A stretch of 63,731 nucleotides of DNA, counting the filler, from Octopus bimaculoides (Eukaryota), in assembly GCF_001194135.2 (NCBI RefSeq). It is 5 parts of 5 records of this genome, joined end to end, with 100 filler letters (N's around TTAATTAATTAA, not from the genome) between each part and the next. Parts side by side here need not be neighbours in the genome. Positions count along the whole stretch, not along the records: positions 32,930 to 59,916 come from NC_068987.1; 4 more parts are not named here. One strand, given 5' to 3'. The notes beneath the pieces are model-generated. The model was not told the origin of the DNA. It ran no database searches and saw nothing but the letters and a program-made list of their open reading frames with translations. Positions 1 to 63,731 of this stretch are shown here, piece by piece. Within the stretch, counting starts at the first letter, position 1. The number at the start of each line of letters is the position of its first letter. A program made the position numbers and the translations under genes.

Positions 1-704
1 ATATACATATACACCTTTGTATATGTGTATGAATTTATTTATATGTGTGTGTGTGTGTGTCTAGCTTTATCAGTATGCAAAACAGACATCTGAAAGGCCG
101 CCACGTATATTTATGTATATGTATGTTTTTATTGATTTGTTTGGAAGCTAAATACATATGAAATAGACTTCACCACTCTTATCTTGTATTCCTATATCTA
201 AATGCATCTTCCTCTCTCCCCTGCTCGACCCCCACCCTGTTCTCATCCTGTCCTTCTCTCTCACACACTCACACATAGGTACTCCCTCTTTTCTCCTTTT
301 AATACAAGAACACAAGTACATGCTCTCTGATTCTGCCTTCATCTATATCTCCATCTATGTATGTGTTTGTGTATGTATGTGCAACTATATATACATATAC
401 ACACAGAGAGAAGGATATAGGCTTTTGTATCTATACATGCATACACACAGGCACACAAAGACACACCTAGACGCACATAGACACATGTACACGTACATAT
501 ATATATAATATACCCACCTTGGGATACTTAGTGAAAAGGACAATAACGCCTTTTTGTAATTTAATAGAAAATCTACAGAAATTATCAATTAATCATGATT
601 GTTGTCTTGGTAACCGAATTAACTATTATAACAGGAGTTCCTTCCATTGTATCACTTTGATGTATATATATATATATATATATACATACACACACACAAA
701 CACG

Positions 705-752
<48 letters not shown>

Positions 753-792
753 CTTACATATGCAATTATATTTATATATATACATGTATATA

Positions 793-877
<85 letters not shown>

Positions 878-1300
878 TGTGTGTGTGTGTGTGTATATAA
901 GTTCTATTTCATTGTAGTTGTTGTTGAATTGTATTAATTTGTTATTGTATGATGTTACATTGCTATTGTATTGGCATAATGTAGTTTATTATTGTATTTA
1001 TACTGTGTTGTTGTTGCTTTCTTTTCATTGTGTTCTTACTTTGTTTCTCTCTTGTTTTGTTTTTGTTTTTTTTGTATTGTCTTATTGTACTCAATATTTT
1101 TGTATTTAATAATTTTATTAATTTCTCGTGATATTACATATTATATTGTACTGTATCATACTATAGAACCTTGTTGCTTTGTTTTATTACAATTTTGCAT
1201 TATGTAATAATATTGTCATGTATTGTATTGTTATGGTATAATTCTGTGTTGTTACTTCATTGTATTTTGTTAAATACAGTGTGACTATAGATTATCTTTA
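1..1300. repeat. Low-complexity block: (TA)n, (TG)n and TTG/ATT-rich degenerate microsatellites
   Basis: Long (TA)n runs at about 661-870, TG/CA dinucleotides, then a TGT/ATT-rich tract. The overlapping ORFs are YI/CV repeats. Confidence 0.9.
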
Positions 1301-1760
1301 CAACTTCCATACTTTTAAACTCCATATTGTAAAGAGGTTTTATGGACACCCTATAATATTATGTTGTTACGCTACAATATTGTATTGTTACTGAAGGGAT
1401 ATTTTTGGTTGCAGTTACAAATTTGGAAATTTCAACATCAACTGAAAATTTTCGAATTTGGTATATTGATGTAATTTTTTATGCTGAGTTCAAATTTGGG
1501 ATTTATTTGTTCCTAAAAAAATTTAGGAAAATGTTACAAAGGTTCAAAGTTTGACAATTTTTTAGTCCAATTAGAAGACAAGTATCAGAGGTTGTGCATT
1601 TTCTGCATGATAGCTGTCTTTGAGAAAATGATGGACAGAAATAACAACGGGCACAAAATGATATTGCACGTCAAAACTTGTGCAGGTGGTTTCAGTGGTG
1701 AAAGCACCACAGTTGTCTGCCCTGTCTTCATTATAACAAGGATGCTATACTGCAAAGTGT

Positions 1761-2143
1761 GGAGGCGCAATGGCCCAGTGGTTAGGGCAGCGGACTCGCA
1801 GTCATAGGATCGCGATTTAGATTCCCAGACCGGGCGTTGTGAGTGTTTATTGAGCGAAAACACCTAAAGCTCCACGAGGCTCCGGCAGGGGATGGTGGCG
1901 AACCCTGCTGTACTCTTTCACCACAAATTTCTCTCACATTTTCCTCCTGTTTCTGTTGTGCCTGTAAGTCAAAGGCCTTGTCACACTGTGTCACGCTGAA
2001 TATCCCCGAGAACTACATTAAGGGTACACGTGTCTATGGTGTGCTCATCCACTTGCACGTTAATTTCACGAGCAGGCTGTTCCGTTGATCGGATCAACTG
2101 GAACCTTCAACGTCGTAAGCGACGGAGTGCCAACAACAACAAC
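1761..2143 (+). mobile_element. tRNA-derived SINE (family D, (AAC)n tail), full length with candidate TSD
   Basis: Head GGAGGCGCAATGGCCCAGTGGTTAGGGCAGCGGACTCGC...GATTCCCAGACCGGGCG has A- and B-box-like motifs. Tail is (AAC)4. Flanks TATACTGCAAAGT (1746-1758) and TATACTGCACAGT (2146-2158) match 12/13. Confidence 0.85.
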
Positions 2144-2589
2144 TATATACTGCACAGTCATGTAGTACAGTGTCCTTGTTACAATGAAGGCGAGGTAAAC
2201 TACAGCTTTGCTTGTTACTATGGAAACAGTCACCAATGTGAAATTTATGGTCATGTGTGTATAATGGTAGCTTTTGATTGGCTAAAATTACTCAAAATTT
2301 GCAAACTTTAGAAGCTGTTAACGCTTTATTTATTCGTTTATGACAAAAATGAATTTCATTTTCATAATTAGCATACAAAACTAAACTGGGAAAACCAAAT
2401 TTGAAAAAATTCGGACAAAATTGAATAAAAATATGAGATCTGTGATAGCAACCAAAAAATATTCTGCAGAATTTTGATATTGTGGTTTATTTTGCAGTTA
2501 TTGGATATCATGCCTTGATATCATGGAATAGTTGTAAACAAGAGTTACTGTTATACAACAGTGTGTCATTCATTTCTTGTCTATCATGA

Positions 2590-2818
2590 AAACATGTGCA
2601 GCCAAGGGGAGATAATACCTAATTTAGAAACAGCGAAGGGTTGGAGACAGGGCGAGCATCCAGCTGCAGAAAATCTACCTCAGAAAATTCCATTTGTCTG
2701 ACCCACGTAAGAATAGAAACATGGAAGTTAAAACAATACTGTTGTTGCTGATGATGTTGATTGATGGTGACGATGATTGATGATTGATGATTGATGATGA
2801 TGATGATGATGATGATAT
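2590..2818 (+). mobile_element. (GAT)n-tailed interspersed element, variant body (family A-related)
   Basis: GGGTTGG...AGGGCGAGCATCCAGCTGCAGAAAA...GACCCACG...GTTAAAAC followed by (GAT)n. Shares the 3' module of family A. Confidence 0.6.
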
Positions 2819-2849
2819 CATAGTGTGTTGTTATTATATTGTAATGGCT

Positions 2850-2991
2850 TAAGATGGCAAGCTGGCAGAACCGTTAACATGTCGGATGAAATGCTCAGCA
2901 GCGTTTTATCTGTCTTTATGTCCTGAGTTCAAATTCTACCAAAGTTAACTTTGCCTTCCATCCTTTCAGGATCAATAAAACCAATACCAGT
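2850..2991 (+). mobile_element. tRNA-headed SINE family B, 3'-truncated
   Basis: GGCAAGCTGGCAGAACCGTTA...CTGAGTTCAAATT...TTTGCCTTCCATCCTTTCAGGATCAATAAA matches the other family B copies. Confidence 0.8.
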
Positions 2992-3030
2992 CAATCAAAT
3001 ACGGAATCGATTAATACGTATGATTTCTGA

Positions 3031-3249
3031 TAAGGCAGCAAGCAGGCAGAACTGTTTAGCATGCTGCGCAAAATACCTAACAACATTTTGTCCATCTCTA
3101 CGTTCTGAGTTCAAATCCCACCAAGGTCGACTTTGCCTTTCAGCCTTTCGGGGTTGATAAAATAAGTACCAGTTGAATACTGGAGTCAATGTAATCGACT
3201 AGTCCCATCCCTTCCAAAATTGCTGGCCTTGTGCCAAAATTTGAAACCA
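3031..3249 (+). mobile_element. tRNA-headed SINE family B, full length
   Basis: TAAGGCAGCAAGCAGGCAGAA head, GAGTTCAAATCCC B-box, central GACTTTGCCTTTCAGCCTTTCGGGGTTGATAAAATAAGTACCAG, tail GGCCTTGTGCCAAAATTTGAAACC. Confidence 0.85.
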
Positions 3250-3339
3250 TTTTTATTAAATATCGTTCATTTGATAACAGTTACAGTCTTCTTTATTGCT
3301 TCTTTACTTTCTAGAGGAGTAACTTCAATCCTATAAATA

Positions 3340-3372
3340 TTCTTCTTCTTCTTCTTATTATTATTATTCGTT

Positions 3373-3409
<37 letters not shown>

Positions 3410-3560
3410 CCGCAGCAGCAATGATATTTGACTCTCATTATGTGAAGACATTGTTTTTCTTCCTTCTGCAAGACAAGATTTATTCTTTGGAATACTTGCA
3501 GAAAAACAAAACAAACTCTAATTACCAAAAAGAAAGCTTGCCTTCGGTACTCTGACATAG

Positions 3561-3605
<45 letters not shown>

Positions 3606-3640
3606 GCAGCAGCAGCAGCAGCAGCAACGACAATAACAAC
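3340..3640. repeat. Trinucleotide microsatellites (TTC/TTA/TAG, CAA/CAG)
   Basis: (TAG)n at about 3378-3408; (CAA)n and (CAG)n at about 3560-3630. Confidence 0.85.
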
Positions 3641-3879
3641 GTTTTGTTTCACAAATTGTTTAGAAATTTTATTTTCGCACATAACATTTTCATATCCAAA
3701 ATCATTACTAAACTTTATAATGACCAAAAATAATGGTTGGGGGTGAAAAAAAGGGTATGAAATCACAAACCTCAACCTGAATGTTCTAGAAATTGAACAG
3801 TTTACTGAACAATTAATGGATGATGGCGGGGAACTCCAAATGGACAAATAACATTGTTAAAATAAATTATCTTTCAGGG

Positions 3880-4166
3880 GAGTACTGATACCATGTAAAA
3901 AGCATCCAGTCCACATTGTAAAGCGGTTGGCATTTGGAAGGGCATTCAGCTATAAAAACCTTGCCAAAACTGACCTCGCCAGTGTTTGTGCCATGTAAAA
4001 TGCACTCAGTCCACTTTGCTGGGTGGTTGGTTTTAGGAAGGGCATCCAACCATAAAAACCCTGCCAAAACAGACACAGAAGTCTGGTGCAGGTTTCTGCT
4101 TGTTCAACTCCTGTCAAACCATCCAACCCATGCCAGCATGGAAGGTGAATGTTAAACAATGATGAT
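3880..4166 (+). mobile_element. Family A (GAT-tail) element with internal tandem duplication
   Basis: The module GGTTGG..TTAGGAAGGGCATCCA..TAAAAACC occurs twice (about 3925 and 4025). Ends CCATGCCAGCATGGAAGGTGAATGTTAAACAATGATGATG. Confidence 0.75.
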
Positions 4167-4169
4167 GGC

Positions 4170-4310
4170 CAGTTGACTGCATCAACCCTGGTATTTGACT
4201 GGTAGTTATTTTAGTGAATAGCAAAGTGGAATTTAAAATATAAAGACAGATGAAATGTTGCTAAGCATTTTGTATGGCATGCCAATGGTTCTACCAAATC
4301 ACCATCTATT
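4170..4310 (-). mobile_element. SINE family B, degenerate
   Basis: Reverse complement of the B core (ACCCTGGTATTTGACTGGTAGTTATTTT...GCAAAGT...GACAGATGAAATGTTGCTAAGCATTT). Confidence 0.6.
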
Positions 4311-5789
4311 TTAGTAATAATAATTTATTATATTTAAGGACAGAGAACCACTCAGGGTTTATATTTTTTTTAATTATTATTATGAGAGGTTTTTTTCTTA
4401 TGAGTTGAGAGAACATATGAAATAACATTTCCATATAATCCTTTTTTCTTTTCATTTTAAGTGCCCTGGTGTAGTTGTAGATAATGTCACAGTAAGAGAC
4501 ATTGGAAATGATGCCAAACCATGGTTAATTATTACTTTTGTTTGGCAGTGGTTAAAGCTGAGCGAATGAAAGAGTTTATGCAGTCAGGGAATGTCAAAAT
4601 AAATTGCAAGTCCCCATGCCACCCCAACAAAGGCCATAGAGCTATACACCATACTAGATGTGTTTAGGAGGAGGCATTGGGACAAAGGATATGATATTAA
4701 TGATACAGGGTAGTCAGCTGGATGACTGCTTTTGTCAGAGTAAAACACAGCTCAGAGCTGAAAGACTAGACAAAGAAGAACAACAACAAAGACAATGAGG
4801 ATCAACTGGCAACAACAAAAGCAAAAAGAACTTGGTTACCTTAGCCTCACCTGCCAAAAGTCTGGGAGTGGTCAGCACAGTATGTTTTTGCCCAGTATCA
4901 GAAATAGATGACTAAATGCCTTATCCTTTAGAAGTACCAGGTGTAGCACCACACCATCGTCATGAGATTGAGAAAGAAATAATCATTGCAAAATGGTCAG
5001 TGAGATAACAAAATGTAAAAGAGGCAAAAACCACACACACACACACTCACACACACAAAAAGAAGGCTAAACATAAAATAATGGAAATAGGTGAGGTAGA
5101 ACAATTTCATGGAAATTATATTGATAACCTCCTTAGGCAAATGATGTAAAAAGTAAGAGGTTGAAGATTGAATAGTTTGTAAAAAAATCAAAGAAACAAA
5201 AATTAGACAAAATTGCACATCTATGATGCCATAGACGTTTTGAAGGAATTACAGTGATACAGAAATAGTTAGACACACCCTATAAAATTACCCTATTAGT
5301 AAAATTAACACTAAGACAATACACAAAACAGAAAGAGATTACCCTCAAGATATTGAAGATATTTAAGATTATGTCTTTCAAAAATGCTTACTGGTGCATT
5401 TTGTTGCACTCACAGACAATTTGAGAAAATAGTTGATATATGGGATTGATGTATGTACTTTTCCTCTCAATAAATCATCACATCACTTCATGCCTTAGAC
5501 ATTAAGTGAAATAAGAGATTCTTTACTTGAAAAACAGGTAAAGGTTAGCATCAGTAAGAGCATCCAGCTGTTAAACAATGCCTCAATAACATATTCATTT
5601 AACTCATGCTCGCACAGGAAAACAGATGCAAAAACAAACAAAAACAGTATAACAAATCATTCCAAAATACTAATATTTTCCATTAATCTTCACATTTTTT
5701 TAACTGTAAGCCATATTTCTAGAAATAAAGCATTTTACAATATTTACATCTACATTTATGTTGTATTTTTCAACTGTTTTCATTGATTG

Positions 5790-5917
5790 TTGAAGAGCAT
5801 AGGCTCGAAATGTAAAAGACTTTTCTATTCTTTGCAAGCATTAAACTAATACACCTGCTTGTTGTTCCTACACCTGTCTTTGTTCTTTGCTTTCTGTAAA
5901 TTTGAACAATATATATA
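5790..5917 (+). mobile_element. Short interspersed element ending in (TA)n; possible Penelope pseudo-LTR remnant
   Basis: TTGAAGAGCATAGGCTCGAAATGTAAAAGACTTT resembles the CTGANGA...CGAAAC motif at Penelope-like element ends. Abuts (TA)n and a gap. Confidence 0.35.
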
Positions 5918-6317
5918 NNNNNNNNNNNNNNNNNNNNNNNNNNNNNNNNNNNNNNNNNNNNNNNNNNNNNNNNNNNNNNNNNNNNNNNNNNNNNNNNNNN
6001 NNNNNNNNNNNNNNNNNNNNNNNNNNNNNNNNNNNNNNNNNNNNNNNNNNNNNNNNNNNNNNNNNNNNNNNNNNNNNNNNNNNNNNNNNNNNNNNNNNNN
6101 NNNNNNNNNNNNNNNNNNNNNNNNNNNNNNNNNNNNNNNNNNNNNNNNNNNNNNNNNNNNNNNNNNNNNNNNNNNNNNNNNNNNNNNNNNNNNNNNNNNN
6201 NNNNNNNNNNNNNNNNNNNNNNNNNNNNNNNNNNNNNNNNNNNNNNNNNNNNNNNNNNNNNNNNNNNNNNNNNNNNNNNNNNNNNNNNNNNNNNNNNNNN
6301 NNNNNNNNNNNNNNNNN

Positions 6318-6604
6318 GATTTTCGAGCGAGATCGTTGCCAGTGCACCTGGACTGGCTCTTGTGCGGGTGGCACATAAAAGACACCATTTCGAGCGTGGC
6401 CGTTTACGTGCGGGTGACATGTAAAAGCACCCACTACACTCTCTGAGTGGTTGGCGTTAGGAAGGGCATCCAGCTGTAGAAACTCTGCCAAATTAGATTG
6501 GAGCCTGGTGTAGCCATCCGGTTTCACCAGTCCTCAGTCAAATCGTCCAACCCATGCTAGCATGGAAAGCGGACGTTAAACGATGATGATGATGATGATG
6601 ATGA
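6318..6604 (+). mobile_element. Family A (GAT-tail) element, CpG-rich copy
   Basis: ...GTGGTTGGCGTTAGGAAGGGCATCCAGCTGTAGAAAC...CCATGCTAGCATGGAAAGCGGACGTTAAAC(GAT)n; 3' palindrome CCATGCTAGCATGG. Confidence 0.85.
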
Positions 6605-6616
6605 TACATATATATA

Positions 6617-6820
6617 TCATCATCATCATTATCACTATCATCAATCATCGTTTAATGTCCGTTTTCCATGCTGGCATGGGTTGGTTGGTTTGACTAAGGT
6701 CTGGAGAGCCAGCAGCTCACCAGGCTCCAATCTGATCTGGCAATGTTTCTATAGCTGCAATGTTCTATAGCTAGGTTTCTTCCCCCATCCCACTTTCATC
6801 CTCATCCTCCTTCTCCTCCA

Positions 6821-6853
<33 letters not shown>

Positions 6854-7165
6854 TACCATCATCATTTAGCATCCGCTTTCTATGCTGCATGGGTCAGACA
6901 GCTTGACTGGAACTGGTACACCGGAGAGCTGTACCTGGGGTCAGTTTGATTTTGGCTTGGTTTCTATGGCTGGATGGCCTTCACCCTTACATATTTAATA
7001 TTTTGCATTTGACTAAATTATTATGGTCTAAATTTAATAAGAATGTCTAATGAAGGGCATCCAGCCATAGCAACCACACCAAAGCAGATATTGGCATTTG
7101 GTGCAGTCCTCATGCTTGCCATCTCTTGTGGAATTGGTCAACTCATACCAGCATGGAAAAGAGAA
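6617..7165. mobile_element. Cluster of three truncated family A 3' ends (about 6617-6770 minus, 6820-6980 minus, 7060-7165 plus)
   Basis: Repeated (CAT)n-GTTTAATGTCCGTTTTCCATGCTGGCATGGG motifs and the reverse form. Confidence 0.7.
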
Positions 7166-7187
7166 AATAAATAATGGTGAAAAGACA

Positions 7188-7488
7188 TTCGAGCGATTTT
7201 GTTGCCAGTACCGCTGGACTGACTCCTATGCAGGTGGCACGTAAAATACACCATTTTGAGTGTGGCCATTGACAGTACCACCTGACTGGCCTTTGTGCCA
7301 GTGGCACGTAAAAGCACCCTCTACACTCTCAGAGTGGTTGGCGTTAGGAAGGGCATCCAGCTGTAGAAACTCTGCCAAATCAGATTGGAGCCTGGTGTAG
7401 CCATCTGGTTCACCAGTCCTCAGTCAAATTGTCCAACGCATGCTAGCATGGAAAGCGGACGTTAAGCGATGATGATGATGATGATGAT
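7188..7488 (+). mobile_element. Family A (GAT-tail) element
   Basis: Same sequence as 6318-6604, with an internally duplicated GTTGCCAGTACC...GGCACGTAAAA module and a (GAT)n tail. Confidence 0.85.
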
Positions 7489-7949
7489 GGTTATAGCAAA
7501 ATGGATTCACACTCTATTCATTTATTTATCAACTAACTGCAGATTGCTTCTTCCAATGTGTTTTGTGTTGTCAATAATTTCAACATGGCCGATGCGCAAA
7601 CAGTGTTAGTATGGATTATTGTGTCTTTTTCCCCCTCTCCTTAGTGATTGTTTAGCATTAACAATTTTGTTAATAACTAATGTACACATCTAGGGATAAG
7701 AGACGTGATGACAATCAGAAATGAAACCAGGAGAAATGTCATGAAGATATAAATATTGGGAAAAATAAAGCTCATCTAAAAAGAGGAGATTAATTGGAGG
7801 CAAACATTTTATCTTGTCTACAACGACAACAGCAACAACTCATCGTCTTTCGTGTTATTTAGTTGAATCCATTTTAGTTGCAAACATTTAGAATAGGATT
7901 CTGGTTTCAATGCAATTTCTGCCCAGCAATCAATAGGCTTTGGTGTGAA

Positions 7950-8087
7950 TGTGTGATTGAGAACCAGTAGGTTGCTGGTTCAGTCCCACTGCACTGTATC
8001 ATAGGTAAGTGTCTTCTACTTTATCTAACCAAAACTTTGTGAATAGATTTATTGAAAAGAAACCATACAGAAGCCTGTAGAATATGC

Positions 8088-8100
<13 letters not shown>
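7950..8100 (+). mobile_element. SINE family C, degenerate 5' part
   Basis: GGTTCAGTCCCACTGC...GGTAAGTGTCTTCTACT...AAAACTTTGTGAATAGATTT matches family C. Confidence 0.6.
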
Positions 8101-8147
<47 letters not shown>

Positions 8148-8148
8148 C

Positions 8149-8490
8149 TGTGTGGTAAGAAGCCTGCTTACCAACCACATGGTTCTGGGTTCAGTCCCAC
8201 TGTGTGGCACCTTGGGCAAGTGGCACCTTGGGCAAGTGGCACCTTGGGCAAGTGTCTTCTAATATAGCCTCGGTCCAACCAAAGCCTTGTGAGTGGATTT
8301 GGTAGATGGAAACTGAAAGAAGCCTGTCATATATATGCATATATGTGTGTGTATGTATGTCTGTGTGTCTGTGTTTGTCCCCCCACCATCGCTTACAAAG
8401 AATAAGTCCTGGGGTCGATTTGTTCAACTGAAAGCGGTGCTCCAGCATGGCCGCAGTCAAATGACTGAAACAAATAAAAGAGTAAAGGAG
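8149..8490 (+). mobile_element. tRNA-headed, CORE-like SINE family C with an internal deletion
   Basis: TGTGTGGTAAGAAGC...GGTTCAGTCCCAC...CCTTGGGCAAGTGTCTTC...GGTGCTCCAGCATGGCCGCAGTCAAATGACTGAAAC. CCTTGGGCAAGT resembles the CORE-SINE motif. Confidence 0.85.
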
Positions 8491-8510
8491 TATATGTATA
8501 TATATATATA

Positions 8511-9378
8511 CACAGGGTGTAGTCAATAAACTGCTGTCTGAATTACACAAAAATGAATACAACACTGACATCTCATTTTAACAGATATATTTACCAAAAT
8601 TACATAAAAATATCTTGAAATACTAAAAAAGAGTAAATTTATTCAATAAAATCGCCATTGGCTTCAACCACAGCCTCCTGACGACTTCAGAATCTTCTGC
8701 AACTCTTCTGGATGGTCTCCTTGTTTAAGTTGGTGAATGCTGCCATAATCATTACCTTCAGTTCATCTTTGGTGTTACAAAGGAGTTTTGTTGGTCTCTC
8801 GCTCAACTGTGCCCCACCCATAATAATCAAGTGGGTTGCAGTCTTGGAAGTTAGGTGGCCAGATGTTAGGGGTGATGTGGTTGCAGAAATTGACTGACAT
8901 CCATGACTTGGTTCTCTTGCTTGTGTGGCATGTGCAGAGTCCTGTTGCCAGACATAGGGTCTTCTAGCAGTTACTGTCTTGATCCAGGGCAGCGCTACCT
9001 TCTTCAGGCACTTGATATAGGCCGCCGTGTTGAGTCTGAGGCCGTGTGTGAAGATGAATGGAGGCATAATGCCACTATCGCTAGTGATCACTCCAAACAC
9101 CATGATGTTGACTGGATGTTTGATTTTTATCACTCTCGGTACATGTCCTCAGATTGCACTGTCCTCAGATTGACACCCAAACACTCTGAAATGTTCGTAT
9201 TGGAACTTCCGGCGCAAATGCCAAGTAGTACAGCATGTCATTTCCAAATTTCTGGAATCTCACAGATGGTGCCCAACTGACCCTACTACACTGTGTAGCC
9301 GACAAAATCAAAAACAAACAATGTGCATGAGCAAAATTAAAAGTGTAATATGACAACAATTTTCCCACTGCAGCGTGT
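8511..9378 (-). mobile_element. Tc1/mariner (maT/DD37D-like) transposon remnant lacking the transposase N-terminus
   Basis: Minus ORF 8687-9133 reads KHPVNIMVFGVITSD..IMPPFIF..LNTAAYIKCL..LPWI..YVWQQDSA. After frameshifts it continues NIWPPNFQDCNPLDYY and NTKDELK..AAFTNLNKETIQK. Degenerate TIRs CAGGGTGTAGTCAATAAACTGCTGTC (8513) and its counterpart at 9352-9378 (17/26), in TA context. Confidence 0.85.
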
Positions 9379-9639
9379 ATATCTTATCTATGAAAGGCAG
9401 ATTTTCTGTGTGTGTGTGTGTATGTTGAAAATTCATACATTTACACAATTCCAAATTTCTTGAATGAAAGAATCGGAATTAATATTCTAAATACCATAAC
9501 TTAGGTCACAGCGTCATTTTTCCGTCAAAATAACACACAATTACGAATAAAATCCATTAAACTCCACAAAATACCATTTTTCCCCCTAATAGAATCTAAT
9601 TTCCTCTTTCTACTACCTTTACAAATCCTTTCAACTCCT

Positions 9640-10130
9640 AATTTCTCTTATGAACCTTTACGAACGATCCAACAACAAATAACAGTAGATGCGGCACTTT
9701 TGTTGTTGTTAGTGTTGGAAGTGGAGTGGGGTATGGTGGTGGTGGTAATGGTGGCGGTGAGTTGGTGGTGGTGGTGGTGGTGAGTTGGTGGTGGTGGTGA
9801 GTTGGTGGTGATGGTGATAGCAGCAATAGTGGTATGGCGATGATGATAATGATGATGATGATGATGGCAGTGGTGGTAGTAGTGGCAGTAGTGGTAGTGA
9901 TGGTGGTGGCAGTAATGACAGTGGTGCCGGTAGAAGTAACAGAGCTCACTGAGTTGATGACGATGATGGTGATGATGACAATGATGATGATAACGATGAC
10001 GACAGTGACGGTGATAGTGGTGTTGGTGATGACAGCAGTGATGATGATGATGATGAAAATGATGATGATGATGACGACGACGATGATGATGATGATGATG
10101 ATGATGACTATTACCATGATGGTCATGAAA
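9640..10130. repeat. Compound trinucleotide microsatellite (GGT/GAT/GAC)n
   Basis: Continuous GGT, GAT and GAC triplets. The poly-His/Met/Ile ORFs come from the repeat. Confidence 0.9.
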
Positions 10131-10605
10131 GATCATGTAGAACATCACAAGAGCCTATCCCCTTCTATCGTCTACATTTCATAAAAAGCAAAAACCAAAA
10201 ATAAACTCCCAAAATCCCAAGAAAAATAATTTCCTCTCAGACATTTCAATATTTTTAAACGTAGAATTTCTGTTTATCCCCTTGTATTTTATGGGGGTGT
10301 TTTTTTTCTTTTTTTTCCTTTTTGGCACTGTATCTTTCCCTCTGGCACCAGATTGGATGTGAGACGACTCATGGAACACTGCCAGATTTATTGCAAAATT
10401 ATTTCTTAGGCTGACATTTTAATATAAAACGCAGTGGAATGCATGTGTTGCATATTTTGCAGTTATGCATTTCAAATAGGATTGAGTGGAAGATACAAGA
10501 ACGAGATTAAACAAAACGAGCGAATGTTAAGTCTGCATGTGGCTGTATACATGTGTACATGTGGGTGTATATATGTCTAAATATATGTCTAAATATCCTT
10601 TGATT

Positions 10606-10999
10606 TCTTTCAGCCATTTGACTGTGGCCATGCTAGAGCACTGCCTTTAGTCAAACAAATCGACACCAAGACTTATTCTTTGTAAGCCTAGTACTTATTC
10701 CATCAGTTGTTTTGCTGAACTGCTAAGTTATGAGGGCATAAACACACCAATATCGGTTGTCAAACTATGGTGGTGGGGGGAAACAAACACAGATACACAA
10801 ACACACACACACACACACACACATATGTATATACAAGGGGTTTCTTTCAGCTTCCATCTACCAAATCCACTCACAAGGTTTTGGTTGGCCTGAGGCTATA
10901 GTAGAAGACATTTGCCCAAGGTGCCACACTGTGGGACCGAACCCAGAATCATGCGGCTGGTAAGCAACCTATTTACCACACAGCCACGCCTGTGCCTAT
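10606..10999 (-). mobile_element. SINE family C, full length
   Basis: Reverse complement of family C from TTTCAGCCATTTGACTGTGGCCATGC to TTGCCCAAGGTGCCAC...ACCACACAGCCACGCCTGTGCC. Confidence 0.85.
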
Positions 11000-11470
11000 A
11001 TATACGTGCATATATATATNNNNNNNNNNNNNNNNNNNNNNNNNNNNNNNNNNNNNNNNNNNNNNNNNNNNNNNNNNNNNNNNNNNNNNNNNNNNNNNNN
11101 NNNNNNNNNNNNNNNNNNNNNNNNNNNNNNNNNNNNNNNNNNNNNNNNNNNNNNNNNNNNNNNNNNNNNNNNNNNNNNNNNNNNNNNNNNNNNNNNNNNN
11201 NNNNNNNNNNNNNNNNNNNNNNNNNNNNNNNNNNNNNNNNNNNAAAGGAGGCCACTAGGTGGACTGCTAATGTGCTAGAAGTTTCAACCATTTTTATATA
11301 TTTTTATATATACATATACAATAATCCTTTGAGATCTCAGATATTTTTTCTGAATCTCCCTGATTCTTTTAATGTGCTTGTTACCTGGTATTAAATTGAT
11401 ATTAATTAATATCCAATTTTTTACCCTATTGTTTAATTTATATATATACACATATATATATATATGCATA

Positions 11471-11688
11471 TGAGGGGGTGTTGAAAACTTACTGGCTTTA
11501 GGTAAAAGAAAATACAGGACGGTCAGTTAGTTATGATTGTATATTCAACATATTCCTTTCTCAGATTCGCACATTTATTGCAGGGGTCCTTCACTTTTCT
11601 AAGCCCTGTAAAAGAACTTGAAAGACTGGGCTTCCAACCAGCCCTTTCGTGATACCCTTAAGGCTGGGAACTTTTCAGTATCCTTTTG
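11471..11688. mobile_element. Mariner-type MITE (218 bp) with TA TSD
   Basis: TA|TGAGGGGGTGTTGAAAACTTACTGGCTTTAGG ... CCTTAAGGCTGGGAACTTTTCAGTATCCTTTTG|TA: imperfect TIRs of about 30 bp flanked by TA. Confidence 0.75.
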
Positions 11689-11814
11689 TACATGTGTATA
11701 GATATGTGTGTGTGTTTGAACAATTTTCATGATGTTTCATATTTAGATGCTTTCATTAAATTGATTCAGTTGTTAAACATAAATAAATCCTGGAATTAAA
11801 TGGTTTGGATTTAC

Positions 11815-11842
11815 TGTCAGGTGACTTTTGGCCAACCCTGTA
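11815..11842. mobile_element. Isolated Tc1-like terminal inverted repeat end
   Basis: GTGACTTTTGGCCAACCCTG|TA; the reverse complement TA|CAGGGTTGGCCAAAAGTCAC has the typical CAGGGT start. Confidence 0.45.
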
Positions 11843-12989
11843 TATATATTTAATACTCAATATTTCATATATTCAATAAGACATTCAATACTTCATTTCA
11901 TTTTACTATTTATATTATATATTCCATATTCTATATCCCACATTAATTTTATAAGAATATAAATAAAACATAAAAAACAGACAGAGTTGGAACTCTTTTA
12001 AATAACATATTCCTCTATACACGATCATACAAACCCTTTTTTATACTTTTTTATTNNNNNNNNNNNNNNNNNNNNNNNNNNNNNNNNNNNNNNNNNNNNN
12101 NNNNNNNNNNNNNNNNNNNNNNNNNNNNNNNNNNNNNNNNNNNNNNNNNNNNNNNNNNNNNNNNNNNNNNNNNNNNNNNNNNNNNNNNNNNNNNNNNNNN
12201 NNNNNNNNNNNNNNNNNNNNNNNNNNNNNNNNNNNNNNNNNNNNNNNNNNNNNNNNNNNNNNNNNNNNNNNNNNNNNNNNNNNNNNNNNNNNNNNNNNNN
12301 NNNNNNNNNNNNNNNNNNNNNNNNNNNNNNNNNNNNNNNNNNNNNNNNNNNNNNNNNNNNNNNNNNNNNNNNNNNNNNNNNNNNNNNNNNNNNNNNNNNN
12401 NNNNNNNNNNNNNNNNNNNNNNNNNNNNNNNNNNNNNNNNNNNNNNNNNNNNNNNNNNNNNNNNNNNNNNNNNNNNNNNNNNNNNNNNNNNNNNNNNNNN
12501 NNNNNNNNNNNNNNNNNNNNNNNNNNNNNNNNNNNNNNNNNNNNNNNNNNNNNNNNNNNNNNNNNNNNNNNNNNNNNNNNNNNNNNNNNNNNNNNNNNNN
12601 NNNNNNNNNNNNNNNNNNNNNNNNNNNNNNNNNNNNNNNNNNNNNNNNNNNNNNNNNNNNNNNNNNNNNNNNNNNNNNNNNNNNNNNNNNNNNNNNNNNN
12701 NNNNNNNNNNNNNNNNNNNNNNNNNNNNNNNNNNNNNNNNNNNNNNNNNNNNNNNNNNNNNNNNNNNNNNNNNNNNNNNNNNNNNNNNNNNNNNNNNNNN
12801 NNNNNNNNNNNNNNNNNNNNNNNNNNNNNNNNNNNNNNNNNNNNNNNNNNNNNNNNNNNNNNNNNNNNNNNNNNNNNNNNNNNNNNNNNNNNNNNNNNNN
12901 NNNNNNNNNNNNNNNNNNNNNNNNNNNNNNNNNNNNNNNNNNNNNNNNNNNNNNNNNNNNNNNNNNNNNTGAAACAAGTAAAAGAATAA

Positions 12990-13450
12990 AAGAATCATCA
13001 TCATCATCATTTAACCTCCGTTGTCCATGCTGGCATGGGTTGGATGGTTTGACCAGGGCTGGTAAGCAGGAAGGGTGCACCAGACCCCACTCTGACTTGC
13101 CATGGTTCTCTACAGCTGGATGCCCTTCCTAATGCCAACCACTCTGAGAGTGTAATGGGTGCTTTTATGTGCCACCGGCATGGTTGCCATTTGTGTGACA
13201 CCAGTATCCGCCATGACTGTGATTTTGCTTGGCTTGATGGGTCTTCTTCTCAAGCACGACATAATGCCAAGGTCTTGGTCATTGCCTCCGTGAGGCCCAA
13301 CACTTGAAAGGAACTCAGCCACTTTGTCTCCCCCAAGGCCCAATGCTCAAAAGGTACTCTTTATGTGCCTCCAGCATCAGCCATGACTGCAATTTCACTT
13401 GGCTTGATGGGTCTTCTTGAACACAGTATATCACTAAAGGTCTCTGTCAC
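12990..13450 (-). mobile_element. Family A element, long variant with internal direct repeat
   Basis: (CAT)n TTTAACCTCCGTTGTCCATGCTGGCATGGG... then CCATGACTG..CTTGGCTTGATGGGTCTTCTT twice (about 13211 and 13381). Confidence 0.8.
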
Positions 13451-13499
13451 TAGGGGTGTGTGTGTGTGTGTGTGTGTGTATTTAAGCACGTGTATGTGG

Positions 13500-13695
13500 G
13501 AACTTGTGTTTTGTTTGTCTCAAATCTCCACCACTTGACAGCTGGTGTTAGTTTGTTTATGTCCCTGTGACGTAGTGGTTCAGCAAAAGAAAGAGGCTTA
13601 TAGAATACATACCAGACTTTAAAAAAAAGAAGTATATGAGTCATTTTGTTCAACTAAAACCATTAAAGCCAGTGTCCCAGCATGGCTGCAGTGAC
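13500..13695 (+). mobile_element. SINE family C, 3' half
   Basis: GTTTATGTCCCTGTGACGTAGTGGTTCAGCAAAAG...GTGTCCCAGCATGGCTGCAGT. Confidence 0.65.
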
Positions 13696-13850
13696 AGGAG
13701 AGCTCTGAATGTAAAGCAGCAGGGTTTTACATCCTCCGACCACTTCCTGTTTACATATGAAGCTCCTGGGCTCCAGCATCCCTAATCAGTTGGAACCAGT
13801 TTTCTAATTTGGACAATGCATAACACTACTGTCCCTCATTAATTCCTCAG

Positions 13851-14561
13851 CTGGACAGAGTCGTTAGCTGGGCAGAGTCGTTAGCTGGGCAGAGTCGTTA
13901 GCTGGGCAGAGTCGTTAGCTGGGCAGAGTCGTTAGCTGGGCAGAGTCATTAACTGGGCAGAGTCGTTAGCTNNNNNNNNNNNNNNNNNNNNNNNNNNNNN
14001 NNNNNNNNNNNNNNNNNNNNNNNNNNNNNNNNNNNNNNNNNNNNNNNNNNNNNNNNNNNNNNNNNNNNNNNNNNNNNNNNNNNNNNNNNNNNNNNNNNNN
14101 NNNNNNNNNNNNNNNNNNNNNNNNNNNNNNNNNNNNNNNNNNNNNNNNNNNNNNNNNNNNNNNNNNNNNNNNNNNNNNNNNNNNNNNNNNNNNNNNNNNN
14201 NNNNNNNNNNNNNNNNNNNNNNNNNNNNNNNNNNNNNNNNNNNNNNNNNNNNNNNNNNNNNNNNNNNNNNNNNNNNNNNNNNNNNNNNNNNNNNNNNNNN
14301 NNNNNNNNNNNNNNNNNNNNNNNNNNNNNNNNNNNNNNNNNNNNNNNNNNNNNNNNNNNNNNNNNNNNNNNNNNNNNNNNNNNNNNNNNNNNNNNNNNNN
14401 NNNNNNNNNNNNNNNNNNNNNNNNNNNNNNNNNNNNNNNNNNNNNNNNNNNNNNNNNNNNNNNNNNNNNNNNNNNNCTGGGCAGAGTCGTTAGCTGGGCA
14501 GAGTCGTTAGCTGGGCAGAGTCGTTAGCTGGGCAGAGTCGTTAGCTTAGCAGAATCGTTGG
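13851..14561 (+). repeat. 17-bp minisatellite (CTGGGCAGAGTCGTTAG)n spanning a gap
   Basis: 7 units before and 4 after a 505-N gap, followed by degenerate units. Confidence 0.9.
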
Positions 14562-14913
14562 CTGAGCAGTGAGTTGGTCAAAATGCTTAATGGTATATCA
14601 TCTGTTCAAATTCTGCTGAAATCAACTTTGCTTTTCATCCTTTTGGAATCGATTCATCCTGAAATTGTTAGTCTTGTGCCAAACTTTAAAACCATTAGTT
14701 TTGTTATTATTATTTAAGGCTGCAGGCTAGTAGAACCATTAGCATGCTGGGCAAAATGGTTAATGACATTGCATTTATTCTTTACGTCCTGGGTTCAAAT
14801 TCCAGCAAGGTTGACTTTGCCTATTTATCGATAAAATAAGTACCAGTTGAGTATTGGGGTCGAAGAAATCATCTTACCCTGAAATTGCTGGCCTTGAGCC
14901 AAAATTCGAAACC
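14545..14913 (+). mobile_element. Two SINE family B copies (about 14545-14655 partial; 14715-14913 full)
   Basis: B-box GTTCAAAT, core ACTTTGC..TTTCATCC, tail TTGCTGGCCTTGAGCCAAAATTCGAAACC. Confidence 0.75.
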
Positions 14914-15037
14914 ATTTATTTCTTCTGGGTCAACTTTTCTTTGAAGGAAGATTCTGTTATAAACATTGGGTCTTTCACTTCCCAATAGCATACGCACTGT
15001 GAAGTTTTCATCACTTTTACTCTATAGATACGTATTT

Positions 15038-15243
15038 TTTCTACTTTAGGCACAAGGCCTGAAATTTTTGGAGAGGGTCCAGTTGATTAGATCGACCCTA
15101 GTATGCAACTGGTACTTAATTTATCAACCCCAAAAGGATGAAAGGCAAAGTCAACCTCAGTGGAATTTGAACTCAGAACATAAAGGCAGACAAAATACTG
15201 CTAAGCATTTCACCCGCCGTGCTAATGTTTCTGCCAAGCTTCC
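15038..15243 (-). mobile_element. SINE family B, full length
   Basis: TTTTCTACTTTAGGCACAAGGCCTGAAATTT...CTGGTACTTAATTTATCAACCCCAAAAGGATGAAAGGCAAAGTC...TCTGCCAAGCT. Confidence 0.85.
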
Positions 15244-15296
15244 TGCCTTCTATAGATACATATTTATGCATATGTGTGCGTACATGTGTGTATATA

Positions 15297-15377
<81 letters not shown>

Positions 15378-15439
15378 TGGTATGGTGTGTGTTTGTGAGT
15401 TTGTATATATGTATACTTCTCCTCCTGCCTCTTGCTCAG

Positions 15440-15670
15440 TACTACTCCTGCACCCCTCAAAAGGGGGGTCTTTGTCTTGCAAGTTACTTGGTGTCTTCAC
15501 TGATGTTGGTGCATCCAGTACACTCGACAAAGTGGTTGCATTAGGAAGTCCACCTAACCATAGAGACCATGTCAAAGCGGGCAATGAAGCTTAACACAGT
15601 CCTCTAGAGCGCCAGCTCCTGTTGAATGATCAACCCATCAACCACATGGTCCCAAAGCAAGCATCTTGCC
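15440..15670 (+). mobile_element. Family A-related element, degenerate
   Basis: GTCTTGCAAGTTACTTGG...AAAGTGGTTGCATTAGGAAG...CAACCCATC. Collinear with the reverse complement of 27080-27310. Confidence 0.5.
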
Positions 15671-15693
15671 CACAGCCATGCCTGTGCCTACTG

Positions 15694-15739
<46 letters not shown>

Positions 15740-15884
15740 ACACACACACAATCACACATACACACACACAAACACACACACACAATCACACACACACACA
15801 CACAAACACTCACACGCACAATCACACATACACACACAAACACACACACACAATCACATACACACACACACAATCACACATATA

Positions 15885-16287
15885 GGCGCAGGAGTGGCTG
15901 TGTGGTAAGTAGCTTGCTTATGAACTACATGGTTCCGGGTTCAATCCCACTGCGTGGCATCTTGGGCAAGTATATTCTACTATAGCCTTGGGCTGACCAA
16001 AGCCTTGTGAGTGGATTTGGTAGATAGAAACTGAATGAAGCCCATCATATATATGTATATATATATATATGTGTGTGTTTGTGTGTCTGTGTTTGTCCCC
16101 CTAGCATTGCTTGACAACTGATGCTGGTGTGTTTATGTCCCTGTCACTTAGCGGTTCGGCAAAAGAGACCGATAGAATAAGTACTAGGCTTACAAAAAAT
16201 AAGTCCTCGGGTCGATTTGCTTGACTAAAGGCGGTGCTCCAGCATGGCCGCAGTCAAATGACTGAAACAAGTAAAAAAGAGTAAAGA
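15885..16287 (+). mobile_element. SINE family C, full length
   Basis: GGCGCAGGAGTGGCTGTGTGGTAAG head, GGTTCAATCCCAC B-box, CTTGGGCAAGT CORE-like motif, tail GGCGGTGCTCCAGCATGGCCGCAGTCAAATGACTGAAACAAGT. Sits inside (CA)n tracts. Confidence 0.9.
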
Positions 16288-16945
16288 AAGTATACACACA
16301 ATCACACACACACACACAGAGTCACACACACACAATCACACACACAAACACCCACACGATCACCCATAAGCACACACGTGTGTTTATGTATGGCTGAAGT
16401 GGTATAGAAACCGGTCGGTTGGCTTGTACTTGTAATTCAAAAGCTCAACTTTGTCAGATTCACTTTGACATGTTGTTTCTATCTGAGAATTATGTTTAAA
16501 GTTCATATGTTTGTGGAATGCCCAGGCGTTAGTTATAAAAAGTCTTTCGGAAAAAAGTATATTGATACAGACTTGGTGGAAGGAAGCTTTTGTGTAACTG
16601 CTTTCACTACGTTTAGCTTTTCAAACACTCATAGTATAAGATAATGTGTGGAAGGGTATTCCTTTTATCAAATGTGTTTGAAAAATGAAAAAAGTGCTTA
16701 CAAAAGAATTTTCCATCCGTTGGTTGTGTGTTATTCTCTTTTTCCAAAAGGAGATTTTAATATTAAAAATGAAAAAAGGAATTTCTAATAGAGATTTTCT
16801 TAACAAGCTAGTTTGCTAGATTTTAATATTATCAATAATGTTTAAGAAAGTCTTTTTTCAAATAGCTATATGTATATCATTATCATCATCATCATAATCA
16901 TCATCATTGAATATCATTTTTCCATGCTGGCATGGATCGGATGTC

Positions 16946-17186
16946 ACTCTATCTATCTATCTATCTCTATGGACGGACGGTAGACGTGTCGGCTCCGTAA
17001 GTTTTGCATTTTTCATGTTTTAAAAAGTTTGTTTGTAAAGTTTATTTTATATACAAAGTTGTATGACAACTTGTAGACTCTCTGGTGCAAGTTTTTTGCG
17101 ACGGAAATCTGCCCTGTGTGGCACATTTCCAGGATATAAAAACCAATTTCGGCTTTCTAGCCATTTTTTTTGAGACGATGGCGTCT
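16946..17186. mobile_element. CpG-rich terminal fragment of an unclassified DNA or Helentron-like element, cut by a scaffold join
   Basis: (CTAT)n-GGACGGACGG microsatellite start, internal hairpin AGTTGT-ATG-ACAACT, many CpGs. Interrupts a family A tail at 16878-16945. Confidence 0.35.
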
Positions 17187-17286
17187 NNNNNNNNNNNNNN
17201 NNNNNNNNNNNNNNNNNNNNNNNNNNNNNNTTAATTAATTAANNNNNNNNNNNNNNNNNNNNNNNNNNNNNNNNNNNNNNNNNNNN
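17187..17286. other. Artificial scaffold join 44N-TTAATTAATTAA-44N
   Basis: Exactly 100 bp; the 12-mer has stop codons in all six frames. Identical joins at 32830, 59917 and 62200. Confidence 0.9.
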
Positions 17287-17519
17287 GGCACATAAAAGAC
17301 ACCATTTCGAGCGTGGCCGTTTTCGTGCGGGTGACACGTAAAAGCACCCACTACACTCTCTGAGTGGTTGGCGTTAGGAAGGGCATCCAGCTGTAGAAAC
17401 TCTGCCAAATCAGACTGGAGCCTGGTGTTGCCATCCGGTTTCACCAGTCCTCAGTCAAATCGTCCAACCCATGCTAGCATGGAAAGCGGACGTTAAACGA
17501 TGATGATGATGATGATGAT
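17287..17519 (+). mobile_element. Family A (GAT-tail) element
   Basis: Nearly identical to 6368-6604, with (GAT)n tail. Confidence 0.85.
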
Positions 17520-17604
17520 ATATACATACATATATAAATATATGTACTAAAACACACTTACATACAAACTCTCACATATACACACAATCAACTTGCATCA
17601 CACG

Positions 17605-17642
<38 letters not shown>

Positions 17643-17781
17643 GACACAAACACAAAGAGAGCCATAACTACAGTTAAAAGGAAAAACTAGATAAGCGGTT
17701 GGTAGGGGGGAAGGTAAGAAAATAGCAGATTTATATTACATCACCAAATGTGTGTATGTGTGTGAAAGTATACGTGATATA

Positions 17782-18135
17782 TGTATATATCATCATCATC
17801 ATCGTTGTTGCTTAACATCCGCTTTCCATGCTGGCATGGGTTGGACAATTTTACTTAGAACTGGTAAACCAGATGGCTACACCAGGCCCCCATCTGTTCT
17901 GGCAAGGTTTCTACAGCTGGATGCCCTTCCTAATGCCAACCACTCTAAGAGTGTAGTGGGTGCTTTTTATGTGCCACTGACAGTTAGGAGGCATTGGCAT
18001 CGGCCATGCTCAAATGGTACATTTTACATACCACCAACATAAGTATCAGTCAGGCGGCACTAGCATCAACCACGCTCAAATGGTGCTTTGTCAGGCAATA
18101 CTGACATTGGCTATACTCGAATGGTGGATTTTATG
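17782..18135 (-). mobile_element. Family A element with repeated 5' modules
   Basis: (CAT)n...ATCCGCTTTCCATGCTGGCATGGGTTGG..., then three CCATGCTCAAATGGT-like modules. Confidence 0.75.
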
Positions 18136-18149
18136 TGCCAGTCAGGCGA

Positions 18150-18440
18150 AGGCACATGGCTTGCTTGGTAGTTAGGATGTTGCACTCAGGATTGCGAGGT
18201 CATAGTTTCAATTCCCAGACTGAGTGTTGCATTGCTTTCTTGTGCAAAACACATCATTTCATGTTACTCTGCAATCTTTCATCATCAAATGTGTGGCATG
18301 TCATGCACCTGTACAGGTAATGTTGATTTGATTGAGAGAGTGAGCTAATGTCCAACACATACATTTGATCACTCTAAACAAATTATCTGTGCAGGTCATA
18401 CAGCAAGAAACTGCAGAACCTTAAAACATCATCTAACAAG
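18150..18440 (+). mobile_element. Degenerate tRNA-headed SINE
   Basis: CATGGCTTGCTTGGTAGTTAGGATGTTGCACTCAGGATTGCGAGGTCATAGTTTCAATTCCCAGAC parallels the heads at 1761 and about 47385. Confidence 0.55.
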
Positions 18441-18521
18441 AGGAGAGTCCATCATGATAAAATATTATATAATATATTGTATTATTTTAGTGTCATATTA
18501 TATTGTATAATATTAATGTCA

Positions 18522-18700
18522 TCTAATATATATAAATCACAGTATGTGTGTGTGTGTGTATAATAACTAACAACTCTCAACCGGTTTTCACCAAACTTTA
18601 CACACCCATTACTTATGTCCCCACGATGGTCATGCACTATAACATTTTGCCCAGAGCTCCCATGTAATTGAACGTAAATGGACATAGTTTTTGTATGTAG
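18522..18700 (+). mobile_element. Possible non-autonomous Helitron/DINE-1-like 5' end
   Basis: TCTAATATATATAAAT-(TG)n-...CAACCGGTTTTCACCAAACTTTACACAC resembles the 5' architecture of such elements. No 3' end was found. Confidence 0.35.
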
Positions 18701-19879
18701 AGTCTTCCATACTTTTTAAATCTTTTCATAAAAGTGAAAGGATTTTGTCTATTTATTTCAACTGTTCACTTACAATGGTGATTCAACTGACTAGGAACAC
18801 TGTAAGCGATGAATATCCATTATCAAACAATCTTAATCTCCATATTTAAACTGCATTAAACTTTGCCAAGCTTACCTTTACCTATTCTGAGTTACTTTAA
18901 AGGTAATGTTCCCTTCCCTCTCTTCTATTTGTTGATACCTTTGATATCATTGTTTCACTTTAAGGATGCTCATTTACCTATCCATAATGATATTTCGACA
19001 GTTGTTCATTGTTTCAAATAGCATTGTCATTCTAGCCCTTTTTAAACAATCACATATGATTCATCCCGAATAATCAACCTTTAAATAAGAGTTTTACTTC
19101 CACTAGCAAAAGCTATACATATTTTTTAGAAAGCTCCATACCAATTTAACCTTATGCAGCATTTGCTATTAGTTTACATGCACGCTATGTGGGGAGACAG
19201 AATAAAGGGGCTTCTGTTAGCTTATTTCTCCAAAAGAATAGCTCCTTTTGTTGTTGAAAAAATAAACTCGCAGAAGGGAAATTTCAACATCTTCCTTCAA
19301 TTTCCTTACACCAGTTATGTGACTGTTTCTGACAATAAATTTTGCTTTCATGTAAAACAATTATATTTTGTAGTCATTATCCGTAATCTACTCCCAAAAC
19401 ACTTCAGTAGTTCTGCTTTGCATTGCTTGCAAACTTATATGTTCTATCATCATTAAAGTGTAACGACTTCCACAATAACCAGACTTCAATTTGATTTTCC
19501 ATTCCTAGGTTAATCAGAAGCACAGATTGCTATGCTACTCATAAACCTTCTTGGTAGTTCAATTATTAGGTGAAAAAAATACTACCAAAGCAACTTAAAC
19601 CATCCGAAGGACAAGTGTGTTTGCTAGTATATATATATATATATATATTATATAATATTAATGCTATATTATATTATATTATGTTGTATTATACATTAAT
19701 GGTAAATTCTTTGAAGTTTCACTGTTGAAATTGGTTTTACAAAGCATGATTAGTACATTAACTACACAAACCTATTAAATTAGAAGGCAGAGAGATATCA
19801 GAGTCTCTAGAAAACTAGTTTTGGGTTCTGTCAAACATTCACTGACACTTCCTTGGTTCTCTGGTCCCCTAGACCAATA

Positions 19880-20425
19880 TACTAGCTGAACCCACCTCTT
19901 ATAGATTCTCATTAGCTTTCTATAGATATTCATCGTTTCCTTCAGTTTACAAGAGACATGCTCTGCCCTTGGGCCCCTAGCCTCAACAGTAGCACATGAT
20001 TTTTGCTCCTGACCCATTCAATAATATCAGGTTTATAAACAAAGGTTGCTGTTTTTATTAGAATGTTCAACCAGTATTTTTCGTTTTCAAAGGTGTGAAT
20101 ACATTTGAGTCTAATGTGCCTTTCGTATGACCATCAGAACAATCCTCCTTGAAGATAACACTGTAAACAGTTTTAGTAACAATGCTGTGTCTCATGGAAA
20201 AAATAGTAGCTTGCCAGTATGTTTGGACAGTTGTAAATGATGTGGGTGATATCAATCATCTTGGCACAATCAACATTCATTTAGTATCACATTGTGGAGG
20301 CTTAGGGGCTACCTTAACTCAGTTATTGATCAAGTATTTAGCAGCTATCGCCTGGTCCTGCATAGCAAAGATGTAACTCGCCATGTAAGATACGATGTAT
20401 CCATCACAGGCCTAAGGGAGGCTAC
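19880..20425 (-). mobile_element. Fossil of an R4/Dong-like non-LTR retrotransposon (CCHC knuckle plus restriction-like endonuclease)
   Basis: Read through stops and frameshifts: YIFAMQDQAIAAKYL..., *ML-CAKMIDITHIIYNCP (C-x2-C...H-x4-C), MRHSIVTKTVY, FENEKYW...YKPDII, CATVE...KETMNIY. Motif order matches RLE-clade ORF C-termini. Confidence 0.7.
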
Positions 20426-20722
20426 TCTTCTTTTCAATGTTTCTGTTTATTCTTGTATATATGTACGTGTGCAAGTATGTATGAATGTATGTTTGTATGC
20501 ATATGTGTAAATAAGAAGGGATGTATATTTGTGAGTGTGCGTATATGTTATACGTGTTATATTATCATAAACTGCAAAGTGAAAGCAGAGAATGATATTA
20601 AAGGAGATGAAGGAACATTGAAATTTAACAAATGTCAGTGGTTGAGTAAAGAAACAGCAGCTTTCAGGCAGTCATTTGAACAGCTAGCCTTATACGTGTG
20701 TGTGTGTGCGTGAGCGTGTACT

Positions 20723-20781
<59 letters not shown>

Positions 20782-20789
20782 ATGTACAC

Positions 20790-21085
20790 ATGCTGGTGTT
20801 GTGTAACAAAACATGTATGCCAGCACCACATAATAAGCACCCATGCTGGCATCATGTGAAAAGCACTTGTGCTGGATCAAATAAAGAACAGTTGCGCTGG
20901 TCCTATGTAAAAAGCATCTGTTGGTACCACATGAAAAAGATCACAGAGTACACTCTGTAAAGTTGTTGGTATTAGGAAGAGCATCCAGTCATAGAAGCTA
21001 TGCCAAAGCAGACTGGAACCAGGTACAGCTTTCCAGCTCTAGCTAAACTGTTGAACCCATGCCAGCATGGAAAACAGACACTAAG

Positions 21086-21118
<33 letters not shown>
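20790..21118 (+). mobile_element. Family A element, degenerate
   Basis: AAGTTGTTGGTATTAGGAAGAGCATCCAG...ACCCATGCCAGCATGGAAAACAGACAC(GAT)n. Confidence 0.75.
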
Positions 21119-21906
21119 CCAAATGTGCACACACACACACACACACACACATATGTTATAATACACAGGCTACTCATACATGTGTATAAACAGATACTGA
21201 TACACGTTCATAGATTTACACACATTCGTACTCATACATGATTGCATGTGGACAGATACCAATCTACCTCACACACATACACACACATGCACATACATAC
21301 ACATTAAACAGACTGCTTTGTGATTCTGGCTCTTCAAGTTCTGAAATCTCAAGCATGAGTGGTAGCTTTGTCCTGGTTATAAACTCAAATAAACACATAT
21401 AACTCCCAATCGGTTCTCTCTCCCTCTCTCCCGCTCTCTCTTTTACACTCACACACATGTCTGTGCATTTTATACCAACCAAAATGCAAGCCATTGCTTT
21501 GGAGTAAAAACTCAGGAAATGAATGAGTTCATAACAATGAAATTGTAACTTCAGGAACTGGTTTCTATCCCAAAGGAACTGTAAACTACCAAAGTAAGTT
21601 TTCAACTCAAGACCCCCTACAATATGTGTGTGTGTGTATTTCAAAGCTTTGGGTGAAGATTTCTGAGTTTTAAACCTCAGGCATAATGATCTTTTGAAAA
21701 TAAGTAGGGGGGGGGGGGGGNNNNNNNNNNCATTGGGAAGGATACAAGCAACCATAATATTTTCATTTTTGAATTGTTTTCTTCGAAATTCTTTTCAGAA
21801 CAACAAGGTTCAAAACATTCCATTTGTGAATGTTTTCTTCTAATTCCTTTGTAGAATAATAATCTACTGTTTAAAACAAAAATTTAAAGAAACTTTAAAA
21901 AAAAAA

Positions 21907-21909
<3 letters not shown>

Positions 21910-21964
<55 letters not shown>
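21910..21964. repeat. (AAT)n microsatellite
   Basis: About 18 perfect AAT units. Confidence 0.95.
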
Positions 21965-21966
<2 letters not shown>

Positions 21967-23409
21967 TACAAGGTTTACTTAGTCTGATATACTGGCCATT
22001 GTTTGTCTGGAAACTTTATTCCAATTCAGGGAAATTACAATGCGATATTATCATCAACTTCCTACATCTTCATCCCGAGCAACGCCAGGTAGTTTAGTTA
22101 GTATGAATAATAAAGTTTAAAAATAAATGATTAAAACTCTAGTAAAAAATACTTTTATACAACTCTGCTTTGATCTATTGATGCTATTAAGTTTTCCTTT
22201 GTGTGTATCAGTTCAAATCTAGAGAACGTCGGCAGTGTTCTATAAATACCTGGCTTGCATTATACAGGACGTTGAGAATAAGAGACAAAGTCACCTTACA
22301 CTCAACATTTTTTTACTAAATATTTATATTTGCAAATACAACAACAATCAGCTATTTTTAGACATTAATTATGTTTGTATCAATATTGAAGGAAACCTGT
22401 ATGTCTAAAAAAAAATATTTATATACAAACATATCACTTGCTTATTTTTCAACATCTAAATCTATATTCAATTCAGTTCAGTTTTATTATTAAGGTATAC
22501 AGGTAGAAAAGAAGAGTAGATGGACACAGGTACAAACACATAAAAAATAATAATAATAATAATAATAAAAGTAGATAAGCTTATATGAATAGATAACTGG
22601 AGAGTCAAGTCATAGAATAGAAGGTAAATAAAAGCCAAAAAGGAAGTTTACAGTACAATTATATAAAATTGATTTTGCTTTACAGATAGTTTTGTTGTTA
22701 TGAATTCCTAATCCAAATAGATAGGGAAAGACCAATTAAAGCAACTGTGTGAACATTTTCCACTTGCCAACTCAGTAGTTGCTAGACTAATTATGAAATA
22801 ATAATAAGAATGAATAGTAGTGATAATCAATGAAAGCAAAAATCAATGCTGCAAGCACAGAGGTGGGAAGTGGAGGAGGAGATAAGAGGTAGGGCAGGCA
22901 TAGTAGTAAAAACAATGCTTTTCAATATTACAGGGAAGTTTTTCTTTCTCTTTGTTTTGTTCTTTTTTTTTGTTTCTGTTTTTGTTTTTGTTTTATTTCT
23001 TTCTAGCAAAGTAGATGAACGAATAGCTGAATGAGCTCTTCTGCTTGCAGACTCTCAATGAACTCTCAATGAATAATGTACAGTTACACATTTGAGTAGA
23101 GCACAATATTTTAATGTAGAACTGTGTGAATTCCCTAATTTGAAAAAGCAGAATAAGATTTTCTTCCTAAATATTATGAGAGTACAATGATTGTGAAACT
23201 GATGCATGAGAGTGGAGCAAAATGTCTTGACAAAATAAGAGTCTCTGGATATTATTGAGACATTCTGTTTTGAAAACTGTGGGTTTAGCTTGTGGTTTGA
23301 AGTATTTCTGTGCAATTCAAAGTAACAACTTCTTCCAGTAAATGAATTAAATTCATTCAGTGAGAACTGGAATAATAACGAGAGAGAGAGAGAGGTGCAA
23401 TTATGAATG

Positions 23410-23690
23410 CAGCTTGGCTGAATGGTTAAGAGGTTTTCTTTACAATGAAGATATCCCAGGTTTGATTCCCAGTATAACGTCTTGAGCAAGTGTCTCTTAC
23501 CACATACTATGGCCAGCCTGAGCCATGTGAGTTAATCTGGACAAATGGAAACTGTGCAGAAGCCTGTCAGATACATTGTAGTTGTGATGCAAAAATGCAG
23601 CCTTATATGTTGCAACATGTTGACTCTGTTGAAACACTATGTTAAAGGTTCACAAGCCTGTGGAATATTCAGCCATTTACATGCTAAGTG
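23410..23690 (+). mobile_element. tRNA-headed CORE-like SINE, degenerate (family C-related head)
   Basis: GCTTGGCTGAATGGTTAAG...GGTTTGATTCCCAG...CTTGAGCAAGTGTCT...GGAAACTGTGCAGAAGCCTGTC. Confidence 0.55.
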
Positions 23691-23945
23691 AAAGAGAAAG
23701 TAATTAAGTTAATTGAAACTGATGAAGATCTATTTACTTTGTTTAGTTGATTACTTTTCTTTCATATCAGTTTCATCATTGCCAACTTTTTACATTTGCT
23801 TTTCTGAGCAAGGATGGAGTGGTTAACCCAGTAATACATACAATACACATGCAAGTCAAGTGCTATGCTATTCACAAAGATCAATTTTCTAAATCTCATA
23901 ACCACTTTATTACAAATCTTCTTTCAGTAACTTCCACACCAACTC

Positions 23946-24150
23946 AACCTTTTAGTATTTAATCCAGCCACATCCTGCTCAAATATTCTGTTTTATGTGA
24001 AAACTACCCGGATTCAGCTTCTCACACCTAACTTGAAATGTCATTCTAAAAATAAGCAATCACCTCATCAAACTCTCAAAACTACAAAATAATTCATGAT
24101 TAATTGAAAACAATGAATAAATAAGCATTAAATTTGACAAACTGATCTGA
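23946..24150 (-). mobile_element. piggyBac-type MITE copy (same family as 29634-29805, opposite orientation)
   Basis: CAACCTTTTAGTATTTAATCCAGCCACATCC...AAATATTCT...GTCATTCTAAAAATAA aligns to the reverse complement of 29634-29805. Confidence 0.55.
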
Positions 24151-24330
24151 ATGCATATATCATCCAGTTACCTAACATGACCATCCCAAAGATTATATTT
24201 GTCATTTAACTCCAAGCCAATCCTAACTAAGCAGACTTATGAACAAAGATGTTCAAGACCTTATCATTCTACTTTGTTTTTAAGGCATAATGTACCTAGG
24301 ACTACATTAGTATAAGCTCATTAGAAGGAT

Positions 24331-24909
24331 CAAACTTTCTATGCTAATACAATACGTGCCCAATGTAGAGCTAATATTATCATATTCCTTTCTACACAAT
24401 AGGTACAAGGCCTGAAATTTGGTATGTGTGTGTGGGGGTGGGGCTAGTTGATTACATCAACTCCAGTGCATGACTGGTATTTATTTCATTGACCTTGAAA
24501 GGAAGAAAGGCAAAGTTGACCCACAGAAAATTTGAACTCAGAATATTAAGACAGGCAAAATAACACTTGGCATGCTAATGATTCCGACAGCTTGCCACCT
24601 TAGTTAACATTATCGTATTGGTTTCAAGTTTGGGCACAAGGCCAGCAATTTGAGGGGAAGGGTTGAGTTGGTGACATCAACCCCAGTGCTCAAATGATAC
24701 TTATTTTACTGACCCCAAAAGGATGAAAGGCAAAGTTGACCTTGACAGGATTTGAACTCAAAACATAAAGACAGATGAAATATGTCTGGCATGCTAATGA
24801 TTCTGTCATCTTGCCCCACTGTGTGTAATGTTATCGTATTAAGATCATACTTAGTCCAGGTGAGATTTCATATAACTTTTATTCATCATCTGCTGGATTT
24901 GGATTAACA
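24331..24909 (+). repeat. Left arm of a 579-bp inverted duplication (holds two minus-strand family B SINEs, about 24387-24602 and 24620-24818)
   Basis: Reverse complement of 25170-25748; one mismatch found by eye (A24528 against C25551). Confidence 0.9.
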
Positions 24910-24997
24910 ACAAACTTTTTTTTAAATTGGCTGAGTGGGATGGAAAAGACATTGCGAAGTCCATGGCATCAAGGAAAGATGTGGATACATATATATA

Positions 24998-25169
24998 TCA
25001 TCATCATCATCATCATCGTTTAATGTCCGCATTTCCATGCTAGCATGGGTTGGACGATTTGACTGAGGACTGGCAAACCGGATGGCTACATCAGGCTCCA
25101 ATCTGATTTGGCAGAGTTTCTACAGCCGGATGCCCTTCCTAATGCCAACCACTCCGAGTGTGTAGAGGG
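24998..25169 (-). mobile_element. Family A 3' part, cut exactly at the inverted-arm junction
   Basis: (CAT)n CGTTTAATGTCCGCATTTCCATGCTAGCATGGG...CACTCCGAGTGTGTAGAGGG|. Confidence 0.85.
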
Positions 25170-25748
25170 TGTTAATCCAAATCCAGCAGATGATGAATAA
25201 AAGTTATATGAAATCTCACCTGGACTAAGTATGATCTTAATACGATAACATTACACACAGTGGGGCAAGATGACAGAATCATTAGCATGCCAGACATATT
25301 TCATCTGTCTTTATGTTTTGAGTTCAAATCCTGTCAAGGTCAACTTTGCCTTTCATCCTTTTGGGGTCAGTAAAATAAGTATCATTTGAGCACTGGGGTT
25401 GATGTCACCAACTCAACCCTTCCCCTCAAATTGCTGGCCTTGTGCCCAAACTTGAAACCAATACGATAATGTTAACTAAGGTGGCAAGCTGTCGGAATCA
25501 TTAGCATGCCAAGTGTTATTTTGCCTGTCTTAATATTCTGAGTTCAAATTCTCTGTGGGTCAACTTTGCCTTTCTTCCTTTCAAGGTCAATGAAATAAAT
25601 ACCAGTCATGCACTGGAGTTGATGTAATCAACTAGCCCCACCCCCACACACACATACCAAATTTCAGGCCTTGTACCTATTGTGTAGAAAGGAATATGAT
25701 AATATTAGCTCTACATTGGGCACGTATTGTATTAGCATAGAAAGTTTG
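25170..25748 (-). repeat. Right arm of the 579-bp inverted duplication
   Basis: See 24331-24909; paired coordinates sum to 50079 throughout. Confidence 0.9.
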
Positions 25749-25944
25749 GTCTTGTGAAATGTTAGTATTAGTTACATAAGTGAGTAGTGTGAATTCTGCC
25801 TCAGGGCTAAAGTCATTCTTATTATTTCGTCAGAATAAGGGAACTCCAAAGGGGGCCATTGTTCTGAAAGGAAGAAGTGGGTAAAGTGTTTAGTGCATGA
25901 TTTATGAGTGAGATGTTATACAGATAGCAGCAGCAGCAGGATTA

Positions 25945-26090
25945 CCATCACCATCATCATCAATATTTGATGTCCGTTTCCATGCTGGTGTGGGTTGAAC
26001 GATAGCTGAAGAGCTACATCAGGCTCCATCTGTCTGTTTTGGCATAGTTACTATGGCTGGATGTCCTTCCTAATGCCAGCCACTTTACAA
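25945..26090 (-). mobile_element. Family A 3' end, degenerate
   Basis: CATCATCATC..GATGTCCGTTTCCATGCTGGTGTGGGTTG...GGATGTCCTTCCTAATGCC. Confidence 0.65.
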
Positions 26091-27079
26091 AGGCATATTA
26101 AAATGGAAGTGATATTCAACTTGAGAATTCAGACAAGAAGAGGCCATAAAAAAGCAGTAGAAGAGACAGAGGGGAAGCATATTTGCAAAGCAATGACTGT
26201 AAGTGGATGTTAGCAGATAATCTGGATAATCTTTTGATAGATGTTTACGTATTTAGTTGCAACACTGCACCAGATGCATGAGCAGTACTCTAATGTAGAC
26301 ACATTTAGAAACTTGTTTGATCGAAACTGAAATATTTTTTGAGCCGAATACAGAATTTAGAGTTTAGAATAGAATATTCACAAAGTTGCTGTCACCTTGT
26401 CACTATGAAAGATCACCAGAGGATCTTCCATATGGTAAACTATGCTCTATCATTCTTGTATATGAACAAGATACATCAAATAATACTGTCCTACATAACC
26501 CCTGTTCCTCACCCCCCACACACACACATACACATACTCAAAAAAAGAAACAGGGTGATCATGGCTAGAATATCTTTGACACATATTTACTCAGCTAGGG
26601 CTAACCTAGGGTTAAACAACAAGCAATTTGTAGGGTTTAGCATGCGTGTGTGTGTATGTTCGCATGTGAGTGTGTATGTGTGTGTGTGAGTGTGGTCTAG
26701 TGTCGCAATGCTAATTTTTGTTAAGTGCAAGAATTGTGATTTGCTTCACTTTGAAAGAGACTATGACATCATGTCACCAATGGAGAACATTTTCCAAGGT
26801 TTTGTTCATAGAAACATTTCAAATGTGGTAAGAGCTGTCTGAACCATCCAGAGATTACACCTGCGTAACAGGACATTAATGAGAAGTGGAAAGAAATATT
26901 GTATACTTTGGGGTGTGGTGTGCTTAGAAACAATTAGCAAATATGTTAATTTGGATAATAAAGTAAAATGGATAAGTTTCGTGCAGCCAAGAAACTGTTC
27001 ACTCCATTAACTTCAAACAATAGACATTGTTTGAATCTACTTTTGTGAATTGCATAGCTTGAAAACCTTCTTGGAGTTG

Positions 27080-27900
27080 TCATCAACATCATAGTTCAAT
27101 GTCTGTTTTCCATGTCAGTATGGGTTGGGTAGATCAATAAGAGCTGACAAGCCAGAGTATTACATCAAGTTCCATTGTCTGCTTTGGCATGGTCTCTACA
27201 GATGGATGTCCTTTCTAACACTAACCATTCTACAGAGTATACTGGGTGCCTTTTTACATGACACCAGAAGCAGTGAGGGCACCAAGCAACCCACAAGATG
27301 AGGCCCTTTAACCGAAGTGGGAAATGCAGTATTGAAGGAGGTGACTTTACACTAAATGTTGAGAGTTTGAAGTACAACAGAGGAAGAGAAGCCTTGCTGA
27401 AGAGGAGGCACAAAGTTACTCCAGTTGGAAGAGAAAGTGGATGGTGGTGAAGATGTGTCAGGGTGTCCCTTCGAGTTACAGGAAGGGAAGTGGCATGGGT
27501 GGGAAGTGCATGTGAAATGTGAGTGGTCGATGGATAGAGGGAAATGCAATGAGTGATGGACACAGATGGACGCATGGCCGATTGTGAATATCTGTTGGTA
27601 AGGGAAGGGGGTGGAAGTTGGTGTGGATCGGAGAGGTGATAGGGGGCAGCAAACATTATGTGAAGTGGGTGGGGAGGGGTGAGAGGTGCACAATGCAAGG
27701 GATGAGGTCAGAGGTACATGAGGGAAGAAATGGTCAGAGAGAGACAGAGGTAACGGAGTGGAGGGTTGCTGCCGGCAAAATGAAGAGCTGAACAGGAAAA
27801 GATGAGTTAAAATAAGGAGATAAGCAATGCTACTGAGAATACATGAGAAAAGAAAAAGTGGTTCCAGGAAGGGTGAGTGGTAGGGGATGAAATATGTGCA
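27080..27900 (-). mobile_element. Family A-type 3' end (27080-27310) with a long C/T-rich upstream body
   Basis: The family A tail continues into a purine-rich (plus strand) tract. The minus ORFs are compositionally biased and have no recognisable motif. Confidence 0.45.
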
Positions 27901-27949
27901 GTTCCGCTCTTGTAGTTATAACAGTTGAGTGAGTAGTGCCATAGTCAGA

Positions 27950-29100
27950 AGAGTGATGAAGGGATGGATGTAAAGAAGATGAGTTATGGAAGGGATAGGT
28001 GTTAGGAAAATGGATTGTGATGGGAAGAGGTTTATCAGTGATGGATTGGATGTAGGATCACAGACACAAGGATCTATTTTTTGCTTAGATGGACAGCAAA
28101 CCATTAATCATCTCAGTCTCTGTCATCTCAAATCATTCTTCATTACTTCATCTCATGTTTTAATTTTTCAGAATTCATCTGTTAAGCAAAATGGCTCTGA
28201 TTAGCATTGAGGAATAACTTCCTCAATCTGTTGGATGCAGTAGTTTTTACCAATAAAACTGTGGCATAATGTGTGAGGTAACTGCAAGATTTGGGGGGAG
28301 GGGGGAAGAGCTTTAGCTACATGACAGATAAAGAAGAACATATATAGTTGGTTAAGATAATCAGTATAGAATTGATATTGTTTCTACCAGTTAAATGACT
28401 TAAAATACCAGAATGTTGAAGGTTTGTTGTATAACAAAAAGCTGTGAAGTGGGTTGCTCTCATTAGGCAGTGATCAGGCGATTTAATTGAGGAAGAGAAT
28501 GTGAAGGATGAGTAGATATTGGGTTTAAAGGTGAAAAATAGGTAAAGAATGTTTGGAATAACACCTTTATTAATTAGTACTTCAAGACTAACTAATACAG
28601 TTAATTCACAATGACAAAGAATTTGAACATTGCACCAGCAGAATTGAGGCAAAAACAAGAGGAGTTGCAGGCATTGAGTAACTAAAACTAATGATAAAAG
28701 AAACAAAGGAAATAGTTTGGATATATTTATTCAATATAAGATCAGAGAAATATGAAGAAACCGTTGGTGATAATGTGGGGGGTAAAGTGCATTAGAGGCA
28801 GGTCATCTTAGAGGACCCAGGGAAAGATATTTTGAATGAGAGTAGTTGAAAATCTTTATTGTTAACAGCCAGGCAACAAAAGAGTGGATACACTATTTTC
28901 AGGGAAATGTTTGTAATAAACAATGTATTGTGGACATCAGAGATGAGCCAGAGATTAAAGAGTGATTTTTGTCTCGGAAAGGAATAGTAAGTATGACTTT
29001 TCTGTTAGGAGATTGTGTGAGCTTAGAGAGTATTGCCCAACATTGATTTCAAATTTTTCTATAAGATTGTTGCAATGAATTTTATAAAGTGTGTTTGCTA
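27950..29100 (-). mobile_element. Fossil CR1-like LINE apurinic endonuclease and tether region
   Basis: Minus-strand HNLLTEKSYLLFLSETKI (APE LxET motif, 28961-28991) and IPNILYLFFTFKPNIYS...SPDHCL (LDL..T / SDH motifs, about 28460-28560). Many stops and frameshifts. Confidence 0.6.
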
Positions 29101-29633
29101 CAGAAGAGAAGGAGAAGAAAAATAAAATTTATAAATTGTGACTAATAATTTTGTAGTCTTCCTCATAATCAGCTCTGCTGGAAGTAAATGGCTTGATCTG
29201 GCTTCTAAAAATCCAATGGAGGGGAACACAAATAAGAACAGAGTAAAGGGATGTGGATCAACTGACAACCAATACATTCTTCATAGCTTCAAGTCCCTAA
29301 ATTATTTGACAGTGACCTTCCACTTGGAAACCTTTCCCACCACTATCACCTGATGATTAGCAAAACAATTATTGAGGGGAGGGGACCAGATGAGCAACAG
29401 TACAAATGTCTTTTCTATCCTCAAAACATGTCTGGTTCAAATACTTGAAACAAAATAAACTCTACTAAAGACATCTGGAAGGTGATGTTAAACCTCATGA
29501 TGACTTAAGATTAATCATTACAGATTAATCAAAGAAGGAACATATGTTTATAATGGCATCAATGCTAGAAAAGTTGTCTTAGAGAAGTTCCAGAATGATC
29601 ATTTATATTTTTAAATGACCAAGCATTCTTTAA

Positions 29634-29805
29634 CCTTTTAGATTACTCTGCCAAATGCCATGCTTAGCTTTGAGATTTCAATTTTGGAATTGTTTATTTT
29701 TAGAATGACAATATAGGGTAAGTGTAAGAGGCCAGATCTGGCCAGTTTGAAGATAAATCAGGTAGAATATTTTGGTCAGGTGTGGTTGGTTTAACTGCTA
29801 AAGGG
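29634..29805. mobile_element. piggyBac-type MITE with TTAA TSD
   Basis: TTAA|CCTTTTAG ... CTAAAGGG|TTAA (TSDs 29630-29633 and 29806-29809). Confidence 0.75.
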
Positions 29806-30499
29806 TTAATGTGTTTATTGCAGTAACAGAAGCTATATCTCCCCTAATGAACTAACAAGAGCAATTAGGCAAGATGTAGCTTCAACAAGCCAGCAAGGGA
29901 TCCCCGATGTGGTCATTTGGCCTGCTAGAAATAGTGTAGAAACTCCTTCAAATCAGATCCCACTATCTTGAAACAGAATACACACTGGATAATATATAAA
30001 ATGACAGAATTAAATACTTTCAGTTATAGATCACAATCAGGCCTGCTGACCAGGGGTTAAACAATATCTCTCTTAAAGTTGTTCTTTATAAAAGAGTAAA
30101 ATACATGTTTGCAATATTGCCAAAAGAATAATCAAAAACACACAAAAAAAAATAAAAACAAAAAAAATCAAGATAAAGAGAAAGTAAACTAGGAGAGAGA
30201 GAGAGAGAGAGAGTGTGTATGATTGTATTGATGTATATATTTAGTACATGTCTCTATTTATTGGTCATAGTGAATTGAATATATTTACTGATGTTGATAA
30301 TGTGTTAGTGATGGTATAATACATCTCATAATATAATAACTGTGTCTAGTAATATTACAGTGATATTGATTGGGAAATAGACTTAATTCATCATCCAGTA
30401 TAACACCAAACCATCAGCTGGTCCTTGATGCCTTTAGTGAAGCACACTCTGTTGCAATGCATTCTAGCATGGGACCCAGTCTGAAAATAACCTCCCATA

Positions 30500-30984
30500 C
30501 ATATATATGTATGTGCGTATGTCACACAGCTACATCCTCGTTACATGAGGAAAACCATTGCCAAGAAGACTTACTGAAATGATTCATGATTGTTGCCATG
30601 TGATGCCCTTATTTGACTTTTAAGCCCGGCCAAGTTGTTACACATTTTATTACATACTAGACAACTGTGCTGGCTGGCAGGAGAAACAGGTGCCACCATA
30701 TGCACTCTCTTAACATGTCTTTTTAGACTTCCAACTGAGAGGCACACCTTTCCACATTTCACACACGTTCTGTTTTGAAGTTTAATAGCCACATTGTTTA
30801 TCATGGGTCAATTTCTATGAGAATTTTTATGGCTCACCAGGCCTGCACAAGTCAAACAGCTCCGCTCACAAACCACACACATAAAAAAGCAACACTCTCT
30901 CACTTTCCACAGGTTCCCCCCTTCTAAGCCTCTCCTAATTCTCTCATACTTCACTCTCTCCCTCTCAAACCTTGAACAACCAAC
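30500..30984 (-). mobile_element. 3' end of an RTE-like LINE ORF2 with three C2H2-type fingers (pseudogenised)
   Basis: One frame with a single internal TGA (30808-30810): GCSRFERERVKYERIRR..CVVCERSCLTCAGLVSHKNSH..CVKCGKVCLSVGSLKRHVKRVH..CLVCNKMCNNLAGLKSQIRASH. FEE.R and C..C.R.C.S..GL.SH are RTE C-terminal motifs. Confidence 0.7.
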
Positions 30985-31333
30985 ATTCAAGTGTGGTCGT
31001 TGCCAGTGCTGCCGGACTAGCTCCTGTACAGATAGCACATAAAAACACCTTTTGAGCATGGTCGTTGCCAGAACCGCCTGACTGGCCCTTGTGCCGGTGG
31101 CACATAAAAGCACCCACTACATTCTCGGAGTGGTTGGCATTAGGAAGGGCANNNNNNNNNNAAGCACCCACTACATTCTCGGAGTGGTTGGCATTAGGAA
31201 GGGCATCCAGCTGTAGAAACTCTGCCAAATCAGATTGGAGCCTGGTGTAGCCATCTGGTTCACTAGTCCTCAGTCAAACCATCCAACCCATGCCATCAGG
31301 GAAAGCGGACGTTAAACGATGATGATGATGATG
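30985..31333 (+). mobile_element. Family A element, head-to-head with the RTE fragment; contains a 10-N overlap artefact
   Basis: Typical family A body and (GAT)n tail. AAGCACCCACTAC...GGAAGGGCA is repeated on both sides of the 10 N at 31152-31161. Confidence 0.85.
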
Positions 31334-31859
31334 AAAAGTGGTTTTACATTTGTCACCAGAATTGTCTCTTGGATTATTTGCAGCATCCATGCTCTCAACA
31401 GTAAGTAACATTACCAAAGATGCAACGGTAGAGAATCCAGAGCTTTTGTCTGTTACCTACTTTTAACAGAAGGATTCAATCATACATTACCAGGCGACAG
31501 AATAATGGAGCGAAGGTTTCTCTTGCTTGTTAAACAAAATTTTAAAATGTCATTCGCATCAAGATATGATTCGCATGGAAGAATTTAGGTAACAAGGTGG
31601 AAGAAAGTTGGATCGTGTGGGGAGGGGGTGGACTTTCATTTACTCCAGTTGATCTAGGTAACATATAAACCTGCTTAATTTCATCAGGTATGTTATTACG
31701 TTGGAATTTATTCGATAAATGTTATAAAATAAAATATAGAAAACATTCATTAATAATCATTAAAATAAAATTGAACAATTCACCATTCAGGTTTTAATGC
31801 CACCTGTTAAAGAGAAAGACAAAATATCAATGTCCCAATTATAGTGACCACCCACCCAC

Positions 31860-32225
<366 letters not shown>

Positions 32226-32365
32226 TCCTTATTGCCATTGTTAACTGTTTATATTTCTTAAATTTATTGAATTGTTCAACTTCATTTGTTTTGGGGGTTT
32301 TTTAAAGATTTTTATTTAATACATAGAAATCACCAATATTCAATTAAATACATAAATTACATTTA

Positions 32366-32550
32366 TGGCTGTGTGGTTAAGAAATTTGCTTCCCAGCTGA
32401 GTGGTTTCAGGTTCAGATCTCAGTTTGTGACACTTTATGCGATTGTCTTCTACTACAAGCCAAAGGGGACCAAACAAAACCTTACAAGTAGAACTGGTAG
32501 ACAGGGACTGAAAGGAGATTGTTGTATACAGATGGATTTGAGTGGATGGA
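32366..32550 (+). mobile_element. SINE family C, degenerate
   Basis: ATGGCTGTGTGGTTAAGAAATTTGCTTCCC...GGTTCAG...GTCTTCTACTAC...GGTAGAC..GACTGAAAG. Confidence 0.55.
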
Positions 32551-32595
32551 TGGGTGAATAGATAAATGGATGGGTGGACTGGCACATATAATATA

Positions 32596-32829
32596 TATCC
32601 CTGCTCCCGCCCACGCTGCCGCACTTGCCCTTACCTCTCCAACACCACCCTCCTCACCAGCACCCATCACCGACCCTATCGCATCACCGACTCCTTCACC
32701 TGCACGTCTACCAACATCATATATTGCCTCTCCTGCTCTCTCTGCCAATCCCTGTACATCGGACAAACGGGGCGCCGCCTGGCTGACTGATTCGCGGAAC
32801 ACCTCCGAGATATCAACGTCGGCAATGAC
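32596..32829 (+). mobile_element. Penelope-like element GIY-YIG endonuclease fragment
   Basis: YPCSRPRCRTCPYL...ITDSFTCTSTNIIYCLSCSLCQSLYIGQTGRRLAD*FAEHLRDI: CxxC motifs plus IY..YIG and R..EH. A single TGA (32788-32790) sits at the expected Arg (CGA>TGA). Confidence 0.85.
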
Positions 32830-32929
32830 NNNNNNNNNNNNNNNNNNNNNNNNNNNNNNNNNNNNNNNNNNNNTTAATTAATTAANNNNNNNNNNNNNNN
32901 NNNNNNNNNNNNNNNNNNNNNNNNNNNNN
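32830..32929. other. Artificial scaffold join 44N-TTAATTAATTAA-44N
   Basis: Same 100-bp linker as at 17187. Confidence 0.9.
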
Positions 32930-33139
32930 ATATATATGTATGCGTATATATGGGCACATGTCTGTGTGTATATAGATAGATAGATAGATAGATTGATAGA
33001 TAGAGAGATAGATGCAGATGCATTTATATTCGATAAAGCATTTCGCAGCAAACAATATTAGCATCATTAAGGTAATCGATTTCTCGCAAATTGGCTACAA
33101 CACTAACATCTTGACGTCATTTCCTAAATATATTATATG

Positions 33140-33345
33140 TTTGTTTTTCACGCCAGACTACAGAATCATTTCAAAGAAAAACAGGATTAAGTCATGAATT
33201 GGCTAAACATCGGATGTTTAACTCATGACCCATTAAGATTACTTTCTTATTTATCATTTATGTTCTAAAACAAGTAGTGGCCAGCCGAAATTTATAATAA
33301 ACAGGACTATAAAGTCTTAGAACCGCTTCTCAAATGATTCAATTT
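33140..33345 (+). repeat. Unclassified dispersed repeat, diverged inverted partner at about 36860-37060
   Basis: AAGTCATGAAT...TCGGATGTTTAACTCATGACCCATTAAGATTA...TTCTAAA aligns with the reverse complement AAGCCATGAAT...TCGGATGTTTAACCGTGATCCATTAAGACTA...TTCTAAA. Confidence 0.6.
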
Positions 33346-33931
33346 AATTAGATATTTGTTTCAGTGTGTGCTCCTGGCCTGCCACCGGAACATGTAATTA
33401 CTGGTATTGCAATCAATTCCACTTTTCTAATCGAATTAATCAGTCATTTAGCAAATGTTGGTCTACGAAGAAATATATATTGATTGAGCAAATCTTATCA
33501 CACGTGTAAAATAATGAGAGTCCTTCTTATCTGTCTGTATGTGGCTGTGCGTGTGTGTGTTATGTATGAGTGCGTTTGTGTGTGTGCGTTTGTGCATGCG
33601 CGTTTTTGTGTGCGGTGTTTGTGAATGTGTATGATATAAATAGGGTAAAATCATGCTATGTGTTTATGCGTTTGTAGGAATGTATTTGCCATTTTATCTC
33701 TCCAGTTCTCTTTCCCTCTCACACTGAATACTGTGTAAGACACGATAAGAGGGAGAATGAGAAAGTAAGAGAGAGAGGATAGGGATATATAAATGGAGAG
33801 AGAAGGTCAGAGAAGGGAGAGAGAAATAGAATGAAAGAGAAAATGAGAGAGGGGACAGGGCAATAGTAAGGAAGAGAATAATATCTTGTACATGTATGGA
33901 GGAGAAGTGAGAGCATGAGTAAATGATCAAG

Positions 33932-33969
<38 letters not shown>

Positions 33970-34498
33970 TATAATTCACACATCCGCTTCAGAAGCATGC
34001 TTGTGTATTTTACTCTGTGATTAGATTTACACTTTTGACACATGACTTGTTAGTAAACATAGTGACCGTATTATTGAACAAATTACCATCTAGTTGTTTA
34101 GAATATTGAATAACTTTTCCAATATATATTTTTCTCTCATAAAGCATGCTAAATAATAGCTTTGCCAGTCACCAATTATACTGAGGTTAGTTATTTCATA
34201 TTTACAACATTATTGATAAAATCCCTTCCGTTCGACTTCCTATAATGTAATTAGAACTACTTTACGAATCGATGTCATCGCTACATAATGCATCACTTTA
34301 AACACATAACTTTTATGTCTGACATCATAAATATGATTTTCAGAGAAAATATCTCGGTTAGACTGACAATCTATACAGAACGGTGAATCTTTGTTTTTCA
34401 ATTTTTTTCTTTCAGTTAGCAAATATAAAAGATGCCCTGAGTACTGCAGAGAGGATTTGAACAAAAAAATAGCTAATTATCGGAATTTCTTAATCAAT

Positions 34499-34529
<31 letters not shown>

Positions 34530-34849
34530 CATATATATANNNNNNNNNNNNNNNNNNNNNNNNNNNNNNNNNNNNNNNNNNNNNNNNNNNNNNNNNNNNN
34601 NNNNNNTATATATATATATATGTATGTATGTATGTATGTATATTTTGTCAGTGAACAGGTCGCGGTCTCAAAGCGACGAAAATATTTTGACAAATTAAAT
34701 TTAAATGTTGAAGTGAATCTGACGGCTTTTGTGTGTTATTTTAAATGGCTTATAAACACCTTCCACGCTGCAATTATATATATATATATACATAAATACA
34801 TACGTACCTACATTCATGCGTAAATACATACATACATATATAAATACAA

Positions 34850-34960
34850 AGACATGCTCTGTTGTTCATGTTGAATTCTGATGAAGGAGACTTGGATTTA
34901 GGTTAGAAACCGGCCCTTTCTCTATTGGCAAGAAATCTTGAATTAAGACAGAACAATCAC
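34850..34960 (+). mobile_element. Short interspersed element with CTGATGA...GAAACCGG motif
   Basis: CTGATGA (34878-34884), 21 nt, GAAACCGGCC (34906-34915); lies between microsatellites. Confidence 0.35.
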
Positions 34961-35141
34961 ACACACACACATATGGGGAGCGAGAGAGAAATTCAAAGAG
35001 ACAGAGAGAGAAACACACAGACATACACAAGAAACTGAATATGCTATCCGAATTACTTCATGAAGAAAGTATAAACCTGAAACGTTTCAGTAAACCTTCT
35101 TGTATTTTGGACAGGAAGTATGCCAATAATTATAACACACG

Positions 35142-35712
35142 CACTGGTTCAAATCCACTGCTTCATTGGTTAAATATCAAACCAACTACCAAATTGGTTG
35201 TTTTTTTAAAGAGTGGATTTTTATACATTTTTTTAAAATCTATGGGTCCCTTTGATTACTATTTTACCCTGGTGGACCCTCATAGCCATTCGATGATTAA
35301 AAACTAGTTTTATAGGAACTTCTTGCAACATTCCAATTTTGTTTGCGCACACTAACTTGTAGGCGGAACTATGTAAAATGTTTGAGAAAGAAATGTAACT
35401 GTTTCTTTCAGTACATACATAGCACAACTTTTTAGAGGCCCTTAATAAGCTACTGTGGATCCCAAATATACTATTTTGTTGCGTAGACCCCCAACAATTT
35501 TATATGGACCTTTAGATGCCATAAATAAAAGGTCATAGTAAGAAACGTAGCTGTTTTTTGCAAACATACCAATACGTACACCGAAAGGAAAATCTTTTTA
35601 GAGGCCCTTAAAATACTATTGTAGATCCCCAATTCATTATTTTGTAGCGTGGACCTCCAAAAATCTTAATTGGATCCTCAGGGGCCATATGAATCCCGGT
35701 TGAGGACCACTG
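35142..35712. mobile_element. hAT (Charlie-like) MITE with subterminal repeats
   Basis: Right TIR GGTTGAGGACCACTG (reverse complement CAGTGGTCCTCAACC). Possible left TIR CACTGGTTCAAATCC. Internal direct repeat TTTAGAGGCCCTTAA...GGA(T)CC at about 35430 and 35597. Confidence 0.55.
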
Positions 35713-36111
35713 GTTTAAAGTGTTGGTTAAACAATCAATCGCTAGTTTGTTTGTTCGTCAACGTTCTTACTTCGATGTTCATGACATTTTTAGTGAGTCA
35801 GTGACTTAATTATTTCCTAAAATAAATTGATAGAGTGAAGTGCTGCAAAGCGATTTGTTTAAATAATCGGTAAAGAATTTCGTGATGCATATTTTATTAT
35901 TATTATTAGCCATTTTCTAAATATGGCATCTCATCACCTGGCTCAGATGAATTGATACTCCAGTTTGAAACCCGACTCAAGTATCCTATTTTCATTGCTG
36001 TAATAAACACATTAAATGTATAGACTAATGGTGATGTGTCCACATGCCGACAAATACACGATACACTGCATTTGTTTTGGCAATATTTTTGGTTACAAGG
36101 ACTGTTAGGAA

Positions 36112-36335
36112 GCAGAATCGTTAGCACGCCTGGCGAAATGCTTAGCGGTGTTTCGTCTGCTGTTACGTTCTGAGTTCAAACTCCGCTGAGGTCGATTTGC
36201 CTTTCATACTTGTGGCGTCGATTAAATAAGCACCAGTTACGCGCTGAGGTCGATGTAATCGACTTAAACCATTGGTCTGTCCTTGTTTGTTCCCTCTATG
36301 TTTAGCCCCCCCTTCTGGACAATAATGAAATAAAT
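36112..36335 (+). mobile_element. SINE family B head and core with an alternative tail
   Basis: GCAGAATCGTTAGCACGCCTGGCGAAATGCTTAGCGG...GAGTTCAAACTCCGC...GTCGATGTAATCGACTT, then TTGGTCTGTCCTTGTTTGTTCCCTCTATGTTTAGCCCC. CpGs are retained. Confidence 0.8.
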
Positions 36336-37828
36336 ATCTATGGTTACAATTAAAAGAAGGAAGAAGTTATTTTGGGCAAATACATGTGCTGTACGTAAGA
36401 GTTTAAATACATTTCACATACTTGAGCCTACACTTGCTGACCTCACCCATCACTGCATGAATACATTCAGTTAATTTTGATATAAATATATGAGTTGTAT
36501 CCGCTGCTTTTTTAATCATAATTATTCATCAAGCTAATGATTTCTCCCTCCCGACGGATGAAATTTTAATTAACAATTAAAAAAAAGAACGTTGATCACA
36601 CACACACACACGTATGCACGCGCACGCACACATTCACACACACATATATGCACACGAACACACTCAAGCACACATAGGAACACATATTAGGTTACATTTG
36701 TGACAAAAAGTTAATTAATATAATTTTTTTATAGAATTCCTGTATAGACCAAAAATTGTTAAATAATTGACTCGATTAGAAAAGTGAAATCGATTACAAT
36801 ACCAGTAATTATGTTCCGGTGGTAGGCTATGGGCACACACCGAAACGAATATCTAATTAGGGTGAATCATTTTAAAAGATGGCTCTTCAATTTTACAGTT
36901 TTATTTTATGCTACTACTAGTTGCTAGTTAATTTAGAATATAATTGACAAGTAAGACACTAGTCTTAATGGATCACGGTTAAACATCCGAAATAAAGACG
37001 ATTCATGGCTTGATCTCGTTTTACAAGGATATCTGAAGTTCTGAAACACTGATGCACTGAGCTTGAAGAATGCTCAGACATTTTCACGTTTCGAATTCTT
37101 TGAAAGCCATTTTATACTTCAAATAACTTCGAACGTCTGAGGTATGCACAAATGCTCAGAAACGAGTGTTTTTATTTTCTGTTGTTCTTCGTATTGATGG
37201 TTTTATATTGATGTTTGCTCTGAAGAAAAGGAGAAACATTTTCGTAGGTCTTGATGCTCTTGGAATACTTACAGCTAATTTCATTTTTTAAAGCACAATG
37301 CAGTAGCAACCATTTCAAAAGAATTTCCTCTGATAATCCAGCACTCTGCCCTGTACTGGTAAAATATATATCAATTCTGGAAGTATAAAGAACAAAGTTG
37401 ACGTCATCGGGAATACACTCAGATGGAGGGAAGACGAAACACTGACAAAAGTCACAAAAATGTATTGGGCATCCCTATATTCAGTAGGTTAACACCCATC
37501 TATATACAGAGAATGTAGTGAAATAATTATTGCCACATTTAATGTGAGGAGATTAATATAATTAAACTAGAAGTAAGCTTGTGGTAAGTAAATAAAAAAA
37601 GAATTAAAAACAGTCTATGACTGAAATAATTGTGATAATTTCGATACTTGTCTAAGAACACGCTGGTCATGTTTCTGTATCTTATGAAAACCATACTTAG
37701 CGAAATGTAGACATCAACGGAATCACATATGAAATCTGAGCACGATCATTAATTCAATGCATAATAAATTACACTGGAAGCCATAGAAAACGAGAAATAA
37801 ATTGTGTACACATTTCACAGCTTATGTT

Positions 37829-37834
37829 TAATTT

Positions 37835-37895
<61 letters not shown>
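37829..37895. repeat. (TA)n microsatellite
   Basis: Long TA run. Confidence 0.95.
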
Positions 37896-39369
37896 TTATG
37901 ACAGCTTCATTCATGTATATATCCAATATATCTGTCGCATTTTGTCTACGTGCGTTGTAATGCAAAATAAAAATGATCAATAATTTTATGTCTTTGGGAA
38001 AATCCTAATTTATGTGACTACAATATATTATTTTGTAAACTAGAATTTAGTATATGTGTGATTCTATGTTTATTTACCTATAAAAGGGCATAATTGTTCA
38101 TGTGTATTCCAATATAAATCAACCATAGTCTACCTCTGTGATAAAAGTAGCATTAAAAAATGATCAATAATTCTATAACTTTAGTAAAAACCACTTAGTT
38201 CAGTATATTTTTGTGTATTAGTATTAAGTATATTAAGATTATAATGTCCATTGCGTGTTTGTATTTCATATTTTAGGGTCATGCACTGAAATACAGCACA
38301 TTACTTCAACTCAATTTATATAGGTTAAATGACTTTGTTAGTATGGTCCATTATTCAACAATATTTTATGGGTTTCCAATAGGAAACATCGAATTATATG
38401 CGCGTTTCGGTATCCAACATTATTCGGCTAACGGCATAGTTTACATCTAAATAAGTCTGAATAATTTAGAGTTTGAAAAAGTAAAGTCTGCTCTAAATTG
38501 AAATGTTTGAGTTTAGTAAAAGAAATCAGAAAATATTTAATGAGAATAGTAGATTCAATATTTCTTAACTCTGAGGAAATAATATATAAAATTATACGAA
38601 AATTAATGGCACTAGTTTGAAACTAAAAACATTAATCTTCCTTGAGAAGAACTATTTACGCTAATATATTTTTATTTGAAATATATCACAATATCATATT
38701 CATGATGGCGTAGGTATCAAATAAAGGTATAGAAATTCTTTAAAATATTATAANNNNNNNNNNNNNNNNNNNNNNNNNNNNNNNNNNNNNNNNNNNNNNN
38801 NNNNNNNNNNNNNNNNNNNNNNNNNNNNNNNNNNNNNNNNNNNNNNNNNNNNNNNNNNNNNNNNNNNNNNNNNNNNNNNNNNNNNNNNNNNNNNNNNNNN
38901 NNNNNNNNNNNNNNNNNNNNNNNNNNNNNNNNNNNNNNNNNNNNNNNNNNNNNNNNNNNNNNNNNNNNNNNNNNNNNNNNNNNNNNNNNNNNNNNNNNNN
39001 NNNNNNNNNNNNNNNNNNNNNNNNNNNNNNNNNNNNNNNNNNNNNNNNNNNNNNNNNNNNNNNNNNNNNNNNNNNNNNNNNNNNNNNNNNNNNNNNNNNN
39101 NNNNNNNNNNNNNNNNNNNNNNNNNNNNNNNNNNNNNNNNNNNNNNNNNNNNNNNNNNNNNNNNNNNNNNNNNNNNNNNNNNNNNNNNNNNNNNNNNNNN
39201 NNNNNNNNNNNNNNNNNNNNNNNNNNNNNNNNNNNNNNNNNNNNNNNNNNNNNNNNNNNNNNNNNNNNNNNNNNNNNNATATCACTAGTTCTTAATCTAG
39301 TGAACACTAACTGTGTGGAAGACACGAACATGAAGAAATTAAAATTAAACATATGTAGCCTTATGCCTA

Positions 39370-39779
39370 GCAGCCCAAGCAGGAGAACCCAGTCATGGCT
39401 GACAGATAATTTCTGAGACCACATCAGCCCTAACATCTGGCCACCCAAATCTCCGGACTACACACCCTTTGATTATTATGCCTGGGACGCAGTTGGTCAC
39501 GAGGTCACGAAAATTCCTTGGAATCGACAAGATGAACTGAAGGCAAGAATTAAGGTAACATTCACCAACTTAAACAAGATCATCCAGTAGATGTGCAAAA
39601 TATTTCGAAGTCATCTGGAGACCGAGTTTCAAACCAATGGCAAATTTATTAAATGAATTTACTCTTTAGTATTTCAAGATATTTCTATGCAATTTTGGTA
39701 AATGTATCTGCTAAAATGAGAAAATAGTGTTATTTTCCTTTTTGAGTAATTTAGACGACAATATATTCACCGCATCCTG
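39370..39779 (+). mobile_element. maT/DD37D-like transposon 3' end, same family as 8511-9378
   Basis: SRRTQSWLTDNF*DHISPNIWPPKSPDYTPFDYYAWDAV...DELKARI..FTNLNK..FRSHLE...NGKFIK*. The 3' UTR and TIR (..CACCGCATCCTG|TA) are collinear with the reverse complement of 8513-8670. Confidence 0.85.
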
Positions 39780-39852
39780 TATATACTCATACACACACAC
39801 ATACACACACACACCACACACACACACTCTCTCACACACACACACACACACG

Positions 39853-39949
<97 letters not shown>

Positions 39950-42900
39950 GAGGGGTTCATACATACACATACCATTGTAAAGACTTATTAAAATATTATT
40001 TAGTTATGTTGTTATATTTTTATAGCAGACTCTAAAGATTTGTCAGTTCTTAACATATTTCAAATTGAATAGATACAGTAAAGTGTAATGTTATAGGAAA
40101 CCACTGTGGAATCATACGCTCATGTATTTGATTAGATGGGGAAATTAAAGACATTTTGTAAATCTAATAAATTTAAACACTAAACTGTATTCATATTATT
40201 TCTCTTCTAAATGATATACATTTCGAATAATACAATTTTGAAGTATGCTTTTACTAATCTTCCTTTAAAGGACATTAATGTATTCAATAGTTTCCATAAA
40301 TTATAGAGGCATCTAATAATGAAAATGCCTAAAGAGTGATAGTTAATAATAATACAAGAAAGTCAAATTTGATTTATTTTTATCATTTCGAGTAAAAATA
40401 TAACATTGATGTGTTTATTTATGAGGATACCGAGCTATTAAAATGTAAGACTAGGAGGTCCGTAGACTTACTGTATTTATGTCCAGCTTCAAACCTGCTC
40501 TTGTTCTAGATCTCATACAATGTATATCTTTACAAAATATCTCTTAAAGAAACATTAAAATTTGAGGCGTTTCATATAATCTAGCTATAGATTGTTATCA
40601 AGTGGGCGATACAGTCAACTTTGGTTAAGTCAGTGTATATAAGCGATAACTAATATTCCTTTTAAATATTTCATTTCCTATAAAACCTCCATAATTCTAA
40701 TAGTATTATAGTCACAAAAGTATGTCTAGAGTTCAACAGCTATCAATCTTTCATTTCAAAACATCTACACAATGTATGAAAAACATACAGTTCGAAATAA
40801 TGCATGTTATCTCAATACAGAATAACAAAACTACGAATTCTATAAAATGTATATATCACCTTAAAAGTCACCTATTTTTGTGACCTATTTCTAGGACATA
40901 AGATTATTGATCGTTTCGAAATACAATGTCGAAATAAATTACATTTATCACTCATTCTCTCCTTACCAATATTACTCTAACGTGCTTATCACAGTTTTAA
41001 TACCAAGAAGTGTATTAGTAGTATCTTTTCCCGTGAATATGAAACTAGTTTATCGTATGCCTTTTAATCATTTCGAACAAAATTGAGTGGTTTATTACAC
41101 ATAGTCTTATGAACCTGGCACATTGGGTCCCTGGTTTTTACCCGCGTTTATATCACGACTTATTTTATACCTGGTGGCATTAAGCAAGAGGCAGACTTTC
41201 AAATTCGAAATAAACATTTTCTTCAAGTCCCACAAAAAATGATGCTTTTCTATAAAGCACCATGAAAGCACGTAGATATACACTGCAGGTACAATCGCAC
41301 ATGCACACGCAAATACCCAGGCACACATGCAAACATATATCATAAATACTAATATAGAAAAGCATGTGCTCATGTCTTTCATCGTTAGATTCTGCATGTG
41401 TTCATGTATGGGTGCACATTTGTGCCAAAATATGAAACCACTGTGGCAATATTTATGCGAGTGTTTTATATAAAAAATAAAAACAGCTGTCAGTAGTACA
41501 CTATATATAAGATCTTGTAATATCTGGAAGTACATGAAAGTATATATTCCAACGTTTATTTATGCCGTATGTCATAAATAAATGTCGGTGTAGAATAGTA
41601 TTCAAATATGAAACAATAATATCGAAATGCGTTATTTGCTTTTATAAAAGATTAACACAAATTTCAAAATTAAGAAGTTTGCTAGAGTTTCTACTCAAAT
41701 ACCTTTAGGCTTAGATTAGACTAAATGAATAGAATAAAGTGATCGCTAAACATGATCTTTACCTTAATGCCATTATGCGAATATATTATGAAGCTTGGTA
41801 ATTATAAAATTAACTACATTCACACTCACATACATACATATACACATACAGACACACACAAACACACAAGCAAAAACACATACATTTATACAGGCACGCA
41901 TCGTGTCACTACACTCACAACTCGCCGTCATATTAATATTATGCACATAAATATTTGCAACACTCTTGTAGCAATTGGACAGATTCTTTAGAGCGTTAGA
42001 TTACGTTATTGCACGTTTGTACACTCTGAGTTCAATACCAGCCATGATCAATTCTGCATTCGATACATTTGGATAGATAAAGAAAGTACCATTTTAGGGT
42101 GGTGGTGTGGTGCAATTGCTTGATGGTGGAGCACAATATTTTACGTAGTGCCAGAAACGCTTACTAGAGCTATAGTCAAGACGTATGTACCCAAGCTGAT
42201 GGCCTTAATCTTACATATCAGCAGCTTTGCTATCACGGACAAATGATAGTATTCCTAAAATAATATCGTCGAGGCCTCTGCATACATGTGCAGGTGCATG
42301 GTCACCATTGATTAGCAAGGCCTTATAAATTGAAATACCGAGCGTCTAATTATATTGATGACAGAAATAAAATACGTTTATTTACAAACAATGATAAACA
42401 ATATGAGCTTCTCTTCGTCGCTCAGTTCCGTAGCATCAACTGGACTTAAAATGATTTTAGCCGTGTCTCCACTGCTTCAAGCAACGAACTAGATTTATGC
42501 ATTCTCATGTCTGGCCAAGATATGAAGAACAACAACAATATATCTTTTACAAAAGTTGTACAAAGATAAAGAGAAAGAGTTAGCAACGAGAAGCTTATAT
42601 GCTATCACATAATAGACGAATTTCCGTTTTATATTAACGCATTTAGTAGGAAATAAAATATTATTTCTTTAGTGTAAGCAAGTACTCTACTTTTTGAACC
42701 GAAAATATATAACCACGTGAGGCGTTCAATTAGGAACAGATATATACCCATCCAAATAAACACGGCTGCAGAATTTACAAGTAGAAAATTTGTTCCCGCT
42801 ACAAGTCCATAACTATATAAGCAGTGATTTGTCGCTACTGTTACTATTTTCATAGTTGGTGTTGGTAGTGGTAGGTTATGGCACTGGTGGTGGTGGTGGT

Positions 42901-45900
42901 GGTGATGGTGGTGCGTAATAGTAGTAGTACAATAACCGACTTCAGCACCTGATACATACTGCTAGAAATTGGTACGAAATTAATACAAAGATAATTACAA
43001 AGAATGCTCTAAGTAGAAGCGTTAGAGTTTGGGTTTTCTGTTGGTTTTCTAATTTGCGAATTATAGATGCTTCACCTTCTAGCGAATGAATAATTGATGC
43101 GATTTGCTTTAAGTGCAATCTGACTCTTTTCTTGTTGCACACTTGCTAACATCAAACTTGCCCACAAACACTGAAGTATATATGCATAACTATACCTGCG
43201 TATGTATTGTTCTTCGTGTGTTTTTCTTTCGTTATGTTCTGTATGTCCGTATGTCTGTATATGAATATTATATATTTTCCAATATTATTTGCTAGGATTC
43301 TAAAAGGATTTAATATCATTCAGGTAACTGTGTGGGTGCCGAGATTGAAAATATAATTCATGAATTATTGAAATTTATTTCACTATTTCATAAAACTAAT
43401 CATCTCCGTCTGATATGCAGCAGGAAGGAATAAAACGATTAGTCGGTTTCTTTTAAGGCATAATATAATGATATAATTATATTGCATGTTAGATTATCGT
43501 TACTACCGTTTTAACTTAGAACATAACGTGTTAACTCACTTCACTCTGATTACAGTACTAGAACTAGAGTAGGCACCTATCTTCATATACGTTTAAGCTT
43601 GCGTCATTTCCACATAAGTTCACAAGATCTTCGCATCTTGTCACCATTATTTTTTCTATTCTTTATTCCTTTACTAATTGCTATATATATATATATATAT
43701 AACGTGGCGCCAACGTGGTTCCCTTCGTACACACTTATACTTACATTTACGCCCTTTCTTTCCAGCTGATAAAGGAGAATCTCATGTATTGTTCTCACTA
43801 AAATCAGAAAGCCTGTAAGTGTAATGGCCTCAGTAAGTTCTTCCAGTGTCTACCATAAACGATGCCAGACTAAATTAATGTTCTAAATACTTGATTTCTT
43901 ATTAGCAGTCGTAAAGTTAAGTTTCAAATCACATGAGAGGAGCTGTCAATAATAACAACTAACGCTGCATATGTTTTCTCTGTGCCGGAGACATAAGACG
44001 TAGACCACCTGAGGCAGTCGAAGCAAATCCACCTTTCCCCAGTTGTATGTATATTTCTGGTACTGCTTTCTTCAACAACGTCCTGAAGGAATGAAAAATG
44101 TATATAAATTAAGAAATCATATAAATCATTATTTTATTACACAAAATACTAATTTGCCACTTTCCTTGGGACCTAAAGTACGAAGTTTGTGAATTTGAAT
44201 TGTAAATTAATGAAATCACCCAATAAATCATGCACTCTCCCGGGCATTATGAAATAATTATATGTAAAATATATTTCTGAGCGACGTAGTTATCTATATT
44301 ATAGGAAATACTGTCGCCTAATTTACATTTAAAGATCAACTTAATGCTTAATAGATAATAATATATGTTGTTCATCAAATTTACGTTGATGTTGAGATAT
44401 TGATGATAGTAAGAGATATTGCTGATAACAGTGGCTATTTTTGTTAAACATTTAGTAACAAGATGACATAAGTATATTTATTGTCAATAACTTCCCCTAA
44501 CTCATTACAACGATTACATTTAATATTCACTGGCAAATTTCCCGTATTATAGCTTACAGCATCATAAATTTCAGGATAAAAACTTGTGAAAATATAGAGA
44601 AAAAAATTTATTTCCCTACTGGTAGTGGAACTCGCTACTCCTTTACCTTGCACCATGTTTAAAATCTTGTGGACATGAATTCACTTTTGTTTCTAGCATT
44701 TGTTTCCAGCATTTTTGTTTATAATTATGCCTATGGCTATTTTACAATCCCTATCAATTTTCTATTTACCGAAACCTCTAGAATAGAATTTTCTTAAAGC
44801 TCAAGAGATCCAGCATGGAATGGAATTATATTCTTTTCTTTGTGGAGGCAGAATCTGGTTCTACATTGCGCTTTGCATTTCAAAAGACTGACAATTCAGT
44901 TTCGATGACAAATAACCGAAAAGATAAATTTCCAAAACCATTCCCTGCAAATTTCTGAATAATTATCATTGATTTACGAGTAGACATTAGCAGAGAAATA
45001 CACGATACTGTTGTACAGCCCATTAATTACTATCATACATTAATTACTATCATACATGAAATACAAATTCAAAAATAATGACGGGGTTCTACTTTGAATT
45101 CAAGGATTTCGTTCGACGCAAACGCACACGCCCACTTAATCACACACACACACACACACGCACACACACACACACACGCACGCACACACACACACGTCAC
45201 ACATACACATGTACACATACATTTCTCTCTCTATATATATAATCATATATCTAAATTGCGTGTGTGCTGTGTGTGTACACCCCACGTTCTCGTGTTCTAA
45301 ACTGACTTTACCTAAGGAAAGTCATTATTTTTCCATTCAAACGAAATCGATTGAGTACTACTTCTAAGATATGACGAAGTTAATGCATACGTTTATGGAT
45401 AAGAAATAGTTTGCCAGTGAGTAGGAAGAATATTATTCTCAACATAATTTACTCGAAACTTGTGTTCTGCTGTTTCTAAATATCCAAAGTTGCATTTGGA
45501 GCTCACGAGATGGAAATGATTCAGCTGGAGTTGACTTGGAATTTGGAATACATGGGCAGAACATATGAATCCTACCTCAATGCAGAGGAATATGCATCGA
45601 GGTTGTAATACAGTTCCACTTCAAACATGCCATGAAACTAAACTCTTCCTCTCTAATGAAACATATCGATATTCCAAAATTATTTATGAAATATCATAGG
45701 CATGTTAAATATATATTTGAAGAAAGGTAGAGCATAGTGTCGAAAATTGAAATTGTTTATGCACAGTGGAAAAATATCCTTTTTCTATTATTATTCTGTG
45801 GTACTTCATTCGGAGTCGATAGCGCAAGCATTGCGAAATCTGTATCGATTATAGACAACAATTTTAGAATAATTGAAATAAAACAGAAATTTTCTTAACA

Positions 45901-46479
45901 ATTTCGTATTGATTTTTTGTTCAATTTACATTGTAAAGACAACTAATGACACTTTTGGTATTCAGAATTGTATTATTGAAAAAAGAAAACATAAAGAATT
46001 CACTCGAAACAAACCACAAAAGAACAATATCAATAATAATATTAAGAATATATGAATGAATAAATAAAAGAATATTGTTATCTCTATCATTGTTTTTGCT
46101 GGTAGCAGCAAAAAGATGACAGGAAACCGTGTGAAGATAGAACAGTAAACAGAATAATATAATGAAGGGGATTAGAATGCAAAAAGGGGTTAACGAAAAA
46201 CAGTGCGTATGATAAATAAGACAAGCTAAAGAGTGGGGAAAATATTAAGAAGAAGAGAAGAAATCTAGAGAGATATCATTACCAGCAATCACAGAGAGAA
46301 AATAAATTTATGGAGAAAATTGCTTGGTGGCTAAAACAGAGGTTAAATTTGTGAATGTATATTTTAATTATCTTTTCGTTTATATGTCATTGAAATATCG
46401 GAAAAAATGTTCACATGGAATTTTAAAAGTGTTGATGCATACCTAATCCTATACGTAAACTAATTGGATTCACGGTGAA

Positions 46480-47340
46480 TTAACAAACAAGGAAACAAAA
46501 TGCCAGGTTGTGTTTAATATGAGACTAGAACGTTAAATAGTTCCGTTCAACACGAAAGATGTGTAGCCATTATCGTCTTGGTGGGGTAATTCTTTTTTTT
46601 TGTGATTTATATTAGTCCTGCGCAGACATCCAAATATGATATTTAGCAACTGGAACTATATGTCTCGCAAAATAATTTAAGTTTCGAAAAAAAAATCCTA
46701 TCAGAAATCGTAACATTGCACATAATTATTATATCTCGGGAGCCCAGTTGATAAAACATTTGCCTTTAATTCTTGGCAAGCAGATAGCTGCTAGGTGACA
46801 CTGAAACAGCCAACATATTTCAAGAAGTAATATTAACTGTTAATTATAGAAAACATGTCGACGTATTATACCGAGTCTCGCAAATACTAATTTGCATCAT
46901 ATAAATTTTATCATGAATCTATTGACACAATCCAGGTAGTAAAAATCGAATCGCAATGTTGTTAACATTAACGATACTGCCAAATATAGGACTGATTTTC
47001 TCAATTATCTTCAACTAGTGACCCTCCTAATAACTTCCTACTAAAAGCTGGTGAACTCATTTTTTTAATACAAATTTCAGGTGAGCCAAAATTCTGTAGC
47101 GAGGAACAAGTATTGCTGTGAAACTTCTTATGTTTCATCTAATCGAAACTACCAAAATGATTCAATGTAGCAAGCATTCTAATTTCAAGCATCCCACATC
47201 ATTCCGTCGTGTGCTATTTTTAGTCACACTAATTCAGATATATTCAACTATGCCACACACAAAAATTTCTGCGTGGAAATTATTTGTACGTACAACATTT
47301 GAAGTGGTTTCCCACTCATTGGTGACCGTCTAAATTTGAA
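46480..47340 (+). mobile_element. Helitron RepHel helicase fossil
   Basis: With frameshifts: RLGGVILFFCDLY (~GGKVVLLAGDFRQ), HESIDT (~YKSIDT), TDFLNYL/DPPNNFLLKAGELIFL (~EFLNSL..PPH.L.LK.G.PI.L), VKLLMFHLIETT (~VKKLMPHVIEAT), SFRRVLFLV (~FKRLQFPV). Confidence 0.7.
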
Positions 47341-47384
47341 ACTTCTTTTAATTAGTTATTACATTATATTGTGAACTAGTGTTG

Positions 47385-47620
47385 CCTTGCGATCAGTGTT
47401 GCACTCGCGATCGAAAATTCAGGGTTTCAATTCCTGGACTAGTTGGTGTGTTTCGTGTTTCAGCAAAACACTTCAATTCATGTTAATCCGATTCATTCGG
47501 CTCCAAATGAGTAGCCCTGAGATGGGCTGGTGCCCCGTTCAGTGGTGTATTAATTTTGGGTCATGTACACGTAACGAAAACCGGCTAAACCGGCTTGTAG
47601 GTTCGACAACAGAAGTTTAA
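47385..47620 (+). mobile_element. Degenerate tRNA-headed SINE
   Basis: GTGTTGCACTCGCGATCGAAAATTCAGGGTTTCAATTCCTGGAC...AGCAAAACACTTCAATTCATGTT is similar to the head at 18150. Confidence 0.55.
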
Positions 47621-49421
47621 TATGTCCAAGTTATTTATTATGTTATATAATTTCTAGCCCGATATATCTGTTTCATGTTAGCTGAAAGGGAAACGTATCA
47701 GAAATACGCCAGAAAATTTCAGTATAATCACACTACAGACTGCTTAGGTGTGGATTGCAAATTTCAGAACTTCCTGGCATAATGCCACGCATCATGAAAT
47801 AATAGAACTACTCAACATGTATCATGTCACTTACAAAAGCGATAATATCTCTGACACCGGCCATATTGATTAGAGCATTGACTAAAAATCGAGTGAGAAA
47901 TAATGTGCAAATTTTTTCAAGTTCTGCTCTTCTTACGACATGAACTACAGAATATTTGGCTTACGTTAAAGTTGTGCATCATTCTCCTGAATTCGCTCAC
48001 GTAATTTGACAAATAAAAGAGTTTTAAATTTGTGTTAGGAGAGAACTCGTGGTGTATCTGAATAGTTTGTGGAAGAAATTGTGTGAGGTTATGAACAGTG
48101 GATGTATCACATCGAACTGGGGTATGAAATGGAAATGTCAGCATTCCCCTATCAGGAAATTTTCAAATCTGGAGAGGTTATGCCGACAGTGCTTCAGTGG
48201 TTTATTTTAGGACGGGATGTGATGGTTCGTGGGGACCAATTCATTATTAGGATCTAACAGTAAACTGTTATTTGAATTGCAATGCGCTTTGCTGCAAGGT
48301 GACGCCAGTACTTTCATGCAAATGCTGACTACTCTAGAGACACGCTGTGGTATTGTAAGACCATTTTGTTCCCAAAATGTTGCTCAATCCATTAAAATCC
48401 ACTGGGAATTGAAATTCGAGAATTTGAAGATTACTTCATATAATTCTACTCTTGCCATTATCGTTCATTTCGGATTCACCTTCCGAAGCCTTCAATTTAC
48501 CGCAACTCAAGATCCAAAGGTAGCATGTAGACTTCGTCATAATTTAGCTGAAATATATATATATTACAAATAACGGGAATATATTGAAAACAGAGGTAGT
48601 GGTATATCAAGAATTATATACTTGTAATAATAAATATATAAAAAAAAAATATTTTATATGGTGGCGCCTCAGCATGGCCACTAACTTTGGCTGAAATAAG
48701 TGAATATAAAAATATTACGAAAAATAGGTCACTGGTCATTATAGTTTACCGAGCAAATGAAAGCAGAATTTTATCAACAACATCAAAAGCAAATATTACA
48801 ACGCGATCATCATTATCAGTTGTATGATCAAGGAAAACAGCATCACCTAATCATTAACTTTACATTGACAACAACAAAAGCAACAACAGCAAAATAAACA
48901 AAAACAGCGAATAAAACAAAATACAGCACGAATTATTTTATTTTCAGGTATATACATTCATCGTCGTGAATAGAGAGAGACGACGATTAATGATGCACGT
49001 ACAACTAATTTCCCGTCAATAGGAAAGATAATTACAAGTGCAATGCAGATAAAAGGATGACACCCCCTTTTTATAACACAATTTAAAATATCCAATTATG
49101 ATTCTGCGGCTGAGGAAAAGTTCCTACACTTTTGTTTGGATTCAATTTCCATCGCACTAATATGAAGTTTTACTTCAGATACTAGAACTTTCTCATATAA
49201 TCATTCTATTTCTGTACATACATATACACACACGCATATATAAATGTCTGTCTGTAGGTGTACGCGTGAGTATTCATGCTTATATATGTACATACATATA
49301 TAAATATATAAGTAAATTCAAAAAAGGATAAAACTCTTTTACAATAATTTTATCAAGAAGCCAGTGTGTAAAAAAATTCATAAGGGAAATTTCTATTCCC
49401 AAGAATATAATTATTCGTTTA

Positions 49422-49592
49422 TATTTATATAAAGGGCATTATTACAGAAAAATAATAATGCCACACAGTGGACTTCTCAAAATAACCACATTTAGTACCT
49501 AATGCGAGGATTATGGTACTAAATGTGGTTATTTTGAGAAGTCCACTATGAGGCATTATTATTTTTCTGTAATAATGCCCTTTATATAAATA
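49422..49592. repeat. 171-bp foldback palindrome (MITE-like)
   Basis: Arms 49422-49499 and 49515-49592 are complementary except for a small internal mismatch; short loop around GCGAGG; TA-rich flanks. Confidence 0.85.
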
Positions 49593-49847
49593 AATAAATA
49601 CATATATATATACAAACGCTGGTCAGTAGGTAGGTAGGTGCTTATGTATTTATGCATGTATGTGTGTATGTATGTATGTGTATAGCAGCGGTGAAATGAA
49701 GATTCAAATACATTTATCGAATTAGATATATTAGATATGTACACAATCCATTAAGAAGCGTACAATAATATTCACCGAAAGATTACATTCCAGGCTTTTA
49801 GCTTAGATGGCTACTCAACAGGTACACTTCTGACAGCATAAATATTG

Positions 49848-50258
49848 TTTTCTATTCGAGGAACATGGCCCGAAATTTTGGGGAAGGTAGCCGGTCGATT
49901 AGATCTATCCCAGTACGCAAATGGTACTTAATTTATCAACCCTGAAAGAATGAAAGGCAAAGTCGGCCTCGGCGGAATTGAATTTGAACTCAGAACGTAA
50001 AGACAGACGAAATACCACAAGGCATTTTACCCGGTGTGCTAACGTTTCTGCCAGCTCGCCACTTTAAAATATTCTTTTCTGCTCAAGTCACAAAACCAGT
50101 CGATTAGGTCTATCCCAGTACTCAACTGGTACTTAATTTATCGACCCCGAAAGGATAAAAGGTAAAGTCGACCTCGGTGGAACTTGAAAGTAAAGACAGA
50201 AGAAATACATCTCAGCATTTCGCCCGGCGTGCTAACGTTTCAGCCAGTTTGCCGCTTT
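49848..50258 (-). mobile_element. Tandem pair of family B SINEs flanked by a 17-bp direct repeat
   Basis: Two B monomers (about 49848-50070 and 50074-50258). TGACAGCATAAATATTG occurs at 49831-49847 and 50259-50275. Confidence 0.85.
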
Positions 50259-51016
50259 TGACAGCATAAATATTGATGTCCGAATTGAAGTTCCTTTTAT
50301 TCCGTTTATGGGAAATTTGATGAGAACTTATTCGTCGTATGTTCAACGCATAAGAAAGTTTGCTCGTTACTACGTGGCTCGTTTCCTACAAAAGAGCTAT
50401 AAAGTCGAACAATCAATGTGATGACTTACAATTCGACTAACAATTTGTGGGATTGTCCACAACTTTTCTGTCCACAGCGTGATGATGTTAATCTCTTACC
50501 AATGTTTTCGGTAGAACTATACCATAGGTTCTCAAAGATGGCGCTACCACCTTTCGGTGGGCGTTGAGACGGTTCAGGTGGGCACTGTTGTCTAAGGGGT
50601 GATGCGAGGAAGGGGTGGTAGAGAAAAAGGAGGCATTGGGAAGAAGGCAGTGGATTGGGGGAAGGTATGAATTTATAATATTGTTATAGTATTGTATACA
50701 CATATCATTTTATATTAGATATAAAATAATTCATAGTATATATAAATTTGTGAAATCTAAAATATTTATTTATGCATAACAATAGGGGTGGGAAGCGATG
50801 AGCGTACTATGTGGCCATTAGGGGGCAGTGGCCCCACAATTTTGAGAACCTCTGAACTATTATATCACCGGGATTTAAAACATTTGTAATTTTTCTATCC
50901 TATAATTTTGTGGTTCGGTAGTCCTCGATATTGTCGATATCTGCAAACATTCAAAACGATGTCTGAGAGACATTAAGCATTCTTGTTCAGAGAAATGTAG
51001 CATGATTTGTTGGAGG

Positions 51017-51070
51017 CAGGGTTTTCTCGACATTCAGGGTTCTCTCGGTATTCAGGGTTTTCTCGATAAT
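51017..51070 (+). repeat. 18-bp tandem repeat x3 (CAGGGTTTTCTCGACATT)
   Basis: Units start at 51017, 51035 and 51053. Confidence 0.8.
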
Positions 51071-51718
51071 AAGACTGTTCTGGTTGTTATTACTGAGAAT
51101 AGTCTTAAATCTTTCTTTAATAAGATTTAAGTTAATAATGGACATGACTGAATGCGACGGATGGATTTAATATTTTGATTCCTTTCATCGACAAAGGACA
51201 GTAACAGTTGTATCCTAAGAATACTGCTATAACAGAAATGAAATAAAATCATAGTTATATTGGGAATAGACGTGGAAGAAGAATATCTTATATTTAAAAA
51301 AATATCCACACGCTATTTCTTGTTAGTCATAAAACGTCACTTCATCAATCTTAAGTACTACTCTGGACGAAGCATATTATGTCATTTACTGTGAATAAAG
51401 GAATGAATAAATGAATACTTAATTGATTAAAGTGATATTTCTTCGTACTGTTATCTCTTATTAATTATTTACTTGCTATTTAAAGATATATATTCGAATT
51501 TAAATAGAAAATCTTTTACAAGGCGAGCATGTGTTACATAATGGAAAAAAATGTTTAAGTCATTTCATGTTTCGCAGAAAATGCATAGGATGTACGACTC
51601 GTCTTCAACTACCATGCATTTATAAATACCCATTTCTATATGGATGACGTATATAAGTATACACATATATACATGCATACATATATGTATATATGCATAT
51701 TTTTACACATGCACACAC

Positions 51719-51875
51719 ACAAACGTTTCTGCTACGATTCAGTGCACGCTGCAAAATGTTGCACCTTGGCGTGCATTCTGGTGTTAATTGCCGCATCTTT
51801 TTTCCAAAATATTTGGGTTGGACTTATATTTAGTTCAGATGGAAGCTGAAATGCAGTTAATATTACCTAGAAGCA
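51719..51875 (+). repeat. Left arm of a 157-bp inverted repeat
   Basis: Reverse complement of 52729-52885; 3 mismatches counted by eye. Confidence 0.9.
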
Positions 51876-52728
51876 CACACATACATCTCCCTCCTTTACT
51901 CTCTCTCCCTTTGCTCACGCGTGACCATCGTCTATCTTTCTTTTCATCACGTGCTCATCTTTCTTTCATTTCAGGGCTGTCATACAGGCTAGACGCATCC
52001 TATCTACCTCTCTCTTCTATCATTTCTCTTGTCAAAGAAAATATTTCTCCAGCGTTCGTTATTTTACCCGCGTTCTGGTCTAACAACCCTACATGTTTGT
52101 TTTCGTTCAGTCTCCTTGTATGTCCCCACTGTCGTTCTTGTTCCCAACTTTGACCCTCCATAAATTCCAAATTTTATTTTGGTATTTATGGGAGTAACTG
52201 CCTTCGAAGGCTCATATTGTCGTTCAGTACCCAAAATGAGGAGTAGATAGGCAACCGACACATGACGAAAGGTCGTTCTGTATGTTACTTGTCCTATTTT
52301 TCATATGTTTCTCTCGTTGTGTGCGTATTCAACTCATTTGTTTTCATATTTCATGTTGTTTATTGTTTGTGATGTATTGTGCCGATATGTTCATATATAT
52401 ACACAGGTAAATTTGCAAATTTGGCTGGTAAGAACATACAATCTTATCGGGCACCGTATTTGCTTTTAGAGGTTGATAATACTGGCTAACCTCAGTGAGT
52501 ATAGAAACACTCTAATTAGTTTATTTCACTATTCTCAGTAGATCTTCACATTGGTGAACCCATATGTCTCTTCAGAGACTGCATGTTGTCGGTCGAGAAG
52601 ACACATATATCCAGTTTTATTCTGTAGTTAATCACATCTTACCATTCCTGTACCTAGATATCTTTCTACAGCAAATAAGTGAACACTGCAAAATTTTGAA
52701 TCTTGGCGTGTATTTTGGCGTTAATTGT

Positions 52729-52885
52729 TGCTTCTAGGTAATATTAACTGCATTTCAGCTTCCATCTGAACTAAATATAAGTCCAACCCAAATATTTTGA
52801 AAAAAAGATGCGGCAATTAACACCAGAATGCACGCCAAGGTGTAACATTTTGCAGCGTGCACTGAATCGCAGCAGAAACGTTTGT
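52729..52885 (-). repeat. Right arm of the 157-bp inverted repeat
   Basis: Paired coordinates sum to 104604. Preceded by a degenerate direct partial copy at about 52684-52735. Confidence 0.9.
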
Positions 52886-53023
52886 AGGTGCAGAAATGGA
52901 AAGACGTGATAACTGTAATTAAAACTGGATATATAAATCTCTGTCCTCCATATTATTAATATATATATATATATGTGTGTATGTGTGAGTGTGTGTTTGT
53001 TTTTGTGTGTGTAAAAAGGTGAG

Positions 53024-53284
53024 CCTAACAGGCCACCTTTCATGCTAAAAAGAGCAGTCAAATCCCAAACCACAGTTAAGAGTAATTTCGAAGGGAATGA
53101 AAAAAAAACATTTTCAATAGTTACCACATCTACCTAGGTTTTGAACATCAATAAACAAATAAAATAATTTGCCATCCGTGTTCTCATCAGCACCGGCGCT
53201 ACAATTAATATATATATATATATATATATATGGGACATTGCTGACAGCGTATGTTCCACCGAAATACGTTATAATTTTTCAAAT
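53024..53284 (-). repeat. Direct repeat copy 1 (LTR-like, carries a hammerhead)
   Basis: Collinear with 53489-53738, roughly 85-90% identical by eye. Confidence 0.9.
53117..53202 (-). ncRNA. Type I hammerhead ribozyme, probably inactivated copy
   Basis: Minus strand: ..GGTG CTGATGA GAACA..TGTTC AAAA CCTAGG TA GATG.. G12 is A (CpG decay; T at 53142), and two helix I pairs near the core, including the closing pair, are G-G. Confidence 0.7.
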
Positions 53285-53488
53285 CCACCGCCAAGCGCAG
53301 TTATAGTCGGCAGCAAATAAAGACGTGTGCTCGTATTCTTCAAAATTACGAAATTGCATTAAGAATATATACATAGGGTAGTAAAAGTAAAGAAATTTTC
53401 TTCGAGTCACCTAGCATGCATTAAAGAGTTAATAGATAACATATTTTTCATATAAATATAGTGTACATTTATATACAAAAGAGCTAAT

Positions 53489-53738
53489 CCTAACAGGCCA
53501 CCTTACATGCTAGAAAGAGCAGTCAAATCCCAAACCACGGTTAAGAATAATTTGGAAGAGGATGAAAAATAAAATCATTTTCAGTAGTTACCGCATGTAC
53601 CTAGGTTTCGAACATCAATGAACAAATAAAATAATTTGGCATCCGTGTTCTCATCAGCATGGGCGCTACAGTTAATATATATTTATGGGACATTGAAGAC
53701 AGCACATGTTCCATCTACATACATTATAATTTTCAAAT
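53489..53738 (-). repeat. Direct repeat copy 2 (LTR-like, carries a hammerhead)
   Basis: Collinear with 53024-53284; bounded by (TATG)n on the right. Confidence 0.9.
53584..53669 (-). ncRNA. Type I hammerhead ribozyme with intact core (predicted cleavage after GUA, between 53598 and 53597)
   Basis: Minus strand: GTAGCGCC-CATG-CTGATGA-GAACA-[cgGATGcCAAATtattttATTTGttCATTga]-TGTTC-GAAA-CCTAGG-TA-CATG-CGGTAACTAC. Helix I CATG/CATG plus CC/GG and GTAG/CTAC; helix II GAACA/TGTTC with extended hairpin; helix III ACC/GGT around TA (palindrome ACCTAGGT). Confidence 0.85.
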
Positions 53739-54631
53739 GTATATATGTATTTATGTATGTATGTATGTATGTATGTATGCATGTATGTATGCATGTATGT
53801 ATGTATTGAGTGTGATGTACAGAAATTGAATATCGAGGGGGAAAATGTCATCAGAATTTTGGAAAAAAATATCTTTTTTATTTCTTCATTATTATTAGCG
53901 CTTTCGTTCGTTATGCGAACTTGTCAAATAAAATTTTGTAAATGTACAAACAGCTTCTTCATTTATATAAAAGATATGTATTTTTTATAGTGTGGGGAAA
54001 AAGCAAACGTATTAATTGCTATGTAATAACACGTATGAATACTGATATTGCTTTACCTCTCCTAGTCTCGACTTTGATTTCTGCATAACCCTTGCTAGAA
54101 ATATAGCTTCTGAGATAAGTCAATCTATCTATGTGCTCGACTTCATCTCATCGGACATTAACAAGTTCTACTTAATCAACACAGATTGACACGATTTTAG
54201 TAATTTCAGCGTTAATCCGTAGCCTTGCTTTTGTCCTCAACGTGAATAGCCTGCACCGTATATATATCAGAACTTGCAAAATCCAAATCTGTCAATCTAT
54301 GTAGTACTCTAATTACACCAAAAATGGCGATACCCAGTTCCTAGTGCATTCTCATCATAAGGAATAGAAACGATAATTATTCGTTACTTCCATCAAATAA
54401 AGTAGTAACAGCCTATCATACCTCTCAATATATAATAGAATTATGCATTCGTTCAAAATGACAGTGAAAAGAAATTAATTTCATCTGTAACTTCAACTTC
54501 ATTATTTATACATTAGCCATTTCACATCTACCGAAAACAAATCAACGCTTCTACTGACGCGGTATTCACACACTTATTGAAATTAATAAAAACACTATTT
54601 ACAAATTGATGTACTTATACTTTACATATTA

Positions 54632-54752
54632 TTTTCTACTAGGCCCGAAATTTTGGGGGAGGGGGCCAGTCCATTAGATCGACGCCAGTACGCAACTAGT
54701 ACATAATTTTTCGACCCGGAAAGGATGAAAAGCAAAGTCGACCTTGGCGGAA
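54632..54752 (-). mobile_element. SINE family B, 5'-truncated
   Basis: TTTTCTACTAGGCCCGAAATTTTGGGGGAGGGGGCCAGTC...GAAAGGATGAAAAGCAAAGTCGACCTTGGCGGAA. Confidence 0.8.
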
Positions 54753-54832
54753 TGTTATAATTTACATATTAATATTCTTTTAATATTCTTGACTCGACTA
54801 CAAAGATTATATACAAAAAAATCGATGACACA

Positions 54833-54869
<37 letters not shown>

Positions 54870-55109
54870 NNNNNNNNNNNNNNNNNNNNNNNNNNNNNNN
54901 NNNNNNNNNNNNNNNNNNNNNNNNNNNNNNNNNNNNNNNNNNNNNNNNNNNNNNNNNNNNNNNNNNNNNNNNNNNNNNNNNNNNNNNNNNNNNNNNNNNN
55001 NNNNNNNNNNNNNNNNNNNNNNNNNNNNNNNNNNNNNNNNNNNNNNNNNNNNNNNNNNNNNNNNNNNNNNNNNNNNNNNNNNNNNNNNNNNNNNNNNNNN
55101 NTTCTTCAC

Positions 55110-55285
55110 TGCTGCTTCAAAAGCTGTGTTGGGGTGTTTACGTTCCCGTAAATTAGCGGTTTGTCAAAAGACTCTGGTGAAATGACTACCAAGCTTACAT
55201 AAAAAGAATTAGGATCTATTCATTCAACTAAAATTTCTCAAGCTCGTATCCCAGCATGGCTGCAGTTTAGTGACTGAGGTAAAAA
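55110..55285 (+). mobile_element. SINE family C, 3' half
   Basis: GTGTTTACGTTCCCGTAAATTAGCGGTT...CCCAGCATGGCTGCAGTTTAGTGACTGA. Confidence 0.65.
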
Positions 55286-55763
55286 AAAAATATGTGGGAA
55301 AAGAAAAGAAAATGTAACTATTAAGTTCATTTTTAACGATTATATTAACATTTATATAGGAAATAATTTTACGACTATAGGATTAACGTTATTGAATAGT
55401 GAAAAATTTTATCGACGTAACTATTAAAAGACTATTAAATTTACTTTTAAATAAATATCGTGCATAAAACATTGAACGAAGAGAAAATTAGAAGAAAACT
55501 TGTAAAATGTTTCTGAAGCACTGATTAAATGTTTACGCTATTTTTCAACAAGATAATGGTTTATTAACGCATTATTTAATGTAGATCTTCGGTAAATATT
55601 ATTGGTTATTTCTAGTGGCATACACTCTAACTGACGTGTTTCAAAAACTTAAGACTTTGCAATAAATATATAAAGAAAGCTTTTAAAGGAAACCTAACCA
55701 GTTCTCATGCATATTTCATCGCAACTTCCTCTTTTGGTAACATGAAAGTTTTCTTTTTTATGT

Positions 55764-55764
55764 A

Positions 55765-55820
<56 letters not shown>
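55764..55820. repeat. (TTA)n microsatellite
   Basis: About 18 units. Confidence 0.95.
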
Positions 55821-57399
55821 TTCTTTTTAAAATATTTAAGTATCGATTATAGTTTTACTTCGAATTCCCTGCAGAGAAAAACTATGACTTAACTATACCA
55901 ATTCTAAGGACATACATTACTTGCTAAATATATACTACTGAATACCAAGAAGAACAATGGAAGCGAAAAGTGAAAATAAATATCTTCACGTAGGATATAG
56001 AGGTTAGCAGGACTAGCCTCAGGAAGTATTGAGGCAAGAAAAAGGAAGAATTCTTTGAAAAACTAAATTAAAATTTCATTGTTTAATCATATGTGTGTGC
56101 TTGCATGAAACACACACACACGCACATATATACATGAGTGTGTTTACAGGAATGCACGTATAATTGTATTCGTGTGTATATATTTTTATATAGATGCATA
56201 TACACATACGCCCACACACGCCCACACACGCCCACACACGCCCACATACGAACCCCCACCACCCCACACACAAACACACACTCACACACATATATATATA
56301 CTTCTAATTGTTGTTTCTCTTGTCCGCCTTTGTGTCGTCTATCTGTCCGAACGTGTTAATGCCTCTACTGCGTTTTTGTTCCATTTATNNNNNNNNNNNN
56401 NNNNNNNNNNNNNNNNNNNNNNNNNNNNNNNNNNNNNNNNNNNNNNNNNNNNNNNNNNNNNNNNNNNNNNNNNNNNNNNNNNNNNNNNNNNNNNNNNNNN
56501 NNNNNNNNNNNNNNNNNNNNNNNNNNNNNNNNNNNNNNNNNNNNNNNNNNNNNNNNNNNNNNNNNNNNNNNNNNNNNNNNNNNNNNNNNNNNNNNNNNNN
56601 NNNNNNNNNNNNNNNNNNNNNNNNNNNNNNNNNNNNNNNNNNNNNNNNNNNNNNNNNNNNNNNNNNNNNNNNNNNNNNNNNNNNNNNNNNNNNNNNNNNN
56701 NNNNNNNNNNNNNNNNNNNNNNNNNNNNNNNNNNNNNNNNNNNNNNNNNNNNNNNNNNNNNNNNNNNNNNNNNNNNNNNNNNNNNNNNNNNNNNNNNNNN
56801 NNNNNNNNNNNNNNNNNNNNNNNNNNNNNNNNNNNNNNNNNNNNNNNNNNNNNNNNNNNNNNNNNNNNNNNNNNNNNNNNNNNNNNNNNNNNNNNNNNNN
56901 NNNNNNNNNNNNNNNNNNNNNNNNNNNNNNNNNNNNNNNNNNNNNNNNNNNNNNNNNNNNNNNNNNNNNNNNNNNNNNNNNNNNNNNNNNNNNNNNNNNN
57001 NNNNNNNNNNNNNNNNNNNNNNNNNNNNNNNNNNNNNNNNNNNNNNNNNNNNNNNNNNNNNNNNNNNCTAGTTCTGTTGCCGTGTGCGTATTTGCGTGTT
57101 TATATGTAAGCGGAGGTGTTCAATATTGCCAGTGTAGCCAATATGTTGAAACTGTCATTACGTGAAACTTTTACCATGTATTTTGATCAGTACATATAAA
57201 CATATTCATATATATAGCTCATATTTTAAAGCTGGTGTCTACAGTTGAGTTTTCCAGCTTAGTTTGATGTCTGAAATGTTGAAGTTTATTTATCAATAAT
57301 TTACATTTTTGTGTCTTCACAAAAGTCAATACTAATGTTTCAAATTTTGTATTGCAATTTTCTATTGATATGAAGTAAGAGTTCTCTGATGAGCAATGC

Positions 57400-58600
57400 T
57401 TTTCTTTTGCACTTTGTCTTCCGCAGAAATTGTCCCTGCTAGACATAACGCAGGGTTCTAGAACGATAAAACTCACACCGAGTGAACCTTGGATGTATGG
57501 ATTCAATGAGAGGAACACAAGTGGGCGATACTTGTGATATGGTAAGTTCCCGAATAAAGAAAAGATTCTCTGGGAACTGAATGCGCTTCAGCACAAATGT
57601 CTTATGTGATGAGAGTGTGGTAATACGAGGATAAAACAAAATCTTCTAGGCACAACTGTTTGTAGCATTGGCTTCGGACTTATCAGGCATACAGTTTTTG
57701 GATGGCTGCAATTTAACGGTTGTATGGTTTTGGTGCATCCAAAATTTGTGGCAACATAATGGAGGCTCATACTCTCACATTCGGATTGTAAGGTTGGGAA
57801 TCTTTTAGTTCAAGAGATTTACGAAATTGTTTTATCGTAAAACTTAACATCAACTGCATTCTGACCTTGAATGCATCTCTGAGATTGCGGTGGCATCTAT
57901 CTTTACCTTGCCCATATTATGCAGCACAATATCATTTGGACGTATGAACGCAGTGCTCAAGAACTGATAAGATAATTATCTCTATAAACGTGTGTGTCAC
58001 TAGAATAGAGTTTCTGTAGAATTTCCGAGGTGTTGCATTGATGTTTCGATATATTTGTAATATACTGACTTACTAAACACATTGCCATTGTACAGCAAGC
58101 TCAGAGTATTCTTAGAAACTAGGGTGCTGAGATTTGTTTAAGATGTGTAATTTTCGTGATATTAGAAACAGATAACTCGTTCTCATTTCTAAATATAAGA
58201 TGTTTTGATGTCTTGCAGTTATATTATTTGCAAGGAATGAAAGGCGTTATTGTATGGTTCCACATATGATATTAGTGTTACATCGGATAGTTAAGAGTTG
58301 TGAAAGAGACCTCCAATGCATATCGGTGACAACTGCGCATCCATCATTTAGACACAGGACTAGATTTGTGCAATTTCGAGCCGGATCTGAAAACGCAATT
58401 TAGTAGGTCAACTGTTAGCACTTTTATCGGATTCTAATATTAGGCCTCATAGAATACTCTTTGCCAAAATATTTCTATCGAAATGATTTTCCTTTTCTAC
58501 CATAGGCATGAAGAAAATGTATTCTTTTCGTGTCAGAAATACTCTGATACCTGTATAATTCGATTTCGTTTATGTGTGATTCATGTTGTTGGTCATGTTG
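57400..58600 (-). mobile_element. Helitron RepHel (Pif1-like) helicase fossil
   Basis: Minus strand, in order: IHFLHAYGRKGKSF (~FFLDAPGGTGKTF, Walker A, 58481-58519), ASIMLPQ (~RAILAPK), CLISPKPMLQTVV, FYPRITTLSSHKTFVLKRIQFPENLFF (~FIPRIPLIPSD.PF.FKRLQFPVRLAF), IHPRFTRCEFY (~PCFSHGQLY). Confidence 0.65.
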
Positions 58601-59039
58601 TAACGGTGAATACGATAAGAGACCCTTGCCTAATAAAACATTGATGATTAAGAATTGGAGTTGCATACTATACAGTAAAATCCACATAAGATCACTTGCA
58701 TCTACTGCAAAAAGCGGGCATTATTCCTTTCTTCGAGTGTTCATCATATATGGTTTCTATCATAATACCATAGTGAATATTTTAAATTTGCAAACATTCT
58801 TTCTCCTTTAACCGAGAGAATGGTAACACGACGTCTCTTAAAAGGCATTGTTCCAGTCTACATCGTGTTCCAACAACTATCGTTCTTCTCGTATGATTAA
58901 CTGTATCCTGTCAAGATTCATCAAAGAATTTTACTGTAAATATCGATATTAAATCATTCATACTAACTCCAGCATTATATCTAATAATATCAGGGACTTC
59001 CTAGTTAATCAAGAATATAGAGAGAGAGTATATATTAGT

Positions 59040-59245
59040 TTCCAATTTTGACACAGTCACAGCAAGTTCGGGGGAGGAAGTAAGTCGATTATATCGGCCC
59101 TAGTACTCAACTGGTACTTGTTTTATCGACGCCGAATGGTGGAGAAGTAATTCGATATGGGTGGAATTGCAACTGAGAACAAAAACTCGGTCGAAATGCC
59201 GCTAAGCACTTTGCCTGGCGTGTATTGATTCTGCCAGCTCATCAC
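59040..59245 (-). mobile_element. SINE family B
   Basis: GGGGAGGAAGTAAGTCGATT...CAACTGGTACTTGTTTTATCGAC...GAAATGCCGCTAAGCACTTTGCCTGGCG...TTCTGCCAGCTC. Confidence 0.8.
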
Positions 59246-59857
59246 CATACCGAGTGGATATATGTTTGTAAGCCGTTTTCATAGAAGCATCTCATTTAAA
59301 ATTAAAACATTTTACGCGATTTCAAAGAGCTTGCAACATGGGAAATGTATATCGTTTGCAATGTTTTGCATTAAATTTGCGTTTACTATGAAAAATAATC
59401 AGGTATCATATATGATAAACAGGACTTCCAACTTCCAATATGCCGAAATATTCAGATTTATAGACATCTGAACATGAATATTTAAGACCTAGACGCATTT
59501 TAAGTGTCAAGCAATTGCGAAATGCTCAATTTTGCATCGAAATAGAATTATACTGTTAACTTTAGAAGATATTATTTATTAAAGTTGAAAGTTGAAGTTG
59601 AATGACATCAGCATTGCAACTACGCACAAACACACTTAAGCGCATGCGCACATATACAAACACAAGCCCGCGCGCGCACGTATACACACGCGCACAAACA
59701 TACATGTAGCTACGCATATACTATATAATATATAACATATAATATATCTGTGTATTGAAAGAGAAAGACAGAAAGGGAGGGAAACAGAAAGCTTGAGAGA
59801 AAGCAAGGAATATATGTATGTATGTATGTATATTTATTTATTTATTTTGTATGTATG

Positions 59858-59895
<38 letters not shown>

Positions 59896-59916
59896 CGTAT
59901 ATATGTAAATACATAT

Positions 59917-60016
59917 NNNNNNNNNNNNNNNNNNNNNNNNNNNNNNNNNNNNNNNNNNNNTTAATTAATTAANNNNNNNNNNNNNNNNNNNNNNNNNNNN
60001 NNNNNNNNNNNNNNNN
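59917..60016. other. Artificial scaffold join 44N-TTAATTAATTAA-44N
   Basis: Same 100-bp linker. Confidence 0.9.
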
Positions 60017-60900
60017 TCAAAAAAAGTCTGATATGGGGCAAAATGAGTAATGATTAATTTTAATTATTTTCCTTTTTACTGCATAGTGCGTGAATGTATA
60101 GAGAAGAGTGCCACCCGAGCAGATCATGAAGAAGCTATTGAGAATATTTTATGTCGAGTTTCGTTAATTTCCATCATGGACACATTTTCTATGGTCCTCT
60201 TTCATTTGACCTAGATATTTCAAAAATTTGTTTACATTTCTTATCTTTCTGATGTCTAGGGATGGATATTGATGTCTACGAGTCTGTTTTCAAATGTAAT
60301 TCCGGAGAATTGAAGAGTGAATTCACCTTATCTTAGCTTATTCAGCGTCCGCGCTAGCTAGTCGTGAGTGGTCGATCCTATTATTTTTTAACTTCAAACT
60401 TCATTTGTTTTCTATTTTGATAAATTCTCTCTGTTGAAAATTATATTTTTATATTTTAAATAATTTGCAATTTCAGGAAATATGTTTTTATATTAAATTT
60501 GTGTTTTCTACTCACGACTAGCTAGCTCGGACGCGCGAACTTTCGAGTAATAGATAGATAGAGAGAGACAGACAGACAGATAACTCGCTCAGACCAGTCA
60601 TGGTATTAGCTGTCAGTAGCCAAAGAATCGACAGGCCAGCAACAGACAGACAGACAGACAGACAGATACTTCACTAGTAGTGAGCACTTTCACTTCTGAC
60701 AGCTAATAGCATGATAGTGCCCAAATTTGTCTTTTGTATGCTCAAAGGGAACGGTGATAATTTTCGGAAATGGTGTTTTGAATGTGTTATAGTGTTTTTA
60801 ACGCATTTTGGGAACGTCACTCGCTTAGCTATTATAATATCTATAAGGTAGTGAACATTTGTAAAGATTTTTTTTCCTCAAAGTCAAAAATACAGTAAAA
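60017..60900. mobile_element. Unclassified CpG-rich element with two internal inverted-repeat pairs and (GACA)n
   Basis: IR1 60345-60369 / 60510-60534 (24/25); IR2 60598-60616 / 60696-60714 (18/19) enclosing (GACA)n. Confidence 0.45.
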
Positions 60901-62199
60901 ATTCCTCATTGTGCCCCCCACCCAACCCTACCTCTACAGGTTTAACAGTATTGAGTGGCCCTCTCCCTCAAAACTACTGACCGTGTACCTTGATTAGATT
61001 GACAAAACACACACATAGTCACAGCAACAGCATCTTAAACGTGTGTGGATTTAGGCACAAGGCACTTTGTTCCAACGTTCAGAAAAATGTATATTTTTTT
61101 TATTAAATTCTCCACAAATACGCTTGTGAGGAAATAAATCGCGTAGGGGCGCAAGTGACTGGGATGGGAGTTCTGTCACTTGTATTTATTAATCGAAAAC
61201 GAACACAATTCAGAAAACAATATACTGTATTTTAAAATTGATTTTCAGAAGAAATTTGTAAATAAATAAACAGAATAAATTGACGTGCCCTCTCAATTAT
61301 CTATCTCACCAAGGGACATTACTATACGTATGTGTGTGTGCGGGTGTATCTGTTCTTTTACATACGGAGTAATTTTTAACAAAATAAGTCTTTATGCTGT
61401 TTAAATACTAATAAATTTATTTATCCAGTTGTGAAAGAAGAACGTGTAATAACTTACATAAAAACTTATGTAAAAGGCCCGGCCTAAATCACCATATCTT
61501 TCTTTTTCCTCTACAAATGGGCATAACTACAGTTTAGCGCCCCATTCAACCTTCTTTGTATTATAATTCATCAGAAAATGTATATTTTCCGACCAAATTT
61601 TGTAAAGATAAATTGTCGAGAATGTAGATTACATTTATTTGGATACACTTCATTAAAAAGCATTTCGAGAGGAGTTATGCATCGCTCTCCACCCCACATC
61701 GACTTTGTCATTAATTTTCATAACTTTATCATCTTTTCATTTTTTTTTTTTTTTCTAGATATATATGGAATCGCTCAATTTCTTCTAACCACTTGAAATA
61801 TTTCAAATACTCGTTAGAATTTTTTAATGTTGTTTTGATGTAATTTTTGCCTGCTGATGATGAAAATCGCATTCATAAATTTTTTTCTTTTTCCGGACAA
61901 TTAGTCAAGTGTAATAAATTTGAAAACAAAAATCTGGAGAAAATTTGAAATACTTCAATTGATTAAAAGAAGTTTAACAAGATCGGGATAATGTTCGACT
62001 TCAAACAAAATCTGAATTAAATCTGGGATAGTCAAGGCCTGGAAGGACTTTGATCAAAGGATGCTCAATCAGTGTTGATACAGAAGCTGAACAACAAGAA
62101 CGAAAATAGTAGTAGCACAATACTCTTGGTGATTGTGTAGCAAGGCTTCTCAATAGCCGGGTACCGAATGCGGTTTTGGCGCACTTTACCTTAATTAAC

Positions 62200-62299
62200 N
62201 NNNNNNNNNNNNNNNNNNNNNNNNNNNNNNNNNNNNNNNNNNNTTAATTAATTAANNNNNNNNNNNNNNNNNNNNNNNNNNNNNNNNNNNNNNNNNNNN
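62200..62299. other. Artificial scaffold join 44N-TTAATTAATTAA-44N
   Basis: Same 100-bp linker. Confidence 0.9.
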
Positions 62300-62339
<40 letters not shown>

Positions 62340-62346
<7 letters not shown>

Positions 62347-63660
62347 GAAAGGTCAACACAACGATAAGATCAACGGAGTGCGAACACAATGTTTCTTGAA
62401 TATGTATTAACTTAATGCTAGACAAGTTTAAGCGAATGGAAAATACCTTCAAGTTTTAGACGTTCGTCCTTCTTCAAGGAAAGAGATGTTGATAAAAACA
62501 TAAGGGTATAAGAACTGCAGTAAAACATTCTAAATATCTTTTTGACGATAATTTTAAGAAATAAAGGGCAGATGAAGGTGAAAATGAGAAAATAGGGAAA
62601 TACTATTCTTACTTGGAATTCTGGAAGTGATGGATTTGTGGTTTTGAATGTGTGATAGTGTTTCTCTACATAGAAGTTTGTATAAGGGAGGTTGTAAACT
62701 GTATTGTTAGAAAGATGGTGTGCGCATAGATTTGTGTGTCAAAATACGATACAGTTGCTTAAAGGGGATGTGTGGGACATTGGAGTGTATGTAGTTAAAG
62801 TTTTTTTGGTAGGTGGCATGTTAGCTTAAATGTGAGGATGTGTGATCGCGTGTGTGCGTTTGTGAATATGGATGTCCACGCAGTGCTGTAATACGACGTG
62901 CGCGTTGTGAAAGGTGTTATTTATGCGTATGCATGTACATGAACAAACCGTGTTAAGGTTGGAAAAGCTCTTCTGGTTCTTTTTTTTTTTTCTTGCTTCA
63001 TGCGTGATGCCATGAAGCAAAGACAAAAGGTTTAAAAACGTTGAACATGCTATAACTGAATATGATATTAAAAGTCGGAAAACGTTCCCGATAGCATAGT
63101 TGCAACGAACCAATAAATAAATATATAACAGAAACAGAAGGCAAGTTGGTATACACTCATTGTGGGAACAATGGCCGGCGGAAGGAAGGAAAAATAAACA
63201 AATAATCTTTTCTGCGGGAAGAGTTGACAGAAAGGGAGGCAAGCAGCAGAATAATGTGTGCTTTTATGTGTAATATAGGTGTTAAGTGATTGACGAACGA
63301 GCAGAAATGAAGCAGAAGAAAGAAAAAGTGGAAGGGGTCGAGAGAAATGTGTGAATCACAAGTGCGAATCAAAACAAAAATTGCTAACGAATGAAGGTGT
63401 ACCAGTGCACATGCGTGATGAAGTGCGAGAAAAATGTGGATGTGTTTGTGTGTGTGTGTGAATTCACGTGCCGGTGTGTGCGTATACTTGTGCATATAAA
63501 CTGGATGTTTTTAGTAAGGAGGTGGGAAGTGTTTCTTCCGCACGTCTTGGTTGACGTAAGCTAGTCCTGTTGGAGTCGTGTCGAAAGTCATTCAGAAATG
63601 GATGTTTCTTGAAAACTGCATTTTTGAATAAGTGCCCCAAAATACAGATTTTCCACAAAT
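62340..63660 (-). mobile_element. Possible heavily decayed Penelope-like element 3' region
   Basis: The minus strand is C/A-rich and ends near a (TA)n with TTGAAGA-AGGACGAACGTCT-AAAAC, like a pseudo-LTR motif. Protein motifs are only faint. Confidence 0.25.
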
Positions 63661-63731
63661 TTGGTTATAGATTCAAAACTGATTATGTATGCTTTATAAT
63701 TGAGGTCGATACAATGTTGCATCATTTAACT

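What the first reader, a model, noticed from the sequence alone, without database searches (positions are those of the whole stretch)
53024..53738. Retrozyme-like unit: two hammerhead-bearing direct repeats 467 nt apart
Seen: repeats 53024-53284 and 53489-53738 (about 85-90% identical by eye) flank a ~205-bp unique core and are bounded by microsatellites. Each has the hammerhead at the same position, with predicted cleavage sites at 53597 and 53130. No ORF is present. Established: retrozymes are non-coding retroelements whose tandem hammerheads release a monomer that circularises, and they are thought to be mobilised by Penelope-type reverse transcriptases. Inference: this is a 1.5-mer genomic copy of a cephalopod retrozyme or a Penelope pseudo-LTR tandem, predicting a ~467-nt linear or circular RNA in its intact ancestor. 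A Penelope endonuclease remnant lies at 32.6 kb, across a scaffold join.
Basis: partly seen in the sequence, partly recalled or inferred. Interest (0 to 1): 0.87.

Follow-up and report, generated by a model that had tools for sequence, protein, structure and literature searches.

The report
Decayed hammerhead-ribozyme tandem repeat (retrozyme-like)
This is a worn-out, non-coding 1.5-copy tandem repeat whose minus strand carries a self-cleaving hammerhead ribozyme motif, intact in one copy and mutated in the other; it looks like a fossil of a known class of small animal retroelements and is a real but fairly ordinary find.

Summary
Two direct repeats (53013-53284 and 53478-53738) are 84% identical with gaps and 87-90% without. 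They flank a 193-bp core and sit between microsatellites, with a period of 455-467 nt. No ORF or protein domain is present.

The hammerhead lies on the minus strand. The 5' copy (53669->53584) has a complete type I motif:
- core CUGAUGA and GAAA, with a G10.1-C11.1 pair;
- a 2-bp helix III capped by the palindromic loop CUAG;
- GUA at the cleavage site (53598|53597);
- 27 base pairs in total.

My descriptor scan found only this hit in the piece, against 0.0015 expected. The 3' copy has the general-base mutation G12A and two broken helix I pairs, so it is not an intact hammerhead. The locus can no longer release a 467-nt RNA.

No Rfam hammerhead model matched, probably because helix II is 41 nt long. 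I found no other copy in the piece and no homologue in any searchable collection. No reverse transcriptase or GIY-YIG remnant lies within 5 kb.

Best reading: an old insertion of an animal non-LTR retrozyme or Penelope-like-element hammerhead repeat into a microsatellite. Retrozyme versus truncated Penelope tandem cannot be decided here, and the cephalopod origin is unverified. This is a known kind of element and interest is low to moderate.

The parts
53478..53738 (-). Repeat copy 2. This is the 5' copy in the element's own (minus) orientation and carries the intact hammerhead.
   Evidence: Direct-repeat families D2-D4; blastn 83.6%, E=3e-81; alignment A1.
53584..53669 (-). Type I hammerhead motif, 86 nt. 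Helix I strands are 53669-53658 and 53597-53584. CUGAUGA is 53657-53651. Helix II is 53650-53610 (41 nt). GAAA is 53609-53606. Helix III is AC-CUAG-GU at 53606-53599. The cleavage site follows A53598 (53598|53597).
   Evidence: Sequence read. Only descriptor hit in the piece, 0.0015 expected. Hammerhead fold of 27 bp at -17.2 kcal/mol against an MFE of -18.8. The MFE fold reproduces helices I and II.
53285..53477 (-). Unique core of the monomer, 193 bp, non-coding.
   Evidence: No match to the repeats or to anything else in the piece. Stop codons in all six frames.
53013..53284 (-). Repeat copy 2's partner, copy 1. This is the 3' copy in element orientation. It has a (TA)12 expansion at 53208-53232.
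53117..53202 (-). Mutated hammerhead relic. G12->A lies at 53142. Helix I pairs 1.1-2.1 and 1.4-2.4 are G-G mismatches. The position equivalent to the cleavage site is 53131|53130.
   Evidence: Alignment. Pair table and an energy of -8.0 kcal/mol in the hammerhead fold.
53131..53597 (-). Notional 467-nt monomer between the two cleavage positions.
   Evidence: Coordinates. Fold of -105.4 kcal/mol, z=-2.19 against 100 shuffles.
52955..53013 (.). Flanking compound (TA)n/(TG)n microsatellite.
53737..53806 (.). Flanking (ATGT)n microsatellite, 17.5 copies.

Best explanation
The unit is a fossil, 1.57-unit head-to-tail genomic copy on the minus strand of a small non-coding retroelement of the animal 'non-LTR retrozyme' kind.

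Inferred life cycle of the intact ancestor:
- Tandem copies were transcribed.
- The type I hammerhead in each unit cut after GUA. Because helix III is only 2 bp with a palindromic CUAG loop, the cut was most likely made by a double hammerhead formed between neighbouring units.
- This released a roughly 467-nt RNA with 5'-OH and 2',3'-cyclic phosphate ends, which a host RtcB-type ligase could circularise.
- A Penelope-like element's reverse transcriptase and GIY-YIG endonuclease copied it, at more than unit length, into a TA/TG microsatellite.

Shown here:
- the repeat structure and the absence of coding capacity;
- the complete hammerhead motif in the 5' copy;
- the palindromic helix III;
- the microsatellite flanks;
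- the inactivating changes in the 3' copy.

Inferred only: transcription, cleavage, circularisation, mobilisation by a Penelope-like element, and the existence of a family. About 12.5% divergence has accumulated between the copies since insertion. At most one of the two sites can still be cut, so the locus is now inert.
For: - Direct repeats with a 455-467 nt period.
- Full core in copy 2: C3-A9, G12-A14, A15.1-U16.1, H17=A and G10.1-C11.1. Helices I, II and III total 27 pairs.
- It is the only descriptor hit in the piece, with 0.0015 expected by chance.
- ACCUAGGU is a perfect 8-nt palindrome present in both copies. Cofolding two units gives -52.2 kcal/mol against 2 x -20, with an intermolecular helix III and swapped helix I strands, which is the classic double hammerhead.
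- These features (G10.1-C11.1; palindromic 15.2-16.2 plus loop 3) are the ones Cervera & de la Pena list as marks of genuine metazoan hammerheads (PMC4209133).
- 33.6% GC, a tandem arrangement and no ORF match the definition of metazoan retrozymes: 150-450 bp repeats, GC <45-50%, dimers to multimers (PMC7229834). Consensus lengths of 51-972 bp are reported in bioRxiv 10.64898/2026.07.22.740005.
- Microsatellite flanks fit the insertion bias of Penelope-like elements (PMC8557442).
- No RT or GIY-YIG remnant lies within 5 kb on either side.
Against: - No Rfam hammerhead model matches, even at E<=10.
- Helix II is 41 nt, far longer than the usual 4-8 bp.
- Contiguous helix I is only 4 bp.
- The folds are not significantly more stable than shuffles for the ribozyme alone (z=-1.06).
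- Only two copies exist, and they are duplicates of each other, so there is no independent conservation or covariation.
- No other copy exists in the 25.5-kb piece. None was found in metagenome contigs or among predicted proteins by a six-frame query.
- The hammerhead region (8 differences in 86 nt) is no better conserved than the rest of the repeat.
Confidence: 0.58

Rival explanations
1. It is not an independent retrozyme. It is a severely 5'-truncated partial tandem of an autonomous Penelope-like element. The core plus copy 1 would be the last ~467 nt (3' UTR/pLTR) of one unit, and copy 2 the last ~260 nt of the preceding unit. The hammerhead would then be the ordinary pLTR ribozyme.
For: - Penelope-like elements insert as partial tandems, are often 5'-truncated, carry hammerheads in their pLTRs and prefer microsatellites (PMC8557442; PMC4209133).
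- Most genomic PLE hammerheads are solitary remnants of truncated elements.
- Penelope elements are abundant and old in coleoid cephalopods, if that is the source (PMC8967140).
- Retrozymes and pLTRs are homologous anyway.
Against: - No RT or GIY-YIG coding remnant was found in the core, in the flanks within 5 kb, or by motif search in the whole piece.
[quoted passage not shown] That is closer to the canonical type I hammerheads of retrozymes than to the minimal PLE variant.
Confidence: 0.25
2. An ordinary local tandem duplication of anonymous AT-rich DNA, for example by slippage or unequal exchange near microsatellites, that happens to contain a hammerhead-like string by chance.
For: - Rfam finds no hammerhead.
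- The ribozyme fold is not significantly stable.
- My descriptor was written after seeing the motif, and a relaxed descriptor would give on the order of a hundred chance hits in a gigabase-sized genome (extrapolated).
- One copy does not fit the motif.
- No family members were found.
Against: - Chance expectation is 0.0015 per piece.
- That figure does not count several further features: the G10.1-C11.1 pair, the perfectly palindromic ACCUAGGU, the 7 extra helix I pairs, and the location inside a tandem repeat of retrozyme-like period flanked by microsatellites. By my estimate these together push the genome-wide chance expectation well below one.
Confidence: 0.08
3. An LTR-type miniature retrotransposon (a TRIM, or a plant-like LTR retrozyme) with two 260-bp LTRs around a 193-bp internal region.
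For: The LTR-internal-LTR geometry, and a hammerhead inside each terminal repeat as in plant retrozymes (PMC4918200, listed).
Against: - The repeats do not begin with TG or end with CA.
- No TGG-initiated primer-binding site follows the 5' repeat, and no polypurine tract precedes the 3' repeat, in either orientation (sequence).
- The hammerhead is type I, not the type III of LTR retrozymes.
- GC is 34%, not above 55%.
Confidence: 0.03

Closest known systems
Metazoan non-LTR retrozymes (Cervera & de la Pena 2020, PMC7229834): mussel, coral, axolotl and newt satellite-2 type repeats
   Same: - Non-coding, low-GC, head-to-tail repeats of a few hundred nt, each unit carrying a type I hammerhead.
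- Helix III of 1-2 bp capped by a palindromic tetraloop, implying action as a dimer.
- Dimeric to multimeric arrays.
   Different: - Only 1.57 units are present, and one ribozyme is mutated.
- Helix II is 41 nt and branched instead of about 4 bp plus a loop.
- Contiguous helix I is 4 bp instead of 6.
- The classical loop 1-loop 2 contacts cannot be recognised.
- Family size, expression and circular RNA are unknown.
- The 467-nt period is just above the 150-450 range of that paper, but inside the 51-972 bp range of the 2026 preprint.
Hammerheads in the pseudo-LTRs of Penelope-like elements (Cervera & de la Pena 2014, PMC4209133)
   Same: - Type I topology.
- G10.1-C11.1 pair.
- Palindromic 15.2-16.2 positions and loop 3.
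- A longer than usual helix II and a short helix I.
- Direct repeats, with microsatellite insertion sites.
   Different: - No RT/GIY-YIG ORF lies between or beside the repeats.
[quoted passage not shown]
- A real helix III is present, whereas most metazoan PLE variants are minimal.
Rfam Hammerhead_1 (RF00163)
   Same: Identical catalytic core boxes and three-helix topology in copy 2.
   Different: It does not reach the model's threshold and is not even listed at E<=10. The likely cause is the ~30-nt extension of helix II.

Membership tests
Hammerhead ribozyme, type I | Conserved core: C3 U4 G5 A6 N7 G8 A9 and G12 A13 A14 | tested here: met
   Copy 2 has CUGAUGA (53657-53651) and GAAA (53609-53606). 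Copy 1 fails this feature: G12->A at 53142.
Hammerhead ribozyme, type I | A15.1-U16.1 pair and a non-G nucleotide (H17) at the cleavage site | tested here: met
   GAAAC-CUAG-GUA|C in copy 2 and GUA|G in copy 1.
Hammerhead ribozyme, type I | Three helices around the core, with helix I open-ended | tested here: met
   Copy 2: helix I has 4+3+4 bp, helix II 5+4+5 bp and helix III 2 bp, 27 pairs in all. Energy is -17.2 against an MFE of -18.8 kcal/mol. In copy 1 two helix I pairs are broken.
Hammerhead ribozyme, type I | Match to the curated covariance model (Rfam) at gathering score | tested here: not met
   No hammerhead family was reported at gathering or at E<=10 on 52900-53900.
Hammerhead ribozyme, type I | Covariation or conservation of the helices among homologues | not testable with these tools
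   No homologue could be retrieved. The two local copies differ at 8 of 86 positions: three changes keep pairing as G-U, two break helix I, and one hits G12.
Hammerhead ribozyme, type I | Site-specific self-cleavage | not testable with these tools
   This needs in vitro transcription of monomeric and dimeric constructs.
Metazoan non-LTR retrozyme | [quoted passage not shown] | tested here: inconclusive
   There are 1.57 units of 455-467 nt. Only one of the two hammerheads is intact.
Metazoan non-LTR retrozyme | Low GC (<45-50%), no coding capacity, no LTR/PBS/PPT | tested here: met
   GC is 33.6%. Stops occur in all frames. No Pfam domain was found. No PBS or PPT is visible in the sequence.
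Metazoan non-LTR retrozyme | A multi-copy family dispersed in the genome | not testable with these tools
   There is no further copy in the 25.5-kb piece, and no eukaryotic genome collection was available.
Metazoan non-LTR retrozyme | Expressed as unit-length linear and circular RNA | not testable with these tools
   No transcriptome data were available.
Penelope-like element (pLTR pair) | RT plus GIY-YIG endonuclease ORF between or adjacent to the direct repeats | tested here: not met
   The repeats are 193 bp apart. No RT/EN motif was found in the piece by regex. No Pfam family matched stop-free segments of 40 aa or more in 48500-58500. Assembly gaps totalling 1.5 kb leave small blind spots.
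Penelope-like element (pLTR pair) | Insertion into microsatellites | tested here: met
   (TA/TG)n lies at 52955-53013 and (ATGT)n at 53737-53806. The bias itself is described in PMC8557442.
LTR retrozyme / TRIM | Type III hammerhead, TG..CA LTR ends, PBS and PPT, high GC | tested here: not met
   The hammerhead is type I, and no TG..CA ends, PBS or PPT are present. GC is 33.6%.

The most novel reading that the evidence does not exclude
The locus could be a worn copy of a still-unknown, active retrozyme family of its host. The family would make ~467-nt circular RNAs. Its hammerhead would carry an unusually long, three-segment helix II whose internal loop, rather than a terminal loop, contacts the helix I bulge.
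Probability: 0.25. Interest if true: 0.45.

Novelty: new member of a known kind. Interest (0 to 1): 0.3.

Why it matters
Type I hammerheads in short tandem repeats are already known in many animal phyla, in thousands to over a hundred thousand copies per genome. Their life cycle as circular-RNA retroelements mobilised by Penelope-like elements has also been described. One decayed copy adds little by itself.

It would matter modestly in two ways:
- If the source is a cephalopod and the family is multi-copy or expressed, it would extend retrozymes to a lineage where they are undescribed in the literature I could search.
- It would supply a natural hammerhead with a greatly extended helix II that current covariance models miss. 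That would be a reminder that model-based scans undercount such ribozymes.

Tried and rejected
- Rfam at gathering score on the whole piece, and at E<=10 on 52900-53900: no hammerhead. The only hits were miRNA-like artefacts on the (ATGT)n microsatellite.
- The pattern CTGATGA N{10,40} GAAA missed the motif because helix II is 41 nt. Its two other hits (34878, 57386) lack a 10.1-11.1 pair and occur at the chance rate.
- Looking for more copies: blastn of the unit against the piece gave only microsatellite matches, and a self-blast of the piece found none.
- Two exact-pattern scans of the metagenome contigs, one for the ribozyme and one for the longest conserved 22-mer, gave 0 hits.
- A 1179-aa query joining all stop-free six-frame translations of the unit, meant to catch spurious ORFs called on other copies, gave no hit at E<=10.
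- An exact look-up of the 118-aa spurious ORF found nothing on record.
- Identifying the organism through a transposase-like relic returned no candidates, so 'cephalopod' stays unverified.
- Pfam on the LINE-like and transposase-like fragments gave nothing credible. Pfam on stop-free segments within 5 kb either side gave nothing.
- The TRIM/LTR-retrozyme reading was rejected for lack of TG..CA ends, a PBS and a PPT.
- Thermodynamic stability of the ribozyme alone is not significant (z=-1.06), so it was not used as evidence.

Full report
**What is in the sequence.** Reading 52700-54100 and the repeat finder show two direct repeats, 53013-53284 and 53478-53738. They separate a 193-bp unique core (53285-53477).
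- The register offset is 465, 467 or 455 nt depending on the segment. Small indels cause this, chiefly a (TA)12 run at 53208-53232 that is 12 nt longer in copy 1.
- BLASTN gives 83.6% identity over 274 columns, E=3e-81. MAFFT gives 90% mean column identity. I measured a p-distance of 12.5% (K2P 0.137) over 257 ungapped columns plus 14 gap columns.
- The unit lies between a compound TA/TG microsatellite (52955-53013) and an (ATGT)17.5 array (53737-53806).
- It is 33.6% GC. It has stop codons in all six frames. The only listed ORF is a 118-aa frame that runs from copy 1 into the microsatellite.

**The hammerhead.** The motif is on the minus strand. In copy 2 the RNA reads: GUAG-C-GCC-CAUG / CUGAUGA / GAACA..(41 nt in all)..UGUUC / GAAA / C-CUAG-G-U-A | CAUG-C-GGU-AA-CUAC (53669->53584).
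- Every invariant position is present: C3-A9, G12-A14, the A15.1-U16.1 pair, G10.1-C11.1, and A at position 17. Cleavage is predicted between 53598 and 53597.
- A hand-drawn hammerhead fold has 27 pairs: helix I 4+3+4, helix II 5+4+5, helix III 2. It costs -17.2 kcal/mol, only 1.6 above the MFE. The unconstrained MFE already draws helices I and II.
- A type I descriptor that I wrote finds exactly this one site in the piece. It required CUGANGA, helix II of at least 4 bp and up to 60 nt, GAAA, helix III of at least 2 bp closed by A-U, H17, and helix I of at least 4 bp. In 2000 first-order Markov simulations of the piece it fired 0.0015 times per simulation.
- That descriptor is loose and was written after the fact. 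In a gigabase genome it would still give on the order of a hundred chance hits.
- However, it does not count several further features. These are the specific G10.1-C11.1 pair, the perfect 8-nt palindrome ACCUAGGU, the seven further helix I pairs, and the position inside a tandem repeat of a few hundred nt flanked by microsatellites. By my estimate these bring the genome-wide chance expectation well below one. This step is inference, not a computed value.
- Cervera & de la Pena name G10.1-C11.1 and the palindromic 15.2-16.2/loop 3 as features that argue against a random origin of metazoan hammerheads (PMC4209133).

**Against the hammerhead reading.**
- Rfam reports no hammerhead family at gathering score, nor at E<=10 on a 1-kb slice. 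The plausible reason is the roughly 30-nt extension of helix II, but it remains a failed test.
- The ribozyme fold is not significantly more stable than shuffles (z=-1.06).

**The second copy is not an intact hammerhead.** Copy 1 (53202->53117) differs from copy 2 at 8 of 86 positions.
- One difference is G12->A (CAAAAC). G12 is the general base of the reaction, and its substitution nearly abolishes cleavage. This is established hammerhead biochemistry, cited from my own knowledge.
- Two differences create G-G mismatches at helix I pairs 1.1-2.1 and 1.4-2.4.
- Three others keep pairing as G-U.
- The hammerhead fold drops to -8.0 kcal/mol.
- The claim 'each has the hammerhead' is therefore only half true. 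The hammerhead segment is no better conserved than the rest of the repeat, as expected for neutral decay after insertion.

**How it most likely worked.** Helix III is 2 bp with a palindromic CUAG loop. This is the arrangement of newt, axolotl and many invertebrate type I hammerheads, which cleave poorly alone and well as dimers (PMC7229834; PMC4209133).
- Cofolding two copy-2 ribozymes gives -52.2 kcal/mol against 2 x -20. The result has an intermolecular 8-bp ACCUAGGU helix III and exchanged helix I strands, which is the double hammerhead.
- In that geometry the core of one unit cuts the site of the other.
- In the present locus the intact core of copy 2 would face the mismatched helix I of copy 1, and the G12A core of copy 1 would face the good site of copy 2. 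Whether cutting is in cis or in trans, at most one site can be cut. No 467-nt monomer can be released today (inference).
- The notional monomer folds somewhat better than shuffles (z=-2.19, 2 of 100 shuffles as good). This is weakly in line with the compact folds of retrozyme RNAs.

**Which known kind.** The anatomy matches the definition of metazoan non-LTR retrozymes:
- low-GC, non-coding, head-to-tail repeats of 150-450 bp, from dimers upward;
- a type I hammerhead in each unit;
- no LTR, PBS or PPT (PMC7229834).

A 2026 preprint reports consensus lengths of 51-972 bp. It also shows that retrozymes are sister to the pLTRs of Penelope-like elements. Penelope-like elements insert preferentially into microsatellites and often as partial, 5'-truncated tandems (PMC8557442). 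The same picture could therefore be a truncated Penelope tandem.

At this locus no RT or GIY-YIG remnant is detectable:
- none by motif search over the whole piece;
- none by Pfam on all stop-free segments of at least 40 aa within 5 kb on either side;
- none in the core.

The ribozyme has a real helix III and lacks the unpaired base between positions 9 and 10.1 that is typical of the minimal Penelope variant. I therefore favour the retrozyme reading (0.58) over a truncated Penelope tandem (0.25). The two are related, and only family-level data can separate them. A TRIM or LTR retrozyme is rejected: no TG..CA ends, no PBS or PPT, type I rather than type III, and low GC.

**What could not be done.** No eukaryotic genome or transcriptome collection was available.
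- I found no further copy in the piece.
- There were no exact-pattern matches in the metagenome contigs.
- No spurious-ORF relatives turned up among predicted proteins with a six-frame composite query.
- The local ORF is not on record.
- The 'cephalopod' attribution is unverified, because a protein search with a transposase-like relic found no candidates. The microsatellite-rich and SINE-rich context is compatible with it. Penelope elements are abundant in coleoids (PMC8967140; PMC13282606).
- No held paper describes hammerheads or retrozymes in cephalopods.

**Verdict.** It is a decayed, inert copy of a class already known to be very abundant in animals. It rates as a new member of a known kind, interest about 0.3. 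The most novel reading still open is an active family with an unusual long-helix-II hammerhead in a lineage where none is described. I give that about 0.25 probability and 0.45 interest if true.

Noticed in passing
window 51714-51875 and 52729-52890: Two 162-nt arms are 97% complementary with 853 nt between them. Together they form a 1.18-kb element with long terminal inverted repeats (foldback or TIR-transposon-like). It ends about 120 nt from the hammerhead unit and is itself flanked by TA/TG-rich microsatellites. It shows no similarity to the hammerhead repeat.
   Followed up: partly
window 52631-52735 and 52806-52910 (within 52605-52934): An inner palindrome with 105-nt arms, 76% complementary, overlaps the right arm of the element above.
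   Followed up: no
window 36112-36266, 49891-50065, 50096-50258, 54642-54753, 59081-59237: Five copies, 70-84% identical, of a dispersed repeat of about 155 bp. Two of them are adjacent at 49.9-50.3 kb. It is SINE-like by size and copy pattern, and Rfam reports no tRNA or other RNA family there.
   Followed up: no
window 39330-39590 (+), next to the assembly gap 38754-39278: A frame reads ...RRTQSWLTDNF*DHISPNIWPPKSPDYTPFDYYAWDAVGHEV... This resembles, from my own knowledge, the C-terminus of Tc1/mariner-type DDE transposases. Pfam gave no credible match, and the protein search found no candidates.
   Followed up: partly
window 54022-54147 (-): A frame reads DEVEHIDRLTYLRSYISSKGYAEIKVETRRGKAISVF. 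This resembles the 'F.YLG..I....EI..RI.KA..AF' stretch at the C-terminal end of LINE reverse transcriptases. It lies just 5' (in minus orientation) of the (ATGT)n array that borders the unit. Pfam did not confirm it.
   Followed up: partly
window 33178-33465 and 36745-37022: An inverted pair of 289-bp repeats at 75% identity, 3.3 kb apart.
   Followed up: no
window 49405-49607: A 203-bp stretch that is 89% self-complementary, i.e. a perfect-hairpin-type palindrome.
   Followed up: no
window 53737-53806: Rfam E-value mode lists mir-297, mir-3149, mir-1277 and other miRNA-like matches, all far below gathering score. All fall on the (ATGT)n microsatellite and are low-complexity artefacts.
   Followed up: yes
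window 34540-34606, 38754-39278, 54870-55101, 56389-57067: Four runs of N (67, 525, 232 and 679 nt) are assembly gaps inside the piece, mostly next to microsatellites. Anything hidden there, including possible retroelement ORF fragments, could not be examined.
   Followed up: yes

What the first reader, a model, noticed from the sequence alone, without database searches (positions are those of the whole stretch)
53584..53669. Intact type I hammerhead ribozyme on the minus strand
Seen in the sequence: every conserved core residue is present (CUGAUGA, GAAA, cleavage triplet GUA) and all three helices form. Helix I is CATG/CATG, continued by CC/GG and GTAG/CTAC across bulges. Helix II is GAACA/TGTTC, extended into a ~41-nt hairpin. 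Helix III is 3 bp around a 2-nt loop and is the palindrome ACCUAGGU. Established: type I hammerheads with a palindromic mini-helix III occur in Penelope-like elements and metazoan retrozymes and typically cleave as dimers; those usually have a very short helix II, so the long one here is atypical. Inference: this is a self-cleaving RNA in what looks like an octopus genome, cutting between 53598 and 53597. I cannot tell whether this family has been described.
Basis: partly seen in the sequence, partly recalled or inferred. Interest (0 to 1): 0.92.

Follow-up and report, generated by a model that had tools for sequence, protein, structure and literature searches.

The report
Hammerhead ribozyme in decayed retroelement repeat
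A complete type I hammerhead self-cleaving RNA motif is really there, but it sits in one arm of an old, partly degraded 726-base repeat element of a kind (retrozyme / Penelope-derived) already known to litter animal genomes, so it is a real but ordinary find.

Summary
The motif is present exactly as described on the minus strand (53669..53584). It has CUGAUGA, GAAA, a GUA cleavage triplet, a G10.1-C11.1 pair, three helices and the palindrome ACCUAGGU. It was the only hit of my descriptor in the piece. Motifs this good are expected about 2e-4 times in 51 kb.

The motif lies in the first of two direct ~265-nt repeats (53738-53478 and 53284-53013, K2P 0.14). The two cleavage sites are 467 nt apart. 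The repeats flank 193 nt of non-coding spacer, and microsatellites border the whole element. This is the layout of a metazoan non-LTR retrozyme or a non-autonomous Penelope-like derivative.

The second copy is dead (G12A, two helix I mismatches). Folding predicts a double hammerhead. In a read-through transcript the intact core would then act on the second copy's site (53131|53130), not on its own.

No Rfam hammerhead model reports it, even at E<=10 on 96 nt. No relatives could be retrieved, because the collections hold no animal genomes. Family size, covariation and activity are therefore untested. A monomeric helix III is 2 bp plus a CUAG tetraloop, not 3 bp plus a 2-nt loop.

Verdict: a genuine hammerhead-derived motif, a new member of a known kind, probably a relic locus. 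Interest about 0.25.

The parts
53013..53738 (-). Whole element, layout X-Y-X: direct repeat A, spacer, direct repeat B. It is 726 nt, GC 33.6%, and has no ORF of note.
   Evidence: the repeat finder families D8, D9 and D12. Pairwise alignment. blastn finds only these two copies in the piece. GC. ORF lists.
53478..53738 (-). Direct repeat copy A, which carries the sequence-complete hammerhead.
53584..53669 (-). Type I hammerhead motif, copy A (the finding).
53658..53669 (-). Helix I 5' strand: GUAG (outer stem), CG (loop 1 side), CC, CAUG (positions 2.4-2.1).
   Evidence: fold
53651..53657 (-). Core box C3-U4-G5-A6-U7-G8-A9.
53610..53650 (-). Helix II. GAACA/UGUUC (5 bp, G10.1-C11.1), then internal loop CG/GA. 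It continues as the imperfect hairpin GAUG-C-CAAAU [UAUUUU] AUUUG-UU-CAUU.
53606..53609 (-). Core G12-A13-A14-A15.1.
53599..53606 (-). Helix III palindrome ACCUAGGU. In a monomer it forms 2 bp plus a CUAG tetraloop. In a dimer it forms an 8-bp intermolecular helix.
53597..53598 (-). Predicted scissile bond of copy A, between A17 (53598) and C1.1 (53597).
   Evidence: Position follows from the motif. Cleavage was not tested.
53584..53597 (-). Helix I 3' strand: CAUG, bulged C, GG, UAA (loop 1 side), CUAC.
53285..53477 (-). Spacer Y between the two repeats. It is unique in the piece and non-coding.
   Evidence: blastn of Y finds only itself
53013..53284 (-). Direct repeat copy B, 87% identical to A (K2P 0.14).
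53117..53202 (-). Degenerate hammerhead, copy B. CUGAUGA (53190-53184) and the palindrome (53139-53132) are kept. G12 is changed to A at 53142. Helix I has G-G mismatches at pairs 1.1-2.1 and 1.4-2.4. The GUA triplet is at 53133-53131.
53130..53131 (-). Scissile bond of copy B. In the predicted cis double hammerhead it is served by the intact core of copy A.
   Evidence: the MFE of the 559-nt transcript pairs the two palindromes and pairs A's helix I 5' strand with B's 3' strand
53739..53806 (.). Flanking (ATGT)n/(ACAT)n microsatellite, directly upstream of the element in the ribozyme sense.
52954..53012 (.). Flanking (TA)n-(TG)n compound microsatellite, directly downstream of the element.

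Best explanation
The motif is a genuine type I hammerhead ribozyme sequence. It belongs to a small non-coding retroelement of the metazoan non-LTR retrozyme / non-autonomous Penelope-like-element class, present here as an old insertion of about 1.6 units (X-Y-X, 53738..53013, minus strand) in a compound microsatellite.

How the element class works (established for the class, inferred here):
- Multimeric transcripts fold so that the palindromic helix III segments of two hammerhead copies pair with each other. This forms a double hammerhead with an 8-bp helix III and swapped helix I strands.
- Each core cuts after the GUA of the partner. [quoted passage not shown]
- A host tRNA ligase (RtcB type) circularises this RNA.
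- A Penelope-like reverse transcriptase/endonuclease copies it in trans into longer-than-unit cDNA and inserts it, with a preference for microsatellites.

At this particular locus the system is decayed. Copy A keeps every core and helix position. Copy B has G12A and two helix I mismatches. At most one cut is therefore expected. It would be either slow monomeric cleavage at 53598|53597, or A's core cutting B's site at 53131|53130 in a read-through transcript. Release of a unit-length RNA from this locus is unlikely.

Shown: the motif, the repeat architecture, B's mutations and the predicted folds. Inferred: catalysis, circularisation, mobilisation by a Penelope-like element, and membership of a multi-copy family.
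For: 1. The full core and three helices are present, and this is the only descriptor hit in the piece. Chance expectation is about 2e-4 per piece (plus the analytic estimate).
2. Class-typical features that no descriptor required are also present:
- a G10.1-C11.1 pair;
- a palindromic helix III;
- a helix I of about 6 bp, followed by an internal loop and a closing stem;
- a short inner helix I (4 bp) with an enlarged helix II, as in PLE hammerheads (PMC4209133).
3. A second hammerhead copy lies 467 nt downstream in a direct repeat, with non-coding spacer between. [quoted passage not shown] It also falls within the 51-972 bp range of retrozyme consensus lengths (bioRxiv 10.64898/2026.07.22.740005).
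4. GC is 33%.
5. Both flanks are microsatellites. Microsatellite insertion bias is reported for PLEs (PMC8557442).
6. RNAcofold of two A motifs gives the double hammerhead at -49.8 kcal/mol, against 2 x -18.8 for monomers. The unconstrained MFE of the 559-nt A-to-B transcript pairs the two palindromes and pairs A's helix I 5' strand with B's 3' strand.
7. The would-be 467-nt unit folds somewhat better than shuffles (z = -2.19).
8. Cephalopod genomes are already known to hold Hammerhead_1 loci and Penelope elements (PMC6962438, PMC8557442).
Against: - No Rfam hammerhead model reports the site, even at E<=10 on 96 nt.
- Only two copies are in hand, and they show no compensatory double substitutions. 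There are only two G-C to G-U changes, so there is no covariation support.
- The hammerhead is not clearly better conserved than its flanks (90.7% against 81-88%), so there is no sign of constraint.
- No relatives were found by two protein-database searches with ORFs laid over the element. Two metagenome scans and one viral scan for the motif also found nothing. These collections are not expected to hold animal genomes, so this is weak evidence.
- No Penelope reverse transcriptase or GIY-YIG remnant is visible in the piece.
- No target-site duplication can be read, because the flanks are simple repeats.
- The motif alone does not fold better than shuffles (z = -1.47).
- A 41-nt helix II with an internal loop in place of loop 2 leaves the loop-loop tertiary contacts undefined. 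Catalytic efficiency is therefore uncertain.
Confidence: 0.72

Rival explanations
1. Truncated or solo remnant of an autonomous Penelope-like element. The two repeats would be pseudo-LTRs, or a partial tandem, left after loss of the RT-endonuclease ORF. It would not be a dedicated non-autonomous retrozyme.
For: - PLE pseudo-LTRs carry type I hammerheads with a palindromic helix III, a short helix I and an enlarged helix II (PMC4209133).
- PLE insertions form partial tandems and favour microsatellites (PMC8557442).
- Retrozymes themselves appear to derive from pLTRs (bioRxiv 10.64898/2026.07.22.740005), so the two readings shade into each other.
- The microsatellite flanks are seen here.
Against: - Only 193 nt lie between the repeats.
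- No RT or GIY-YIG-like ORF fragment is visible in the 27-kb piece. A full six-frame Pfam scan was not run.
- There is no inverted 5'-truncated copy next to the element.
- The unpaired nucleotide between A9 and G10.1 that is typical of PLE minimal hammerheads is absent.
Confidence: 0.15
2. Chance hammerhead-like motif inside an ordinary local tandem duplication. It would have no ribozyme ancestry and no activity.
For: - Rfam covariance models give nothing.
- The basic descriptor is expected about 20 times per 2.7-Gb genome by chance (analytic estimate, consistent).
- The scan looked at many windows.
- There is no covariation and no excess conservation.
- The fold z-score is -1.47.
Against: - Expectation in this piece is about 2e-4.
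- The extra features together push the genome-wide expectation well below one. These are the 8-nt palindromic helix III, the G10.1-C11.1 pair, a closed helix I with loop 1, and a second copy at retrozyme spacing that keeps CUGAUGA and the palindrome.
- The MFE of the two-copy transcript is itself the cis double hammerhead.
Confidence: 0.08
3. Exapted hammerhead that processes a host transcript, for example in an intron or 3' UTR. It would act on its own, like the conserved intronic or UTR hammerheads of vertebrates.
For: - Copy A has stayed sequence-complete while copy B decayed.
- Retrozyme copies that overlap exons tend to lie in 3' UTRs (bioRxiv 10.64898/2026.07.22.740005).
Against: - No coding exon or gene was identified in the piece.
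- The hammerhead is not clearly more conserved than its flanks.
- A weak 2-bp helix III argues against efficient solo action.
- One surviving copy out of two is compatible with luck. By my rough estimate, the chance of no disruptive hit at about 7% divergence is of the order of 0.1-0.2.
Confidence: 0.05

Closest known systems
Metazoan non-LTR retrozymes (Cervera & de la Pena 2020, PMC7229834; review PMC7761336)
   Same: - Type I hammerhead.
- Short non-coding direct or tandem repeats: 467 nt between cleavage sites, against 150-450 bp reported (51-972 bp in the 2026 preprint).
- GC below 45%.
- No LTR, PBS or PPT.
- Helix III of 2 bp plus a palindromic tetraloop, as described for invertebrate and HHR_Amex2 motifs.
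- Predicted dimeric action.
   Different: - Only about 1.6 units, with one dead ribozyme.
- Family size and circular RNA were not shown.
- Helix II is a 41-nt imperfect hairpin instead of 4 bp plus a small loop 2, so the canonical loop 1-loop 2 contacts cannot be assigned.
- The unit is slightly longer than the 170-400 nt RNAs described.
Minimal hammerheads in pseudo-LTRs of Penelope-like elements (Cervera & de la Pena 2014, PMC4209133; Lunse et al. 2017, cited in PMC7761336 but not readable here)
   Same: [quoted passage not shown]
- Enlarged helix II.
- G10.1-C11.1 pair.
- Palindromic helix III, implying dimers.
- Location in direct repeats.
- Microsatellite insertion sites (PMC8557442).
   Different: - No RT/GIY-YIG ORF between or near the repeats.
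- No unpaired nucleotide between A9 and G10.1.
- Helix III is present (2 bp plus tetraloop) rather than absent.
- The helix II extension is far longer than 7-8 bp.
Amphibian satellite 2 / newt and axolotl hammerheads acting as double hammerheads (Forster et al. 1988, cited in PMC4209133 and PMC7761336; PMC7229834)
   Same: A weak helix III with a palindromic loop. Activity depends on pairing of two tandem copies. Repeat unit is about 330-350 bp.
   Different: The amphibian motifs keep conserved loop 1-loop 2 contacts and a 4-bp helix II. They occur in huge tandem arrays.
Rfam Hammerhead_1 (RF00163) loci annotated in the giant squid genome (PMC6962438)
   Same: Type I hammerheads in a cephalopod genome, if this window is indeed from a cephalopod.
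   Different: Those 235 loci were found by the Rfam model. The present motif is not reported by any Rfam model. It would therefore have been missed by that kind of annotation.

Membership tests
Hammerhead ribozyme, type I | Conserved core: C3 U4 G5 A6 N7 G8 A9, G12 A13 A14, the A15.1-U16.1 pair, and H17 (not G) at the cleavage site. | tested here: met
   CUGAUGA 53657-53651, GAAA 53609-53606, U16.1 at 53599, A17 at 53598.
Hammerhead ribozyme, type I | Three helices around the core. Helix I is open-ended; helices II and III are closed. | tested here: met
   Helix I has 4 bp, plus 2 bp, plus a 4-bp closing stem. Helix II has 5 bp plus an extension. Helix III has 2 bp plus a tetraloop. The constrained fold is -17.2 kcal/mol against an MFE of -18.8.
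Hammerhead ribozyme, type I | Match to the curated covariance model (Rfam Hammerhead_1 or clan members) at gathering score. | tested here: not met
   No hit at gathering score, none at E<=10 on 451 nt, none at E<=10 on 96 nt. The likely cause is the 31-nt insertion in loop 2, but this is my inference.
Hammerhead ribozyme, type I | Helices supported by covariation among homologues. | tested here: inconclusive
   Only two copies are available. There are two G-C to G-U changes, one A-U to G-U change, and no double compensatory change. Copy B breaks two helix I pairs.
Hammerhead ribozyme, type I | Loop 1-loop 2 tertiary contacts of canonical metazoan type I motifs. | tested here: not met
   Loop 2 is replaced by an internal loop (CG/GA) plus a 27-nt hairpin extension. 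By eye, the loops do not match the canonical metazoan pattern described in PMC4209133. PLE-type variants also lack these contacts (PMC7761336).
Hammerhead ribozyme, type I | Site-specific Mg2+-dependent self-cleavage. | not testable with these tools
   Needs in vitro transcription or mapping of RNA ends.
Metazoan non-LTR retrozyme | Type I hammerheads repeated in direct orientation at a few hundred bp, with non-coding sequence between them. | tested here: met
   The two motifs are 467 nt apart (53598 and 53131) in direct repeats of about 265 nt. There is no ORF beyond short spurious ones.
Metazoan non-LTR retrozyme | Low GC (<45-50%) and absence of LTR, PBS and PPT features. | tested here: met
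   GC is 33%. No tRNA-like or PBS feature was looked for beyond ARAGORN, which found nothing.
Metazoan non-LTR retrozyme | Multi-copy family in the genome, often in longer tandem arrays. | not testable with these tools
   No animal genome collection is available. There are only two copies in the 27-kb piece. Searches in protein, metagenome and viral collections found nothing.
Metazoan non-LTR retrozyme | Expression as linear and circular unit-length RNA. | not testable with these tools
   Needs RNA-seq, northern blots or RNase R.
Penelope-like element (autonomous) | An ORF with a telomerase-like RT and a GIY-YIG endonuclease between pseudo-LTRs. | tested here: not met
   There are 193 nt between the repeats. 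No ORF >=90 aa with such content, and no suggestive stop-to-stop segment, occurs in the piece. A six-frame Pfam scan of the whole piece was not run.
PLE minimal hammerhead | [quoted passage not shown] | tested here: not met
   A9 (53651) is followed directly by G10.1 (53650), which pairs with C11.1 (53610).
PLE minimal hammerhead | Palindromic 15.2-16.2 positions and loop 3, with a conserved G10.1-C11.1 pair. | tested here: met
   The ACCUAGGU palindrome and the G-C pair at 10.1-11.1.

The most novel reading that the evidence does not exclude
The motif could represent an uncatalogued cephalopod retrozyme family. Its hammerhead would carry a long structured insertion in helix II and therefore be invisible to Rfam-based annotation. 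Other loci of the family might still be active, producing abundant circular RNAs of about 470 nt in the animal's tissues.
Probability: 0.2. Interest if true: 0.4.

Novelty: new member of a known kind. Interest (0 to 1): 0.25.

Why it matters
If confirmed, it adds one more lineage and one more structural variant (a long helix II insertion) to the large catalogue of retroelement-borne type I hammerheads in animals. It also illustrates that covariance-model annotation misses such variants.

It does not open a new question. The class, its dimeric mode of action and its link to Penelope-like elements are all described. The locus itself looks like a relic with only one potentially functional core. 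The practical value is modest: a seed sequence for finding the family in the source genome and for checking circular RNA data.

Tried and rejected
- **Rfam cmscan.** Three runs (whole piece at gathering score, 451 nt and 96 nt at E<=10) gave no hammerhead. The only hits were microRNA models on the (ATGT)n microsatellite, which I regard as low-complexity artefacts.
- **First motif search.** My pattern was rejected for too wide a gap. The narrower one missed the site because helix II exceeds 38 nt. My own descriptor replaced it.
- **Family members through spurious ORFs in the protein collection.**
  - The 37-aa ORF over the ribozyme was too short.
  - The X-padded 43-aa version had no candidates.
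  - The 120-aa stop-to-stop frame from copy B had 9 word candidates, none at E<=10.
- **Exact-product look-ups.** Three local ORFs were not on record, so the source organism could not be identified.
- **Collection scans.** The hammerhead-specific pattern found nothing in metagenome and viral contigs. The 20-mer TGATGTTCRAAACCTAGGTA found nothing in metagenomes.
- **Pfam.**
  - A scan of six selected stop-to-stop segments gave nothing above threshold.
  - So no Penelope RT/endonuclease or other gene context was established. My impression of a Tc1/mariner-like C-terminus at 39417-39587 remains memory-based only.
- **ARAGORN.** No tRNA-like sequence.
- **Unavailable paper.** Lunse et al. 2017 (PMC5785218) is not held.
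- **Rejected idea: selective maintenance of copy A.** Conservation of the motif (90.7%) is not clearly above its flanks (81-88%).

Full report
**Observation.** On the minus strand, 53669..53584 reads GUAG-CG-CC-CAUG / CUGAUGA / GAACA-[31 nt]-UGUUC / GAAA / CC-UA-GG-U-A^ / CAUG-C-GG-UAA-CUAC. All invariant hammerhead positions are present: C3-A9 at 53657-53651, G12-A15.1 at 53609-53606, U16.1 at 53599, and A17 at 53598. So is the near-invariant G10.1-C11.1 pair (53650/53610).

Helix I is 4 bp, continued by CC/GG across a bulged C, then closed by GUAG/CUAC beyond an internal loop (CG/UAA). Helix II is 5 bp and continues, after an internal loop CG/GA, into an imperfect AU-rich hairpin, 41 nt in all. 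The segment A15.1-U16.1 is the perfect palindrome ACCUAGGU.

One detail is wrong. In a monomer, helix III is 2 bp capped by the palindromic tetraloop CUAG. The third C-G pair exists only in a dimer.

**Chance.** A descriptor I wrote requires CUGANGA, GAAA, UH, helix I >=4 bp, helix II >=4 bp and helix III >=3 bp. It finds this site and nothing else on both strands of 32930-59916, even when relaxed. In 68 Mb of first-order Markov sequence with the piece's composition it found one loose hit and none as good as the real one.

My analytic estimate is about 4e-9 per base. That is about 2e-4 for this piece, but about 20 per 2.7-Gb genome. The bare motif would therefore not be proof on a genome-wide scan. 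Requiring the 8-nt palindrome in place of any helix III lowers the expectation about 100-fold. The closed helix I and the G10.1-C11.1 pair lower it further.

Rfam 15 reports no hammerhead family at gathering score, at E<=10 on 451 nt, or at E<=10 on 96 nt. The only weak hits are microRNA models on the neighbouring (ATGT)n microsatellite. I attribute the miss to the 31-nt insertion where the models expect a small loop 2, but I could not test that. The motif alone is not unusually stable (z = -1.47). The hammerhead-constrained fold is 1.6 kcal/mol above the MFE.

The motif is part of a repeat. The repeat finder families D8, D9 and D12, the pairwise alignment and blastn show two direct copies of about 265 nt: A at 53738-53478 and B at 53284-53013. 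They are 87% identical with K2P 0.14. A 193-nt spacer separates them and is unique in the piece. There are no further copies in the 27 kb.

Copy B carries a second hammerhead at 53202-53117. It keeps CUGAUGA and the palindrome. It has G12 changed to A (53142) and G-G mismatches at helix I pairs 1.1-2.1 and 1.4-2.4. G12 is the general base of the reaction (established knowledge), so core B should be essentially dead.

The eight A/B differences within the motif break down as follows:
- three that are disruptive in B;
- two G-C to G-U changes;
- one A-U to G-U change;
- two in bulges.

There is no double compensatory change, so there is no covariation evidence. The motif is not clearly better conserved than its flanks (90.7% against 81-88%).

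The two GUA sites are 467 nt apart. The element (726 nt, GC 33.6%, equal to the background) has only short spurious ORFs. It is bordered directly by (ACAT)n upstream and (AC)n(AT)n downstream. No target-site duplication can be read.

**Folding.** RNAcofold of two copies of motif A gives the classical double hammerhead as its MFE. It has an 8-bp intermolecular helix III, and helix I forms between the 5' strand of one copy and the 3' strand of the other. The energy is -49.8 kcal/mol, against -37.6 for two monomers.

The unconstrained MFE of the 559-nt transcript from A to B pairs palindrome A (53606-53599) with palindrome B (53139-53132). It also pairs A's helix I 5' strand (53669-53659) with B's helix I 3' strand (53117-53129). 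In such a double hammerhead each core cuts the partner's site. On a read-through transcript of this locus, the intact core A would therefore act on 53131|53130, with a G-G mismatch at pair 1.1-2.1.

The 467-nt would-be unit folds moderately better than shuffles (z = -2.19).

**Comparison with what is known.**
- Cervera and de la Pena (PMC4209133) describe metazoan type I hammerheads as having a 1-2 bp helix III capped by a small palindromic loop, which makes them work as dimers.
- The same paper describes Penelope-like-element variants with a short helix I (4-5 bp), a poorly defined loop 1, a larger helix II (7-8 bp), a conserved G10.1-C11.1 pair and palindromic 15.2-16.2 positions.
- PMC7229834 and PMC7761336 describe non-LTR retrozymes. 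These are type I hammerheads in non-coding tandem repeats of 150-450 bp with low GC. They are expressed as circular RNAs after self-cleavage and ligation by a tRNA ligase, and are probably mobilised by Penelope-like elements.
- A 2026 preprint (10.64898/2026.07.22.740005) reports retrozyme consensus lengths of 51-972 bp, mostly a few repeat units, and derivation from pLTRs.
- PLEs favour microsatellite targets (PMC8557442).
- The giant squid genome paper lists 235 Hammerhead_1 loci (PMC6962438).

The present element fits this class in every feature I could test. Three features do not fit: the Rfam score, the missing unpaired base before G10.1, and the unusually long helix II.

**What could not be done.** None of the collections holds animal genomes. 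Attempts to reach family members all found nothing:
- spurious ORFs in the protein collection;
- exact-product look-ups;
- pattern scans of metagenome and viral contigs.

The source organism ('octopus') is unverified. Copy number, covariation, linkage to a Penelope-like element, expression and catalysis all remain open.

**Verdict.** This is a genuine hammerhead-derived motif (confidence about 0.9 that it is not chance). It most likely belongs to a retrozyme or Penelope-derived non-autonomous element (0.72) that is old and half-dead at this locus. It is a new member of a known kind, with a modestly unusual helix II. Interest is 0.25.

Noticed in passing
window 51714-52890: A pair of 162-nt inverted repeats, 97% complementary, encloses 853 nt (arms 51714-51875 and 52729-52890). 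It looks like a young foldback or MITE-like DNA transposon. It ends only about 60 bp from the microsatellite that borders the hammerhead element. Internal stop-to-stop segments gave no Pfam hit.
   Followed up: partly
window 49867-50258, 54642-54753, 59083-59150; inverted copy near 36112-36183: A dispersed repeat family of about 110-200 nt, 72-87% identical (repeat finder D6, D7, D11, I12). Two copies lie in tandem at 49867 and 50072. It is probably a SINE of the host genome. ARAGORN sees no tRNA-like head.
   Followed up: no
window 53613-53603 and 53668-53658, minus strand: The hammerhead segment UGUUCGAAACC matches the RNA polymerase III B-box consensus GGTTCGANNCC at 10 of 11 positions. About 55 nt upstream there is a poor A-box-like TAGCGCCCATG (7 of 11). 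The consensus sequences are recalled from memory. The match could be a coincidence forced by the ribozyme core, or a hint of SINE-like transcription.
   Followed up: no
window 39417-39587 (+), next to the N gap at about 38740-39285: The stop-to-stop frame DHISPNIWPPKSPDYTPFDYYAWDAV... resembles the C-terminal end of Tc1/mariner transposases. This is from memory only. Pfam gave no significant hit.
   Followed up: partly
window 53737-53806 and similar microsatellites: Rfam microRNA models (mir-297, mir-3149, mir-1277, mir-4012) hit the (ATGT)n repeat at E down to 3e-7, far below their gathering scores. These are low-complexity artefacts, not microRNA genes.
   Followed up: yes
window 49405-49609: A 95-nt inverted repeat, 89% complementary, with only 15 nt between the arms. 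It is a long hairpin or a small palindromic element.
   Followed up: no
window 35428-35689: Two direct 96-nt repeats, 78% identical, 166 nt apart start to start. Nature unknown.
   Followed up: no
window 32930-59916: The piece contains 1503 N in several gaps (for example near 34540-34606, 38740-39285, 54870-55100 and 56390-57070). It is also very rich in di- and tetranucleotide microsatellites. This is a gapped draft scaffold, so single-base features deserve a check against raw reads.
   Followed up: no
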